64,000 bases of DNA from Eledone cirrhosa. Its lineage: Eukaryota. A program made the position numbers and the translations under genes. The stretch spans positions 267,096,001 to 267,160,000 of the forward strand of contig OZ024742.1 of the NCBI GenBank assembly GCA_964016885.1. The letters are read 5' to 3'. Within the stretch, counting starts at the first letter, position 1; each line of letters opens with the position of its first letter. The notes below the pieces were generated by a model that worked only from the letters and a program-made list of their open reading frames with translations, had not been told where the DNA came from and ran no database searches. This document shows positions 1-64,000 of the stretch, one piece after another.

Positions 1-847
1 TTAACTTGTTTCCGCAAAGATGTAATACGTTTATTTCTTTATTCTGGTTAATTCTATGCAGCTCGCCTTCCGATATCATCTGCTATAAAAGCGGTTTTGT
101 CTCAGTTATTTTAAACTAGAGTATTTCTGTACTTTTAATGTTTATAAACTTCTTTTTCAGTTGTCTGAAATATATATGCCTATCTTTACTTATAAAACTG
201 CTACAGGAAGCCTTATATTGTCATTATATGCTAACATGTCTAATCCTGTAGTTTCTCGTTTATACGTTTCTCTCGAGACGCCACTTCATTATCCGTCCGT
301 CATAATACGAAGACGAAAATTAATCTCATTAAATGAATGTATATGCGTCAAAATGATGGTGCAAACAGTGTTTATGCAGTGATACTTTCTATAATATTTG
401 TTGACACGATACAGACGGTAGACAGGTCTTAGTAACGGTCATATGTAATACATGACGTAGCTAAATGCTAAGTTTGAGGAATTTAAAAGTTAACAAGTGA
501 GCTCCTATGTGGTCGTGTCACTGGTTAAAAAATATTCTCTCACACTTTTATAAGAATACATGAAGTAATATAGTCACAGCGCCCACCAAAAGATGATAGT
601 TGGCTAAAGAACAAAGGCGTTTTATATAAAATTGAGTTGTTTGCAGAATTAAAAGGGTTCCAGTAGATAAGAAAACAAAATCTATCCATAGAAAAGCGTT
701 CTCTAATACAAGATTTATCATCATGTAGCTATTCCGTTTGTTGTCATATTATGTGGTGATATTAAAATATTACTTGTAATACTTTGGACATCGAAAACGA
801 CGTATCTTTAGATATATGTGTGTGTATGTGTTTGGGTATATATATGC

Positions 848-906
<59 letters not shown>

Positions 907-976
907 TGTGTGTGGGTGTAGTTGTGTGTATGGGTGTGGGTGTGGGTGTAGATATGTATTTATATATATATAATAA

Positions 977-1635
<659 letters not shown>

Positions 1636-1721
1636 TAAGTTATTCCGGGTTGAATCGGAGGTAACCACAGTAAGTAAGGTACTCAATACATAGCAGAGTA
1701 TAAAAGTTTTAATATAGATGA

Positions 1722-1770
1722 GATTCTACAGGACTAGAACTGTTTCATTCTTTAGAAATCATCAGGAATC
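1722..1770 (-). ncRNA. Type I hammerhead ribozyme in a short element (1634-1780); degenerate relative at ~22945-23080
   Basis: Minus strand GATTC-CTGATGA-TTTCTAAAGAAT-GAAA-CAGTTCTAGTCCTG-TA-GAATC. Confidence 0.8.
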
Positions 1771-1790
1771 AGAGATTCTCTCTCTCTATA

Positions 1791-2129
1791 TATAATAGTA
1801 ACATTAATAAACATGCTGCTGTTACAAAAATCGTTTATTCATTATAATTATTTCAAAGGTTCTCCAATGCAATCAAAATGTAATTCATGCATTTGTTGTT
1901 GTTTTGAGAACAGTATCCTCAGATGAAATCCGACAGGAAAAAACAAACGTCCTTCTGCTTGTGCGTCCAGCAGCATATCACAAAATCGAATTTCATCTGA
2001 GGATCCCGTTCTCATAACAACAACAAATGCATGAATTACATCTTGATTGCATGGGAGAACCGTTGAAATAATTATAATGAATAAACGATTGTTGTAACAT
2101 CAGCAGCATTATTAATGTTATTATTATAT
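1791..2129. mobile_element. Inverted-repeat HHR element; HHRs with long stem II at 1838-1927 (-) and 1992-2081 (+)
   Basis: Arms ~1791-1933 / ~1986-2129; TTCAT-CTGAGGA-...GTTCTC...GAGAAC...-GAAA-TAATTA-TA-ATGAA overlapping AATAAA. Confidence 0.75.
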
Positions 2130-2231
2130 TGAATCTCCATCGTAACAACAAACTACGAACGCTGAGAGCTTTCTCTGCTTGCTCCTGTTTTTACCAAACC
2201 AGCCTCTTAGGAACACACCGACACAGACGCA

Positions 2232-2349
<118 letters not shown>

Positions 2350-2627
2350 CACATACACCCCCCCACACATATTTATACAATAATAATAATAATTTAATAA
2401 TATCTTGATACTATTAATATTCGGTTTGTTTGCAAGCAAACAGCTTCATAATCACCACATGTTAACTGGCAAACGTCATCCTGAGAGAAATCAATCGACA
2501 ATTATTTCGGAATGCTTTGCTGCTTATCAAGATTGTATATTCTCGTCGCTGCTACCCACTGGAACTGCCGATGATACTTGAGTATTCGCAAATGTATACA
2601 CCGGATGATATATATATATATATATAT

Positions 2628-3060
2628 AGTCATTTTGGAAGCCTCTACATTACAGATGGGTAAAGCTTCTTTTAACGAAATCCAGTGGCAATAGTAGAAG
2701 GAAGAGGAAAACAAACGCAAATAAACGTAAGAGGCGTAAGGAGAAAAGAGGAAGAATGCCAGGGTCTCTGTACTTTAATAGAGTTGTTAGTCCCTATATT
2801 TAGGACTCGCATCCAACAAAGGGGGTGGTTTTCCGAAGGGAAAATAAAAACGTCGTTGAACTGTGATGCATGCTGGCTGCTCTTCTTTTCCCATTTTTCT
2901 CCTGGCGCCATTTACGTTTATTTACGTTTGATTTCCTCTTCCTTCTCCTATTGCCACCGGATTACGTTGCCAGAAGTTTTACCCATCTGCATTGTAGAGG
3001 CTTCCAAACTGACTCCTTTTCTTATATGACAATGTTTCAAGCAAACGTGACACACTGTTA
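2628..3060. mobile_element. Inverted-repeat remnant of the PLE 3' region seen at 53.8-55.2 kb
   Basis: Arms ~2628-2747 / ~2895-3014; shares TTTACCCATyTGCATTGT..CTTCCAAA and AGTCCCTATAT motifs with 54040-54100 and 55090-55150. Confidence 0.6.
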
Positions 3061-3144
3061 TATATATACATATATATATATATACACACACACACGCACA
3101 CAGACAGACACACACACACAGACACAGACACACACACACATACA

Positions 3145-3209
<65 letters not shown>

Positions 3210-3761
3210 CATATATAAGCATACAAATATATGTAATCTGAACAAAATTTAATCTTGATTTTCTTGAGGCTTTTTCTACTTTATTCTGGTTTATGGACAT
3301 GTAGACGAAGAATGTCTCAATAAGTATCTAACTATCAATCACTCTATCAATCAATCACTCTATCTATCTATGTATATATCTATCCTTCTTTCTATCCATA
3401 TATTTCTTGTCCCCAAAGGCAATGCATAGCTGCGGTTACCATGAAAAAATGTGAAAGATGACTAATTATTTTCTCAGAGACAGGAAAGAGATTTAACAAT
3501 AAGTTTATTCCGTAGGGGAATTAATAATGCAACCTAAAAGGAACATGGTGAATCTATTTTTCTCATTACATTTGCCAACACAATACTCATTTTCTAATGA
3601 GAAAAATGCCAATTTCGTTCAAGTGACATAAATACGTTTGGAAATATTCCAAACGTTACTTTCTTCTAAAGGACAAAAGACATCGAAAATAAAAGTAGAC
3701 AAGCGGGTGTGTAAAGAGCAGACGCTGCAGAGAAATCTCAAAGGCAATGTACCGAGATAAG

Positions 3762-3806
<45 letters not shown>

Positions 3807-4665
3807 CACACACACAGACACACACATCTATATACATGTATATATATATATATATGTGTGTGTGTGTATGTGCGTATGTGTGTATGTGTGTGTGTGTGTG
3901 TGCGTGCGTGCATATAAATATATATATATATGCAAACCTTATTCGGATGAATAAAACAGGATAACGATACAATAAAATGAAAATATACATTAGTTTAACG
4001 CTTAATATGGGAATAAAAGATTCAAACGTTAGCCCTTCATCAGAAAACATAATGAAACATAAAAGAAAAAATAGGAAGTGTAACGAGGGTGAAAAGAGGA
4101 AGAAACGAGGAAAATGTTGTGGAGAAATCCTGTACATATAAATACACACTCACACACCCATTACTAATCTTTAACGAACGTGTTCTTCACCCCACCACCA
4201 TAGATTTAATGGGTTACATTTTTTAACACGATATCTTACTTTCTTCATCTTGCCCTTTTTCATTTCTTTTTCTTTTCTTTCTTTATCTCTTCTTTTCCTA
4301 GTCTCACGAGACTATCGTTGCTATGTAATGCTCAATATCTTCTCGTAGTTACATAACATTCTATGTTTACCTGTTATTGCTTAATTACTATCAGTTGTTT
4401 TATCTTGTATTTTACACCACGGAGAGCGCTTTGGCTTATGTCAGACGCCGTGACCTTAGATAGACGAGTTATACATCGGTAGGGGTCGAAACTGCCAAAA
4501 GTCCAGTTCGACGGCTGAAGGACTTGGAGTTTTGTGACTTTCGTTTGTATTTTTATTTTTAAAAGAAAACAAAATTTGATTTTAAGGTTTCCGCCTCAAA
4601 AACATTTTTTGTTCGTTTTGCCTTGCTTTTGTCGTCTTCTCTTTCTGTATTTTCCAATTATATAT

Positions 4666-4800
<135 letters not shown>

Positions 4801-5076
4801 ACATATATAATAAAAAAGAAAATATATTTTTACTAGGTCTGACAGTTGGCAGGTGAACAGTGAGCTGTACCGATGAAGGGTGATACACAGAAACATTATA
4901 TATATATTTCTCTCGTCTACGATTTCACAGAACTTATGTTCGTCGATTTCAGAGACTTGACTCCTTCCTTACTTTTCGTTGCATTTCTATATTTGTTTGT
5001 TTGTTTACTGTCTCGCTCGTTCCCCCTATTTACGTGTCCCAACGGCTTTCTTAAGCTGTTGCTCGCACCAACAAGA

Positions 5077-5133
5077 GGTATATGATCTTTAAAGCGATGA
5101 AATACCAATGAAGGCTGGAAGATCACTGATGAA
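5077..5133 (+). ncRNA. Putative non-circularly permuted hammerhead ribozyme (family P1, copy 1)
   Basis: GGTA-TA^-TGATCTT-TAAAGCGAT-GAAA-TACC-AATGAAGGCTGG-AAGATCA-CTGATGA-A; GGTA/TACC and TGATCTT/AAGATCA pair perfectly. Confidence 0.7.
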
Positions 5134-5596
5134 GGACTAATTTTATTCATATGTAACCCAATTGCAACCACACAGCATGCCATTTTTTCATATATTTATC
5201 TATTTTCCTCTGCTGTGACCCGTCTGTTTCTTTCTTACTGCTTCCCCTTTCTCTGTATCTCTCACTTTCTTTTTACCCCCTCTGCCAGTCACTCTCTCGG
5301 CTAGTCTCTTCCTCACACTTTCGCTCACTCACTCGCTGTTACTCCCTCTCCATCACTTCCTCCCGTTTGACCTGTGCGAAATCCTTCCCTCACTCACATT
5401 TCAACCAGGTTGGATGGTCTTTTTTTCTCTCGTCTACAATTTCACAGAACTTATGTTCATCGATTTCAGGGACTTGACTACTTCTTCCTCACTTTTCGTT
5501 GCATTACCATATTTGTTTGTTTGTTTACTGTCTCGCTCGTTCCCCCTATTTACGTGTCCCAACGACTTTCTTTAGCCGTTGCTCGTACCAACCAGA

Positions 5597-5653
5597 GGTA
5601 TATGATCTTTAAAGTGATGAAATACCAATGAAGGCTGGAAGATCACTGATGAA
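5597..5653 (+). ncRNA. Putative non-circularly permuted hammerhead ribozyme (family P1, copy 2)
   Basis: Same motif 520 nt downstream of copy 1, with one linker substitution. Confidence 0.7.
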
Positions 5654-5665
5654 GGACTAATTTTA

Positions 5666-5714
<49 letters not shown>

Positions 5715-5718
<4 letters not shown>

Positions 5719-6125
5719 TATTGTATTCAGCCATGTAGAGCGAAATTTTCTTTTCATTATTTGAATATAGCAAAGCCGGTCATTAATCACTCGTATACTG
5801 ACTGGCAAGTCTGCAGATATGCAAAAGTTGCTGATCAGTGGGTCTGCTAATATGCAGATCTGACTGATCAACCAGTCTTCTAATATGCAAATCAGGCTGA
5901 TCAGTCACTGTATATTTTAGAAAATATATATTTTCACTAGCTCTGACAGTGAACTATACGTTTGAAGGGTAATACCCAGAAACATTAGTGTCTGCAGTTC
6001 TCTTGACATGCCAAAACAAGAGCAAGAATGAGGGGCTCATTCCAGTGACATGGCTTTAAAAATGAGGTTTGTTCGCATAATTGCAAACGAATCGAACACA
6101 AGAGCAATAATGAGGGGCTCATTCA
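5715..6125 (+). mobile_element. Octamer-containing HHR element with degenerate HHR (~5951-6000); related fragments at 4800-4897 and 13940-14093
   Basis: Three 33-bp TATGCAAAT..CTGATCAG units; GAACTATA-cgtttga-AGGGTAATACCCA-GAAA-CATTAGTG-TC-TGCAGTTC. Confidence 0.6.
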
Positions 6126-6131
6126 TTATAT

Positions 6132-7150
6132 ATGTACGGTCGTTACATTGAAGACTGTATCGGAGCCACGACCCTCACCCGAGAACAGCTCGACTCCTTT
6201 CTCTCCTTCTTCTGCTCCTTCCACCCCTCCCTCCACTTCACCACCTCTATCTCCACCACCCACGTCCACTTCTTAGACATCTCCGTCGCCTTCGACCCCT
6301 CCCACCACTCCCTCGTCACCTCTGCCTTCTTCAAACCCACCGACTTCCACTCTTACCTCGACTTCACCTCTTCCCACCCCACCCACACTAAACACTCCAT
6401 TCCCTACTCCCAACTTCTCAGGATCCGCCGCCTCTGTAGCCGTGATGCTGACTTCGAGTCCCAGGCCCTTTCCCTAGTCAGCCATTTCATCCGCAAAGGT
6501 TACCCCCCCCCCTCTCGTCTACACCACTCTCACCCGCGCCCGTGCTATCCCCCGCTCCACCACCCTCACCCCACGCCACCGCACACCCACCCACCGTCTC
6601 CCCTTCCCCATCACCTACCACCCCTCCACCTTATCCCTCCACCGCACCATCCGCCGCCTCTTCCGACGCCTCCAGTCCGACCCCTCCACCTCCCACATCT
6701 TCCCAACCCCACCACTCCCCTCCTTCAAACGCGCACGCAATTTCCGCACCCTCCTCGTCCACAGCTCCCTACCCCCAACCCACGCTCTGTTCCCCCCCGG
6801 TTCCTTTCCCTGTTTTAGGCCCCGCTGCAACACCTGTTCCCACATCACCAACACCACCACCTTCCAGGGTCCCAACGGCCACTCTCTCTCGGTCCGGCAT
6901 GCCTTCCGCTGCACCTCCTCCAACCTAGTCTACGGACTTCGCAGACAGACGGGACGTCGCCTGGCGGACCGAGTCACGGAGCACCTCCGGGATATTCGTC
7001 TCGGGGGCAGTTCCCCCATCGCCCGCCACTTTGGTGGCCCTGGACATTCCGCACGCCATCTCACAGTCTGTGGCCTACTCCAGTGCCACGGAACCCCCGC
7101 CAATCGCCTTACGGTCAAACAACGAACTATCTTCATCTTACAGACACCCC
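6132..7150 (+). pseudogene. PLE reverse transcriptase C-terminus plus GIY-YIG endonuclease, frameshifted
   Basis: ORF 6132-6818 N-terminal half matches PLE RT motifs; frame shifts in the poly-C run near 6505. Confidence 0.8.
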
Positions 7151-8669
7151 CCCCCCCGGCCTGAACTCCCCACCCTTATTCCTTTAGCCTTCGACCGCCC
7201 CCCCACACTTATCCCCCACTAACACCACTAACACACCCCTCCTTTTCACCGCCCACCCCACAACTAACAATACTAACACCTCCACTCCACCCCTCATCTG
7301 ACCACCCTTCCCCAACTAACATACTAACATCCCTTCCCTCCCCTCTTCTCCTCCTCCCCCTCCTTATCACACGCACACACCCACCGGCACATATATACAC
7401 GCGCTCTCACTGAACACACACCCTACTACCACCACTAACCCTCACCCCCACACCTCTCACCCCACACCTCCATCCCACCACCCCGCAACTAACCTCACTA
7501 ACACCCCCTAACCCCAAGCACACAAACACACGCACCCACTTACACCACCCACCCCACACGCAACTAACATCACTAACACCCCCAACCCCACGCACACGTA
7601 CCCACACACCCTCGTACACCACCAACTCTACACACCCTACCACCACTAACCCCCACTCACACCTGCATTCAATCCCTCCCCACCTCCCGTATACTAACAC
7701 CCACTAACACCTCTTCATCAAACTACACACACACCAGTACACCACACTCCCTCCATAGAACCACACACACCCTTCTCTCCCCGCTCCACCCACACCCTCG
7801 CTCCACACTCACTCATCCCACTAACACCCCTACTAATACACACACACACACCCTCCTCACTCCAACTTTCACACCTACCCATCCTAACCCCTTTACCATT
7901 CCACCGACTGCTGCTATGCTCTCTGACCACCTCCCAGCACAAACAGACCACAGCACTCCCACTGCTGACCACTTCCTGTTGCGGGCGCACCCCACATCTC
8001 TCCTCTACCGACCATCGCTTCATGGAATACCCACACGCAGAAATTGACCAATAACCAATCCACTAAACATCTTCGGAATTTACCAACTTTTCAACCATCC
8101 TCTTACGTAATCACCTATATAACTCCTCCCTCACACACACCCCCAATTCTCCACACGCCACCTACACCCACAACAGGCTTAAACCCCACACACACGTGCT
8201 TGCCACCACATATCTACACCCTCAGCCTCCTGATTCCTCTCCCCCCTCTATCCACACACGCACAGACACTCCGACCCCCCCCACACACACCTCTTCCTGA
8301 ACATGCAACCCTGTTCTTCCCCCAACCCTTACTTTCACATACACACACACACACACACGCACACCTACACACACACACCACCTTCAGCCCTCCCCGCTCG
8401 GACACCCCGTCTCCCTCTCCCCACTCCACCCGCCACCACCCCTACACACCCCACACCCTTCCACCACCTGTTTAACCCCCTTTTAATTTTAGTTTATTTT
8501 GATCATGCCTTTATTTTTAAATTTATCTCATTCCTTGTATTTTGATCATGCTTTATTTTTATTTTTATCTTTATTTTTTATTTTTTCATTCGCACCGTTT
8601 CCTTTCGCTATATGTCTCTCCACCACTCCCCTACACACCCTTTGAACTCTGTTCCCACACACTTCCCAC

Positions 8670-8700
8670 CTGAGGAAGGGCTTATGCCCGAAACGTCGTC
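8670..8700 (+). ncRNA. Hammerhead core in the Neptune-like 3' region (stem I not evident)
   Basis: CTGAGGA-AGGGC(TTAT)GCCC-GAAA-CGTCG-TC. Confidence 0.6.
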
Positions 8701-8910
8701 CCCCACCAACACCCCACTCTCAAGAGCGTGAAATTAATAAACATTTGTTGTACTGCCTCTCTGTTTTGTCCCTGTTCAAATTTTTCCATTATATATATAT
8801 ATATATATATACATAAATGTGTATAACTGATTTAGAGCACTCAACAAGCTACTGGAGTAAATATTCAATGATATTAAATAAATGGAAACTATATTTAGAA
8901 AACCATATTT

Positions 8911-8973
8911 ATTTTATTATATATATTTCAGGGTTAACCAAGACAACATTGCTACGCTTTCATCAGATAAAAT
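8911..8973 (-). ncRNA. Minimal type I hammerhead ribozyme in PLE 3' region
   Basis: ATTTTAT-CTGATGA-AAGCGTAGCAA..TTGGTTAACCCT-GAAA-TATATA-TA-ATAAAAT. Confidence 0.75.
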
Positions 8974-10054
8974 ACAAAATTTGTTTTATAAATAGAGACA
9001 TACCCATGGAAATCGTACCTTATCGGTTGGAAATACACTGGATAGTGGAAATATATTAGGGATTATTCAAACTTATGTGTGAATGTGCAAATGAATATGT
9101 AAATAATTGAAAAACAACCGTTTATTTAAATGACACTGGAGAAAGAGAGAGAGAGAAAGATATAAGTGGATAAAGGTAAAAAATATTACGAGAGAGATAG
9201 AGAGAAGAAATTAACAAGAGGATGAATAAAACTCATATAACGTTAATTTGGGGGAAATATATTCTAAGTATATATCTAATAGTACGTATATTTACGATTA
9301 ATTAGTTGTTTAAAATTCTTTTCTAATATAATATTTTCTGTTATAAGTAGATAGAAAAATAAATAGATAGAAAAATAGATAGAAAAATAAATAAAAAATA
9401 AATATATAAATATATAAATAGATAAATAAATAAATAGATGAGTATATCGTGTTATAGATAATTGTTTTAATGAGTTATGAGGGATATTGGTTTTGTATTT
9501 AATGTAAGTAAATATTAAGTTAAATTAAATTAAGTTAACTGAGATAATAAGAATATTTATATTCATATATTTTAAAATGGGAAGATACGGAAAAAAAACT
9601 CTGGATTTGTTTATTTATTCGTTAGTGTGAGACAATTTTGTCAAAATAAGTATAAATGTGGAAAGATATATTTAGCCAGAATGAGTTAGTGGTTATAAAT
9701 CTAATAAAATATATTGAACAAATATTAAAAATTCGAGAAAAGTTTAAAAAAAATAATTTATAAGAGATAAGTAATCTTTAAAAAATAAGTAATTTATAAA
9801 AATAGATAAAAAATTAAAGAAATAAAAAATTAAAAGTAAAGAATTAAAAATTAAGATTAAAATTAGAATTCAAATTCAAATTCAAATTTAAATTTAAATT
9901 AAAAAAGAATTTAGAATTATATATGTATATATTTTATGAAACTTTAAGAAGTGAAATTATCTCAAATGTTATAGATATGATTTATAGATATCAATATATA
10001 AAAACCAAGTGGATAAGATTGTTATGGAAATAAGAAGAAATATTATAAGTGTAA

Positions 10055-10460
10055 TTATAATTTATATATAGTTCTAAATGTTGAAATCAGGCGATGTCTA
10101 CAAGAACTAAATAAATTCGTTCTTAGATTAATAGAGTTCTTACATTTAAGAATGATAAACATTTCCTGAACACACAATTTGCAGAATCTAGATAAAGCTG
10201 TGTTCGGTAGGCGGGTGCTTCCGAAATTATTTCCCAAGTTAATGAATAGTCCATATTCTTGCATTTTAAGTTCCATATCAAGTTTGAAAGAGAAGTTGAA
10301 GATTTTTTATCAAATCTTTGGAAAGAGCATTTGTGATTATTCCAGCGACTTTTAAATTCTGTAGAAGTTGCACCTACATAGTTAAATATATTATCACTGG
10401 TTTTAACTGTACATTTATAGACCATGTCCTTATCTAAACACTTATTTTGTAAAGGACAGT
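10055..10460 (-). pseudogene. GIY-YIG endonuclease domain of a PLE, one frameshift
   Basis: ORFs 10123-10425 and 10055-10276 join to give VYK..YVG..R..NH..CKLC..E..IN.R..CRH. Confidence 0.85.
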
Positions 10461-11824
10461 TTAATTTAATTCTACCGAAACAGAGCTTTATCTAGATTCT
10501 GCAAATTGTGTGTTGAGGAAATTTATTTCATACTTAAATGTAAGAACTCTATTAATATAAGGACGAATTTATTTAGTTCTTGTAGACATCGCTTGAATTC
10601 AACATTTAGAAATATATATACATTATAATTACACTTATAATATTTCTACTTATTTCCATAACAATCTTATCCACTTGGTTTTAATGTATTGATATCTCTA
10701 AATCATATCTATAACATTTGCTATAATTTCAATTCTTAATGTTTGATAAAATATATACATATATAATTCTAATTTTTTAAAAATTTTATTTTAATTTTAA
10801 TTTTAATTTTAAAAGTAATTTTAATTTTAATAATTTTTAATTCTTTATTTTTATTTTTTATTTCTTTAATTTTTTTATCTATTTTTAAAAATTACTTATT
10901 TTAAAAAAATTACTTACCTCTTATAAATTATTTTAAAAAAAGTTTTCTCGAATTTTTAATATTTTTTCAATATCTTTTATTAGATTTATAACCACTAACT
11001 CATTCTGGCTAAATATATCTTTCAACATTTATACTTATTTTGACAAAATTGTCTCATACCAACGAATAAATAAATAAAACGAGAGTTTGTTCCGTGTCTT
11101 CCCATTTTAAAATATATAAATATAAATATTCTTATTAACTCAGTTAACCTAATTTAATTTAACTTAATATTTACTTACATTAAATACAAAACCAATATCC
11201 CTCATAACTCATTAAAACAATTATCTATAACACGATATACCCATCTATTCATTTATTTATCTATTTATTTATTTATTTATTTATGTATGTTTCTATCTAT
11301 TATTCTATGTATTTATTTTTCTATCTACTTATAACAGAAAATATTATATTAGAAAATAATTTTAAACGACTAATTAATCGTAAATACACGTACTATTAGA
11401 TATATACTTAGAATATATTTCCCCCAAATTAACGTTATATGAGTTTTATTCATCCTCTTGTTAATTTCTTCTCTCTATCTCTCTCGTAATATTTTTTTAT
11501 CTCTATCCACTTATATTTTTTCTCTCTTTCTTTCTCCAGTGTCATTTAAATAAACGGTTGTTTTTCAATTATTTACATATTCATTTGCATATTCACACAT
11601 ACGTTTGAATAATCCCTAATATATTTCCACTTCCAGTGAATTTCCAACCGATAAGGTACGATTTCCATGGGTATGTCACTGTTTATAAAACAAACTTTGT
11701 ATTTTATCTGATTAAAACGTAGCAATGTTGTCTTGGTTACCCTTGAAATATATATAATAAAATAAATATGGTTTTATAAATATAGTTTCCATTTATTTAA
11801 TATCATTGTATATATATATATATA

Positions 11825-12580
11825 CGGAAAAAATGAAACGAAATTTCATTTCTCACTCTTAGTACGGCTGTTACTTAAATATAAGTATATATACGTACAT
11901 TCATATATGTATACAGACGTACAGTAGTATGTATATATATACATACATGCACATATATATATATGTACGTATGGATTTACCGAACATTTATTATAATGCT
12001 CGATGTGTTTGTAAACACATCGAGCATTATAATAAATGTTCGGTAAATCCATACATACATATATATATGTGTGCATGTATGTATATATATATACATACTA
12101 CTGTACGTCTGTATACATATATGAATGTACGTATATATAGTTATATTTAAGTAACAGCCGTACTAAGAGTGAGAAATGAAATTTCGTTTCATTTTCTCCG
12201 TTTATCGTTTTCGGTGCGCCCGGCCTATTAAGTCACTCGATATGCAAATTAGGCTGCTCAGCCGTTAATATGCATAAGGAAAGTATATACTTTCAGACGT
12301 TCAATCATCTGGCAGAAAGGTATACGGTGCTGACGATAGCTAATAAGCTTGAAACTAGTACATCGTTCCTTTGTCAGTGTTGAACAAAAGAGCAACGATG
12401 CTTGCTAAACACTGTACTGCTTAATTCGGGATGTTTGTTTACAAACACATAGAGCATTACAATAAATGTTCGGTAAATCCATACGTACATATATATATGT
12501 GTGCATGTATGTATATATATACATACTACTGTACGTCTATTTACATATATGTATGTACGTATACATACTTATATATATAT
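11825..12580 (+). mobile_element. Octamer-family retrozyme-like element: spacerless palindrome (11825-12200) plus 430-nt partial tandem
   Basis: Fold-back centred at 12011-12012; 12013-12140 repeated at 12443-12575; single HHR per monomer. Confidence 0.85.
12324..12366 (+). ncRNA. Minimal type I hammerhead ribozyme
   Basis: ACGGTG-CTGACGA-TAGCT(AATA)AGCTT-GAAA-CTAG-TA-CATCGT. Confidence 0.85.
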
Positions 12581-12721
12581 ATATATTAGAAAGTGAGTTT
12601 TTTTTTACAAAATGAAAAATAACCGAGGTGTCCTACACGAGTGAAAGTATAAAGAAAAAAAGATGAAATCGAAAATGCAACTGGAGTCTTATTTAAAAAA
12701 AAATATATATATTTATTTGGT

Positions 12722-12761
12722 TCCTTTACCTGTTTCGCAGTTCCTCTGCTTTTCAAAAGTA
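12722..12761 (-). ncRNA. Hammerhead motif, U3-A8 core variant
   Basis: CTT-TTGAAAA-GCAG(AGGAA)CTGC-GAAA-CAGG-TA-AAG, then AATAAA. Confidence 0.55.
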
Positions 12762-12797
12762 GAGTTGAGATGAAGGGTCTGTGGTTTTTCTCACATC

Positions 12798-12828
<31 letters not shown>

Positions 12829-12883
12829 CGTGTGAAAGTAAGAAATCGGAGAATAGACCGTTAAAACATGTTTATTTAAAACA

Positions 12884-12923
12884 GCACCTACGTACGTTTC
12901 GCCCAGTTGGGCTTCTCAAGGGC
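12884..12923 (-). ncRNA. Hammerhead motif, U3-A8 core variant
   Basis: GCCC-TTGAGAA-GCCC(AACT)GGGC-GAAA-CGTACG-TA-GGTGC, then AATAAA. Confidence 0.7.
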
Positions 12924-12970
12924 ATAAATAATCAAATGTTTATACTGTATATATATATATATATATATAT

Positions 12971-13720
12971 AAATGAAAATAGAGAAATTACTGTGAGCAA
13001 GAAGCCAACTGTATTTCATAATATATAAGTGACTATAACGTCAAAATGGAAAAAAATTAACGTAAGATATGGGAAAATAATTGAAACTCAATTAAAAAAA
13101 TCAAGACAGAGATTTTATCCACATATTTTGTGAAATCCAGGGAAAAAACCAATATAGTCTTAACTCAGAATAACATAAAGTTTAAATACTCATCCTTCAA
13201 TTTGGAAAAACTACAAATGCTCTATATAGTCTTAAAATTTCACGAAACTTTTAAGTGGGTTTAGTCACGGATGGAATCGTTCCTCAGTAGAACTCAACAC
13301 GATAACCAAAACCCACTGCCAAAATATGCCACAAAGGGAATTTAAAAGCAGGTTAGTTCACCTCGTGCGGAATTATGAAAATAAACACACATGGAGAAAC
13401 ATGGCTGGTGACGTCAGAATGAGACGAATGTCTGTTTACAAGAAAAACTCTACAAAATATAAGGAATTCAGCAACTAGCAATATTATCGCGTTTTTTTAA
13501 AAAAAAACCGGGATAAGTCACAATTAATTTTAAGCATTCTAGGAAAAATTCCGAGTATAAATATAAATGAAATTAGAGAAATTAATGTGAGTTAGAAGCC
13601 AACAGTATTTCATAATATATAAGTGACTATAACGTCAAAATGGAAATAATTAACGTAAGATATATGAAAATAATTCAAACTCAATTCCAAAAAATCAAGA
13701 CAGAGATTTTATCCACAGAT
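12971..13720 (-). mobile_element. Retrozyme-like element with ~150-bp terminal direct repeat (period 594 nt) and one HHR at 13219-13293
   Basis: 12971-13123 repeated at 13565-13718; GTTCTA-CTGAGGA-ACGA...TCGT-GAAA-..-TA-TAGAGC. Confidence 0.7.
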
Positions 13721-13772
13721 GTAATATATATAAATGTAATATATATATAAATGTAATATGAGTTTTTCGAAT

Positions 13773-13930
13773 ATTAATAATTGTTTCTACTTTTGGCACA
13801 AGGCCAGCAATTATCCCAGTGTATTACTGGTACTTTATTTTATCGACCCAGTAAGGATGAAAGGCAAAGTTAACCTGTGCTGCAAAACATGGCATTCGAC
13901 CCTCTACCGATACTGCCAATCCACCAATTC
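13773..13930 (-). mobile_element. tRNA-derived SINE (octopus-type), internally deleted
   Basis: Reverse complement of TTTGCCTTTCATCCTTAC.GGGTCGATAAAATAAAGTACCAG and of the TGGCCTTGTGCCAAAAGTAGAAAC tail. Confidence 0.7.
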
Positions 13931-14097
13931 GTTTGCAATTATGCACACAACCAAGAATAGGGTGATCATTCTACTGACATCGCTTTAAAATAAGGCATAT
14001 TTGCATAATTGCAAACGAATCGAATATTATTATTAATATTCGAATAACTCAGATTACATTTATTGTATTCAGCCATGTAGAGCGAAATTGTTTATAT

Positions 14098-14155
<58 letters not shown>

Positions 14156-14160
<5 letters not shown>

Positions 14161-15047
14161 TAATTCTAAGCATTAAAAACTAGATCCCTAAAATCATTGC
14201 GAGCGATAACTAAAATAAGTTATCGGGACAGAACGAATTGGAAGGGGAAAGTAAACAAACAACATGGTAGTAATGCAACGTAAAGAGAGAAAAAGAGAGA
14301 CAAGTCAATGAATCTTGTGGACTTAAGTCCCAACAAATCAATCGACGGGAAGAGGCAGACACGTCCGAGCCACGCGAAAAGTGAGAGAGAAAAGGATTTC
14401 ACACAGGAGAGAGCTTGTTCGGACTTAAGTCCACAAGATTCATTGACTTGTCTCTCTTTTCCGCTCTTTACGTTGCATTACTACCCTGTTGTTTCTTTAA
14501 TTTCCTTTGTCCCGATAACTTAATTTAGTTATCGCTCGCACTGATTTTAGGTATCTAGTCTTTAATGCGAAGAATACCAATGATAAACAGCAGACTACTG
14601 ATGATGGACAGTCCCGTTTCTCAGTCTATTTTCATTCATATGTATCACATTCGCAACAACGCAGCACAACATTTTTTCATTCACATATATTTTTTTCCCC
14701 TCGCGGTGGTTCGTATTTTTTCTATCACCTTACAGCTATCCTCTTTCTCTCTCCCCCTTCTCTCTCCTTGTACCTCTTGCTTTCTTTCACCCCCTCTGCT
14801 GGTCACACACTCTCGGCTGGCCTCATCCTCACACTTTCACTCACCCACTCTCTCACTTCCTCCCGTTTGACCTGTGTGAAATCCCCTTCTCTCTCACTTT
14901 TCGCGTGGCTCGGACATGTCTGCCTCTTCTCGTCGATTGATTTGTTGGGACTTAAGTCCACAAGATTCATTGAGTTGTATCTCTTTTCCTCTCTTTTCCT
15001 CTCTTTACGTTGCATCACTATCATGTTGTTTGTTTACATTCCCCTTT

Positions 15048-15050
<3 letters not shown>
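14156..15050 (+). mobile_element. Retrozyme-like element family P2: inverted segment (14156-14407) plus 527-nt partial tandem
   Basis: GGACTTAAGTCCACAAG at 14421 and 14948; homologous to family P1 over the pyrimidine-rich body. Confidence 0.8.
14550..14605 (+). ncRNA. Putative non-circularly permuted hammerhead ribozyme (family P2; GAAA lacks one A in this copy)
   Basis: GGTA-TC^-TAGTCT-TTAATGCGAA-GAA-TACC-AATGATAAACAGC-AGACTA-CTGATGA-T. Confidence 0.6.
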
Positions 15051-15098
<48 letters not shown>

Positions 15099-15144
15099 AA
15101 GTTTTCTTACACCATTTTAATCCCATAGTCAAATTAAACATATC

Positions 15145-15449
15145 TTCTTCTTCTTCTTACTCGGGCTACACACCTGGGCCTTCTGGCGGTTGGTTTTGAC
15201 CGTAGAACCTGTCCAGTGATTCATTCCTGATGCATTCTAATCACATGCCTGGATCTGTGATTTTAGCAGAGAAATAGCGGCAGTATCTAGAGCGATTCTC
15301 TGATCTCCGAGCTACGCACTCTATCGACTAACGTTCCTCCAAAGACCGTTCGGAGGAACCCTATTATGGCAGCTTGTATTCGCGATCATATATTTTCGGT
15401 CATTACCCAAGATCCGTGACATTTCCTCTTCACACAACAATGCCCATTG

Positions 15450-15450
<1 letters not shown>
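15145..15450 (-). mobile_element. RTE-type LINE fragment
   Basis: Minus-strand translation SWVMTEN..SRIQAA..FLR..G.TL.DRVRSSEIRESL..HVIRM..; related to the 63.3-63.8 kb fragment. Confidence 0.6.
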
Positions 15451-15485
<35 letters not shown>

Positions 15486-15779
15486 AAATGCACACACACA
15501 CACACACACACACACAATCACTCACACACATACATATATAGATATATGTATTAAATGACCGACAAGTTTGTTTAAACCCGGTACAATGAGGTAGAAAATA
15601 CAAAGGGAAAATGATGGAAAATGAAACAAAACAAAGTAAAGTCATGTTTTACACAGTGATTTATAATGTTAAACCCTCTTTTCAGGTGTGGCTCTGAAGC
15701 AGGCTTAGATAAAACAAACTAACGATTTGAATTTTTTCTGCAAGTCGCATGCGCGGGGTTGCTACAGTAACCATTTCGA

Positions 15780-17300
15780 TTCGTGTCTTTCTGATCTATT
15801 ATTTATTTCTGGCTTTAATCGGTTAATTAAAATGGCACCCTAAATTCTTAAATTTTCAGTATTCCTTTCAGTCTCTTCTATGCTGACCTCAATGTCATGG
15901 TTGTAGCGTCTGTCAAGATGTTCTTTGCCGGTAGAAGCTCACATTGCTGCGTATTCCGTGATCCGTGTGTGTAGTCTCCTTATGGTACTTCTGCTGCATG
16001 AAGAGCTGCAGTTTTTGTATGTGATCTTATAGAGCACTTATGCTTTCATGCACATTTCTGCGTTGTAGATGGGACAATTAGGAACTGTGCATATATCTCT
16101 GTATGTGGCGTGGTGTCTGTGAAACATTCCCTTCAAAGTGGGTTCCAAATGTGCCAGCTGTATATTTAGTCCCTCCCACCGGATAGCTCGTCTGATGGTA
16201 ACTCTCGTCTTCTTATTGAAATGTGGTAGCTTTAAGTAGCACATGTCTTCCTTGTTTCCTTACGTGCTGATGCCTTGGTATTTTTGTCGAATAGCAGTTT
16301 TCGATGAGAACTCACTGGAATTCCACTGTGCTGCAAGTCCTGAGATTTCTTTGTATACATAGCTTTTTTCCAGACTTCGAAAATCTCTCCCCACTTTCCC
16401 CGTAAAACTAGAGGTCCCACAAGAAGTACTCAAAAGACTCAAATAACTTGACCCCACCACACTTGGACAGAATAGATACTCTTTTGGTTTAGATTTAGTT
16501 TGCCTTTACATCTCTGTCCCCGCCTCTCCTGCTATCGACTTAATTACAGTAAACATTATTGCCTCTACAGAACTCAATTATTTTGCGCTCACTGCTACTG
16601 ACAAACCCGAACTGCTCTCTATAGTCATATGAAACACCTTTTTCCTGCTTGTAAATCTCAGGATTTCCGATGGGATCGAGTCTTTCAGGCGTGCTACCCA
16701 TCACGTATATGGACCAGTTTGAGCCCTCATCTCTCACCACCTGCCTCTCTTGTCCCTTCTTCTCCTGGTACGGGGTTGACATCCTTATGCTCATTTCATC
16801 ACGTGAAGAAACGTTATACACTTCTTCATTAAAACAATATTAATTAGACAACTGCATAAAGAAGTCAAGTAACATCAATGAGCTACATCTAATCTACAAA
16901 CGTTTTTCGCCATTCCAAACTACACAACATGATTAACGTTTGCTATTACAACCGAATTGCTGTCGAAAGAAAATTACACAAGTTAAAATGAATTTGAAAT
17001 AAACATTATAATCGCCACAGTTGCTACAACATCAACAGTAATACTTCCAGCACCAAAGATCAGCGTTCTAACAGGAATTACGATAAACATGATAGAACTA
17101 CCAACGAAACTACAAACAATCCACGTGTAACTGATCTATCTGGCTCGCTAACATCAAGAGAATTGGAGTTAAGTTATGGATTTAAATTCATCATAGGTCA
17201 ACTCTACACCGAGATGGTAAAGCTCGACATAGAACCGCACAAAGAAAAGTAAAAATCACACGAGCTTTGAAAACCACATCACAACCTTTGAGACAAAAAT
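15780..17300. pseudogene. Scrambled degenerate PLE: GIY-YIG plus linker on - (15780-16260), RT core on + (16270-16830), N-terminal-like region on + (16840-17260)
   Basis: VLYKIT..STIRRLHTRITE..LRI..ILINRLKPEINN (like 54248-54526); GLDLVCLYISVP..AID; GFPMGSSLSGVL; VTDLSGSLTSRELELSYGFKF. Confidence 0.65.
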
Positions 17301-17829
17301 GTCCACCAACCTGCATTAATTAAAGTTCTGGGGGTGACTGATATCATCAGACTGAAGCAGCTGTACTATGCATGTTTTATAATAATTTGCAGCAACTAAA
17401 ACACCGTTAAATAATTGGCATTGCACTCATACAGATATACTCTTCGATCATATACGCCGAACAAACCTGATACAATATAGAGATATCCACTGACATAAAT
17501 CAAAAGCTCAATAAATGAAACGTAAACCGACCATACCTAAAACCCGAAGTCGCCGATTAAGCTGATCAAAAGCTTACCCGCTTAACGAATCGAAACCCTG
17601 TAAACACACATTAACCTAATACAACACCCAACTCTCTTAACGCACTCGGAGAAACTAACGCAAATAAATTATAATTAAACCTGAATATAAATTCAAAATC
17701 CCCTGTTCCCATATCAAATTATAGAAAATATCCACACGATAACTATAAATATAACATAATTTCAAATGAAACACGAATTAAACCAAACCCAGATAACATC
17801 AAATAATGAAATAATGAAAGGACACATAT

Positions 17830-18480
17830 ACATTTACACACACACATATATACATATATACATATGTACGTATGGGTTACATCGAACATTAATAATAATA
17901 TTCGATTCGTTTCTAAACAAACGGCTCGATTAAAGCTATGCCATGGCGGTGACAAATCTTCATTCGTTTGTTCAACACTGGCATTGAGGAACAATGAACA
18001 TGTTTCTGGGTCATTGCCCTTCATCAATACTGTATACCTCTACCAGTTTGTTGAACAGTTGACAATATATAGTATTTTCTTAAGTACACATAGGCTGAGA
18101 TGCCTCATTTGCATACCGAGAGAGTTACGGCTGGCCTTGCAGAATATTAAAAATAAAATTATAATCTTATTTCTCGTCCTAGCACAGCTGATACATACAT
18201 GAAAGTATGTATATGTACACACAAACATACACAAAAACACACACATATGTATATGCACACACACACATATATATACATATGTACGTATACAGTCCGGGTG
18301 AAGGGAAATGCCTCAGAAACATGTTGATTGTTCCTCAATGCCAGTTTTGAACAAACGGATGACGATTTGTTATCAGCACGGCACAGCTTTAAACGGGCCG
18401 TTATTTACAAACGAATTGAATATTATTAATGTTCGATATAACCCATACATACATATGTATTTGTACATATGTGTGTGTGT
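17830..18480 (-). mobile_element. Octamer-family HHR element (415-nt period, - strand) with inverted segment 18290-18470
   Basis: CATATGTACGTAT at 17861 and 18276; HHR-like ACAGTA-TTGATGA-AGGGCAATGACCCA-GAAA-CATG-TT-CATTGT at 17991-18033; ATGCAAAT at 18107-18114 (-). Confidence 0.75.
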
Positions 18481-18745
18481 ATATATATATATATATATCT
18501 ATATATACTATAAAGTATGTCCATAGAATCATATGATAATATATATACATCATTTCCTCTCCCAATTAGCATAATTAACCACACAAAAATCAATTAGACC
18601 AGGCTATAAGATTAAAAGGCACCTATTAAGAAACAGTAAATAAATAGACGATAGCAGCCTCTTCGCGGCCAACCGCTATAGAATATTTACCCAACATTTC
18701 AACAGCACGCGGAAATTAATTAAATATACGGTCAACCATACACAA

Positions 18746-19649
18746 TCTATATATATAAAACTGTGGTTGTCTGTCTGTCTATCGATTTTTGGTACACATC
18801 TCCTCTTAGAATCTCTCACGAAATTGCACCGAAATTGCTATACTTGTACATTGAGCCCTAGCGAAGACATCGGAAAAAAAAAATTTGAAATTGACCCACC
18901 CTATGTGACGAAATCGAATATAATGTATCAATTTTTGAGCGTAAGTTATCAGTTATTTCCCTTTGTTCTGTTTACATTGAGCGTCTTACGTAAAAAATTA
19001 CGCTGGCTTTCTCAGCGTTTAAAATGACATTAACACATTCATCAGTTCGAACACTAAGCTTCCGTTTTGCTTCATTTCCATTTAAAAGCATTTTAAAACA
19101 ATATTTTTACTTGAAAACAAGTCTATTTAAAGACTACGTAAAACAAGCAAATATTTCGTCGTTAGGCGTGCAGACAGACAGTCGTGCAGACAGACAGTCG
19201 TGCAGAGAGGTGATATAGGCGTGCAGACAGACAGTCGTGCAGAGAGGTGATATAGGTGTGCAGACAGACAGTCGTGCAGAGAGGTGATATAGGCGTGCAG
19301 ACAGACAGTCGTGCAGAGAGGTGATATAGGCGTGCAGACAGACATAACTGATAATTTGGTTACGCTAATGTTTTTCTCTGCGTTGCAGTGTTTACATTTT
19401 CGATCTTTGTTAATAAATAACCAGTGCAGTTTCTATCCCCAGCATCCTCTTTTGTTATAACATTCGGGTTATCGTTATGTTTTCTTAACTTCATAAGGCA
19501 TATTGTTGGTTGAGGGAATATTAATCAAAAACACCACATGCAAGTCTGCACAGTAGACACTACAGTTTTTAAGCCAAGAAAGAAACTTAACATTGTAACT
19601 TTAACACAGCTACTGAGCGACCCCGAGCAACGCCGGGCTTTACTGCTAG
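18746..19649 (+). mobile_element. Non-autonomous Helitron (904 bp)
   Basis: A|TCTATATATATAAAA 5' end; subterminal hairpin CCCGAGCAACGCCGGG (19622-19637); CTAG|T 3' end; AT target. Confidence 0.85.
19165..19345 (+). repeat. 37-bp minisatellite inside the Helitron
   Basis: GTGCAGACAGACAGTCGTGCAGAGAGGTGATATAGGC repeated about 4 times. Confidence 0.9.
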
Positions 19650-19697
19650 TTAGATACAAAATTAAAGTTAGAAATGCTTATATACATACCAGGATTA

Positions 19698-19778
19698 TGT
19701 CCCTACACTTGGGTTACGTTCTCATTTTGAGATATCCTATTAAGGATAAATCTCAAGCTTCGAACTCGTCAGGAGACA
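19698..19778 (-). ncRNA. Degenerate hammerhead with long stem II
   Basis: TGTCTC-CTGACGA-GTTC...GAAC-GtAA-CcCAAGTG-TA-GGGACA. Confidence 0.55.
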
Positions 19779-19866
19779 AACTCGCTAGGACAGATTATTT
19801 TCTGAAGTGACCCCGCCAAATACGAATTCAAAATGGCTAAGAATTGTAAATATATATATATATATT

Positions 19867-19987
<121 letters not shown>

Positions 19988-20423
19988 ATCCTTCTACGTT
20001 ATGCAACTCATCCATCGTTGTTGTTGAATCCCATGGCTGGTGCAGGAACGGTATTAAATATTGATTTGTTTAAAACAAGAGGAGGCCGGACTGAGGATAT
20101 TCTTGTTGCAAATTATACTATGTACATTTCACTGGGCAGGTTACGTAAGACGTCGGTTTGGATTGAATAATCAGTTAATCAATTAAGGGAAATACGACAA
20201 ACACAAACTGTTTGTGTTTGCCGTAATTCCATTTAGTGATTAACTAATTATGGACCTGATGATATTGCCAGGGTATTTCGCAACCAGGTCATTGAAATAT
20301 GTATATTGTTGTTTTGCAACAATAATACTTTAAAAGGTTATCCCCAATCCGGGCTTCTGTTGTTTTTTATCATATATATATACAGAAGGAGAAAGAGAGA
20401 GAAAGAGAGAGAAAGAGAGAGGT

Positions 20424-20464
<41 letters not shown>

Positions 20465-20804
20465 GTGTACACCGTACAGTAGTGTTGTATGAGTTGTTAT
20501 GCCAAAGCCAGATTTAGAAGAATGTAAGCAAACAAATAAAGTAAAAATGAATAATTTGTGATAAAGTATTTTCAGTTTAATCACCTAACAAGCCATAAAT
20601 TTTCTTCGTAAAATAGTGAATTTATGAGACTCAAGGAAATGGAGATATAAATCATTTTGTTCCAAGAAACATGACCATGTCAGCCATATTAAAACTTTGA
20701 AAGGGGAATAAATGATGCATGTGGCAACCTGTATTCTTAATCCATTTGACACATGACGTACGAGAACAGATAGGAGAAATATAAACAACTAAAAATCGTA
20801 TTAC

Positions 20805-20847
<43 letters not shown>

Positions 20848-20878
20848 CAGAGAGAGAGAGAAAGAGATAGACAGAGGG

Positions 20879-20927
<49 letters not shown>

Positions 20928-21099
20928 TATAGATAGATAGATAATAGATATGTGTGTGTATGTGTGCGTGCATAACCAGTCAATGTAAGAAAATTTACAT
21001 CATGGTTCTGCCGAGGTTTTTTAATTTCCGTTTAATGATTCACCAACGTTTCAAATTATATAATAATGAGGGAGATCCTCTAAGCGGAATCACACACAC

Positions 21100-22330
21100 G
21101 AGGTATTGATTATGTGAAGTTGATGTTCACATTGCTTACATTTCCTTCAATGAATATACAGTGAATTGTTTCCTTAGATTTTCTGTTGATTTGAAAAACA
21201 GGGATTTTGGTGGCTACTGCAGCATTCTGAGTTTCTTGGTTTTCGTGAATTCCTTGATTAACCCTGTGAAATGTTACGAATGGCTTCATAACAAAAAATA
21301 CTGGATCAACCCACATTCCTCTTAGCAAATGGTAACATAAACTTCTCTAAGATTTCCAGTTAAAGTGTTCTCTTTCGATGTCCTTGACTTAACGTGTGGG
21401 ATCGCACAATTATCAAAGCCTTTTTTCTCCAAACAATGGATTTGCCACCATTATACTTAACTGCTGGCTTCTTACAATTTGGATGTACACTCGGCAAAAC
21501 CAAACAAATTAAATGTTGATTCTGCTAATAACAATATTTTGGATATTTCTCCTACGTTAAGTTGTTATCGTTCTTATGCGGGTAGGACTGTTTTTCCTAG
21601 AAATACAAAATTTTGTTGTAAACAATTCAGGCAGAAACTGCTTTACGTTCCATGCGGTATTTCCGTCGAACGTCATTCAAACATCTGTCATTTTCCTATT
21701 CGTCATAGACAAACGGTGATTGTAGTTTTTGCGGTTACTCTTATTGTGGACGATTAGAACATCCGGCAGTTTCGAAGAAGAATATCATAGCCTGGTAAAC
21801 ATTGATTACTGAGCATCCAACTTTTGTCAGTCTATACAGTTTTACAATACTAAATAGTGTCTCTGATAAACTGTTTTTTTAATAGTTGCCTATTTATGTT
21901 TTCTTTAATTATTTATTTCTATACAAATTACACATATTCTTCCATACTTACCTACATCGTCGATATGGGTCAAGTTTTATTTAGGTTTGTGTTCTACAAT
22001 AGCACAGCATTTAATAAATTGTGTTTCCCTGCTCATTGCATTATCATTTGTATAACTACCTACTTTGTTTTTTAAAATATAATTGGTAACTCCCAGTTCT
22101 CATAAATTTTCATTATTAATTAAATCACTTACAGACGGTATATATCTTGGTAATTTGTCTTTTTGCTTTGTCATCAAAGACTTCGACAGAAATATACTAC
22201 ATTTTCTCTAATATAATTTCCAATGTGCAGTCTGAAATATGAATCGAATAGTCAGAATCGTTAGAATGCCCGGTTAAAGGCCTATTTATAGTGATAAATC
22301 TTCGGAAAAGATCAGGTACAGTATTTATTT
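21100..22330 (-). pseudogene. Highly degenerate PLE ORF remnant (tentative)
   Basis: Scattered weak RT/GIY-YIG-like peptides on - strand with many stops. Confidence 0.3.
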
Positions 22331-23330
22331 AAAGCCTTTACGTTTTGAAGTCGACTGTCATGTCACAAGTGTCACTGTGTATCGACCTTTGTCTTACCCA
22401 AGAAAAGCTCCAGTGACGTAAATTGGAGAAATTTACATGCATGTGGAACTTATGGTCATTGCAACCACCCCCACCCCCGAAGAAAATAGAAAAAAAAACA
22501 AAAAAAAACGCAATAAGATAAACAAATAAAAATTTGTAAAACCGGTGCCCGGAGAGGGAATTTACAACTGAATTTACAACGAAACATATGTAAGCCCCGG
22601 TATGTCTGAACTAATCACTAATCTCTAATTTTCACTTAGGCTTATTTTAGAGGAATGAGACATCTTTCTTTCAGACACAACACATATCATTCCTATTTTC
22701 GATATGAGAGTATTTAAAACGACAAACGTCTCAGCTTCGTGGTTTTTACTCACAAGAAATTTATTATGATAAAAAAAGTTTATATGTTTAAATTAAACAA
22801 GTAACCATTTTGCAACAGATTATTCTAGTAAATTATATATCCAACATTGGAAAAAAAGTATAACTCATTTTGTGGTGACTAACAGACAAAAACATACATA
22901 CACACAGACATATATATATATATATGTGTGTCTGTGTGTGTGTCCTGGATTTAATCGGGGGTAACCACAGCAAGTAATGTACTTAATACATTAGTAGATT
23001 ATATACACAATTTAATATAGAAATGGCTTCTAAAGCTCTAGAACTGTTTAATCCGAAAGAAATGATCAGCAAAGCCGACTGGCGTTATAATGTAGTAGTA
23101 TTTATGTTTACTAATGGGTGGGGAAGGTGGGATGTTTAGAATAGGTAGAAGTCATTGGTTGATGGATTTTTTTAGGGAACTGAGATTCTTTGAAAAAACT
23201 GTTTTTAGAAATATACACTTCATAAAAACAGGTTCATCTACACACTAAACTACCTTTAGAAATACTGTCGCCCACATATTTTAAGTAAACAAAAGGAATT
23301 TTGGCCATTTTTATGTGTATTCCTCACCTG

Positions 23331-23381
<51 letters not shown>

Positions 23382-23892
23382 TTCATACACACACATATTT
23401 GTATATATGAATGTATGATTGTATGTATGTAGCAATGTATTCACGTGTACCAAAGACTCATTTTGATTGATGTCGCCTTCATTGTAACTCAGGTGACACG
23501 GAGAAACAAAAAAAAAGTGCCCGTAAATATTTAAGATTTTGGCAAGAACAAAATCACCAGTTAGAATCTGACCATTGACCTAAATAAACGTTTCTTAAAC
23601 TAGCAGCAAAATAACTGTGCTTTGATCTATAATACTTTCTAGCTATCTCTATTGTGTGAATTCTAAATTTTAGTGACACAGGAACCTAACACATTTGGAT
23701 TAATACAGACAATTTTTTTTGCACCTTACACATTCTGTTGTCTGATTTAAAATTTGAATGTTGTTTGTAATTCGTGTAAACGAAATATTCCATAGAAGTG
23801 TAAAGCTATTAATAACTTTACACTTCTAAGGACTATTTCGCTAACTCGAATTACAAAAAGTGCTTCTTTCCTTATATATAACTCGAATGGTA

Positions 23893-23929
<37 letters not shown>

Positions 23930-24082
23930 GCATGAGAAAGGAACGTTATTTTACATTGCCCAAGCTCCTCAGTAAGCAAAAATGAGTTGTACCTGTTGTT
24001 TGCAAACGATGCACATGTCTGTGGAATGATCAGTCATATACACACACACTCACCCACTTACATCCCCATTTATATATGTATG

Positions 24083-24234
<152 letters not shown>

Positions 24235-24670
24235 TGTGTGTGTGTATGCGTGTGTATGCCCGTGTGTGTGTTATATTGTGTTAAACTATATTGAATATAA
24301 TTCATTTTACATATATGTCAGAGGTTTTCTCTATAATTTAGGCTTTAATTTACGAGAATTCATAATCTTTGCTGAATGTCTGTCAATATATAAGACATAT
24401 AGATTTACGATGAATACAGATTTATAGTAAAATACAATCTCGCTTCTCTCCTGGTAGTTATGTTATTTCTGACATATCCTTATAGTAGGAGTTATTTTGA
24501 GTTTTATTCGTTATATTCATATATGTATATGATATATTATAGTTTCTCATTCACACGACTTATGTACATTGCACGGATCGTATGTGACTGTTTATTTGGG
24601 CTTATGTATGTATGCAAGTATGTATGTATACTTGCATGTCTGTATGTATGGTTATAACATACACACATAA

Positions 24671-24747
<77 letters not shown>

Positions 24748-24965
24748 ATATATATATGTATATATACGTACATGCACGGAGGTATAGACGTAGATTCCAG
24801 TATAGAGAAATCTCATATATATATATAGTAATAATAATAAATTTGAAGACTAAAATCCAAAGAGGGCTCGATAAGGATAAATATATATCAAATATATAAG
24901 AACCGTAGAGCAAGATCCCGTTAAGGGTGAAAGCAGCGATACTTTGCATAAACTTTAATCTGTTA

Positions 24966-25031
<66 letters not shown>

Positions 25032-25712
25032 TATATGTATGTATATATACGCACACGCATGTAGGTATAGAGGTAGATTCCAGTATAGAGAAATCTCATA
25101 TATATATATATATTTAACGGCAAATATATACATACACTTAAATTGATATATATATATATAAGTATAGACATCCACATACACCTACTCTTATGTATACATA
25201 TATATATATATATATACATACTTATATATATATGTGTGTGTATGTGTGTGAGAGTGTTTGTGTTTGTATGCGTGTTTCAACGCATTTTATATCTATTTTA
25301 TTAATGTTTAGATGTCCGTTATTTCCGCTCTATATAAACCCATCTAGCATATAATATATATTGCCAAACATTTTTTTATTGTATATCTTCCCTACATTTT
25401 CGTGTTTCTCTATTCTTCCCTCTTACCGCAACATTTATCTCATAATTATGTAATGCATCATACATCACAGACCTTAATATCATATTATTTGTATGAAAAA
25501 AAAACCAAAAACACGTTATTTCGAGTTTTTTAATTTTTGCATAAAATATATTTTAGGCTATATCGTTACTGTGATAAATATATACAGCTTTTCGCCGCTC
25601 TAGGATGATTCAGTTTCGGATCGCAGTTACTTCATATATAAACGTCACCTTTTTTTTCATAAGGAGATTTGAACTTAACGATAGATAAATGCATGTGGAA
25701 TGCACTACACTG

Positions 25713-25810
<98 letters not shown>

Positions 25811-25952
25811 TGAAATATCAACGAGTCTATAATTACCGTTTTTTCTTACGGCCTATTTATGTGTGGGTCATTTTAACGGCTTGATTTTATACACCCGGCA
25901 GAAAGCGGTACATCTACTTCTACTTGGATTTATGTCTAGTAGGTTTGGAAAA

Positions 25953-26032
25953 GCTGTCTGAAGAGCTATATCTTTCCATTGGAAATTCTCTGAATTTCCA
26001 ATCTTTTGATTAGCGAAACCGTCGGTGACGCC
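25953..26032 (+). ncRNA. Hammerhead with extended stem II (cleavage triplet GTG here, GTC in the mirror copy)
   Basis: GCTGT-CTGAAGA-GCTA..TTGGAAATTC(TCT)GAATTTCCAA..TAGC-GAAA-CCGTCGG-TG-ACGCC. Confidence 0.65.
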
Positions 26033-26102
26033 ATTAGAAGAGGTAAATATTTAAATCGTATTTTAATTTATTTAAAAGATTGTTTAATGTTTACTTGTTC
26101 CG

Positions 26103-26236
<134 letters not shown>

Positions 26237-26558
26237 AATTATGAGTAAATCTTGGTTGTGTACCGACAGCCCAGTATGCAGATTGGAGCACTCGACGAAT
26301 CACGCACGTTGGTTTGTTTACTCCGGAGTAATGTAAAATATAAGTCAAATATGTAAAATTTGGCTTCGTTTATTATAAATTATAGATATACTGCTATATA
26401 TATTTAGGTGACAGCCATCATTGGCTGTGACCTCTTCAGGCAGTCCGAATTGGTGTGGGAAAGACAAGGTACAAATGTTGTTGAAGTGTGTTTTACACCG
26501 TCAATACATCGATATGTCCAGTTCCTGGTTGTGTTGTTATTTCTCTGAGAAACTGAAA

Positions 26559-26596
<38 letters not shown>

Positions 26597-26645
26597 TATA
26601 TATATAATCCTTATCGAGCCCTCTTCGGATTTTTGTCTTCACGAT

Positions 26646-26701
<56 letters not shown>

Positions 26702-26815
26702 TTCCAGTTTCTCAGAGAAATAACAACACAACCAGGAGCTGGACATATCGATGTATTGACGGAGTAAAACACACTTCAACAACATGTGTACCTTGTCTTT
26801 CCTACACCAATTCGG

Positions 26816-26870
26816 ACTGCCTGAAGAGGTCACAGCCAATGATGGCTGTCACCGAAATATATATAGCAGT
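26816..26870 (+). ncRNA. Minimal type I hammerhead (mirror copy 26390-26444 has GAAA>TAAA)
   Basis: ACTGC-CTGAAGA-GGTCACAGCCA(ATGA)TGGCTGTCACC-GAAA-TATATA-TA-GCAGT. Confidence 0.85.
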
Positions 26871-27025
26871 ATATCTATAATTTATAGTAAACGAAGCCAA
26901 ATTTTACATATTTGACTTAATTATTTTACATTACTCCGGAGTAAACAAACCAACGTGCGTGATTCGTCGAGTGCTCCATTCTGCATACTGGGCTGTCGGT
27001 ACACAACCAACATTTACTCAAAATT

Positions 27026-27121
<96 letters not shown>

Positions 27122-27676
27122 AGCGGAACAAGTAAACATTAAACAACATTTTAAATAAATTAAAATAAGATTTAAATATTTACCTCTTCTAATGCCGGGA
27201 CCGACTGTTTAGCTAATCAAAAGATTGGAAATTCAGAGAATTTCAAATGGAAAGATACAGCTTTTCACACAGCTTTTCCAAACCTACTAGACATAAATCC
27301 AAGTAGAAGTAGATGTACCGCTTTCTGCCGGGTGTATGAAATCAAGCCGTTAAAAAGACTCACACATAAAAACGGAAATTATAGACTCGTTGATATTTTA
27401 TGTTACGAGAAATAGCAGCATGATACAACATTTTTTCTCTACATTAAAGGAGAATTCAAATAAATGATATAGATATTCCACTAGGTAGTAAGTACCCACG
27501 GAAATATATATGGTGTCTATAATAGTGGTTGTTCTATGGTACTAATTTGAGATACCAGAACTGTAAATATGAGCGGAACAAGTAAACATTAAACAATCTT
27601 TTAAATAAATTAAAATACGATTTAAATATTTACCTCTTCTAATGCCGTGGCCGACGGTTTCGCTGATCAAAAGATT

Positions 27677-27717
<41 letters not shown>

Positions 27718-27728
27718 TTAGTATATAA

Positions 27729-27799
<71 letters not shown>

Positions 27800-28120
27800 C
27801 GTCGAGCAAATATTTATTAAAATAACAGATTAAAGTTTAAGCTAAGAATCGCTGCTTTCAACCGTAACGGCTTCTTCTGAAACTAAAAAAAAGAAATCAA
27901 TCTGTGAATGCCGTAGTGAATATTTCGAAAATAATATTTACTTCTGCATCAACAGAAGGATTTTTTTAGTTTCAGAAGATCTCGTTAAGGGTGAAAGCAA
28001 CAATTCTTTGCTTACACTTTAATCAATTATTTTAATAAATATTTGCTCTAGGGCTCTTTTGATATTTATCCTTATTTATCCTTATCGAGACCTCTTTGGA
28101 TTTTAGACTTCACATTTATT
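27800..28120. mobile_element. Short inverted-repeat element with degenerate HHR-like core; relatives at 24830-24972 and 26605-26650
   Basis: Arms ~27804-27890 / ~27960-28048; CaGAAGA-AGCCGTTACGGTT-GAAA-GCAGC; shared CCTTATCGAG.CCTCTT.GGATTTT end. Confidence 0.55.
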
Positions 28121-28122
28121 AT

Positions 28123-28149
<27 letters not shown>

Positions 28150-28153
<4 letters not shown>

Positions 28154-31100
28154 ATTGTTGTTATTACTCTTTGAGTCTCAGTCATTGATGTTAGTTAACT
28201 GGAAAGTTTGTTGAAGTGAATATCAAGCCACTACCTGCAGCCTCAGATATTCAGGACGTATCGGAGGGTTCTTGCTGTTCCCTGCAAGCATGCCTTTTGA
28301 AGCGTTCCAAAAAGCGTGAAGGGGCCAATTTTCTTTAACCATCCCTGGAAACTTTTTGAGATAGTCCCCAGTGCGCCTATGACAATCGGGATCACTTTGA
28401 CTTCATGGCAGTTCCAAATCCTTTTTACCTCCCACTTTAAGTCCTGGTATCGGTTAATTTTCTCCCTCTCCTTCTCTTGCACTCTCGTGTCGAATGGGCA
28501 GGCCACATCCACAATCAGGCACGATCATTTTTCTTTGTCCACAACCACCAGGTCAGGTCTATTGTGTTCCAGTTTCTTGTCCGTCTGTATCCTAAAATCC
28601 CACAGCACCTTCACCTGATCGTTTTATATCATCGCCTCTGGCTTATGCTCATACCACTTCTCAGAATGTGGTAAATTGTTTACTTTGCATAGGTGCCAGT
28701 GGATCACCCTTCCCATCACATCATGTCTCCAGCCCTTATAGTGGGTCTGGGCTAGGTGTTTACACTCGGATACAATGTGAGCCACAGTCTCCTCTCTCTC
28801 TCCACAGATCCTGCACAATGGGCTAGCCTCCTCCTTGTAAATATGGTGTTTCAACCACTTCGTTTAGAGGGCCTGCTCCTGCGCAGCCATTAACATTCCT
28901 TCTGTAGCCTTTATAAGGTCTCCTCTTTTCAACCAGTTCCATGTCTGTTGATCTCTAAATTCAGTTTTCTCAAAGAACGTACTATGAAGGGATTTTTCCT
29001 GAAGGCTGCTCTTTCTCCGTGATGTTATTTCCTTCTTGGACATCCCCTGGCCTTTTGTCCCCTCCTTCAGTACAGTTCTGAGCATTGGCTCCTTACTATC
29101 AGTCACGTATTTGTGTAGGTTGTTTTTCTCCATCTGAACACAGTCCTCTATGCTGATAAGACCTCTTCCACCCTCAGATCTCCTTAAGTAGAGTCTATCG
29201 ACATCACTCCTCTTGTGGAACATGTTGTAGATAGTCAATATCTTCCTAGTCTTCCTATCCATTTCTTTTTGTTCAGCAACATTCCATCTCAGAATTCCCG
29301 CACTGTACATAATAATAGACACAGCTCGGGAATTTACTGCACTTATGGCATTCCTACTGTTCAGATGTGACTTTAATACGCTCCTTACTCTCCGAATGTA
29401 TTCAGTTCTTATCAATTCCTTCATTTTTTTGTTATTGATGTCATCAGCCTCCAGAACGCCCAAATACTTGTATCCTTCTTCAGAGTCAATTTCCTTTATC
29501 ATCTCACCTGTTGGTACCTGGATTCCGTTACTTCTGCTCAACTTACCCCTCTTCATCACAATGACTCCACACTTACTAATACCAAATTGCATACATATAT
29601 CATTGCTGAAAGTACTGACAGTGTCAACAAGCACATCCAACTCCTTCTCACTCTTCCCGAAGAGCTTAGGATCGTCCATGAAGAGGAGGTGATTGATGGT
29701 AAGCCCTCCCTTTCCCAACCTGTATCCTGCTCTCACTTTTCGCAGTACACTGGTCAGGGGCATCAGGGCAAGGACAAACAACAGAGGGGACAGACTATCT
29801 CCCTGGAAGATACCTCTCTTGATCTTCACGCTTCCCAAGGATTCTCCAGTTGATGTTAACTCTGTTTCCCAGGACTTCATACTTTTGCCCAACAACTGTC
29901 TGATGTTATCTGCCACCTTGAAGATCTGCAGGCTTTTGGTGATCCAAGAATGAGGCACCATGTCAAATGCCTTTTTGTAGTCTATCCATCCCATGGCAAG
30001 ACCAGTGTGTCTCCTCTTGCAATTCTTCATTAACATCTTATCAATAAGTAACTGGTCCTTTGTACCACGTGACTTCTTTCGGCATCCTTTCTGTTCGTCC
30101 GGTCACAAGTTGTTTGTGTGGAGGTGATGGTAGATTTCCTCAGACATAATGCTTGTTAACAGTTTCCACATTACGGACAGACATGTGATAGGTCTTTAGT
30201 TGGTAACATCATTACCCTTGATTCGGTCTTTCATTATCAGAACTGTGGTACCTTTTGTCAACCACTCTGGTACTTCACCTGACATCAAGCAGTCATTGAA
30301 GATGGTTGTCAGTTTCGGGTGGAGGGATGTTATATTTTTAATCCAATACCCCTGCACACCATCTGGGCCTGGTGATTTCCAGTTGGTTAGTTTTTTCGGC
30401 CTGCCCCTTAAGAGTTTCAACTGTGATACTCAAATCAGTTTGTTGGTGTGCCTGTTCACTAATCTCCTTCTGTACTGTCTCAATCCACACTGCCTGGTCA
30501 TTATGTTTAACATCCTGCTCCCATATTCCTCTCCAGAATGTTTTAGTCAGGGATCAAGTCGTTGCCTCTTTCTTTCCCTTCAAGCTGTCCAAACAGCATC
30601 TTCTGGTTGTTGTTGAACATGCGGTTCTGTCTATACTGGCTGGCTCTGTTCTCGTATCGCCTGATTTTTGCACTCTTTGCTACAATGCGTTGCTTCAGTT
30701 CCTCATTGATAATATTTAGATTTTTCCTCCTAGTTTTGTACTTTATTTCCAGTCTATTTTTAGTGTTTATGTTTTTTAGTATCCCATTCAGTAGGGACTC
30801 AAGCTTTCCAATGTCATTTCTCATTTCCCTGATTTGACCACTCAGTTGTTTCTTCCACCAAGGCTCTGCTCTTTCTTGTCTGTTGTTTCCTCTCGCTTTT
30901 ATACCAAGTAGTTTCCTCACCGTATTTACTGTTGCTTTGAGGATATTGTTGCACTGGTGAAGGCTCCTTGCCTCAAGGTATGGGATGACTTTGTTTACCT
31001 TAGCTGTTGTTTCTTTTAACTTTTTCCTGTCTACAAATCTTAGGTTCATAGGTTTCCCACTATCATTGTTCAATTCATCTACCACTAAGTTTAGGATATC

Positions 31101-31790
31101 AACCAAATCTTGTCCTAGCCCGTCAGCATTCATCTCCTCAGTGGCCGTATCTCTGTTCCAGGTATTATTTATCTCAGGATTCAGATCATTGTCTGCTTCG
31201 GGTGGTTCCTCCGTTCTCTCGACCTCTTCACCTTCATTTCCCACTGGCTCGTTTGCCTGGCTCTCCATCTCTCCACTCTCCATCTCCAAGCAAATATCTC
31301 TGCTCAGATCCTCCAGTTCCAGCTCGCGTATCCACCCATTAGTTCTTATTACCCGAGCCTGCCCGGCCAATTTTTGTTCATCTAATTTAAATAGACCAAT
31401 CTCGTTCCAGATGTTATGCATCCGTTTCCTATAGCCTTTCTCCTTGGGGTTACTCTTCAGGTAACATTGCATAACAGTTTTATTCAATTCTTTCGTCCAG
31501 TTGGTTCTGGTCCCTTTCCTTCTTCTTCTTCCTCCGACACCAGCAGTATTTTGTTGACAGCCATGTCCCTGCTGCTGAGCCAGGGAGCACCTGTTGGGTG
31601 AGAGTCTGTTACATGACATTCTAGTCTCCATTTCACCGTTATTCCAACTGTGTAGGTTCGACATTTAAACACTCTTATCGAGGATTGGCGAATGTATGGT
31701 TACATAACCACCGGTGAATTCATCGCCTCCGGTGGTTTCATCACTCCACGTGATTTTTGTGTGGCATTATCACGCTGTAGACGAACATAA
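28150..31790 (-). mobile_element. Near full-length R4/Dong-clade non-LTR retrotransposon (RT plus restriction-like endonuclease), inactivated
   Basis: [93 protein letters not shown]; 3' end runs into (TAA)n. Confidence 0.92.
28243..31664 (-). pseudogene. Single RT-RLE ORF broken by frameshifts and stops
   Basis: ORF pieces 30543-31664, 30196-30420, 28864-30036, 28624-28854, 28243-28512. Confidence 0.9.
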
Positions 31791-31799
31791 ATAAACAAA

Positions 31800-33080
31800 C
31801 AAACAAACAAACAGGCAAAAAAAACCCCCCAAAAGTGAATAAGCATAAGTTTCATTGTAATGTAGTGTTTAAATGTCTGACTTAGTTTTTCTCTTCCCTT
31901 CTCCCCGTCTGTTTGTTTTTCTCTTCATTTTTATTATTATTTACGTTTTTTGTTGTTGCTGTACTGCTTTGATTTTGATTTTTGTATTTTTGATTTTGAC
32001 CGGGTCATCAATTCAGTCTATTTATATATTTTGATGCCTTCCTCTTTTAGTGGGGATTCTACAATGTAGCAGGATTCTACAATGTAGCAGTGATGAGGCA
32101 GTGGTGGTGGTGGTGGTGGCGGTGCAGTGCTAGCAGCAACTAGCAGGAGGTAGTGGGAGAGAATAGCGGCGGTAGCGATAATGAGGCAGTGGTGGTGGTG
32201 ATGTGGTCGTATTACTGTAGTGATGGTGTTGAAGTTGGGGTAGAAATAGCGGTTGAGTCGACTTGATCAGAGTTTTCATCGTGGTAGCGGTGGTGGTGTT
32301 GGTGGTGAAATTATCTTTAGTTATTTAGTCATTTTGTCATTTACCTCCTTTTCGACTCTAACATTCCTGATCCAAAATTAAATATTAATCTTGTTTATTA
32401 ATATTGTCTAGTGATACCGCCATCTTCCTCTTTCGTAAGTTAACAGAAGGTAATGGGGGATAGTGGTGGTAGCAATGAAGGAGTGGTGGCGGCGGTGATG
32501 GGATAGTGGTAGTAATGTTGGATGGGCGGCGGTGGCGGTGACTGTAGTGATGGCGTTGTCGTTACTGAGTTTTGTTGAATGAACTCACTTTTTGTTTGAT
32601 CGGTGAATCTATGGGGTTAGTCGCGTATAAGTGTTGACATATTTTCTTAATATTGGAATTAAACATTTTGTTAAAACTTCAGACAATAATAATAGTAATT
32701 ATTATTATTATGCTGAGATTGGTTGTGGTGGTGGTGGTGAAATTGCCGTTATCTGGCTGTTGTGTTTAGTGTACACATAGGGGTGATGGGGTAGGTGGTG
32801 TATCTAGTTTCTGGTGTTGATGAAATTGCTGTTATTTGGCTGTTCTAGACAGAGGGGGTTTTCTTCCATTTATAACCATTTTCTTTTTTGAATATAAAAT
32901 GTATAATACAAAATTGAATATTTGAGCGATATAACAATACATTATGGATCCGAATTTTTTGGGGTCTCAAGCCGGATGCCTTATGCATCATTTGTACTAA
33001 GAATTGTTATTTCACAATTGATTTAAATATGTTAAAAATCAAAACTTACGGGAGCGATTTCACGACCTTCTATCCACCAT
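31800..33080 (-). mobile_element. Possible degenerate 5' portion of a Tx1-like element, head-to-head with the next copy
   Basis: Minus strand is ACC/AAC-rich like the ORF1 starts at 33360 and 40550, and begins with a similar GCTCC-G..TTTG..TTTT leader. Confidence 0.3.
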
Positions 33081-33108
33081 GTGCGTCTTCTTCCCTATTA
33101 TTCTTCCC

Positions 33109-33145
<37 letters not shown>

Positions 33146-33359
33146 GGCGACAAACGTAGGATATCGTATCAACGTGAGCTCCGCAAACGTTTGTTGTTTT
33201 CAGTTGTTTCAAATTGCCAGTTATGGAAATTTTTTGTTGTTAAGTGTTTATAAGTTCACATATATTGCTTTCTGAAAAGGACACTCAATAATATTGGGGC
33301 CTCCACCCCAAAATTTAAACTTTTTATTCATCAAACAAAATATTTCTTTGAAAAAAATC

Positions 33360-35260
33360 ATGGACGACAAATCTCCTGTTTCTAGCAGACTGGCATCACC
33401 CACCACCACCAACATTGTCGGCCTTGCCACGGTTGCCAACACTGAAAATGTAATTAATGGCAGTCTCATTATTTGAATTTACCGCATACAGGCGTGAATT
33501 TCCCGCCATTACCAATATCTGCAGGTGTTAAAGCACCACCCCACCACCACAATGTAAACAAAAACAACCAACACCACTGATACTACCACCACAACCACCA
33601 CAGCGACAACAGAAACAAAAAATAAATTATTATCTCGTAACATCGAAATAGATTCACCCAGAATCGACTCTTCCACGCCGAATACCACTGACACCACCAC
33701 CACATCGACCACAACTGAAGCTAAAAATAACAATAACTAAAACAACAACAACAGCAACAACAACAACAATGAGAATAACAACAACATCAACGCAAAACAA
33801 AATGTGTCGTTTGCTAAAGCAGCCAAGAAAAGCGAAACAATCGAGGTAAGCCAGGATGAATTAAATGAAGCCAAGAGAATGGTAAAAAAAGATGGGTACC
33901 GGGGCATCCTCACCCCCCCCCCCCATCTAATAAAATGGAGCATCGGCGCCTATGCACCGTGTTATATCCGACGATAAACACAAAATCACGCCGAGTGGAA
34001 TGGGCATCACAGTCCCAGATACAAAATCTTGTGTACATGTGTGGGCGAAAAAACCCCACATCAGACGTGGGCAGAAATATGAAACCGTGGACGTATTCTT
34101 TGGAACCCCACAGGAAGCCATAGAGCACTCCTTGGCCCTATTAAGAAGTGACGAGTTCACACTCGTCCCAAGCTATTGTGGTTAGAGACTCGTGAAGATC
34201 AGGGTGACCCACGTTCCACCGGCCATCGCTGACTAATGGCTGCCGTCCTCGCCGACATCGAGGCCAACACTAAAATTATTGAGGTAACAAAAGAACAGCA
34301 GGAGTACTGGTCCGGATCTGGGTGGAGCTCCTGATCCAAGCGGACCAAAAAAACATTGAAGAAATTCAAGAAGTGATAGACCTCAATGAAGGAAGCCACC
34401 TCACTGTAATCGTTGAGGATAGAAGGCCTAGGTGTGTCGTTTGTGGCGAAGGAACCCACCTAAAGGCTTTCTGCCCTCAGGCTAAAAACTTGAAGCCACC
34501 TCTCCTACCAACCCCAGTGACGCAACCATCAAAACCTGTAGCAGAAATAGTAGCAACAACTGTAGCAGCAACAGCAGAAGCAACTCTAGCAGCAACAACC
34601 CCAGCAACTGTAGCAGCAACAGTAGCAAAACCAACACCACCAACACCCACCGCGCCAGAATTAGCACCAGCGGCTCCACCATCCGCCACTCCACGAATAA
34701 AACCAACGCCTGTGGAGGATTTTCCACTCCCCGACCTATCGCAACTGGAGACAGATTGTGACGACGAGGAGTGGGAAACTGTATCAGGAAAAAAGAATAA
34801 AAAAGAACCCCAAAAAGAAAAAAACCCTCTTCCTTCGCCCTCAAAAAACAAAATGCAGAGGGAAACAAACATACAAACAAACAAAACAGTTAGACAGCTA
34901 TTCCACCACCCACACCAGCCTAAACGGGCCCATCACCACAAAAACCGACACCATCACAAACACCACAAAAATCACCAACAAGCGAAACAGATACAAACCC
35001 ACAGCAAACCAAACATAACAAAACAACCAAAACGATACACACGACAAAACATTAAATTTGAACAACAACCAATTATTACACTACATCCAACATAACACCA
35101 GCATCACAGAAAAAGACTACACAACACCCAAAAATTCACACCACCTCCACACATACAAATCACTCGCATCACACAGAAAACTTACACGACACTAACATTA
35201 AAATTCCCCAAGGACATCGGAGATTTCCGACAAACACTCTCCAGGAGGAGTTATAATGAC
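33360..35260 (+). pseudogene. ORF1 (gag-like, CCHC knuckle, Thr/Pro/Ala-rich tail), disrupted
   Basis: ORF fragments 33952-34185 and 34322-35095. Confidence 0.7.
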
Positions 35261-35370
35261 ATCCTTCCGGAGGAGGCCACAAGCAGTGGTGGGAAGGACG
35301 GAAAAACCATCCTTCCTCTACGGGAAGTGAGATAAGTGGTCTTTCCCATCTTTTTCCACTCCTTTTCAAA

Positions 35371-38300
35371 ATGACCTCACTCAGAATAGGCAGCATAAAT
35401 GCGCGTGGCCGGGGGATCGTCATGGAAGCAGGACCACCTACTCAACTATCTCAGGTCACTAAACATAGATGTAGTGGCCATAAGCGAGATCAGAATCTCC
35501 GAAGCACGGGCCTTCGCACCGATCTTCGGCGGCTACGATGTATACGCATCTCCCAGCCGTCCTGGATCGGGGGGAGGAGTTGCTGTGGCTTTTCGGAGAT
35601 GCTTGGATCTCGCCATACGGGCCATCCTCCTGGATCTAGAAGGTAAGTTGGTGGTGCTGAGCGTGACCAGCAGAGACGGGAAAGCTTTCAGGCTAGTGGC
35701 CGGCTTTGCCCGACAGGAGCAGGGCGGCCTGATTTCTTCCGGCGTCAGGAGACCTTTCTTGAAACGTCCCGCCTTTAGTGTTAGTGGGCGACTGGAACGG
35801 GATCTTAGATGCACGCTGGGACTGTGTGGGATTAACGGGTAGGGAAGGAGGGTGCTAGAGCCTCGCAAACCTTCTCAGACGGTTTCAACTTTCTGACAGG
35901 TACCGTCTGGATTTCCCGAATGTGCCAATGTGGACATAGACAAACTGCATCGGGTCATCCAGATCATATTTTGATACGGTATTTTGTAGGGAAATAGATA
36001 GGTCTAGCATAGGCTGTCCACATTTCAAAATAGTCGACTACACGGACCACAAATTCGTGATCTGTGAGGTTGACTTAGATAGGCTTCATAGACAGGGACC
36101 CGGCTACTGGAAGCTAAACGCGTCGTTAACAGCGCGCAAGCCCTATAGAGACCGGATTAACGAACTAGTTAAGCGGGCGTTGACGGGGGCGATCGTCAAC
36201 AACAAATGGTGGTTTGCTCTGAAAAGAGCGATTAGAATAGAGTCTATTAGCTTTAATAACGTTTAGCAATAGAGAAAAATAGAGCAGAGTGAGAACTAGT
36301 TAGAAAATTAGACGAGGCTCTTAGTTAATGCATCACGACCGACGAAATTGGCCCTTGACCAATTCTTCAATGCAAAGCACGAAGGCTGCGTTGTCAGAGA
36401 TAGGGTGCGTACTCTCAGATACGAGGGCACGAAAGCCGTTCAATGGGCCGGAGTGGCAGAGGTGAGTCGTGGCAATAAATCCTCGATCCGGTCTTTGGTG
36501 GACCACGACGGGTGCATGCTACTAGATCCCGGGAAAATGTGTGAAGCTTTTCAGCGACACTTCGCTCAGCTGTTCGGGGTTAGCAGCGAGCCGGATCGAG
36601 GGATGGACTTTAGTGCCTACCTCACCGGACTGCCGCGGCTCTCGGCCACTGAGGCGGAGTGTTGCGAAAAGCCGATAACAGCCGCTGAAGTACGGATGGC
36701 AATGACTGGCTGCACAAGAGGTAAATCGCCTGGTTTGGATGGTCTGCCCTACGAACTTTACGTACACATGCCAGCCTTACTCGGAGGCCTCTTGGCGGAC
36801 GTCTACTGCAACTTGCAACAGAACGTGAGAATTCCCAGCTCTGTGAGTCGAGGTGCGGTGGCGCTACTTAGAAAGGATCCGAACAAAGGGGATAACATAG
36901 ATAATTTCAGGCGCATAACTCTGCTAAACACAGAGTTCAAGATTTTGGCCAAGGTGCTAACAAAGAGGTTGACGCTTGTCGTTAGTGGTCTGGTGTGAGA
37001 GGCGCAGACATGCGCCTTCCAGACAGATCTATCCACGACAACCTTCACCTCATGCGATACATCGTGGAGAGGGTAGCTAGGGAACCTGGCACGGGTGAGT
37101 CCTTGATCAATTTAGATCAGTCGATAGCTTTCGATAGGTTCGACCATCGTTATCTGGTGGCAGTCCTGAGGGCGGCTGGCTTTGGGCCCGTCTTCAGAGG
37201 CATGATCACTGCCATGCACAGCAACATCTGCTCTGTGGTGATATTGAACGGTTACCTTTCGGAACCGATCAACATCATGCACTCTGTCCGCCAAGGATGC
37301 CCCCTCACGTCCCTGTTGTACGTATTGATTCTCGAACCATTACTACCCAAACTGGAGGCGTTGAGTGGGGTCCCGCGCGAAATAGATGGCGGAAGATCCG
37401 TGTCAGCATATGCGGACGATGTCACCGTAGTGGTGTCGAACGCCAAACACCTCGAGGTGATCGGCATTACACTAAGAGAATACGAGGCGGTGACAGGAGC
37501 AATGAACAAAAATGAAAAGTCGGTGGTCCTGCAGCTTGACACCAGCAGAGGCAGGTCCATGCCGTCCAACAGCGTCGACGGGCGCTGGACGAACGGTCTG
37601 GTTAAATTGCTAGGCGTCTGGTTCGGTCCGGACCTCCAGCCGGACAAAAACTGGGACGAGGTGACGAGCAGGGTGGCTTCTCTCACCCAGAAATGGGCAG
37701 AGAGGAAGCTATCCATGAAAGGTCGAGCGGAGGCGGCGAATGCGTACACCGCGTCCGTCATCTACTACCGCCTGACCATCGTGCCTTGTCGTAAGCCTTG
37801 CCTGACTGCGCTGGAACGTTTGCTCTTTCGCTTTTTGTGGAAGGGACGCGCTCCGATGATCAAGCGATCTATCTGCTGTCAACACCCGCTACGTGGAGGG
37901 CTGGGCAAGCTGTGGCTGATGATGCGCAGATACGCGCTTAGGCTACGACATCTCCTCCTCTTCCTCGACGGTGATCAGGTGTGGTCGTCGTTTGCTAGAC
38001 GCGCCTTTCCCCAGCTCGTCTCCTTGACGGAGCTGCAGTCCTGTGTCAAGCGAAGACCGAGAGGGAACGCTTGGAGACTGGAATGTCTTCAGGCGCTCAC
38101 AGTCCTCGACCAGTCGGGCAATGTGATCAGTGCAAACTCCACCTTGGCGTTCTATAGAAGATTAGTGGAGGGGAAGTACGACGACGCTTTGTGGAAACTC
38201 TAGGCGTCGACGAAATTCAATTAGCCTATGTCTTCGGCAGTGCTATCGGGCCGGGGCCTATGGACCACTTCCAGAAATCCCTGGCCTGGCAATGCCACCT

Positions 38301-38718
38301 AGGACCTTTGCCAGTTCGGGATAAACTCTACAGGCATGGAGGTGCCGTCAGCCGGACATGTCCGAGATGCGCACAGGGCGACGAAACCGTCCTGCTGCCG
38401 CGTGTAGGACGGATCCCGCTCTCAGTTGAGTCCATCGTGAGGATTGCACCGCCATCTTCCTTTAGCCAGGAAGGGCAGGTAGTTTTTATCTATCTGGTGG
38501 CCATGGCGAAAGAAATAGTATGGTGGACGCGTTTGAAAAGTCTGAAGACGAGCACTTACTTCTTCGGTGATGCCCTGATTAACTTTTTCAAATTTCCAAT
38601 GAAAAGGAAAATCAGGGTAGAGATGGAAGTGCTCTCTTCCCAGCATTTTGTTGAAAGATGGGTGAGAGAGGCAAGAATGGCCCGAGCGAATGGGCTTACT
38701 CTGAGTATCTGCCTGTAA
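35371..38718 (+). pseudogene. ORF2 (APE-RT-Zn finger), frameshifted
   Basis: ORF fragments 35371, 35399, 36057, 36348, 36995, 38191. Confidence 0.9.
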
Positions 38719-38992
38719 ATTGAAGGGGGAAAACTGGGAGAGGGCACTTGCCCTGATGGTCAGGGTCACCGTGGCTTTTTTAATGGGCTTTCTCCACGAT
38801 GTCCCTCGGAAGTCTCCCCCCTATTGGGGAATTTTTCATTGGTTCTTTTTTTGTTACATCCTCTGTATTTGTTTTTTTACACGCGGAATGCCCCTTTGTA
38901 CCGTCCTGTTTTGCCCTGTATTTTCCTTAATGTCTTACCTTGTGTAAACCCTTGTGGTTAATAAAGAGAGCATTATTATTATTATTATTTAT

Positions 38993-39132
<140 letters not shown>

Positions 39133-39574
39133 GTGTGTGTGTGTGTGTGTAGAAGTTGGTGGTTCATCACTGGATAGAACGCGTCATTCAGTATAGTTAA
39201 CAATGACTGGATATTAGGATAAGCACCCAACGTGACGCAACACATCCATCCTTGGTGTAAGTTTCAGTTGCCAGTGCGTGAACGGAGTTCAATATTATTG
39301 AATAAAGTGACAAGAGGTCAGAAATTTGAGATTCCTTTAAAGTATTTATTTCTGCAGACACTATATATATCTAATATTTTTCAATGGTCAGTAGAATTTC
39401 AGTGACATCATCAGGTACATTGCATAACAATCATAAAAGAATCATGGTAACGCAAGCTGCGTACACGAAGACAAAAAATAAAAAAATAAAATGGGTGATA
39501 TTTGATTCGGGAGCACCCTTCGCCCGTTCGTTTTGAATATGTGTGTGTGTGTATACATATATGTGTGATCCTGT

Positions 39575-39832
39575 AGTATTGAAAGAGGCCAACTGGGGGA
39601 GGGTGCTGCCTTTAACGGTCAGGTTGACCGTGGTTTTTGCGGTCTTTTTCCATGAGTAACTCTCGGTGATCTCTCTCCTATTGGGGGTTTTCCCTTTGTT
39701 TCCCTTTTTTTACATCATTTATTTTTGTTTCCTTTTTTATTTCACACGCAGAAACCCATATTTGTACAGTCCTGTACCTCCCTGTGTTGTCATTAATGCA
39801 TTTGTTTTGTAAACCCTTTTGCGGTTAATAAA
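39575..39832 (+). mobile_element. 3' UTR fragment of the Tx1-like family
   Basis: Similar to 38720-38966 (CCTATTGGGG, AAACCCTT..GGTTAATAAAG). Confidence 0.7.
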
Positions 39833-40013
39833 GGCGGTGGTTTGGTACAGCGTCAAACACTTTGCTTTGTAGCAGAGAGCTATATTCTGAGTCCAAATCC
39901 CGCCGATGTTATCTTCGCCTTTCATCCTTACGGGGTCGAGAAAATAAAGCACTAGTAATGCACTGGGGTAATTGCTGACCTTGTACCCAAAGTAGAAACA
40001 TTATTATTATTAT
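39832..40013 (+). mobile_element. tRNA-derived SINE
   Basis: GGCGGTGG start, B-box-like GAGTCCAAATCCC, CCTTTCATCCTTACGGGGTCGA core, ATT tail. Confidence 0.75.
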
Positions 40014-40014
40014 T

Positions 40015-43000
40015 GGTTGCGAAGACGTGTTTCTGTGAGCTCCGTGATTTGGGTATTTTTCAAGATTTTGCATAGAAATAATTGTTATATTCTTTTGATA
40101 AAGGCTTCATAAGACACTCGTCTTTGCCCCGTGTAAAGGTAACTCCAAAATATTTGGGTCTTTGGACCTAAATATTTGAACTTTGTTTCAAAATATCTTT
40201 TTTGACAAAAAAGGAAGAAAAAAAAAACACGTCGTCGCCACGTTCCCCATCTTTGAAACTGATGTCGTGTGACAATGGTGTAGGTATTGAACTAAATAAC
40301 TACATCATTGTCACACGACATCAGTTTCAAAGATGTGGAACGTGGCGACGACGTGTTTTTTTTTCTTCTTTTTTTGAAACAAAGTTCAAATATTTACGCC
40401 CAAAGGTCCAAATATTTTGGAGTTACCTTTACACAGGGCAAAGACGAGTGTCTTATGAAGCCTTTATCAAAAGAATATAACAATTATTTCTATGCAAAAA
40501 CTTGAAAAATACCCAAATCACGGAGCTCACAAAAACACCCCTAGTGCAAAAATTCAACAATAAAACAAGTCAAGAAAGCAACGATAAGAACATTACCAAC
40601 TACACCAAGAACAAAAACGGTATGATTAACAACAACACCACACCAACTGGAACAACGACAAGAAGACCAAAAACAACAACGACAACACCAACAACATCAC
40701 CGTCAACAATGTGACCAGGAACAGTAATACAGAAAAAAACAAAAACACGTTCGCTGCCGCAGCAGATTAAATAAACCAAGCTCTAGCATGGCCCTTATCC
40801 AAAAGGAGTATAGGTTGGCCCAGGCATGGAAGCTCATTAAGAAAATCTGGGTCAAATTAACCATCGGACAGAGGCCATAGAAGCAGTGTAGAGGAGAAAT
40901 GTGGTCTTTAGATACATCTCAGTGGAGACTAAGATAGCGACCAACACTCCCCAAGCAAAAGTCAAAGCTGCATGGAGGTTCATCAGAGATGACACCGAAT
41001 TCATAGTGAGATGCAGACTATACGGCACCATCCCGGTACTTTTTAAAGCAGAAGCCCTCACTGTGAAACACTCAGTGACCCCATTGAAAAACCAGCACGG
41101 TTATTATGTACCTTTCCCACAAAGGAAAAAAGAACTGTAAGAGTCCGCATTCCCAGGATTCCACCAGAACTAGACTTGTAGTGACTTGTGGGATGCGTGA
41201 TTGTGGAGGGGGAATCACAAAAATGCAAGGGATCGTAAGCCTCCACTGCTGCCGATACCAGAGTGAGTACCACCACCAACGCCAGCACTAGCAACACCAC
41301 CAGCAGCAATACAAGCGGAATCGCTACCACTAAATTTGGCCACCCAGGAAAAAACGAGGAAAGTTCTCCCATTCCCACCCCCACCCAAAATACGCACATT
41401 GACACAAACAGACACACACACAGCCTAACTTAGTCGGCTTGGAATAAGAGAGTAAGAGTGGCAGTGCTGTTTAGGAAAGACCTGGATTTGAGTTGGTGCT
41501 CGTGTACGTGAGCAATGACTAGTGGCCCTTTACGGCCGAATTACTTTAGGCGCTCGGAGGCCTATCTGGGAAAGTCTCGCCTTTTAACGTTAGTGATGAC
41601 TGGAACGGCATCTTAAACGCATGCTGGGATTGTGATCGGAGCGGAGTGAGGGGTGTTGAGCAAAACATTCAAGGACCTGATCAGACAGTTCCAATTGCCT
41701 GACTGGAACCGATTAGATTTCCCTACTGTGCCAGTGTTGGACTGGACCAATCGCACAGGGTCATCTAGATCGAATATGTATATGATTTTATTTTTATTAG
41801 GTGAGTAGATAAGGAAAGTATAGGTTGTTCAGACTCTAATTTTCGCCTATTTAGATCACAAACTTCTGCATTATCGACGTAGATAGACCTTATAGGCTAG
41901 AACCTGATTATTGGAAGCCAAAAACGTCATTCCCGGCGCACAAATCTTACAGGGATAGGCTCACCCCTTTAGTTAAGAGCAAGTTGACAATGGGTGGGGT
42001 CGTCAAGAACAGGTTGGGGTTGCTCCCAAGAGAGATATTAGTCTAGTTTCAATAGGTTTTCAAGAAGAAGCGTTAGAAAAAATAGAAAGTAGGGGAGCTC
42101 GTATTTAAATTAGATGAGGCTGTTTAAAATGTCATTTCAACTAACGTGCTAGAGGCGAAAAAGGTTGAGACAATGTCTTCAATGCGAAACACGAAGGCTG
42201 CATCGTCAAAGCTAAGGCCCATGCTCAAAGAAACGAGGGAACAAAAGCTGTTCGATGGGCCCGTGTTACGGAGGTGCCGCGTGGTAATAAAACCACGATT
42301 CGGTCATTGACAGACTGAGACAAAGTCCTGCTGAACGATTCCAGGAAGATGTGGTCGGGGAGGCCGTGGGTCGGAGACTGTGGAATAGTTCACTTCCTAT
42401 CTCGACTGCCTCCTGCGACTCTCCCCAGCCCACGCTGGGTGATGTGAAAAACCGATAACATCAGCTGAAATTCAGGATGCCATGCTCGAGTGCACGAGGC
42501 GTAATTCACCTGATTGAATGGTTTGCCCTACGAGTTTTACGTAGTAAGCGAGGTTTGTTTGCCGATCTGCTTGAAGCGGTCTACTGCAATTGGCAGCGGA
42601 ACGGGAGTATACGCAGATCTGCCAGCCGGTTCGTAGTAACGCTGATGAAGAAAGACGAAAAAAGAGGGATACGTTTGACCCATAACACTGTTAAGCCCAG
42701 ATTTTAAGATTTTGTTCAATATATTAGCAAAAAGGCTGGGGCGTGTTGTCTAGGTAGAGAAGGCACAAACATACGCAATCCCGACCAGGTCTATACATGA
42801 CAACCTCCACATCGTGTCATACAACATGGAGAGTGTAGGTTGTAAAAATAGCTTCGGTCGGGTTATGATCAATTTATAAAGGCCTTTATCTGTATATGTG
42901 GACAGCATCACAGAGAGGTATCGAAAACCTTGGAAAGGTTGACGGGAGCAAATTTGAAACCGGAAAAGTCGGTCGGGCTCTGGACGGACTGACCGCTGAC

Positions 43001-44200
43001 GTTGCTCGGTGTCTGTTTCGGACCAGACATCCAGGTGGCAAAGAGCTGGGACGAGGTAACGAGCAGAATGGCCACTCTCACCCAGAAATGGGCCGAGCGG
43101 TAGCTTTCTCGGTAGCTTTCTCTGAAAGGTCGAGCGTATGAGGCAAACACATACATCGATTCCTTCATCTACTACCACCTGACCGTCATGCCATGCCACA
43201 GTTGGCACCTCACCAAATTCTAATGTCTGCTCTTCAATTTTTTGTGGAAGGGACATGTTCCATTGGTGAGTCGGTCTATCTGCTGCTATCACCCAACACG
43301 TGGAGGGCTGGACATGCCGTGGCTTATGATGAGCAACGATGGGCTGGTATCTTCATATATTCTTAAACGGTGAACAGGTGTGGTCAGCGTTTGCGAGACA
43401 AGCCTTTCCGAAGCCCGTCTATTTGACTGAGCTGCAGCCCAGGTATATGAAGAGACAGAGACTGGGCGCCTGACATCTGAAATGTTGCCAGGCACTCACC
43501 GCCAGGCGAGCGACGTGGAATTTCCATTCTGGAGTTCTATAAACGATTAATGGTGGGCAAGTGCGACGATGCTCTTGGAGAAGTGCTGGGTGTCAATCAA
43601 ATCGAACTGACCAGTCTGCTCCGGGGGACCTTTCGAGCCGTGGACTATGGATAACTTCCAGAATTCCCTACTGGGAGGAACTTCTGGTTAGAGATAAATT
43701 CTACAGGCACGAAAGTGCGGTCAAACGGAACTGCCCGAGATTCTCGCAGAACTATGAAACCGTTCTCCCCGCACGTGTATAGTGTCTGCGCATTGCTGAC
43801 TCTTGGAGTTATGTCGAACAGCTATTATCGTTTGTGAGTTGCATCCGGCTATTAACCAAATCGTTAGTGAGCATCGTCCCACCGACTTCATTTGGCTGGA
43901 GGGCGTAGCGAAAGAGGTTGAATGGTGGACGGGGATGAAACGAGTGAAGAAATACTTTTCTCTTCGGCCAATCCTTCATCAACCTTTTCATGTTCCACTT
44001 GGAAAGGAAGGTGAGGGAGAAGAGGGAAGTGCTCCCTCCAGTACATTTGTTAAAATGTGGGTACTCCTATTGGGGAATTATTTTTGTTGTAATTCTTTAG
44101 TTTATTGCTATCGTATTTTATAATGTTTACTCGATTTAAAAAAAATACCCACTGTCCTTGTCTTTTCTATTGCCCCGTATAGGTGTGGCCCTTTTGGCCC
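40015..44200 (+). mobile_element. Second, more degenerate and internally deleted Tx1-like LINE with a 5' hairpin
   Basis: DNA similarity to copy 1 (e.g. AATGC.AA.CACGAAGGCTGC, CTGGGACGAGGT.ACGAGCAG, CTCTCACCCAGAAATGGGC); bounded by ATT repeats. Confidence 0.8.
40027..40538. repeat. ~250-bp-arm inverted repeat with 16-nt loop
   Basis: 40027-40283 is the reverse complement of 40300-40538 with few mismatches and one indel. Confidence 0.9.
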
Positions 44201-44299
44201 TTATTATTATTAGTATTTGAAACGTCCAATGAATTCTGCTTCTTTCCATTATCATGCCGAATATCAACTTGACACCTGAAGCTAATTATTATTATCATT

Positions 44300-44780
44300 C
44301 GGGTTGTGGATTGGCAATATTTGTAGTGTCAGACACCCTACTTCGCAGTATAGAGTCACCTTCCTTCATGTTTTGAATTCAAATCCCGCCGAGGTTAGCT
44401 TCGCCTTTCATCTTTATGGAGTCGATAAAATATAACACCAGTAATGCACTAGGGTCGATTTAATGGACTTGCTCCTCGCCTCAAAATTGTTGGCCTTGTG
44501 CCGAAATCAGTAACCATTATTATAATAATACACACACACACATACACACACACACAGATATATATATAACTGAATTAATGGATCGCTAAGCAAACTGTCT
44601 TAGTATTTAGTAACTTCTATGCTCTTAGCATTAGTAGCGCCAAGGTCGACTTTACCTTTTGTTTCCTCTTCCTGAAGTAGATACAATAAGTATCAATCAA
44701 GTGCATGAGTCGATCTAATCAACTATGTAACCTCCCCTCACCTTTATATTTTGTGGCATCGTGCCGAGGATAGAAATCAA
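44300..44780 (+). mobile_element. Two tRNA-derived SINE copies (44300-44522, ~44570-44780)
   Basis: AATTCAAATCCCGCCGAGGT..CCTTTCATC..GTCGATAAAAT..GGCCTTGTGCCG. Confidence 0.7.
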
Positions 44781-45619
44781 TATTTGTGTAACATCACATT
44801 TAATCAATGTATCATCAATTAGTATGCAGGGAATATGGCCAGGTTTTGTAGAAATTATTACATGCCATGACGAGTTATCATTTTCTTCTTCAACAGGCTT
44901 CAATCAGCCTTTACTTAATCAGCAGCTGATCTTTGCAAGCGGAACTACACAAGTTTCTCAAACATTATTCGGTTTTACTTACTATGCAGCTGTTGTGTGT
45001 TTGTTAAGCATATTGAATGTTGGGTATTTAAGGGACAGTAACCTCACACAGCAATGACATCTCTTTTAAAATAAAATTTAAAAGATTTGAAAACGTTTAT
45101 GTCATTATCAATTTATTGAATTGTTTCAACATATGAATATCTTTGTTCAAATACTATGATAAAAACTAGAGTAGTCTTCGAAACAATGACCGAAAAAAAA
45201 AAGGTTATATAATTATTAGAGAGAGATTGTCATTCTTGCTTGCAGAAATTCTAGGTTGCGATAGTAGTGTGAAGGACAGATGCCTCTCTTGTAGCTTAAG
45301 TAAAAATAATAAATAAACTTAAATATTTTATATGATTGAATTGAATTGAAATGCATATATTTCCCATATATACAGCATGGGTTGAACAAGGATTGATGTG
45401 AAAATATTTTACATTACCGACAGGCAATTCATTGATCGATAACTTTAGATTTGGAAATGTAATATTTTGAAATTCTGTATCTAGGTTTTCGTCAGTGTAA
45501 TCTAATCCAATGGAGTAAACCTGGGAAACTGAATCGAATACTTTTGCAACAGAGTAGATACTACTAATTGCACCCCAAAAATTGAGAACAGGAAAGGTGC
45601 ATTCAATGGATCTTGATAT

Positions 45620-45760
45620 GGTTTCTATTCACAGAATTTCACTCGCATAGCGTTATTTCAACCAAGGTAACGATAGAACACACTGTCTCAAAGTTCTGCG
45701 CAGTGGAACAGAAACGGAATCGACGGAAATGCAGATATCCATGGTTGCGTCCATAATTGA
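45620..45760 (-). mobile_element. Degenerate SINE of a second family (tentative)
   Basis: ATAGAACACACTGTCTCAAAGTTCTGCGCAGTGGAACAGAAAC resembles a reverse-oriented tRNA-like head. Confidence 0.35.
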
Positions 45761-46436
45761 AGCAATGATTATAAAAATATGCAGACTGGAGATTTTACAG
45801 TTCACTGCAAGTCATCGAGCTTAACGATCACACTACGATTCTAGAATGTGGATTTTGAAGATCACACACTAACCAAAGAGCAATAGAGCTTGAAGTCAAT
45901 TGCTAAATTCATCGGCTAAACTGGTGGAAATATATTTAAGAATAATTTTCTTCCTAATCCCGTTAAGAAGATTTAGAATAAGTTTATATCTCTAGATAGG
46001 AAACATCCAAATAAATGGAAGCAAAGAAATACATTATTGCTTTATTCAGGAAAATATTTCAATATAGTTAGTATTCTGGCTAAAACATACATAAAGAAAC
46101 ATCGCTACTGCATTCATAGCAGACCATGGATTTCTTATATTTGGTTACAATACGTATATATATATCATTCAGCTATACTTTCTAAGTATCTACCTCAGTA
46201 TTCCGCTTGCATCATTTACAAAACCAAATTCTACATTTCTTCCTTCCGCCACCACAGAAGCATCCCTGATTGATTTCACAATACGATGCAGCTGTTGTGA
46301 CACACGAATTACAGTTAGGTTTTCTGATAAAGCTAATCCTTTGTATCGTAATCTATAGCATTATTTGCATTTGAAGATAGATTTTCAAATGATGTTAATG
46401 AAGATGACGGTGACGATGATGATTGTTATTTTTATT

Positions 46437-48190
46437 ACACGACAACCTCTACCCCATATATCATGGAGAGAGACAAAGAATGGTATAAACAAGGTTTCGA
46501 TGGGATCTGGTCAACTTTGATCAATCGAAAGCTTTCGATAGGGTCGACCACCAATACCTGCAGGCTGTCCTCAAGGCAGTTGGGTTCGCTCCCGCCTTCA
46601 GAGGCAGGATCACTGCAATGCACAGCGGCACCTGCCTGGTGGTCAAAGTAAATGGCCATCTTTCGAAACCGGTTCAGTTCTTCCGATCGGTACGTTAAGG
46701 GTGCACTCACTCCTCCCTTCTGTACGATTTGACTATTGAGCCATTCCTGCGGAAACTGGAGCTGTTGCAGAGCATCCCGCTCGAACAGGGACGTTGAAAG
46801 GTTTCTTCGGTATATGTGGACGGCATGACCGTGATGATGTAGAACACCTTGGAAATCGAGATTGGTGGCACCTATTGAAGGGAAATGAACGGCTGAAGAG
46901 AGTAAAACTGAACCCGAAACAGTCGGTGGACTTGCATCTCGGCACCTGGAGAGGCAAGTACCTGCCGTTCAACAGGTTCGTAGGGCGCACGACGGTCGGA
47001 CCGGCAACGTTGCTCAGGATCTGTTTGGAATCAGACTTACTGGTGGATAAGAATTGGAAGGAAGTAACGGACAGTGTAGCCACTCTAACCCAGAAATGGG
47101 CCAAGAGTAAGCCGTCTCTGAAAGGTCGGACGAAGGTCACGAATGCCTACATCTCGTCCGTCATCTATTACCGCCTGAGCGTCGTACAGTGCTCCCGGCG
47201 CGCCTCGCCAAATTGGAACGACTGTGAACTGGTGTGATCACCTTTTGTGAAACAGGCTTTTCCGAGGCTCGTCTCTTTCACTGAGTTGCAGCCCTGGGAC
47301 AAGACGAGACCGAGACTGACCGCTTGGCATCTGGATCGCACGCCCTTCTATCAGGCCGGCAACGAGGTCAGTGGAACTTCCATTCACGATGTCCATAGAT
47401 GGTTAGTTGAGGGCAAGTGAGACGAGGCATGTAGAGAGTCTCTGAAGTCGAACTGACCAATTGGTACAGGAGGACTTTCGAGACGTGGATTATGGATAAC
47501 TTTAAGAAATCCTTCGCTAGGCTGTGCTACTGTGGAAACATTGCCGTTTCGAGATAATCTCTTCAGACACGGAAGTGTTGTCAGACGGACCTGCCCGAGA
47601 TGCACGCAGAGCGATGAAACCGTTCTGCACGCACTCGTCCAGTGTCCGTACATTACTAACTTGTGGAGTTATATGGAACCGCTGTTATAAGGTGTATAAC
47701 GGATCCGGCTATCAACCGAGTCCTTGGTGAACATCACCCCATCGCTTTTTATTGGCCGGAAAGGGCTGGCAATTTTCCTGTCTGCTGGCGGTAGTGAAAA
47801 AAGTTGTGTGGTGGACCAACTTGAAAGGACTGAAGACAGATACTTTTCTCTTCGGCCAATCCCTCATCGACGATTTCAAGTTTCCCTTGGAAAGGAAGTT
47901 GTGTGTGAACAGAGAAGTTAACTCTGAACATGTACTTGTAGGCTGGCTAATTTGAGGAGGAGAAGGGTGCCCTTCTCTGGTGACATCGAGGCATCTGCTG
48001 GTTCATGATTGGTGGTGCAAGTCGATCCTGCGTGGTTATCCGCCTTATTGGGGAATTTTCATTGTTCTATTTCTCTTGTTTATTGTTATTGTTTTTTTAT
48101 ATTGTTTACTTGATTTTTTTGTAACCCCAAGTTGTCACCGTCTATTGTATTGTCTCCTATATGTCAGTCCTTGAGGCCAACAAATGAAAC
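46437..48190 (+). mobile_element. Third, 5'-truncated Tx1-like LINE copy
   Basis: Starts at HDNL; DKNWKEVT..LTQKWA..SLKGR..VIYYRL; CPRC..ET; ends before ATT repeats. Confidence 0.8.
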
Positions 48191-48313
48191 AATTATTATT
48201 ATTTGTATTATTATGATTATAATTATTATTATTTGAAACATACTTTGAATTCTGTTTCTTGCCATTATCATGCCGAATGTTAACCTGGCACCTGAGGAAA
48301 ATTATTATTATTA

Positions 48314-48540
48314 GGGCGGTGGATTAGTAGAATCGGTAGAGCGTTAGCTAATCTATTTTTCGAAATAAAGTTCTGGCCTATTACCTTTTGATTTCAAACC
48401 ATGCCGAAGTTAGCTTTGCCTTTCATCCTTACGGGTTCGATAAAATAAAGTACCAGTATCGCACAGGCATCGATTTAATCGACTTTTGCCTACCCCAAAA
48501 TTGTTGGACTTGTGCCTATATGGGAATTATTATTATTGTT
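48314..48540 (+). mobile_element. tRNA-derived SINE
   Basis: GGGCGGTGGATTAGTAGAATCGGTAGAGCG head (A box), GATTTCAAACC B-box-like, shared core and tail. Confidence 0.75.
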
Positions 48541-48545
48541 ATTAC

Positions 48546-50172
48546 TCTTTGAGTCTCAGTCATTGATGTTAGTTAACTGGAAAGTTTGTTGAGATGAAGA
48601 TCAAGCCACTACCTGCAGCCTCAGATATTCAGGACGTATCGGAGGGTTCTTGCTGTTCCCAGCAAGCATGCATTTTGAAGCGTTCCAAAAAGCGTGAAGG
48701 GGCCAATTTTCTTGAAACATCTCTGGAAACCTTTTGAGATAGTCCCTAGTGCGCCTATGACAATCGGGATCACTTTGACTTCATGGCAGTTCCAAATCCT
48801 TTTTACCTCCCACTTTAAGTCCTGGTATCGGTTAATTTTCTCCCTCTCCTTCTCTTGCACTCTCGTGTCGAATGGGCAGGCCACATCCACAATCAGGCAC
48901 GATCTTTTTTCTTTGTCCAAAACCACCAGGTCAGGTCTATTGTGTTCCAGTTTCTTATCCGTCTGTATCCTAAAATCCCACAGCACCCTCACCTGATCGT
49001 TTTCTATCACCGCCTCTGGCTTATGCTCTACCACTTCTCAGAATGTGGTAAATTGTTTACTTTGCATAGGTGACAGTGGATCACCCTGCCCATCACATCA
49101 TGTCTCCAGCCCTTATAGTGAGTCTGGGCTAGGTGTTTACACTCGGATACAATGTGAGCCACAGTCTCCTCTCTCTCTCCATAGATCCTGCACAGTGGGC
49201 TAGCCTCCTCCTTGTAAATGTTGTGTTTCAACCACTTCGTTTTGAGGGCCTGCTCCTGCGCAGCCATTAACATTCCTTCTGTAGCCTTATTAAGGTCTCC
49301 TCTTTTCAACCAGTTCCATGTCTGTGGATCTCTAAATTCAGTTTTCTCAAAGAAGGTACTATGAAGGGATTTTTCCTGAAGGCTGCTCTTTCTCCTTGAT
49401 GTTATTTTCTCCTTGGACATCCCCTGGCCTAGTGTCCCCTCCTTCAGTACAGCATTGGCTCCTTACTATCAGTCACGTATTTGTATAGGTTGTTTTTCTC
49501 CATCTGAACACAGTCCTCTATGCTGATAAGACCTCTTCCACCCTCAGATATACTTAAGTAGAGTCTATCGACATCACTCCTCTTGTGGAACATATTGTAG
49601 ATAGTCAATAGCTTCCTAGTCTTCCTATCCATTTCTTTTTGTTCAGCAACATTCCATCTCAGAATTCCCGCACTGTACCTAATAATAGACACAGCTCGGG
49701 AATTTACTGCACTTATGGCATTCCTACTGTTCAGATATGACTTTAATACGCTCCTTACTCTCCGAATGTATTCACTTCTTATCAATTCCTTCATTTTTTT
49801 TTCTTGATGTCATCAGCCTCCAGAACGCCCAAATACTTGTATCCTTCTTCAGAGTCAATTTCTTTTATCATCTCACCTGTTGGTATCTGGATTCCGTTAC
49901 TTTTGCTCAACTTACGCCTCCTCATCACAATGACTCCACACTTACTAATACCAAATTGCATACATATATCATTGCTGAAAATACGGACAGTGTCAACAAG
50001 CACATCCAACTCCTTCTCACTCTTCCCGAAGAGGATGTGATTGATGGTAAGCCCTCCCTTTCCCAACCTGTATCCTGCTCTCACTTTTCGCAGTACACTG
50101 GTCAGGGGCATCAGGGCAAGGACAAACAACAGAGGGGACAGACTATCTCTCTGGAAGATACCTCTCTTGATC

Positions 50173-50174
<2 letters not shown>
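48546..50174 (-). mobile_element. 5'-truncated second copy of the R4/Dong element, between (TTA)n tracts
   Basis: Highly similar to 28156-29826; (TTA)n at 48527-48545 and 50175-50223. Confidence 0.92.
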
Positions 50175-50225
<51 letters not shown>

Positions 50226-50229
50226 AACA

Positions 50230-50700
50230 AAGCACCAGCAATGCAGGGGGATAATTGCTGGCCTAGTGCCAAGAGTAGAAACAATTATTATTATTAAAAA
50301 TAGACGTTATGGTGGTGGATATCAGAATCGCTGGAACGTCGGATAAAATGCTTTTAGGGATTTGATTCTGCTATTTAAATTCTGAGCTGAAATACTGTCG
50401 AGGTCACCTTTTCCTTTCATTCTTCCAGGATCCATAAAATAAAGTATTGGGTTTTATATAATTGACTCATCTCTATGTATTGTGCATTGATGGGAAATCC
50501 TTATGTTATGAAAGCGGCGCATTGGAAGAATGTTTAGAGCGTGGGAGAGAATACTTTGCAGTATTTAATTACGACTTTCTACATTCTGATTTCAAATACT
50601 GCCGAAGTTGATTTGCTTCTAATTCTCCAGGGTTCTATAAAATAAAGCGTCCGCAAAGAACTGATGGCTTTGCGCCTAAATTAGAAATCATTGTTATTAG
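50230..50700 (+). mobile_element. Cluster of SINE fragments (50230-50295, 50310-50470, 50514-50700)
   Basis: Same SINE head, core and tail motifs. Confidence 0.6.
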
Positions 50701-51384
50701 TCAATGTGGATAGAAAAAATATTATGGCGATAGCGAGAATGATGAGGTTTAAAAAAATGATGATGATGATAATGATGTTAATTTTGTTAATGATGAGGAT
50801 GACGACAATGTTTAAAACGAAATTGAGAATGCGGATTATTACGAAGATAACAAGAAAGGCGACTACATTGATGATAATGATACTATTTCTGCTGACAACG
50901 ATGATGACGGTGTTGATGTTAATGTCTATAAGAAATCAATATTTCTGTTACCATAGGTTGAAAGGTGACAGACAAGTGGAATATATCAAGGATAAATTAC
51001 AAATATAGAGGTCGGATTAGAGAATGGTGTTTGAGGAAACATGCATGGAAAAAGACAAAACAAAAACGTTTAATCACAAATGGGGAAATGAAAGAAAATC
51101 GCATTCAACTGGGCCCTATTAGCGAACCCTAGTGATAACAGATTTCTTTTTACGTTGAGAGTAAATGGGTAAATGCTCTCTCTAAGCTAAGTTCGGTTAT
51201 AGGGGTACACTGAGTACGTTCATACACGTGTGCTATAAAAACTACGTTCACCTACTTTCAGCAAATATACTGGAGGAAATGGAGAGAGAGAAATAGTGAG
51301 AGTGAGAGGGCTAGGGAGAGAGAGAAAGAGATAGAGAAAGTCAGAGTGAGAGAGACAGACAGACAGAGACAGCGACAGAGAGAC

Positions 51385-51453
<69 letters not shown>

Positions 51454-51770
51454 AATGTAATCGCCTCCATAAGCTTTCTCTGTGCGTCGTACTTGAAGAA
51501 ATCGTCGAAGGATTGTCTAAAGAGGACATTGTTTATCCCTAGTAATGTTACTGTCACTCGCCGTAAATATTACAAATGCCAAAGTACCAAGCACGATCAA
51601 TGCATGACCTAGGACTTCATATTGCTCAATGATTAAGCTGGAGAAAAATGCTGAAATGGTGTCTACGGTTGTTCCCAGTCGGTGTTGTCACAGGAATTCT
51701 TTTACTACATTTATTTGCAGGGAACAACCTATGCATATACACACACACACTCTCTTTCTCTCTCTCTCAC

Positions 51771-51837
<67 letters not shown>

Positions 51838-51869
51838 AGTAGAAGGGATATTTTGTTGGTAATTCAACA

Positions 51870-52208
51870 AATATACATGTTTATAACTGATTCAAAGCAC
51901 TCTACTGGTTTTGTGGAGTATAATATACAATGATATTAAATAAATGGAAACTATATCTATAAAACCATATTTATTCTATTATATATATTTCAAGGGTACC
52001 AACATTTTGGTACGCTATCATCAGATAAAATACGAGTTATCCAAGGATAACTTGAACCGTTAAGTTATATTCTCCTAGGTTATGTCAAAATTTATAAAAT
52101 ACATTTCATATTTTATCTGATGATAGCGTACCAAAATGCTGGTACTCTTGATATATATATAATAGAATATATATGGTTTTATAAATATAGTTTCCATTTA
52201 TTTAATAT

Positions 52209-52215
<7 letters not shown>
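51870..52215. mobile_element. Short inverted-repeat HHR element related to the 3' end of the 8.8-11.8 kb PLE
   Basis: HHR 51973-52031 (-) ATTTTAT-CTGATGA-TAGCGTACCA..TGGTACCCTT-GAAA-TATATA-TA-ATAGAAT; mirror 52110-52168 has GAAA>GATA. Confidence 0.8.
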
Positions 52216-52302
<87 letters not shown>

Positions 52303-52451
52303 CCAAATATTAATATGGTTCGTTGATTAATCAACGAATACAATTTTACAATAGATTCGAAGCACTCGACAGTTATTTTCCTGGAGTATTTAATATTATT
52401 CAAAATGTTAATAACTGAAAAATATTCTCATAATCAAAATATATATTTTAT

Positions 52452-52487
<36 letters not shown>

Positions 52488-52512
52488 CAAGTATGCATAC
52501 GTACAAACACAC

Positions 52513-52641
<129 letters not shown>

Positions 52642-52693
52642 AAATGGAGTGCTGCGTGGTTGAACATGGGTTACATATGAATAAAATTAGTCC

Positions 52694-52750
52694 TTCATCA
52701 GTTATCTTCCAACTTTCATTGGTATTTCATCGCTTTAAAAATCATATACC
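52694..52750 (-). ncRNA. Permuted hammerhead, family P1 copy 3
   Basis: GGTA-TA-TGATTTT-TAAAGCGAT-GAAA-TACC-AATGAAAGTTGG-AAGATAA-CTGATGA-A. Confidence 0.6.
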
Positions 52751-52772
52751 TCTGTTTGGTGCGAGCAATAAC

Positions 52773-52852
<80 letters not shown>

Positions 52853-52896
52853 TATAGATATATATATTTATATAATATATATAATATATATAATAT

Positions 52897-52936
<40 letters not shown>

Positions 52937-53001
52937 ATATATATAATATATATAAAATATATATATATATATAATATATATATATATATATAATATATAT
53001 A

Positions 53002-53142
<141 letters not shown>

Positions 53143-53149
53143 ATACACA

Positions 53150-53610
53150 TACATATATATATACATATGTACGTACGGGTTATATTGAATATTAATAATA
53201 ATATTCGATTCGTTTGTAAACAAATCGCCTGATTAAAGCTGTGCCGTGCCGATGACTAATTGGACCGTTGTTTATAAACGAATAAAACATTATTATTAAT
53301 GTTCGATATAACCCATACGTACATATGTATGTGTATATATAGGTATATATGTAAATATATATACATATACATATGTACGTAATGTACGTATGGTTTATAT
53401 CGAACATTAATAATTGTTTCTAATTTTGGCACAAGGCAGGCACACATCCAGTGCATTACTGGTACTTTATTTTATCGATCCCGTAAGGATGAAAGACAAA
53501 GTTAACCTCGATAATGTTTTATTCGTTTGTAAACAACGGCCCGATTAAAGGTGTGCCGTGCCGAAGACAAATCGCCATCTGTTTGCTCAACACTGCCATT
53601 GGGGAACTAT
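53150..53610 (-). mobile_element. Octamer-family 3' fragments in inverted arrangement, interrupted by a SINE (53405-53510)
   Basis: Similar to 17865-17990 and 18330-18460; SINE core on - strand. Confidence 0.65.
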
Positions 53611-53726
53611 ATATATATATATATCAAGTAAGTATGTTTTTTGAAACAGTGAGCAGGTTTGAAATTAGAAAATAGAATAGCTTTCACCGTAATTTTGACT
53701 AAAGGAATTTTATCCTGATAATGGGG

Positions 53727-53789
<63 letters not shown>

Positions 53790-55159
53790 AGAGTATTGAA
53801 GTTTGCTTGAAGCATTGTGGAATAATAAATAAATATCTTTAAGTCGTTTGGACTCTTCGACAATGCAAATGGGTAAATCTCCGGGTAACAAGATCCGGTG
53901 GTGGAGAGAGAGATGTAAGTGGGTGTACGTTGGGATGCGTGGTGTGTAAAGATGTGTAAATGTGTAGAAGAAAGAGGGGAAGAGTATAAAGGATAAAATA
54001 AAAATAACAACACAAGAGAGAGTTACCTTGGGAGAGATTTAATAGTCCCTATATATTTCGGATTCACATCCATCAACTGGGGTTTTTTCCGGGGTAAAGG
54101 TTGTCTGTCGGACAAGTGCGAAACGCATCCTCCGCTGTTTGTTGTTTTGAATATCTGAGGTATTCGGCAGAGCGCGCGTAAGGCGTATCGGGCAGTCTCT
54201 GAGGGAGCATGCGTCTCTGAGGGAGCTGTTGCCTACGCACATACGTCGTGTATAAGATAGAATGTGACAGGTGCAACCAATACTACATAGGTAGCACAAT
54301 CCGACCTTTGCACATCCGGATCAAGGAACACACTAAAACCAAGGCCTCGTCTTTCCGGAAACACATAGACAAATGCGGAAACAAAGACGGAAGGCCCACT
54401 GTCACAATTCTAGCGACTGAAAGAAACGTCGGCACGTTACGTATCAAGGAAGCACTTTTTATCAAACGCCTGCAACCGCAAATAAACAACCGATTAGAGA
54501 GAAGCGAAATGAGATGGCTGGTTTAAGTTAACAAACGATGTAGCAACACACAACACACGCACACACAAACGAGACAACTATACACACACACACACACACA
54601 GTAGCATTCCACCATACGAACATACTACGCTGCCAATACAGAGGAACAAGGCAACTACACCCGCACACACACACACACTCAAGCGAGACAACAACATACG
54701 CACACACACACACAGTCACATTTAACAAACAGACAGAGAATGGACTGACAGCTAGCGCCACCCCACTCCCTCATTCGGCCACTGACCTCTGCTCGACCGA
54801 CGCCATTTCACGCGCACGCGCGCTCTGCCGAATACCTCAGATATTCAAAACAACAAACAGCGGAGGACGCGTTTCGCACCTGTCCGACAGACAACCTTTA
54901 CCCCGGAAAAAACCCCAGTTGATGGATGTGAATCCGAAATATATAGGGACTATTAAATCTCTCCCAAGGTAACTCTCTCTTGTGTTGTTATTTTTATTTT
55001 ATCCTTTATACTCTTCCCCTCTTTCTTCTACACATTTACACATCTTTACACACCACGCATCTCAACGTACACCCACTTACATCTCTCTCTCCACCACCGG
55101 ATCTTGTTACCCGGAGATTTACCCATTTGCATTGTCGAGACTTCCAAACGACTTAAAGA

Positions 55160-55165
<6 letters not shown>
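53790..55165 (+). mobile_element. 5'-truncated PLE (Penelope/Poseidon-like) with upstream inverted copy of its 3' end
   Basis: Arms ~53830-54179 / ~54817-55165; GIY-YIG ORF between them; HHR-like CaGtTGA-TGGAT(GTGA)ATCC-GAAA-TATA-TA-GGG at ~54912-54949. Confidence 0.85.
54248..54526 (+). pseudogene. GIY-YIG endonuclease domain (open frame, but 5'-truncated element)
   Basis: VYKIECDRCNQYYIGSTIRPLHIRIKEH..H..C..LRIKEALFIKRLQPQINN. Confidence 0.9.
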
Positions 55166-55213
<48 letters not shown>

Positions 55214-55421
55214 CGGTCAAGGTGATATATATATATGGGAGAACTCGGCGTATGAAAGCTGTTAGAACAGCAAAATGCCATCGAAACGGTGTTCGGTAAA
55301 ATATTACTTCGAAGGACAGAGATCAGCGGCTAGATGTGAGTTGGCTCGAAGGAAGGAACAGAAGATAGGAAGGAGGGAAAAGAATGTATGAAGGCGGACA
55401 GGTCACAAACATTAATATACA

Positions 55422-55473
55422 CTCATCAGGTCTCAACCTCCAACAGTTTCGACGAATTAATGAGTCTAATGCT
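55422..55473 (-). ncRNA. Putative permuted hammerhead (family P4) within element ~55210-55540
   Basis: AGCAT-TA-GACTCA-TTAATTCGTC-GAAA-CTGTT-GGAGGT-TGAGAC-CTGATGA-G; one mismatch each in stems I and III. Confidence 0.5.
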
Positions 55474-55540
55474 TAGGACAGGAGGCTCGTAACCGTGAGT
55501 CAAATAACTTCGTTCATATATTGTTTGCGTTGGGACAGGT

Positions 55541-55644
<104 letters not shown>

Positions 55645-55748
55645 GAGGGATGAAGTGCGTCTGATCGACCCTAAATCGTCGCAAGAAAGAAAGAATGTCA
55701 GTATCACTAGGGCTGGCTTGCAGAAGGGAGAGGGAGAGAGAGATAAAG

Positions 55749-55815
<67 letters not shown>

Positions 55816-55879
55816 AAGGAAGAAGTAACAGTGGGAGAGAGGGGGAAAGATAGAGCAGTGAGAGAGAATGGAGAGAAAG

Positions 55880-56185
55880 ATATTTGATACATTTATGTAT
55901 GAGCTGTGATAGGGTGAGAAATAAAATTCTGATTTTATGTTTAGTTTTCGGCAAGGCCAGCCGTAACTCACTCGGTATCCAAAGGAGGCTACTCAACCAA
56001 TGTCTACTTAAAAAAATACTATATATTTTCAACCGTTCAACAGATTGGCAGAGATATTCAGTCTTGATGAAGGGTAATGACCCAGAAACATGTTGATTGT
56101 TCGTCAATGCCAGTGTTGAACAAATGGATGATGATTTATCATTGGCACGGCACAAATTTATCGGGCCGTTTTTTTACAAACAAAT
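55880..56185 (+). mobile_element. Octamer-family HHR element; HHR at 56059-56099
   Basis: CAGTC-TTGATGA-AGGGTAATGACCCA-GAAA-CATG-TT-GATTG; similar to 17865-18200. Confidence 0.75.
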
Positions 56186-57135
56186 CCACAAGATTCCCAT
56201 TTTCCTATGGCTTATAATATTCCATTGAATGGAGTAATCCAGGCCTGCGAACTTGAGAGACCACAATTGCCTTGCGAGCTTCGTTGAAGATCCTTTGTCT
56301 GGGTGTCTGAATGTCCATAGATGATTCAGGAAGAGTTCTTTAGACCAGCGCTCCACCATACCTACATAGAGAAGAACCCCATATGGATGCTCTTACCGAA
56401 GGCCGCAAGCTTGTTTCCTTCAACGACAGTGCAACACACCCGCTGTAATTTACGAAGGTTTTGTCACTTCTAACCTACCAAATCAACAACAAGCGGTCTA
56501 ATCCTATGTAGGTATGGCGAAGGGCCGGTTCAATGAACGCTTCCTGAATCATCTGTCTTCATTCGGACACCCGGCCAAATGACCGTCCACAAAACTCGCA
56601 AGCCACACCTGGTCACTCAAGGACACAGGCGTGGATTACTCCATTCAATAGAAAGTTATACTCTAAGACATACGGAAATGTTAATCCGCCTTGTGACCTG
56701 TGCATTGAAGAAATAATCAATATCTTGAGGAGTTGGCGTAATAGTGCTTGTCTAAATACAAAATCTGAGTTCTACTCACGTTGCCCGCAGGTTTCTAAAC
56801 ATCTATTACGTAATTTTAAAGCCCCAGACTGATTACTGGACCACTATACAGAATAGCATGAACAATCTATTATATTCTGAGTTTTTGCAGTCACTCCTCC
56901 TCCCACACATTGATCTATTGATCTAACGTGAGTTATCTCCCCTTTTGTAAGAACTTCTGCACATGCATATTCGTATAATTGTTTTCCTCTTCCGTATAAT
57001 CTCATTTAAACCGAGCTGGTGATCTGTTTAATAAAGTGTTCTGAAATGGTGAATTAACCGTTGTGGAACTACTTCTACTAAACTCGTCCCATGGACTGAG
57101 TGCTCTAATACTACGGATATAGCCCACCAGTTTTA
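56185..57135 (+). mobile_element. Degenerate Nematis-like PLE 3' end (GIY-YIG 56410-56830) with inverted fragment 56185-56370
   Basis: C..PAVIYEGFV..YVGM..FNERFLNHLSSF..TKLA..WSLK..DYSI..CDLCIEE..LNTKSE..CP; 3' UTR similar to 61800-61930 (-). Confidence 0.8.
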
Positions 57136-57137
57136 TA

Positions 57138-57213
<76 letters not shown>

Positions 57214-57891
57214 CAACAGAAATTTTAATTTGTTTAAATTTTCATTTGTATATACACAGCACGATAAAATGTACATCATCAAGTGAGATACACAATGTAT
57301 AATACATACTGCTACAGAATACATGCCAAAGCTGAGACACCGATTTAAGAAACAAAGACAGTTATTTTATCTTGCAATGCCTGCAGACTGAGCAGACAAT
57401 CTAGTGCAAGCTGATGTGTCTTCCCTGAATCTATCATTATCGGATATTTCTTAAACTTCACATTGAAATATGACTATTGAAATATTTTAAATGTGTTTCT
57501 TCATATTTGTTTGTCATAAATTGTCTCTCGTGTACACCTACCCCCATCCACCCCACCACACACACGCACACACGGTCCCCCATCACCCTCTATTATGCTC
57601 TCTGTTTTTCCTTTTTCTACATATATTTTCAATGACTTGTAATATTTAAAAATGATGGTATACAGCAGAGAGAGAGAGAAAGCGAGAAAGAAAGAGTGAG
57701 GGAGAGAAATAGAGAGAGAAAGAAAGAGAGAAGGAGAGAAATAGAGGATGTAAGGAGAGACAGAAAAAAACGGAGAAAGAGTGTGAAAGCTAGAGAGAAA
57801 AATTCATTTAGGTTTTATATCACCGAAATTGTTTTCCTTATTTTTAATACTTCTCTGATAGATATATGTGTATTTGTGTGCGCACGCGCGC

Positions 57892-57965
<74 letters not shown>

Positions 57966-58193
57966 CACGAAGTACTTTTGTTTATATGTGCTGCAAATAT
58001 TTCAATAATATTCTTGTTATTTTTTGTAAGAATATAATTGAATTCTTTTTGTTCATTCCTATATGTAATAAATTAAAGAAAATCTCTCCCTCTATTTCAC
58101 TTAATTTAGAAGAAAAGCATTTTCCTATCATATTTCAAGTTTATCGTTTCAATTTTATTTTCAATTACCAGTTTCACTTATTACGTGAATATA

Positions 58194-58272
<79 letters not shown>

Positions 58273-58299
58273 GAAACGCACAACTTGCAAATCTTACAA

Positions 58300-58740
58300 C
58301 TGACAGAATAATTGAAAATAGACCAGCACTAAACATAAAGCATGAAATGTTCTCTTTGGTTCCAAGGAACATAAACCACATTGAATTGTCCTAGCCAGAA
58401 TAAATATAGCAAAAAAACCAAAAAAAAAAACCTGTAGTGAAGATACCGTGGGGACTACTGATATAACTAAATCTAAGGACATTATACATGATACACTTGT
58501 TAAAATATATCCTACTTATAATCTAATATATAACGACACAAATTCCCATAATAGTAATAAGACTAAAAATATGTAAGGAGATAACTGTACTAACTTTAGA
58601 AAGGGATATGTCCAAAATTTCTCCCATAACAGATCTAATCAAAATTGCAAATGTAGGGTTAAAAATGAATGGTCACTTAAATTAAAGGGGCTAGTTAAAA
58701 ATATAATATACAAACATAAGTACAAATGTAATCTAGAATA
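58300..58740 (+). pseudogene. Degenerate Nematis-like PLE fragment (thumb to endonuclease start)
   Basis: NSHN..; [18 protein letters not shown] resembles CNCR.K..CPL..CL.KN.IY. Confidence 0.45.
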
Positions 58741-58746
58741 ATATTC

Positions 58747-58782
<36 letters not shown>

Positions 58783-58812
58783 TCCACCTGGTTCCTTACC
58801 ACATTTCCTTCG

Positions 58813-58869
<57 letters not shown>

Positions 58870-59423
58870 TCGTTTCTGAATTTGTTTAGCAAGATTCGTT
58901 ATCTGAATACGTGTGTTGAAACCGATATCACAGAGGCAATAAACATAAATGAACTCCAACCAAAATTAAATAGAAAGCATGAATGGAATAGCAACATCAC
59001 AACTTACAATTAAGGACAAAATGAAAACACACACACATGAACAAACAATAAACCAGTAACATGTAAATAAACAAATAAATAAACAGATAAAAACACACAC
59101 ATACACCCGGATGTAACACATACGCAAACTAAGCACACAACACACACAAAAAGAAGATGGCGTAGGACAGAACAAAGGAGAGACACAAAACAAAGAAAGA
59201 AGAGGTCACAGAATGTGTGACCAAAGAACTCTGACAATATATGAACAACCGTCCGGTTGTGGAACCAACCAACCAACCAACCGGAAATTTATTAATTTTT
59301 TTTAAAGAATTAAAAAAAAAAGTTTTGAAAAGTTTTTTAATTTATAATAAATTGGAGTGAAAGCGACTGGTGCATGTGTTTCTTATTGGCAACATGACCC
59401 TCCCAAAGTATAACAATATAAAT

Positions 59424-59459
<36 letters not shown>

Positions 59460-59494
59460 GTATATATATATATATAGAGAGAGAGAGATAGAGA

Positions 59495-59695
59495 TATAGG
59501 AAAATGTATGACCCCGACGGCAGAGCTCAAGCCATTTCGACGGCTATTTCTGTAGTCCTGAAATAGCCGTCGAAACGGCTTGAGCTCTGCCGTCGGGGTC
59601 ATACATTTTCCTATCACCCACTCTACTCCCCTAAGTATTGAGTACTCTGGTGCGTTATGGTCCATCTGGTTCTTTACCACAACTCCTTCGTTATA
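59495..59695. repeat. Fold-back element (arms ~59496-59550 / ~59560-59615); 3' end also at 58780-58815
   Basis: ATAGGAAAATGTATGACCCCGACGGCAGAGCTCAAGCC..TTTC and its reverse complement, 9-nt loop. Confidence 0.8.
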
Positions 59696-60534
59696 TATAT
59701 ATATATAAAAGCACCAGTAATTTCTACGTAACGCCATTATCCACATTTCCACATCTTTAGCTACAGTAAACTGGCTAATACAACATCAATGACAGAGGCA
59801 GTTTAACAATGCAAGCATAAAAATAACAGAAACGAGTTTGAATTTTAAAAAGAGCCAAAGCCTATCAAGGGCAAACACAGCCCACAGAGCTCCCATAAAG
59901 TATTGACAGAGCTCCCATAAATTATTGCACATTATGATTTCCAAGTAAACTTTATTAAACGAAAACAGAAATTAATAACAAAGTCCTATAAACATTTAGA
60001 CAGACAACCACATTAGATAATAACAACACGTGGATACTAAAAATTCCTAGACAAAGTACTAATTTTCCAATTCTCTCCAGTTCAATGAGTACTCATAGCA
60101 TCCCGATTCACAACGAATAATAACTGAAGATACATACTCCACGAGTCAGATCTCACAAACGGGTGAGCTGAGGTGCAAGGGTGTATGTACGTCCAGGTGA
60201 GTGTGAATATGGACAAGCATGTATAATAACCTCTGTATATTTATGTATAATTGTGTATATGTATGCACAAAGTAAACGGAAACAACAAAGCAAACAACAC
60301 AGTACAATGAAGAAGTACGTTAGCATGTCACAGTAGTCCTTCATAAGAAGATAAATTGAGAAAAAACTGAAATAGAAAGATTGTGACGTATGTATATGTA
60401 TGTGTATGAATAAGTATATATGGATGGTAAGTGTATGAATATATATGTGCATGAGTAAATGTATATACAAAGGTGTATGGATGGTATGTGTATGCATATG
60501 AACGTACATGCATATAAGCGTACATAGACACATG

Positions 60535-61575
60535 ATCTACTGCGGGTTTCTAATGTTTCGACGCATTAAAGACAATTCAGTGTGTTAATAACTTCATGAT
60601 GTTATTAGAGAAGGAAAAAAAACAAAAAAAAGAGACGATAGCGAAGAGAAAGAAAATAAACAGAATGCAAAAAGAAAACATAGCGACAGAAAGGGGGAAA
60701 CACGAGACAGTAGTTCATGTATGTAGCAGTAACCAAGGGGAGAGATGAAGGTTTAAAAAGGCGGCTGAGAGTAAGCTCTGAAACCTTATTAACAGCATGA
60801 GAGAGAGCAAAGAGAAAGACGTCTGATCAGGATAGATGTATTGTCTTTAATGCATCGAAACATCTATGACCCACAACAGACAACTGAAGAGGGGAATTGT
60901 CTTATGTTTGTGTTTCCCTAACATTTCTAAACACTCTTTATTAGTAACCACACAGGACTTCGTCCCTTTTAATTATTGTTAATTTATTGCTGTGACCTCC
61001 GTTCTATTCTCTCTATCTCACTTGTTGGTATCCCGCTCTTGGGCTGAAGTCCTACCATTTGGATTAACTCTTTTCCTTCCCCCTTTCTCCCTCTTTCTTT
61101 CTCTCTCCCTCTCTCTCTACTACTCACTTATACTCTTTCTCTCCCACCATCTATACCCTTTCTCCCCCTCTCTCTTTACTCTCCTACAACTTCCGTTTTC
61201 CTTCGTCTCTCCCTCTTTATGCCTGTTCTCGCTAAAATGAGACGTGTTTCTCTTTGCTCTCTCTCATGCTGTTAATAAGGTCTCAGGGCTTAGTCTCGGC
61301 CGCCTTTTTAACTTCTTCATCTATCCCCTTGGTTACTGCTACATACATGTACTACTGTCTCATGTTTCCCCCTCTATATCGCTATGTTTTCTTTTTGTCT
61401 TTGTTTATTTTCTTTCTCTTCGCTATCGTCTTTTTTTTGTCTTTTCCTTCCCTAATAACTTCCTGAAGTTATTAACGTACTGTATATAGATGTATTGTCT
61501 TTATTGCGTGAAAACATCCGAGACCCACAGCAGACAACTGAAGAGGGGAACTGTCTTATGTTTGTGTTTCCTTTG
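60535..61575 (+). mobile_element. Retrozyme-like element family P3: inverted segment (60535-60824) plus 654-nt partial tandem
   Basis: ATAGATGTATTGTCT at 60832 and 61486; 60535-60824 mirrors ~61240-61535. Confidence 0.8.
60832..60891 (+). ncRNA. Putative non-circularly permuted hammerhead ribozyme (family P3; second copy 61486-61545)
   Basis: ATAGATG-TA^-TTGTCT-TTAATGCATC-GAAA-CATCTAT-GACCCACAAC-AGACAA-CTGAAGA-G; 7-bp stem III, 6-bp stem I. Confidence 0.75.
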
Positions 61576-61794
61576 TATATATATATATATATATTATTGG
61601 GTAAAATGACAGTAGACTGGACTGGTGAGATTCCTTCAAAGATTTATTATAGCAAACACTATGCATATTTCAATGACCAGTTTCCGTAGGTTTCTTGTGA
61701 CAACATCAGGTGTTTATTGTATAAAAGTCATATAATAAAGGAGTAATGGAATCAACAAACCTAAATGAATATATATATCTATATATATATATAT

Positions 61795-62005
61795 AGTGGT
61801 AGAACACTGGAAGGTAATATTCGTAGAGCTAGAGCACTCAGTCCATAGGACAAGTTAGGTATAAGTGATTACACAACAGTTAGTTGACCATACCGAGAAC
61901 AATTGTTTCACCTTAGCGGATTCTCAGCTCGTAATCTGAGGATCCGCTAATGTGAAACAATTGTTCTCGGTATGGTCAACTAACTGTTGTGTAACCACTT
62001 CTATA
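61795..62005. mobile_element. Short fold-back HHR element (HHRs 61894-61931 on -, 61936-61969 on +)
   Basis: CGAG-CTGAG(G/A)A-TCCGCTAAGGT-GAAA-CAATTG-TT-CTCG; homologous to 57010-57130. Confidence 0.75.
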
Positions 62006-62013
62006 TATATATA

Positions 62014-62193
62014 TTGAACTTAGTTGAATTCTTCCAAAGAGAGTGGAGAGAAAGAGAGAGAGGAGAAAATAAGAAAGATATATTTATTCGTACTGTATAT
62101 CGATATCGAAAGGTAGAAAGGTAAATATAACTTCGGTGTGATTTGAACTGTGGTGCCATATATATAAATATATACGCGCGCAGATACGCACAG

Positions 62194-62239
<46 letters not shown>

Positions 62240-62557
62240 GTACATATGTGAAGGGTTACGTATGCTATATTTACTACAGAATACAAATTTACATTCTTTT
62301 CACTTGGAAGAGCTTTAGCTTTAGAACAAAATACGTGTAGATAAATTCATATATCTAGGAGCATACTAGCAGTCATTAGAACGTCAGTTTCCTTCACGGT
62401 ATTCATCCCTGGCACCACAGTTCAAATCACACCGCAGTTATATTTACCTTTCTACCTTTCGATATCGATAAATACAGTACGAATAAATATATATTTCTTA
62501 TTTTCTCCTCCCTCTCTTTCTCCTCTCTCTCTTTGGAAGAAGTCAACTAAGTTCAAA
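62014..62557. repeat. Inverted repeat (arms ~62014-62158 / ~62410-62557) around a CA tract
   Basis: TTGAACTTAGTTGA..TGTGGTGCCA mirrored by TGGCACCACA..TCAACTAAGTTCAA. Confidence 0.85.
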
Positions 62558-63240
62558 CTTAGAGAGGAATGGGCACCGGCATGTTTCAATGTCTATACAA
62601 CTCAATAGAGTTCAACCGGCATGTTTCAATGTCTATACAACTCAATAGAGTCATGCTATGCCAGACACTGGCAAGAGCTATAGATTGAGAAAAACAGTCA
62701 AGATGATATATACACACATCCTCCTTAACGACATATGATACAGTGAACAGAATTAATACTTCAATCAGGAGTTGGCTGATTTTTTAAATCTCACAGAAGT
62801 ACTGTAATTGCCGCAATATGATATCAACGGACAATTTAGATATTTCTTTTATATAATTGAGACATCCAGCATGAAAAATTATTTTCATTACATTTACGAA
62901 ATATCTATTCGATAACTAATAATATGGTAGTTTCTTTCTTGGCGTGATTTTTAATATTATACTTTTTTGGCAGACCTCTTAAAGTTTACGGATTCTACAT
63001 TTAGTGTGTTGTTAATTGGTTTTGGTTTTCTTGAAACATCGGACGGTCTCGGACGATTTCAGTTGAGCGACCAATGTGTATGGACTAAAATAGCAACTAC
63101 ACTACTGATCACTGTATCACTGACTGTAGAATGTGAGGTATTTATACATTCTATGTGTTACACGCAAAAGAAAGGATATAAAACATATCAATATTAATTA
63201 TTATGTACATACATCGATACATGCGATATTTTTTACTCTT

Positions 63241-63319
<79 letters not shown>

Positions 63320-63800
63320 CTGAGAGGGTCGTGGGGGCAGAGTCCTCAAACCCTCCTTCAGCGGGTCCTGTCAGAACCAAACGTCTCCAACTGACTTGGT
63401 TTGAACCCCAAGCTAGAGCATCCAAACTCAAGGATGTTATCCAAACATCTTGCTCGTGGTCTACACCTGGTTTGCCTGTAATATCTGTCCAGCGATTCTT
63501 TCATAAGACATTCTAACCATATGTCCATAGTATCGGATCTGTTATCTCTCAATTCGGAGAAATAGCGGCTCTACATGGAGTGATTCAACGATCTCCGAGC
63601 CTCGCACACTATTGAGTAACGTTACTTCAAAGACACTTCGGGGGAACAAAAAAGAAAATTTGAACGCACATGGTGAGGAACGTAATATTATGAGGTTACA
63701 TACAGGCCAAGGAAATGCTATGACTAGCAGGGTGTTTGGTCTAAAAAGATGCAGCTCTACCATAACTTATTGTTAGGAGCAGAAGTATATGTATTAAAAT
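63320..63800 (-). mobile_element. RTE-type LINE 3' fragment ending in (AAT)n(AAG)n
   Basis: VTLLNSVRGSEI.ESL.VEPL.LRIER..RYYGHMVRM..; RPRARCLDNI. Confidence 0.65.
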
Positions 63801-64000
63801 GTTGATTAATACGGAAAGTTATTAATCATATTGACTGACTAAAATATAGGATAACTATTTTGTATAGGCTAACCATCTTGAATCTATTGTGTCTATTCGT
63901 ATATCATGCATTTATTAAGATGAAAATTTAACTGACGATTGGGTGTTTTATCTTATCGTTCCACCGATTTCTCTTTCAACCATGAAACAGCTGTATAGAA

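Follow-up and report, generated by a model that had tools for sequence, protein, structure and literature searches.

A non-coding tandem mobile element of Eledone cirrhosa with a predicted four-way-junction SGC hammerhead in each unit and a Penelope-like insertion pattern

The 64,000-nt window of Eledone cirrhosa contig OZ024742.1 analyzed here (all positions below refer to it) contains an insertion at 4908–5669 of the forward strand that consists of a tandemly repeated non-coding sequence. How is such a sequence mobilized, and does each of its units encode a ribozyme? We conclude with moderate confidence, on the basis of a structural model and the anatomy of genomic copies, that it is a non-coding tandem mobile element in which each unit carries a covarying SGC four-way fold predicted to be self-cleaving, and that it probably spreads as a circular RNA copied by the reverse transcriptase (RT) of a Penelope-like element (PLE).

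Repeat comparison delimits the insertion as 1.46 tandem units of a repeat designated family A, truncated on the 5′ side at about monomer position 342 and ending about 70 nt past the second predicted cut, where it runs into TA. The initial annotation had described a direct repeat with cleavage sites after 5082 and 5602, no ORF, and flanking TA tracts, and each of these features is present. The spacing between the predicted cuts is exactly 520 nt, and the repeat copies (4907–5155 and 5424–5675) are 93% identical across 252 nt. A short TA run at about 4897–4907 forms the 5′ flank and an (AT)23 tract at 5669–5714, the likely target site, forms the 3′ junction; because of such TA tracts, no target-site duplication is readable at family-A loci. 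The predicted cut-to-cut monomer (5083–5602, forward strand) is pyrimidine-rich, has 43% GC and is non-coding, with stop-to-stop frames of at most 118 aa within the insertion and ATG frames of at most 74 aa on 21 circularized family-A monomers. A hidden ORF was rejected, as the long frames of family B do not stay in frame; across 13 family-B monomers, just 9 of the 110 indels have a length divisible by three. A rod-like global fold of the 520-nt monomer was also rejected (z = 0.09). The two repeats of the insertion differ by 5.7%, and this copy is therefore not recent. Three contig runs on one sample over 4815–5665 gave family-wide variants only, plus TA loose ends at 5152. Outside the ribozyme, the block CTTCCTCCCG-TTTGACCTG at about 5360–5385 is conserved across subfamilies and is a candidate promoter or RT-binding element.

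A permuted hammerhead had been proposed for each unit, and both units indeed keep its elements: GGUA-UA/UGAUCU (the slash marks the predicted cut, after 5082 and after 5602), GAAA-UACC, and AGAUCA-CUGAUGA. Stem II, however, is not a hairpin; it is modeled as a splinted four-way structure accompanied by a helix bridging stems I and II, and the predicted ribozyme is larger than first described, beginning about 46 nt upstream of the cut. Ribozyme 1 (5036–5137, forward strand) has the order splint-S-G-C, with core letters and helices intact apart from one mismatch in helix X. Its splint (5036–5066) is composed of IIa′ (GUCC, 5036–5039), hairpin P (5040–5047 with 5054–5061) and IIb′ (UCGC, 5063–5066). 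The 5′ strand of helix X (5068–5073) pairs with 5113–5118, linking the ends of stems I and II, and five of its six pairs change on both sides. Block S (5077–5088) contains the stem III 5′ strand GGUA, U16.1 (5081), A17 (5082), after which the cut is predicted, and the stem I 5′ strand. Block G (5094–5106) contains IIb (GCGA, 5094–5097), U11.1 (5098), GAAA (5099–5102) and the stem III 3′ strand UACC, and block C (5120–5137) contains the stem I 3′ strand AGAUCA, CUGAUGA (5126–5132), A10.1 (5133) and IIa (GGAC, 5134–5137). Ribozyme 2 (5556–5657, forward strand, cut predicted after 5602) likewise has an intact core, with two G-U wobbles in IIb and one mismatch each in P and X.

The blocks are thus ordered S, G, C from 5′ to 3′, the non-circular order of type SGC. 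Since the upstream strand pairs with both halves of stem II around the extra hairpin (GUCC-GGAC in IIa and UCGC-GCGA in IIb), a four-way junction results, and helix X joins the two linkers. Stem II is not continuous: its two strands share only pair 10.1–11.1 (78% paired), and the remainder pairs with the upstream splint. Two other pairings were rejected: a stem II formed directly by the strand that follows CUGAUGA and the one that precedes GAAA would have just one pair, and pairing between GGAC and the 5′ strand of stem I fails in families D and E. Rfam at its gathering score gave no match in the 64-kb window. The most apt description of this structural model is an SGC hammerhead whose chain is re-opened in stem II and which contains a four-way junction.

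Covariation was evaluated in an alignment of 37 rows hand-picked among 91 distinct motifs, with truncated and inverted copies excluded. Over seven helices and 35 pairs, 92.5% of cells are paired and 23 of the 35 pairs show changes on both sides, with compensatory changes in all seven helices. The covariation value is 0.441; shuffles gave 0.195 (0 of 500), and slid partners no more than 0.108. These figures overstate independence because the 37 rows represent about seven to eight subfamilies and the structure was derived from the same sequences. Stem I has changes on both sides in 4 of its 6 pairs and stem III in 2 of 5, with 94.6% and 95.7% of cells paired, respectively. Of 163 distinct motif copies taken without hand-picking, 147 retain UH together with stems I and III; the splint score is at least 14 out of 15 in 101 of these 147, versus 1.8% when the upstream part is shuffled. 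Position 17 is non-G in 152 of 154 copies and position 7 is variable, both as expected of hammerheads, and U16.1 is present in 35 of 37 rows. Because the search pattern itself contained CUGANGA and GAAA, only UH and N7 count as independent evidence for the core, which is kept between families that are just 58–65% alike overall. The weak point of the fold is pair 10.1–11.1, paired in 29 of 37 rows; the consulted part of PMC3088659 reports natural hammerheads with a one-pair stem II, including a U-U mismatch at that place. No published hammerhead with such a four-way junction one pair from the core was found in the literature searched. On this model, we consider self-cleavage by the fold quite probable.

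Type-SGC hammerheads (HRIMA-1 and variants) are described by Eckert et al. (2023, PMC10085705, main text) from metatranscriptomes only, with none from genomes of known organisms. The fold described here shares with them the S-G-C order, the crossing of stems I and III as a pseudoknot, the short linker between stems I and II, and the core letters. Helix X corresponds to their stem I-II helix, except that its stem-II-side strand comes from upstream and not from the 3′ end. Unlike in the type of Eckert et al., blocks C and G are not directly paired as stem II, there is a fourth strand, and the chain is opened within stem II, a contrast that rests on the main-text description, as the supplementary alignments of PMC10085705 might hold splinted variants. 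The splinted form also differs from those metatranscriptomic examples in residing in an animal genome in thousands of copies.

The G+C block pattern has 17,036 exact matches in the 3.0-Gb genome and none for the reversed control, and the motif is therefore not a chance occurrence; a similar density follows from 600 kb of stretches spaced evenly over the genome, in which three such motifs lie. DNA searches with the three elements of the window, which define families A, B and C, yielded 4887, 3091 and 1635 first-look candidates, respectively, numbers that are not copy numbers. Families A and B are 65% identical over 531 nt and B and C 58% over 408 nt, alignments that indicate homology of the three families along the whole monomer. 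Periods are 497–523 nt in family A, mostly 538–564 nt in family B, and 624–637 and 654 nt in others; the 624–637-nt monomer subfamilies (loci L142, L165 and L169) arose via internal duplication of about 130 nt. The family-B relative in the window (14167–15040, forward strand) combines an inverted 5′ piece with a forward piece, and its 527-nt period, noted previously as equivalent to that of family A, is real (5–89 with 532–626 of the element), but the copy has a single forward motif (core at 14598) whose GAAA is short of one A. The 654-nt period of the family-C relative (60527–61578, forward strand), which also has an inverted 5′ piece and predicted cuts after 60840 and 61494, is likewise real (9–94 with 663–748), but the first motif (cut after 60840) has no upstream strand because the inversion junction sits there. 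A short 5′-truncated family-A-like copy on the reverse strand (52630–52768) lies between TA tracts and has partly lost its splint.

The ends of genomic copies, which the initial annotation had proposed tabulating for circular permutation, were collected with two queries. With the full element as query, all 30 loci (28 distinct places, a query-biased set) end 64–73 or 115–121 nt past the cut, the longest being 1357 and 1512 nt. When the query was anchored in mid-monomer, the 3′ end lay at +68 to +73 or +116 to +121 in 28 of 30 loci, which span the cut; the 5′ ends are scattered over the monomer, and six of the 30 have 5′ inversions. Both 3′ end points are CAUAU sites leading into TA, and the 3′ ends of families B and C are mostly 60–125 nt beyond their cut. 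Insertions hold up to 2.9 units. Among 52 loci (60 minus 8 duplicates of places already counted), TA follows the 3′ end in 43, and 5′-junction sequence is common to only 4 of 1326 locus pairs. The copies are therefore not permuted at their 3′ ends, which are fixed, although their 5′ ends vary; as the fixed 3′ ends lie just beyond the motif, the ends are related to it. This is a Penelope-like insertion pattern rather than free circular permutation, and partial tandems, 5′ truncation, inverted 5′ copies, tails and microsatellite targets are all traits of PLE insertions as described in PMC8557442. The earlier proposals of a retrozyme-like element and of mobilization by a Penelope-like RT are thus supported, the former by tandem non-coding monomers with a hammerhead motif in each unit and the latter by the insertion anatomy. 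The fold structure and the PLE-type mobility are both well supported.

Nearly all sampled copies extend across the cut, and none of them terminates there; consequently, the template runs through the cut site, which must have been re-joined, jumped or left uncut. In 21 two-repeat insertions, the repeats of each insertion carry the same allele at 291 of 320 polymorphic cells (91%), as compared with 67% after permutation (0 of 2000). In the same insertions there is no bias of alleles between 5′ and 3′ repeats except in the last column, at the TA junction, and the number of private shared variants, 10 against a control mean of 2.8 and a control maximum of 11, is not decisive. This allele sharing favors one monomer read repeatedly, as a circular or re-read template predicts, and is also compatible with template jumping or homogeneous master dimers. 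Circle-templated reverse transcription of more than one unit has been proposed for PLEs (PMC4209133, as far as consulted). Given the predicted fold and these patterns, we lean toward a template of circular RNA.

An unlikely alternative is that the ribozyme cuts but the monomer stays linear, with the RT starting near the 5′ end of a cut monomer and then jumping to the 3′ end, either of that molecule or of a sister. Identical partial tandems would then form without a covalent circle, the end positions and allele sharing do not separate a circle from a jump, and the four helices would hold the cut ends together even if unligated. Insertions of 2.6–2.9 units, however, require repeated precise jumps, and known animal retrozymes have abundant circular monomers according to the consulted part of PMC7229834. 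It is also improbable, slightly more so, that the fold is a hammerhead-derived 3′-end signal for a PLE RT or endonuclease that cuts slowly or never, the templates being uncut read-through transcripts of multimeric masters. Consistent with such a signal, every 3′ end lies just beyond the fold, pair 10.1–11.1 is weak, and eight of nine Xenopus retrozyme dimers remained uncut in vitro (bioRxiv 10.64898/2026.07.22.740005, as far as consulted). But families 58–65% alike retain CUGANGA, GAAA, U16.1 and a base other than G at position 17, while position 7 is free, the pattern demanded by catalysis, which argues against a mere end signal; moreover, there is no fixed allele pattern distinguishing 5′ from 3′ units, which master dimers would leave. 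That the copies are merely 5′-truncated 3′ ends (pseudo-LTRs) of an autonomous PLE, in keeping with their PLE-like anatomy and the frequent 5′ truncation of PLE insertions, is very improbable and largely refuted, since the previous monomer lies upstream of the motif for up to 2.9 units, the 52 loci have no common upstream sequence, and whole monomers are non-coding and homologous across subfamilies.

If the template is a circle, the life cycle might proceed as follows. A copy with two motifs would be transcribed from some promoter, and cutting after UH in each motif is predicted to free the 520-nt monomer. Its ends, held by helices IIa, IIb, X and III, would be ligated by the ribozyme or RtcB, so that the rest of the monomer (420 nt in the predicted circular form) would become the loop of helix IIa. 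A PLE endonuclease would nick a (TA)n tract, and the RT would prime at CAUAU 64–73 or 115–121 nt past the junction; these 3′ end positions are observed in genomic copies, and the mechanism is our proposal. The RT would then cross the junction backwards and drop off at variable points; some events would involve more than two rounds, and some an inversion. To be able to launch a new monomer, an insertion would have to reach two motifs, as that at 4908–5669 does.

From which PLE could such an element have arisen? In the available portions of PMC8557442, Naiads (Craig et al., 2021) are reported without a canonical hammerhead, with just ‘HHR_core’ or ‘HHR_half_core’ marks and the second half on either side. 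When the consensi of that source were inspected by eye, Naiad_Obim and Naiad_Ovul showed the same splinted SGC fold about 110–120 nt before the 3′ end. Their helix sequences are different, yet one loop word and one linker word recur in families B and D. Among the 54 Naiad consensi of File S5, at least 16 contain permuted hammerheads, a lower bound from excerpts around CTGANGA words that cover 55 of 62 CTGATGA places and places 4–13 of three other words. Again by eye, the splinted SGC form is present in nine consensi (Obim, Ovul, three Acropora records and four others), one further consensus has the SGC order with a stem II that is not clearly readable, and the remaining six are of type CSG and include a long extra helix (three from Nippostrongylus and three more in the nematode part). 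The elements described here also resemble Naiads, as presented in the same portions of PMC8557442, in their partial tandems, inverted 5′ copies and TA targeting, and their two 3′ ends about 45 nt apart may be compared with the 30–40-bp Naiad tail; unlike Naiads, the family-A element has no ORF. These sequence comparisons point to the 3′ end of a Naiad-type PLE, which carries the same fold, as the likely source of the element. The broader proposition that Naiads end in non-circularly permuted hammerheads, splinted SGC in cephalopod, coral and other lineages and CSG in nematodes, with family A as a non-autonomous, circle-forming offspring, is one we favor by a little.

In the E. cirrhosa genome, the Octopus Naiad-type ribozyme motif pattern had no match, no Naiad ORF joined to an SGC motif and no intact Naiad were found, and the Naiad remnants are short and 66–79% alike. 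Twenty remnant loci, when extended, contained decayed RT pieces and 3′ ends too decayed for a readable ribozyme. An RT motif gave no genome match, a CxC-region motif gave five, three of which are Naiad-like remnants, and an N-terminal endonuclease was absent from the 20 of 150 GIY-YIG matches that were extended. The 20 long-ORF PLE loci checked have a C-terminal endonuclease and are Neptune-like or Penelope-like, and the motif matches near them resembled separate insertions (L237 alone was inspected in full). At loci L231 (reverse strand), L232 and L233 (both forward), PLE ORFs run without interruption for 938, 844 and 1096 aa and have GIY-YIG after the RT; by motif, we take them to be Neptune-like, and they are candidates for the recent helper RT. 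Family-A copies, which differ by about 6%, are younger than the Naiad remnants, and uninterrupted ORFs of PLEs with a C-terminal endonuclease are present; a Naiad origin is thus likely, and for the recent helper RT there are candidates.

Animal non-LTR retrozymes are a known class, and what is new here is the wiring of the ribozyme and the link to Naiads; the element is non-LTR-retrozyme-like, with a new hammerhead wiring, and probably Naiad-derived. In the consulted portions of PMC7229834 and bioRxiv 10.64898/2026.07.22.740005, such retrozymes share with it non-coding tandem monomers with one hammerhead each, a GC content below 45%, dispersed copies and a proposed mobilization by PLEs. They are, in contrast, defined by type I (CGS) hammerheads, a definition from which the S-G-C order of family A departs, and the 2026 pipeline searched type I models only (Li, Clavereau and Pollet, bioRxiv 10.64898/2026.07.22.740005). 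Monomers here are about 500–650 nt, as compared with 150–450 nt in 2020 (PMC7229834) and 51–972 nt in 2026 (bioRxiv 10.64898/2026.07.22.740005), and circular RNAs have been demonstrated for animal retrozymes (Cervera and de la Pena, 2020, PMC7229834), whereas for the present elements they are a prediction. The minimal type I hammerheads of PLE pseudo-LTRs, in the portion of Cervera and de la Pena (2014, PMC4209133) consulted, also lie near the element 3′ end and have a proposed role in circular templates; they have a weak stem III and need dimers, unlike the fold here, whose stem III is full and for which activity as a monomer is predicted. No publication describing hammerheads of type SGC or CSG from animal genomes, from retrozymes or from Naiads was found in the search, which covered largely non-subscription literature.

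If these readings are correct, animal genomes would contain tens of thousands of active-type ribozymes whose wiring the six-permutation scheme does not include, and the orphan SGC and CSG ribozymes would have a genomic home in Naiads. Hammerheads with a non-circular permutation, described until now from environmental sequences of unknown origin, would be placed in an animal genome at very high copy number, and a stem II four-way junction would be added beyond the three-block scheme. It would also be explained how Naiads multiply seemingly without the ribozyme of other PLEs, as standard descriptors are blind to the S-G-C order. The fixed internal 3′ ends would provide a small protein-free substrate on which to test the circular-template model of PLE retrotransposition.

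Other repeats share these surroundings. In the 600 kb of evenly spaced stretches (L081–L140), type I (CGS) hammerheads of many families gave 31 matches, as compared with none in shuffled sequence; in many of them stem III is palindromic and has no loop, which suggests action as dimers. Immediately 5′ of the family-A insertion, a piece of another repeat with a decayed type I hammerhead (4846–4898, forward strand; intact form in L243) is broken at TA, with loose ends at 4898, and a second decayed copy of it lies at about 5930–6000; the type I hammerhead of this repeat has a palindromic stem III. A 5′-truncated, broken PLE ORF at 6114–7164 has what we presume, from its motifs, to be RT-thumb-like and endonuclease-like segments; two pieces of it had no significant Pfam match, and a minimal type I hammerhead follows at 8670 (about 8660–8710). 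Long inverted-repeat structures at 8858–11816, 25856–27370 and 53825–55170 are probably inverted PLE-type insertions. One short repeat end abuts the TA tract beside the family-A (5715–5750) and family-B (14058–14090) insertions and also beside L011, and TA tracts thus gather several repeat families.

What the first reader, a model, noticed from the sequence alone, without database searches (positions are those of the whole stretch)
11825..12580. Single insertion showing the full signature: fold-back plus 1.3 monomers with one intact HHR
Seen: a 375-bp palindrome with a 2-nt loop is joined to a 430-nt terminally redundant unit. The HHR lies mid-monomer rather than in the redundant part. The same layout occurs at 12971-13720 (594 nt), 14156-15050 and 17830-18480 (415 nt). 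Inference: a repeat boundary away from the cleavage site implies RT read through the cleavage junction, so the template was circular or multimeric RNA, followed by snap-back or second-strand priming.
Basis: partly seen in the sequence, partly recalled or inferred. Interest (0 to 1): 0.7.

Follow-up and report, generated by a model that had tools for sequence, protein, structure and literature searches.

The report
Hammerhead retrozyme with Penelope insertion footprint
This is one copy of a very abundant 430-base non-coding repeat that carries a predicted self-cutting RNA motif, and across the family's copies the two mirror-image arms nearly always end at two different fixed sites, which likely means a Penelope-type enzyme copied the RNA from both sides of a DNA cut; it is a known kind of element, and whether the RNA was a circle is not settled.

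Summary
The layout is real: a 386-nt palindrome (11820-12205, 2-nt loop), a 430-nt period and one hammerhead (HHR; cut predicted at 12360/12361) outside the redundant part. It is one copy of a non-coding repeat family (12,686 exact HHR-core matches), a non-LTR retrozyme with the published Penelope-like (PLE) footprint: partial tandem, head-to-head inverted arm, one-sided tail, (TA)n target.

In 168 loci, 3' ends fall at two sites 59 nt apart, neither the cleavage site. In 59 of 63 two-arm insertions with both ends canonical, one arm uses each site. 5' ends scatter; 5 of 287 lie at the cleavage site. Symmetric fold-back junctions are at chance level (8 of 96), so this palindrome is a special case and snap-back is not the rule. 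Two primed cDNAs fit better.

A multimeric or circular template is supported; circle versus uncleaved linear multimer is unresolved. The scan noted similar elements on other DNA of this genome. New member of a known kind.

The parts
11820..12017 (-). Left, inverted arm: 0.47 monomer, monomer positions 235 to about 434; its 3' end is at site B (it carries the tail) and abuts (TA)n
   Evidence: (L001)
11820..11878 (-). Tail (about 59 nt between sites A and B); present at this outer end only
12006..12017 (.). Arm junction at a native 5-bp micro-hairpin of the monomer. The 2-nt loop (12011-12012) reads as the left arm's strand; 5-nt microhomology is available
12013..12574 (+). Right arm: about 1.3 monomers of the 430-nt unit; its 3' end is at site A (tail-less) and abuts (TA)n
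12013..12149 (+). First pass of the redundant segment; shares two derived bases with the left arm that the second pass lacks
12436..12577 (+). Second pass of the redundant segment (pseudo-LTR-like repeat)
12147..12205 (+). Internal copy of the tail; contains a predicted stem-loop ending at site B
12309..12378 (+). Type I hammerhead: stem I 12325-12329/12361-12365 with distal extension, core from 12330, stem II, GAAA at 12351, palindromic minimal stem III; predicted cut 12360/12361
12962..13720 (-). Separate family E2 (630-nt consensus unit, 594 here), 1.27 units, one fixed 3' end, no inverted arm; HHR core at 13287 (minus), stem III broken in this copy
14156..15051 (+). Separate family E3 (546-nt unit): inverted arm plus 1.15 units; only a half HHR core (14599). 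The family has two fixed 3' ends, but this copy ends at neither
17826..18490 (-). Sister family E4: 1.08-unit arm with HHR core at 18027 (minus) plus an inverted 0.53-unit arm

Best explanation
This is a copy of a non-coding 430-nt hammerhead repeat (a non-LTR retrozyme) whose two head-to-head arms end at two different fixed sites in a TA run, likely because a Penelope-like reverse transcriptase/endonuclease working in trans primed one cDNA from each side of a cut target. Shown: two fixed 3' ends (A and B, 59 nt apart); one arm at each in 59 of 63 insertions; (TA)n at both outer ends in 52 of 59; variable 5' ends; read-through of the cleavage site; both arms from one subfamily lineage. Inferred: (1) a PLE protein, probably a dimer, binds near the tail stem-loop and nicks both strands of (TA)n; (2) one strand is extended from site B, the other from site A; (3) each cDNA runs for a variable length along a template of at least 1.3, often 2 or more, near-identical units (an uncleaved tandem transcript or a ligated circle); (4) the two cDNA ends are joined with little or no microhomology. 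In this copy both cDNAs stopped at the same native hairpin, which gave the palindrome.
For: A+B in 59 of 63 (BB 4, AA 0; p 1e-13 against 0.5), replicated in three samples: 15/17, 25/26, 19/20. Three of the four BB cases look atypical on inspection. Family E3 shows the same complementarity in 5 of 6. Both outer ends lie in (TA)3+ in 52 of 59; junction gap or overlap is within 5 nt in 65 of 96. Arm start points match in 8 of 96 (6.9 expected) and arm lengths are uncorrelated (rho -0.04, n=57). The two arms share subfamily alleles: 43 of 1173 discordant, against 37.8% for random pairs. Literature: a purified PLE protein cuts and extends both strands, starts at two internal sites that bound the tail, is predicted to be a dimer, and prefers unprocessed RNA (PMC11167929). 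The layout is the standard PLE one (PMC8557442; PMC3846280).
Against: No autonomous partner was identified: one abundant RT-coding family with its own HHR shares only simple repeats with this monomer (36 loci). 33 of 96 two-arm insertions have a non-canonical end and were left out of the A+B count. In this copy the left arm and first pass share two derived bases absent from the second pass, which needs template heterogeneity, DNA copying or later conversion. 5' ends are enriched at the hairpin (25 of 285 in a 19-nt stretch, p 0.001), so fold-back may contribute there; alignment run-on could inflate this count. An endonuclease that resolves a double-stranded intermediate at the tail could also give A+B ends.
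Confidence: 0.7

Rival explanations
1. Template question, version 1: the template was a self-cleaved, ligated 430-nt RNA circle read more than once round.
For: No 5' pile-up at the cleavage site. Passes within an arm differ no more than the two arms do (276/6154 = 4.5% vs 449/10385 = 4.3%), so template units were effectively identical. Subfamily haplotypes are uniform along most multimeric arms. Stem I keeps pairing through a G-U to U-G double change. Other animal retrozymes accumulate as circles (PMC7229834, discussion). Family E2 has an HHR with a stable stem III (19 of 28 loci), yet its copies read through the cut site.
Against: Rare variants shared by both passes are scarce: 3 shared vs 70 private. 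This copy's passes are not equivalent. One arm (L109) switches subfamily haplotype away from the cut site. Family E3 has the layout without a complete HHR. The minimal stem III predicts poor monomer cleavage (PMC4209133).
Confidence: 0.4
2. Template question, version 2: the template was an uncleaved linear transcript of a genomic partial tandem or array, with internal initiation; the HHR plays no part in forming the redundancy.
For: Tandem arrays of several kb up to tens of kb exist. HHR mutants do not affect PLE insertion in vitro (PMC11167929). Naiads lack canonical HHRs yet have the layout (PMC8557442). Short arms share rare variants with only one pass of the long arm in three insertions (L001, L068, L084).
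Against: No excess divergence between passes over same-register arms. The weak trend for one register (3.8% vs 4.5%) is not significant (p 0.08).
Confidence: 0.5
3. Snap-back or self-priming: one cDNA folds back on a hairpin and copies itself, making the inverted arm (self-priming was proposed for PLE palindromic junctions in PMC3846280).
For: This copy is a near-perfect palindrome centred on a native hairpin, and its arms share two derived bases. 5' ends are enriched at that hairpin.
Against: Only 8 of 96 junctions are symmetric, the chance level. The loop belongs to the short arm, whose self-copy cannot supply the 370 nt beyond site B. The outer ends follow the A+B rule.
Confidence: 0.12
4. 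Post-insertion DNA events (local duplication, palindrome formation) made the overlap and the inversion.
For: Long arrays carry rare variants in periodic subsets of units (L064, L195), so DNA-level duplication does act on them.
Against: Same period and same two 3' ends at dispersed loci; A+B rule; TA runs at both outer ends.
Confidence: 0.04

Closest known systems
Animal non-LTR retrozymes (Cervera and de la Pena 2020, PMC7229834; Li, Clavereau, Pollet 2026, 10.64898/2026.07.22.740005)
   Same: Non-coding tandem unit of a few hundred nt with one type I HHR per unit; monomers to long arrays; AT-rich; PLE-type RT family present in the same genome; proposed to be moved by PLE proteins.
   Different: The HHR has a minimal PLE-like stem III and a U-U at the base of stem II. 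Most sampled copies are 0.5-1.5-unit arms in inverted pairs, not arrays. Expression, cleavage and circles are untested here. No pLTR homology to a coding PLE was found.
Insertions of endonuclease-bearing Penelope-like elements (PMC8557442 Fig. 2; PMC3846280; PMC11167929)
   Same: Partial tandem forming a pseudo-LTR, head-to-head 5'-truncated inverted copy, tail at one end only, (TA)n targets, HHR in the repeat, two fixed 3' ends.
   Different: No ORF. The tail is about 59 nt (30-40 nt in the papers). The papers call the tail optional or 'often at one end'; here it is counted as a near-strict one-arm-each rule.
L1 twin priming (recalled, not looked up beyond)
   Same: Two primed cDNAs give a 5' inversion.
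   Different: Here the arms overlap in sequence and both start at fixed internal sites; no poly(A) tail.

Membership tests
Non-LTR retrozyme | Type I HHR in each repeat unit | tested here: met
   Descriptor hit in the monomer; stem I pair 126-162 is G-U 171, U-G 74, A-U 32 (part of the sample was chosen on this motif); sister family keeps the fold with other stems. Rfam gave no hit.
Non-LTR retrozyme | Short non-coding unit in head-to-tail copies, at least two HHR-bearing units at some loci | tested here: met
   430-nt unit; no ORF of 150 aa or more at this locus; dimers to arrays.
Non-LTR retrozyme | Transcription, self-cleavage and circular RNA | not testable with these tools
   Needs RNA data or bench work.
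Non-LTR retrozyme | No LTR, PBS or PPT of plant LTR retrozymes; type I rather than type III HHR | tested here: inconclusive
   Type I topology shown; the repeat is a variable-length permuted overlap, not a fixed LTR; PBS and PPT were not searched for.
Non-autonomous PLE derivative | PLE insertion structure: pseudo-LTR, head-to-head inverted copy, one-sided tail | tested here: met
Non-autonomous PLE derivative | Sequence shared with the pLTR of an autonomous PLE | tested here: inconclusive
   Only one RT-coding family was compared (36 loci): simple-repeat matches only. Other PLE families were not sampled.
Autonomous PLE | RT plus GIY-YIG ORF | tested here: not met
   No ORF in the element; no match to the window's PLE-like protein pieces joined to an arm among the loci then held.

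The most novel reading that the evidence does not exclude
The thousands of copies record the PLE integration reaction in vivo: a dimeric RT/endonuclease primes both strands of a TA run from two fixed sites on an RNA circle, one site per strand, so pseudo-LTR, inverted arm and one-sided tail all come from one two-ended rolling reaction. This would explain PLE inverted repeats without antisense self-priming and tie retrozyme circles directly to insertion.
Probability: 0.3. Interest if true: 0.6.

Novelty: new member of a known kind. Interest (0 to 1): 0.33.

Why it matters
The element type and its footprint are published. What the copies add is a count that bears on an open question: how PLE inverted arms and tails form. 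The one-arm-per-site rule (59 of 63) and chance-level fold-back junctions favour two-strand priming, as the 2024 in vitro work allows, over the self-priming proposed in 2013. I did not find such a count in searches, which cover open-licence papers only. A 430-nt RNA with two mapped start sites is a compact substrate for testing PLE integration.

Tried and rejected
Rfam at gathering and at E<=10: no hammerhead; only TA-rich miRNA-type matches far below threshold.

RNA evidence: no RNA holder listed. Contigs of three runs of unknown kind were laid; they cannot show ends or strand and are not used.

A 'heterodimer circle' reading of L067 (alternating haplotypes with switches near the cut site) was dropped: the full haplotype table shows scattered single-site changes, not unit-wise switches.

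Four 5' ends at monomer position 127 lie in different flanks; the cluster did not grow in the larger sample and is left unexplained.

My first HHR descriptor missed family E2's ribozyme because the stem III range was too short; corrected. That first descriptor gave 7 sites in the window against 2.2 in shuffles, so it is weak evidence alone.

Shared-rare-variant tests for circle versus linear multimer had too little power. The partner search found an RT-coding family (Pfam RVT_1 E 7e-5, below cut-off; no Pfam hit for the window pieces; no PDB hit) without homology to the monomer.

A genome-wide count of tandem HHR pairs was not obtained. One search gave empty output from a parameter error (repeated). 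Unit counts printed for long arrays are inflated by my chaining and are not used. Empty-site alleles were not available.

Full report
Setting. The window lies in a 3.0-Gb, AT-rich, microsatellite-rich genome (G000:C3).

Observation. The stretch 11820-12205 is self-inverted (95.9%), and 12006-12149 recurs at 12436-12577 (period 430). The perfect stem is 42 bp around a 2-nt loop. A type I hammerhead core starts at 12330, with a predicted cut after 12360. It has a 5-bp proximal stem I with a distal extension, a short stem II opened by U-U, and a minimal palindromic stem III, the design described as dimer-dependent for metazoan and PLE HHRs (PMC4209133; I read part 1 of 4). Rfam does not detect it. 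One stem I pair occurs as G-U (171), U-G (74) and A-U (32). These are a few lineage events counted many times, and two of my three samples were chosen on HHR sequence, so core conservation in them is not independent evidence. The sister family at 17830-18480 keeps the same fold with different stems.

Family. A 24-nt core pattern has 12,686 exact matches, with 0 for the reversed control. I mapped copies to the monomer in three samples: 29 best-scoring loci, 73 positional loci and 66 positional loci of the window's subfamily, 168 in all. I dropped 22 overlapping duplicates and 29 array loci (L111-L139), and kept 10 array loci apart. Of 293 arms, 109 end at site A (position about 375), 127 at site B (about 434) and 57 elsewhere. 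The 59 nt between A and B is the PLE 'tail'. There are 96 head-to-head two-arm insertions (one local duplicate dropped). Both ends are canonical in 63: A+B 59, B+B 4, A+A 0. Three of the four B+B cases are atypical: in two the extra arm is not followed by TA, and in one the arm runs on into an A-like end. Both outer ends abut (TA)n in 52 of 59, and the junction is within 5 nt of blunt in 65 of 96. The window copy is B (left, 0.47 unit) plus A (right, about 1.3 units).

5' ends are spread over the monomer: 5 of 287 lie within 5 nt of the cleavage site (7.3 expected), and no 3' end does. 183 of 291 arms cross the site once and 44 twice or more (loci were chosen on the HHR, which inflates crossing). 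So cDNA did run through the site, and the template held more than one unit in register. The repeat boundary, however, is set by the two fixed 3' sites and by random 5' truncation, not by cleavage.

Snap-back. The two arms start within 15 nt of each other in 8 of 96 insertions, against 6.9 expected, and arm lengths are uncorrelated. The window's palindrome is therefore an exception, centred on a native 5-bp hairpin. Conversion within a perfect palindrome, local DNA copying, or two non-identical template units could each explain that.

Circle or linear multimer. Passes within an arm and the two arms share subfamily alleles (discordant 39 of 842 and 43 of 1173, against 37.8% at random). Divergence is alike in all registers (4.5, 4.3, 3.8 and 5.2%; none significant) and below random pairs (6.8%, first 102 loci). 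Rare variants are almost all private (70 vs 3 shared within arms; 109 vs 9 between arms). Template units were thus near-identical, which fits a circle or a young linear multimer. Arrays of several to tens of kb exist, and longer multimers show periodic subset sharing from DNA-level duplication. The question stays open.

E2 (12962-13720) belongs to a 630-nt family with one fixed 3' end (26 arms), no inverted arm in 28 distinct loci, and a minus-strand HHR with a stable stem III in 19 of 28; the window copy lacks one strand of that stem. E3 (14156-15051) belongs to a 546-nt family with two 3' ends about 40-47 nt apart, complementary in 5 of 6 insertions with both ends canonical, and only a half HHR core. 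So the layout does not need a complete hammerhead. E4 ends fall in TA/TG tracts and the A/B test there is inconclusive.

Literature, with what I saw. PMC8557442 (passages): partial tandem, inverted 5'-truncated copy, 30-40-bp tail often at one end, (TA)n bias, Naiads without canonical HHR. PMC3846280 (passages): the same layout, and self-priming proposed for palindromic junctions. PMC11167929 (parts 1-2 of 4): both strands cut and extended, two internal start sites bounding the tail, predicted dimer, unprocessed RNA the dominant substrate. PMC7229834 (passages and discussion): retrozyme circles as proposed templates for PLE RT. bioRxiv 10.64898/2026.07.22.740005 (parts 1 and 3 of 5): retrozymes derive from PLE pLTRs; one of nine dimers cleaved in vitro. 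I read no supplements; Fig. S2 of PMC11167929 and the bioRxiv supplements may bear on end-pairing. Earlier scan notes reached the same classification on other DNA; I saw them after forming my reading.

Partner. An RT-coding family with about 21,000 candidates and its own HHR is present. I take it for a PLE from recalled motifs; Pfam gave only a sub-threshold RVT_1. It shares no non-simple sequence with the monomer, so the partner is unidentified.

Verdict. Real, well-defined, new member of a known kind. The useful addition is the counted A+B rule. Interest 0.33.

Noticed in passing
window 6114-7164 (+) and 8670 (+): Decayed RT-coding element with a C-terminal region I read as GIY-YIG-like (from recall) and an HHR-like motif about 1.5 kb downstream; about 21,000 candidates genome-wide, many 95-97% identical in protein.
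   Followed up: partly
window 15700-16500 (-): Second decayed coding fragment with stops, resembling a PLE C-terminal region (from recall).
   Followed up: no
window 12962-13720 family (L230-L259): 630-nt HHR repeat with a stable stem III, a single fixed 3' end and no inverted arms in 28 loci. It may use a different partner and is a better candidate for a true circle template.
   Followed up: partly
window 14575-14610 and 5035-5402: Family E3 keeps a CUGAUGA half core with a conserved GAAA upstream rather than downstream, also in the 66%-identical relative at 5035; resembles the 'half core' noted for Naiads in PMC8557442.
   Followed up: partly
window 1069 (-), 1252 (+), 26821 (+), 1765 (-), 56064 (+): Further HHR descriptor hits of other families; 1069 and 1252 form a head-to-head pair.
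   Followed up: no
window 9905-10778: Another inverted pair (307 nt, 92%) with a 274-nt spacer, not related to the 430-nt family.
   Followed up: no
G000:C1 about 96.99-97.04 Mb; C4 about 351.90-351.93 Mb; C28 about 36.02 Mb; C11 about 3.30 Mb: Clusters of tandem copies of the 430-nt unit spanning several to tens of kb; other multimers (L195, L064) show higher-order patterns of shared variants.
   Followed up: partly
L054, L061, L064, L067: Four independent arms begin at monomer position 127, just before the HHR core; unexplained.
   Followed up: partly
window 28864-31664 (-), 36312-38718 (+), 46740-47237 (+), 49791-50306 (-): Long reading frames that look like non-LTR retrotransposon RT fragments (from recall).
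   Followed up: no
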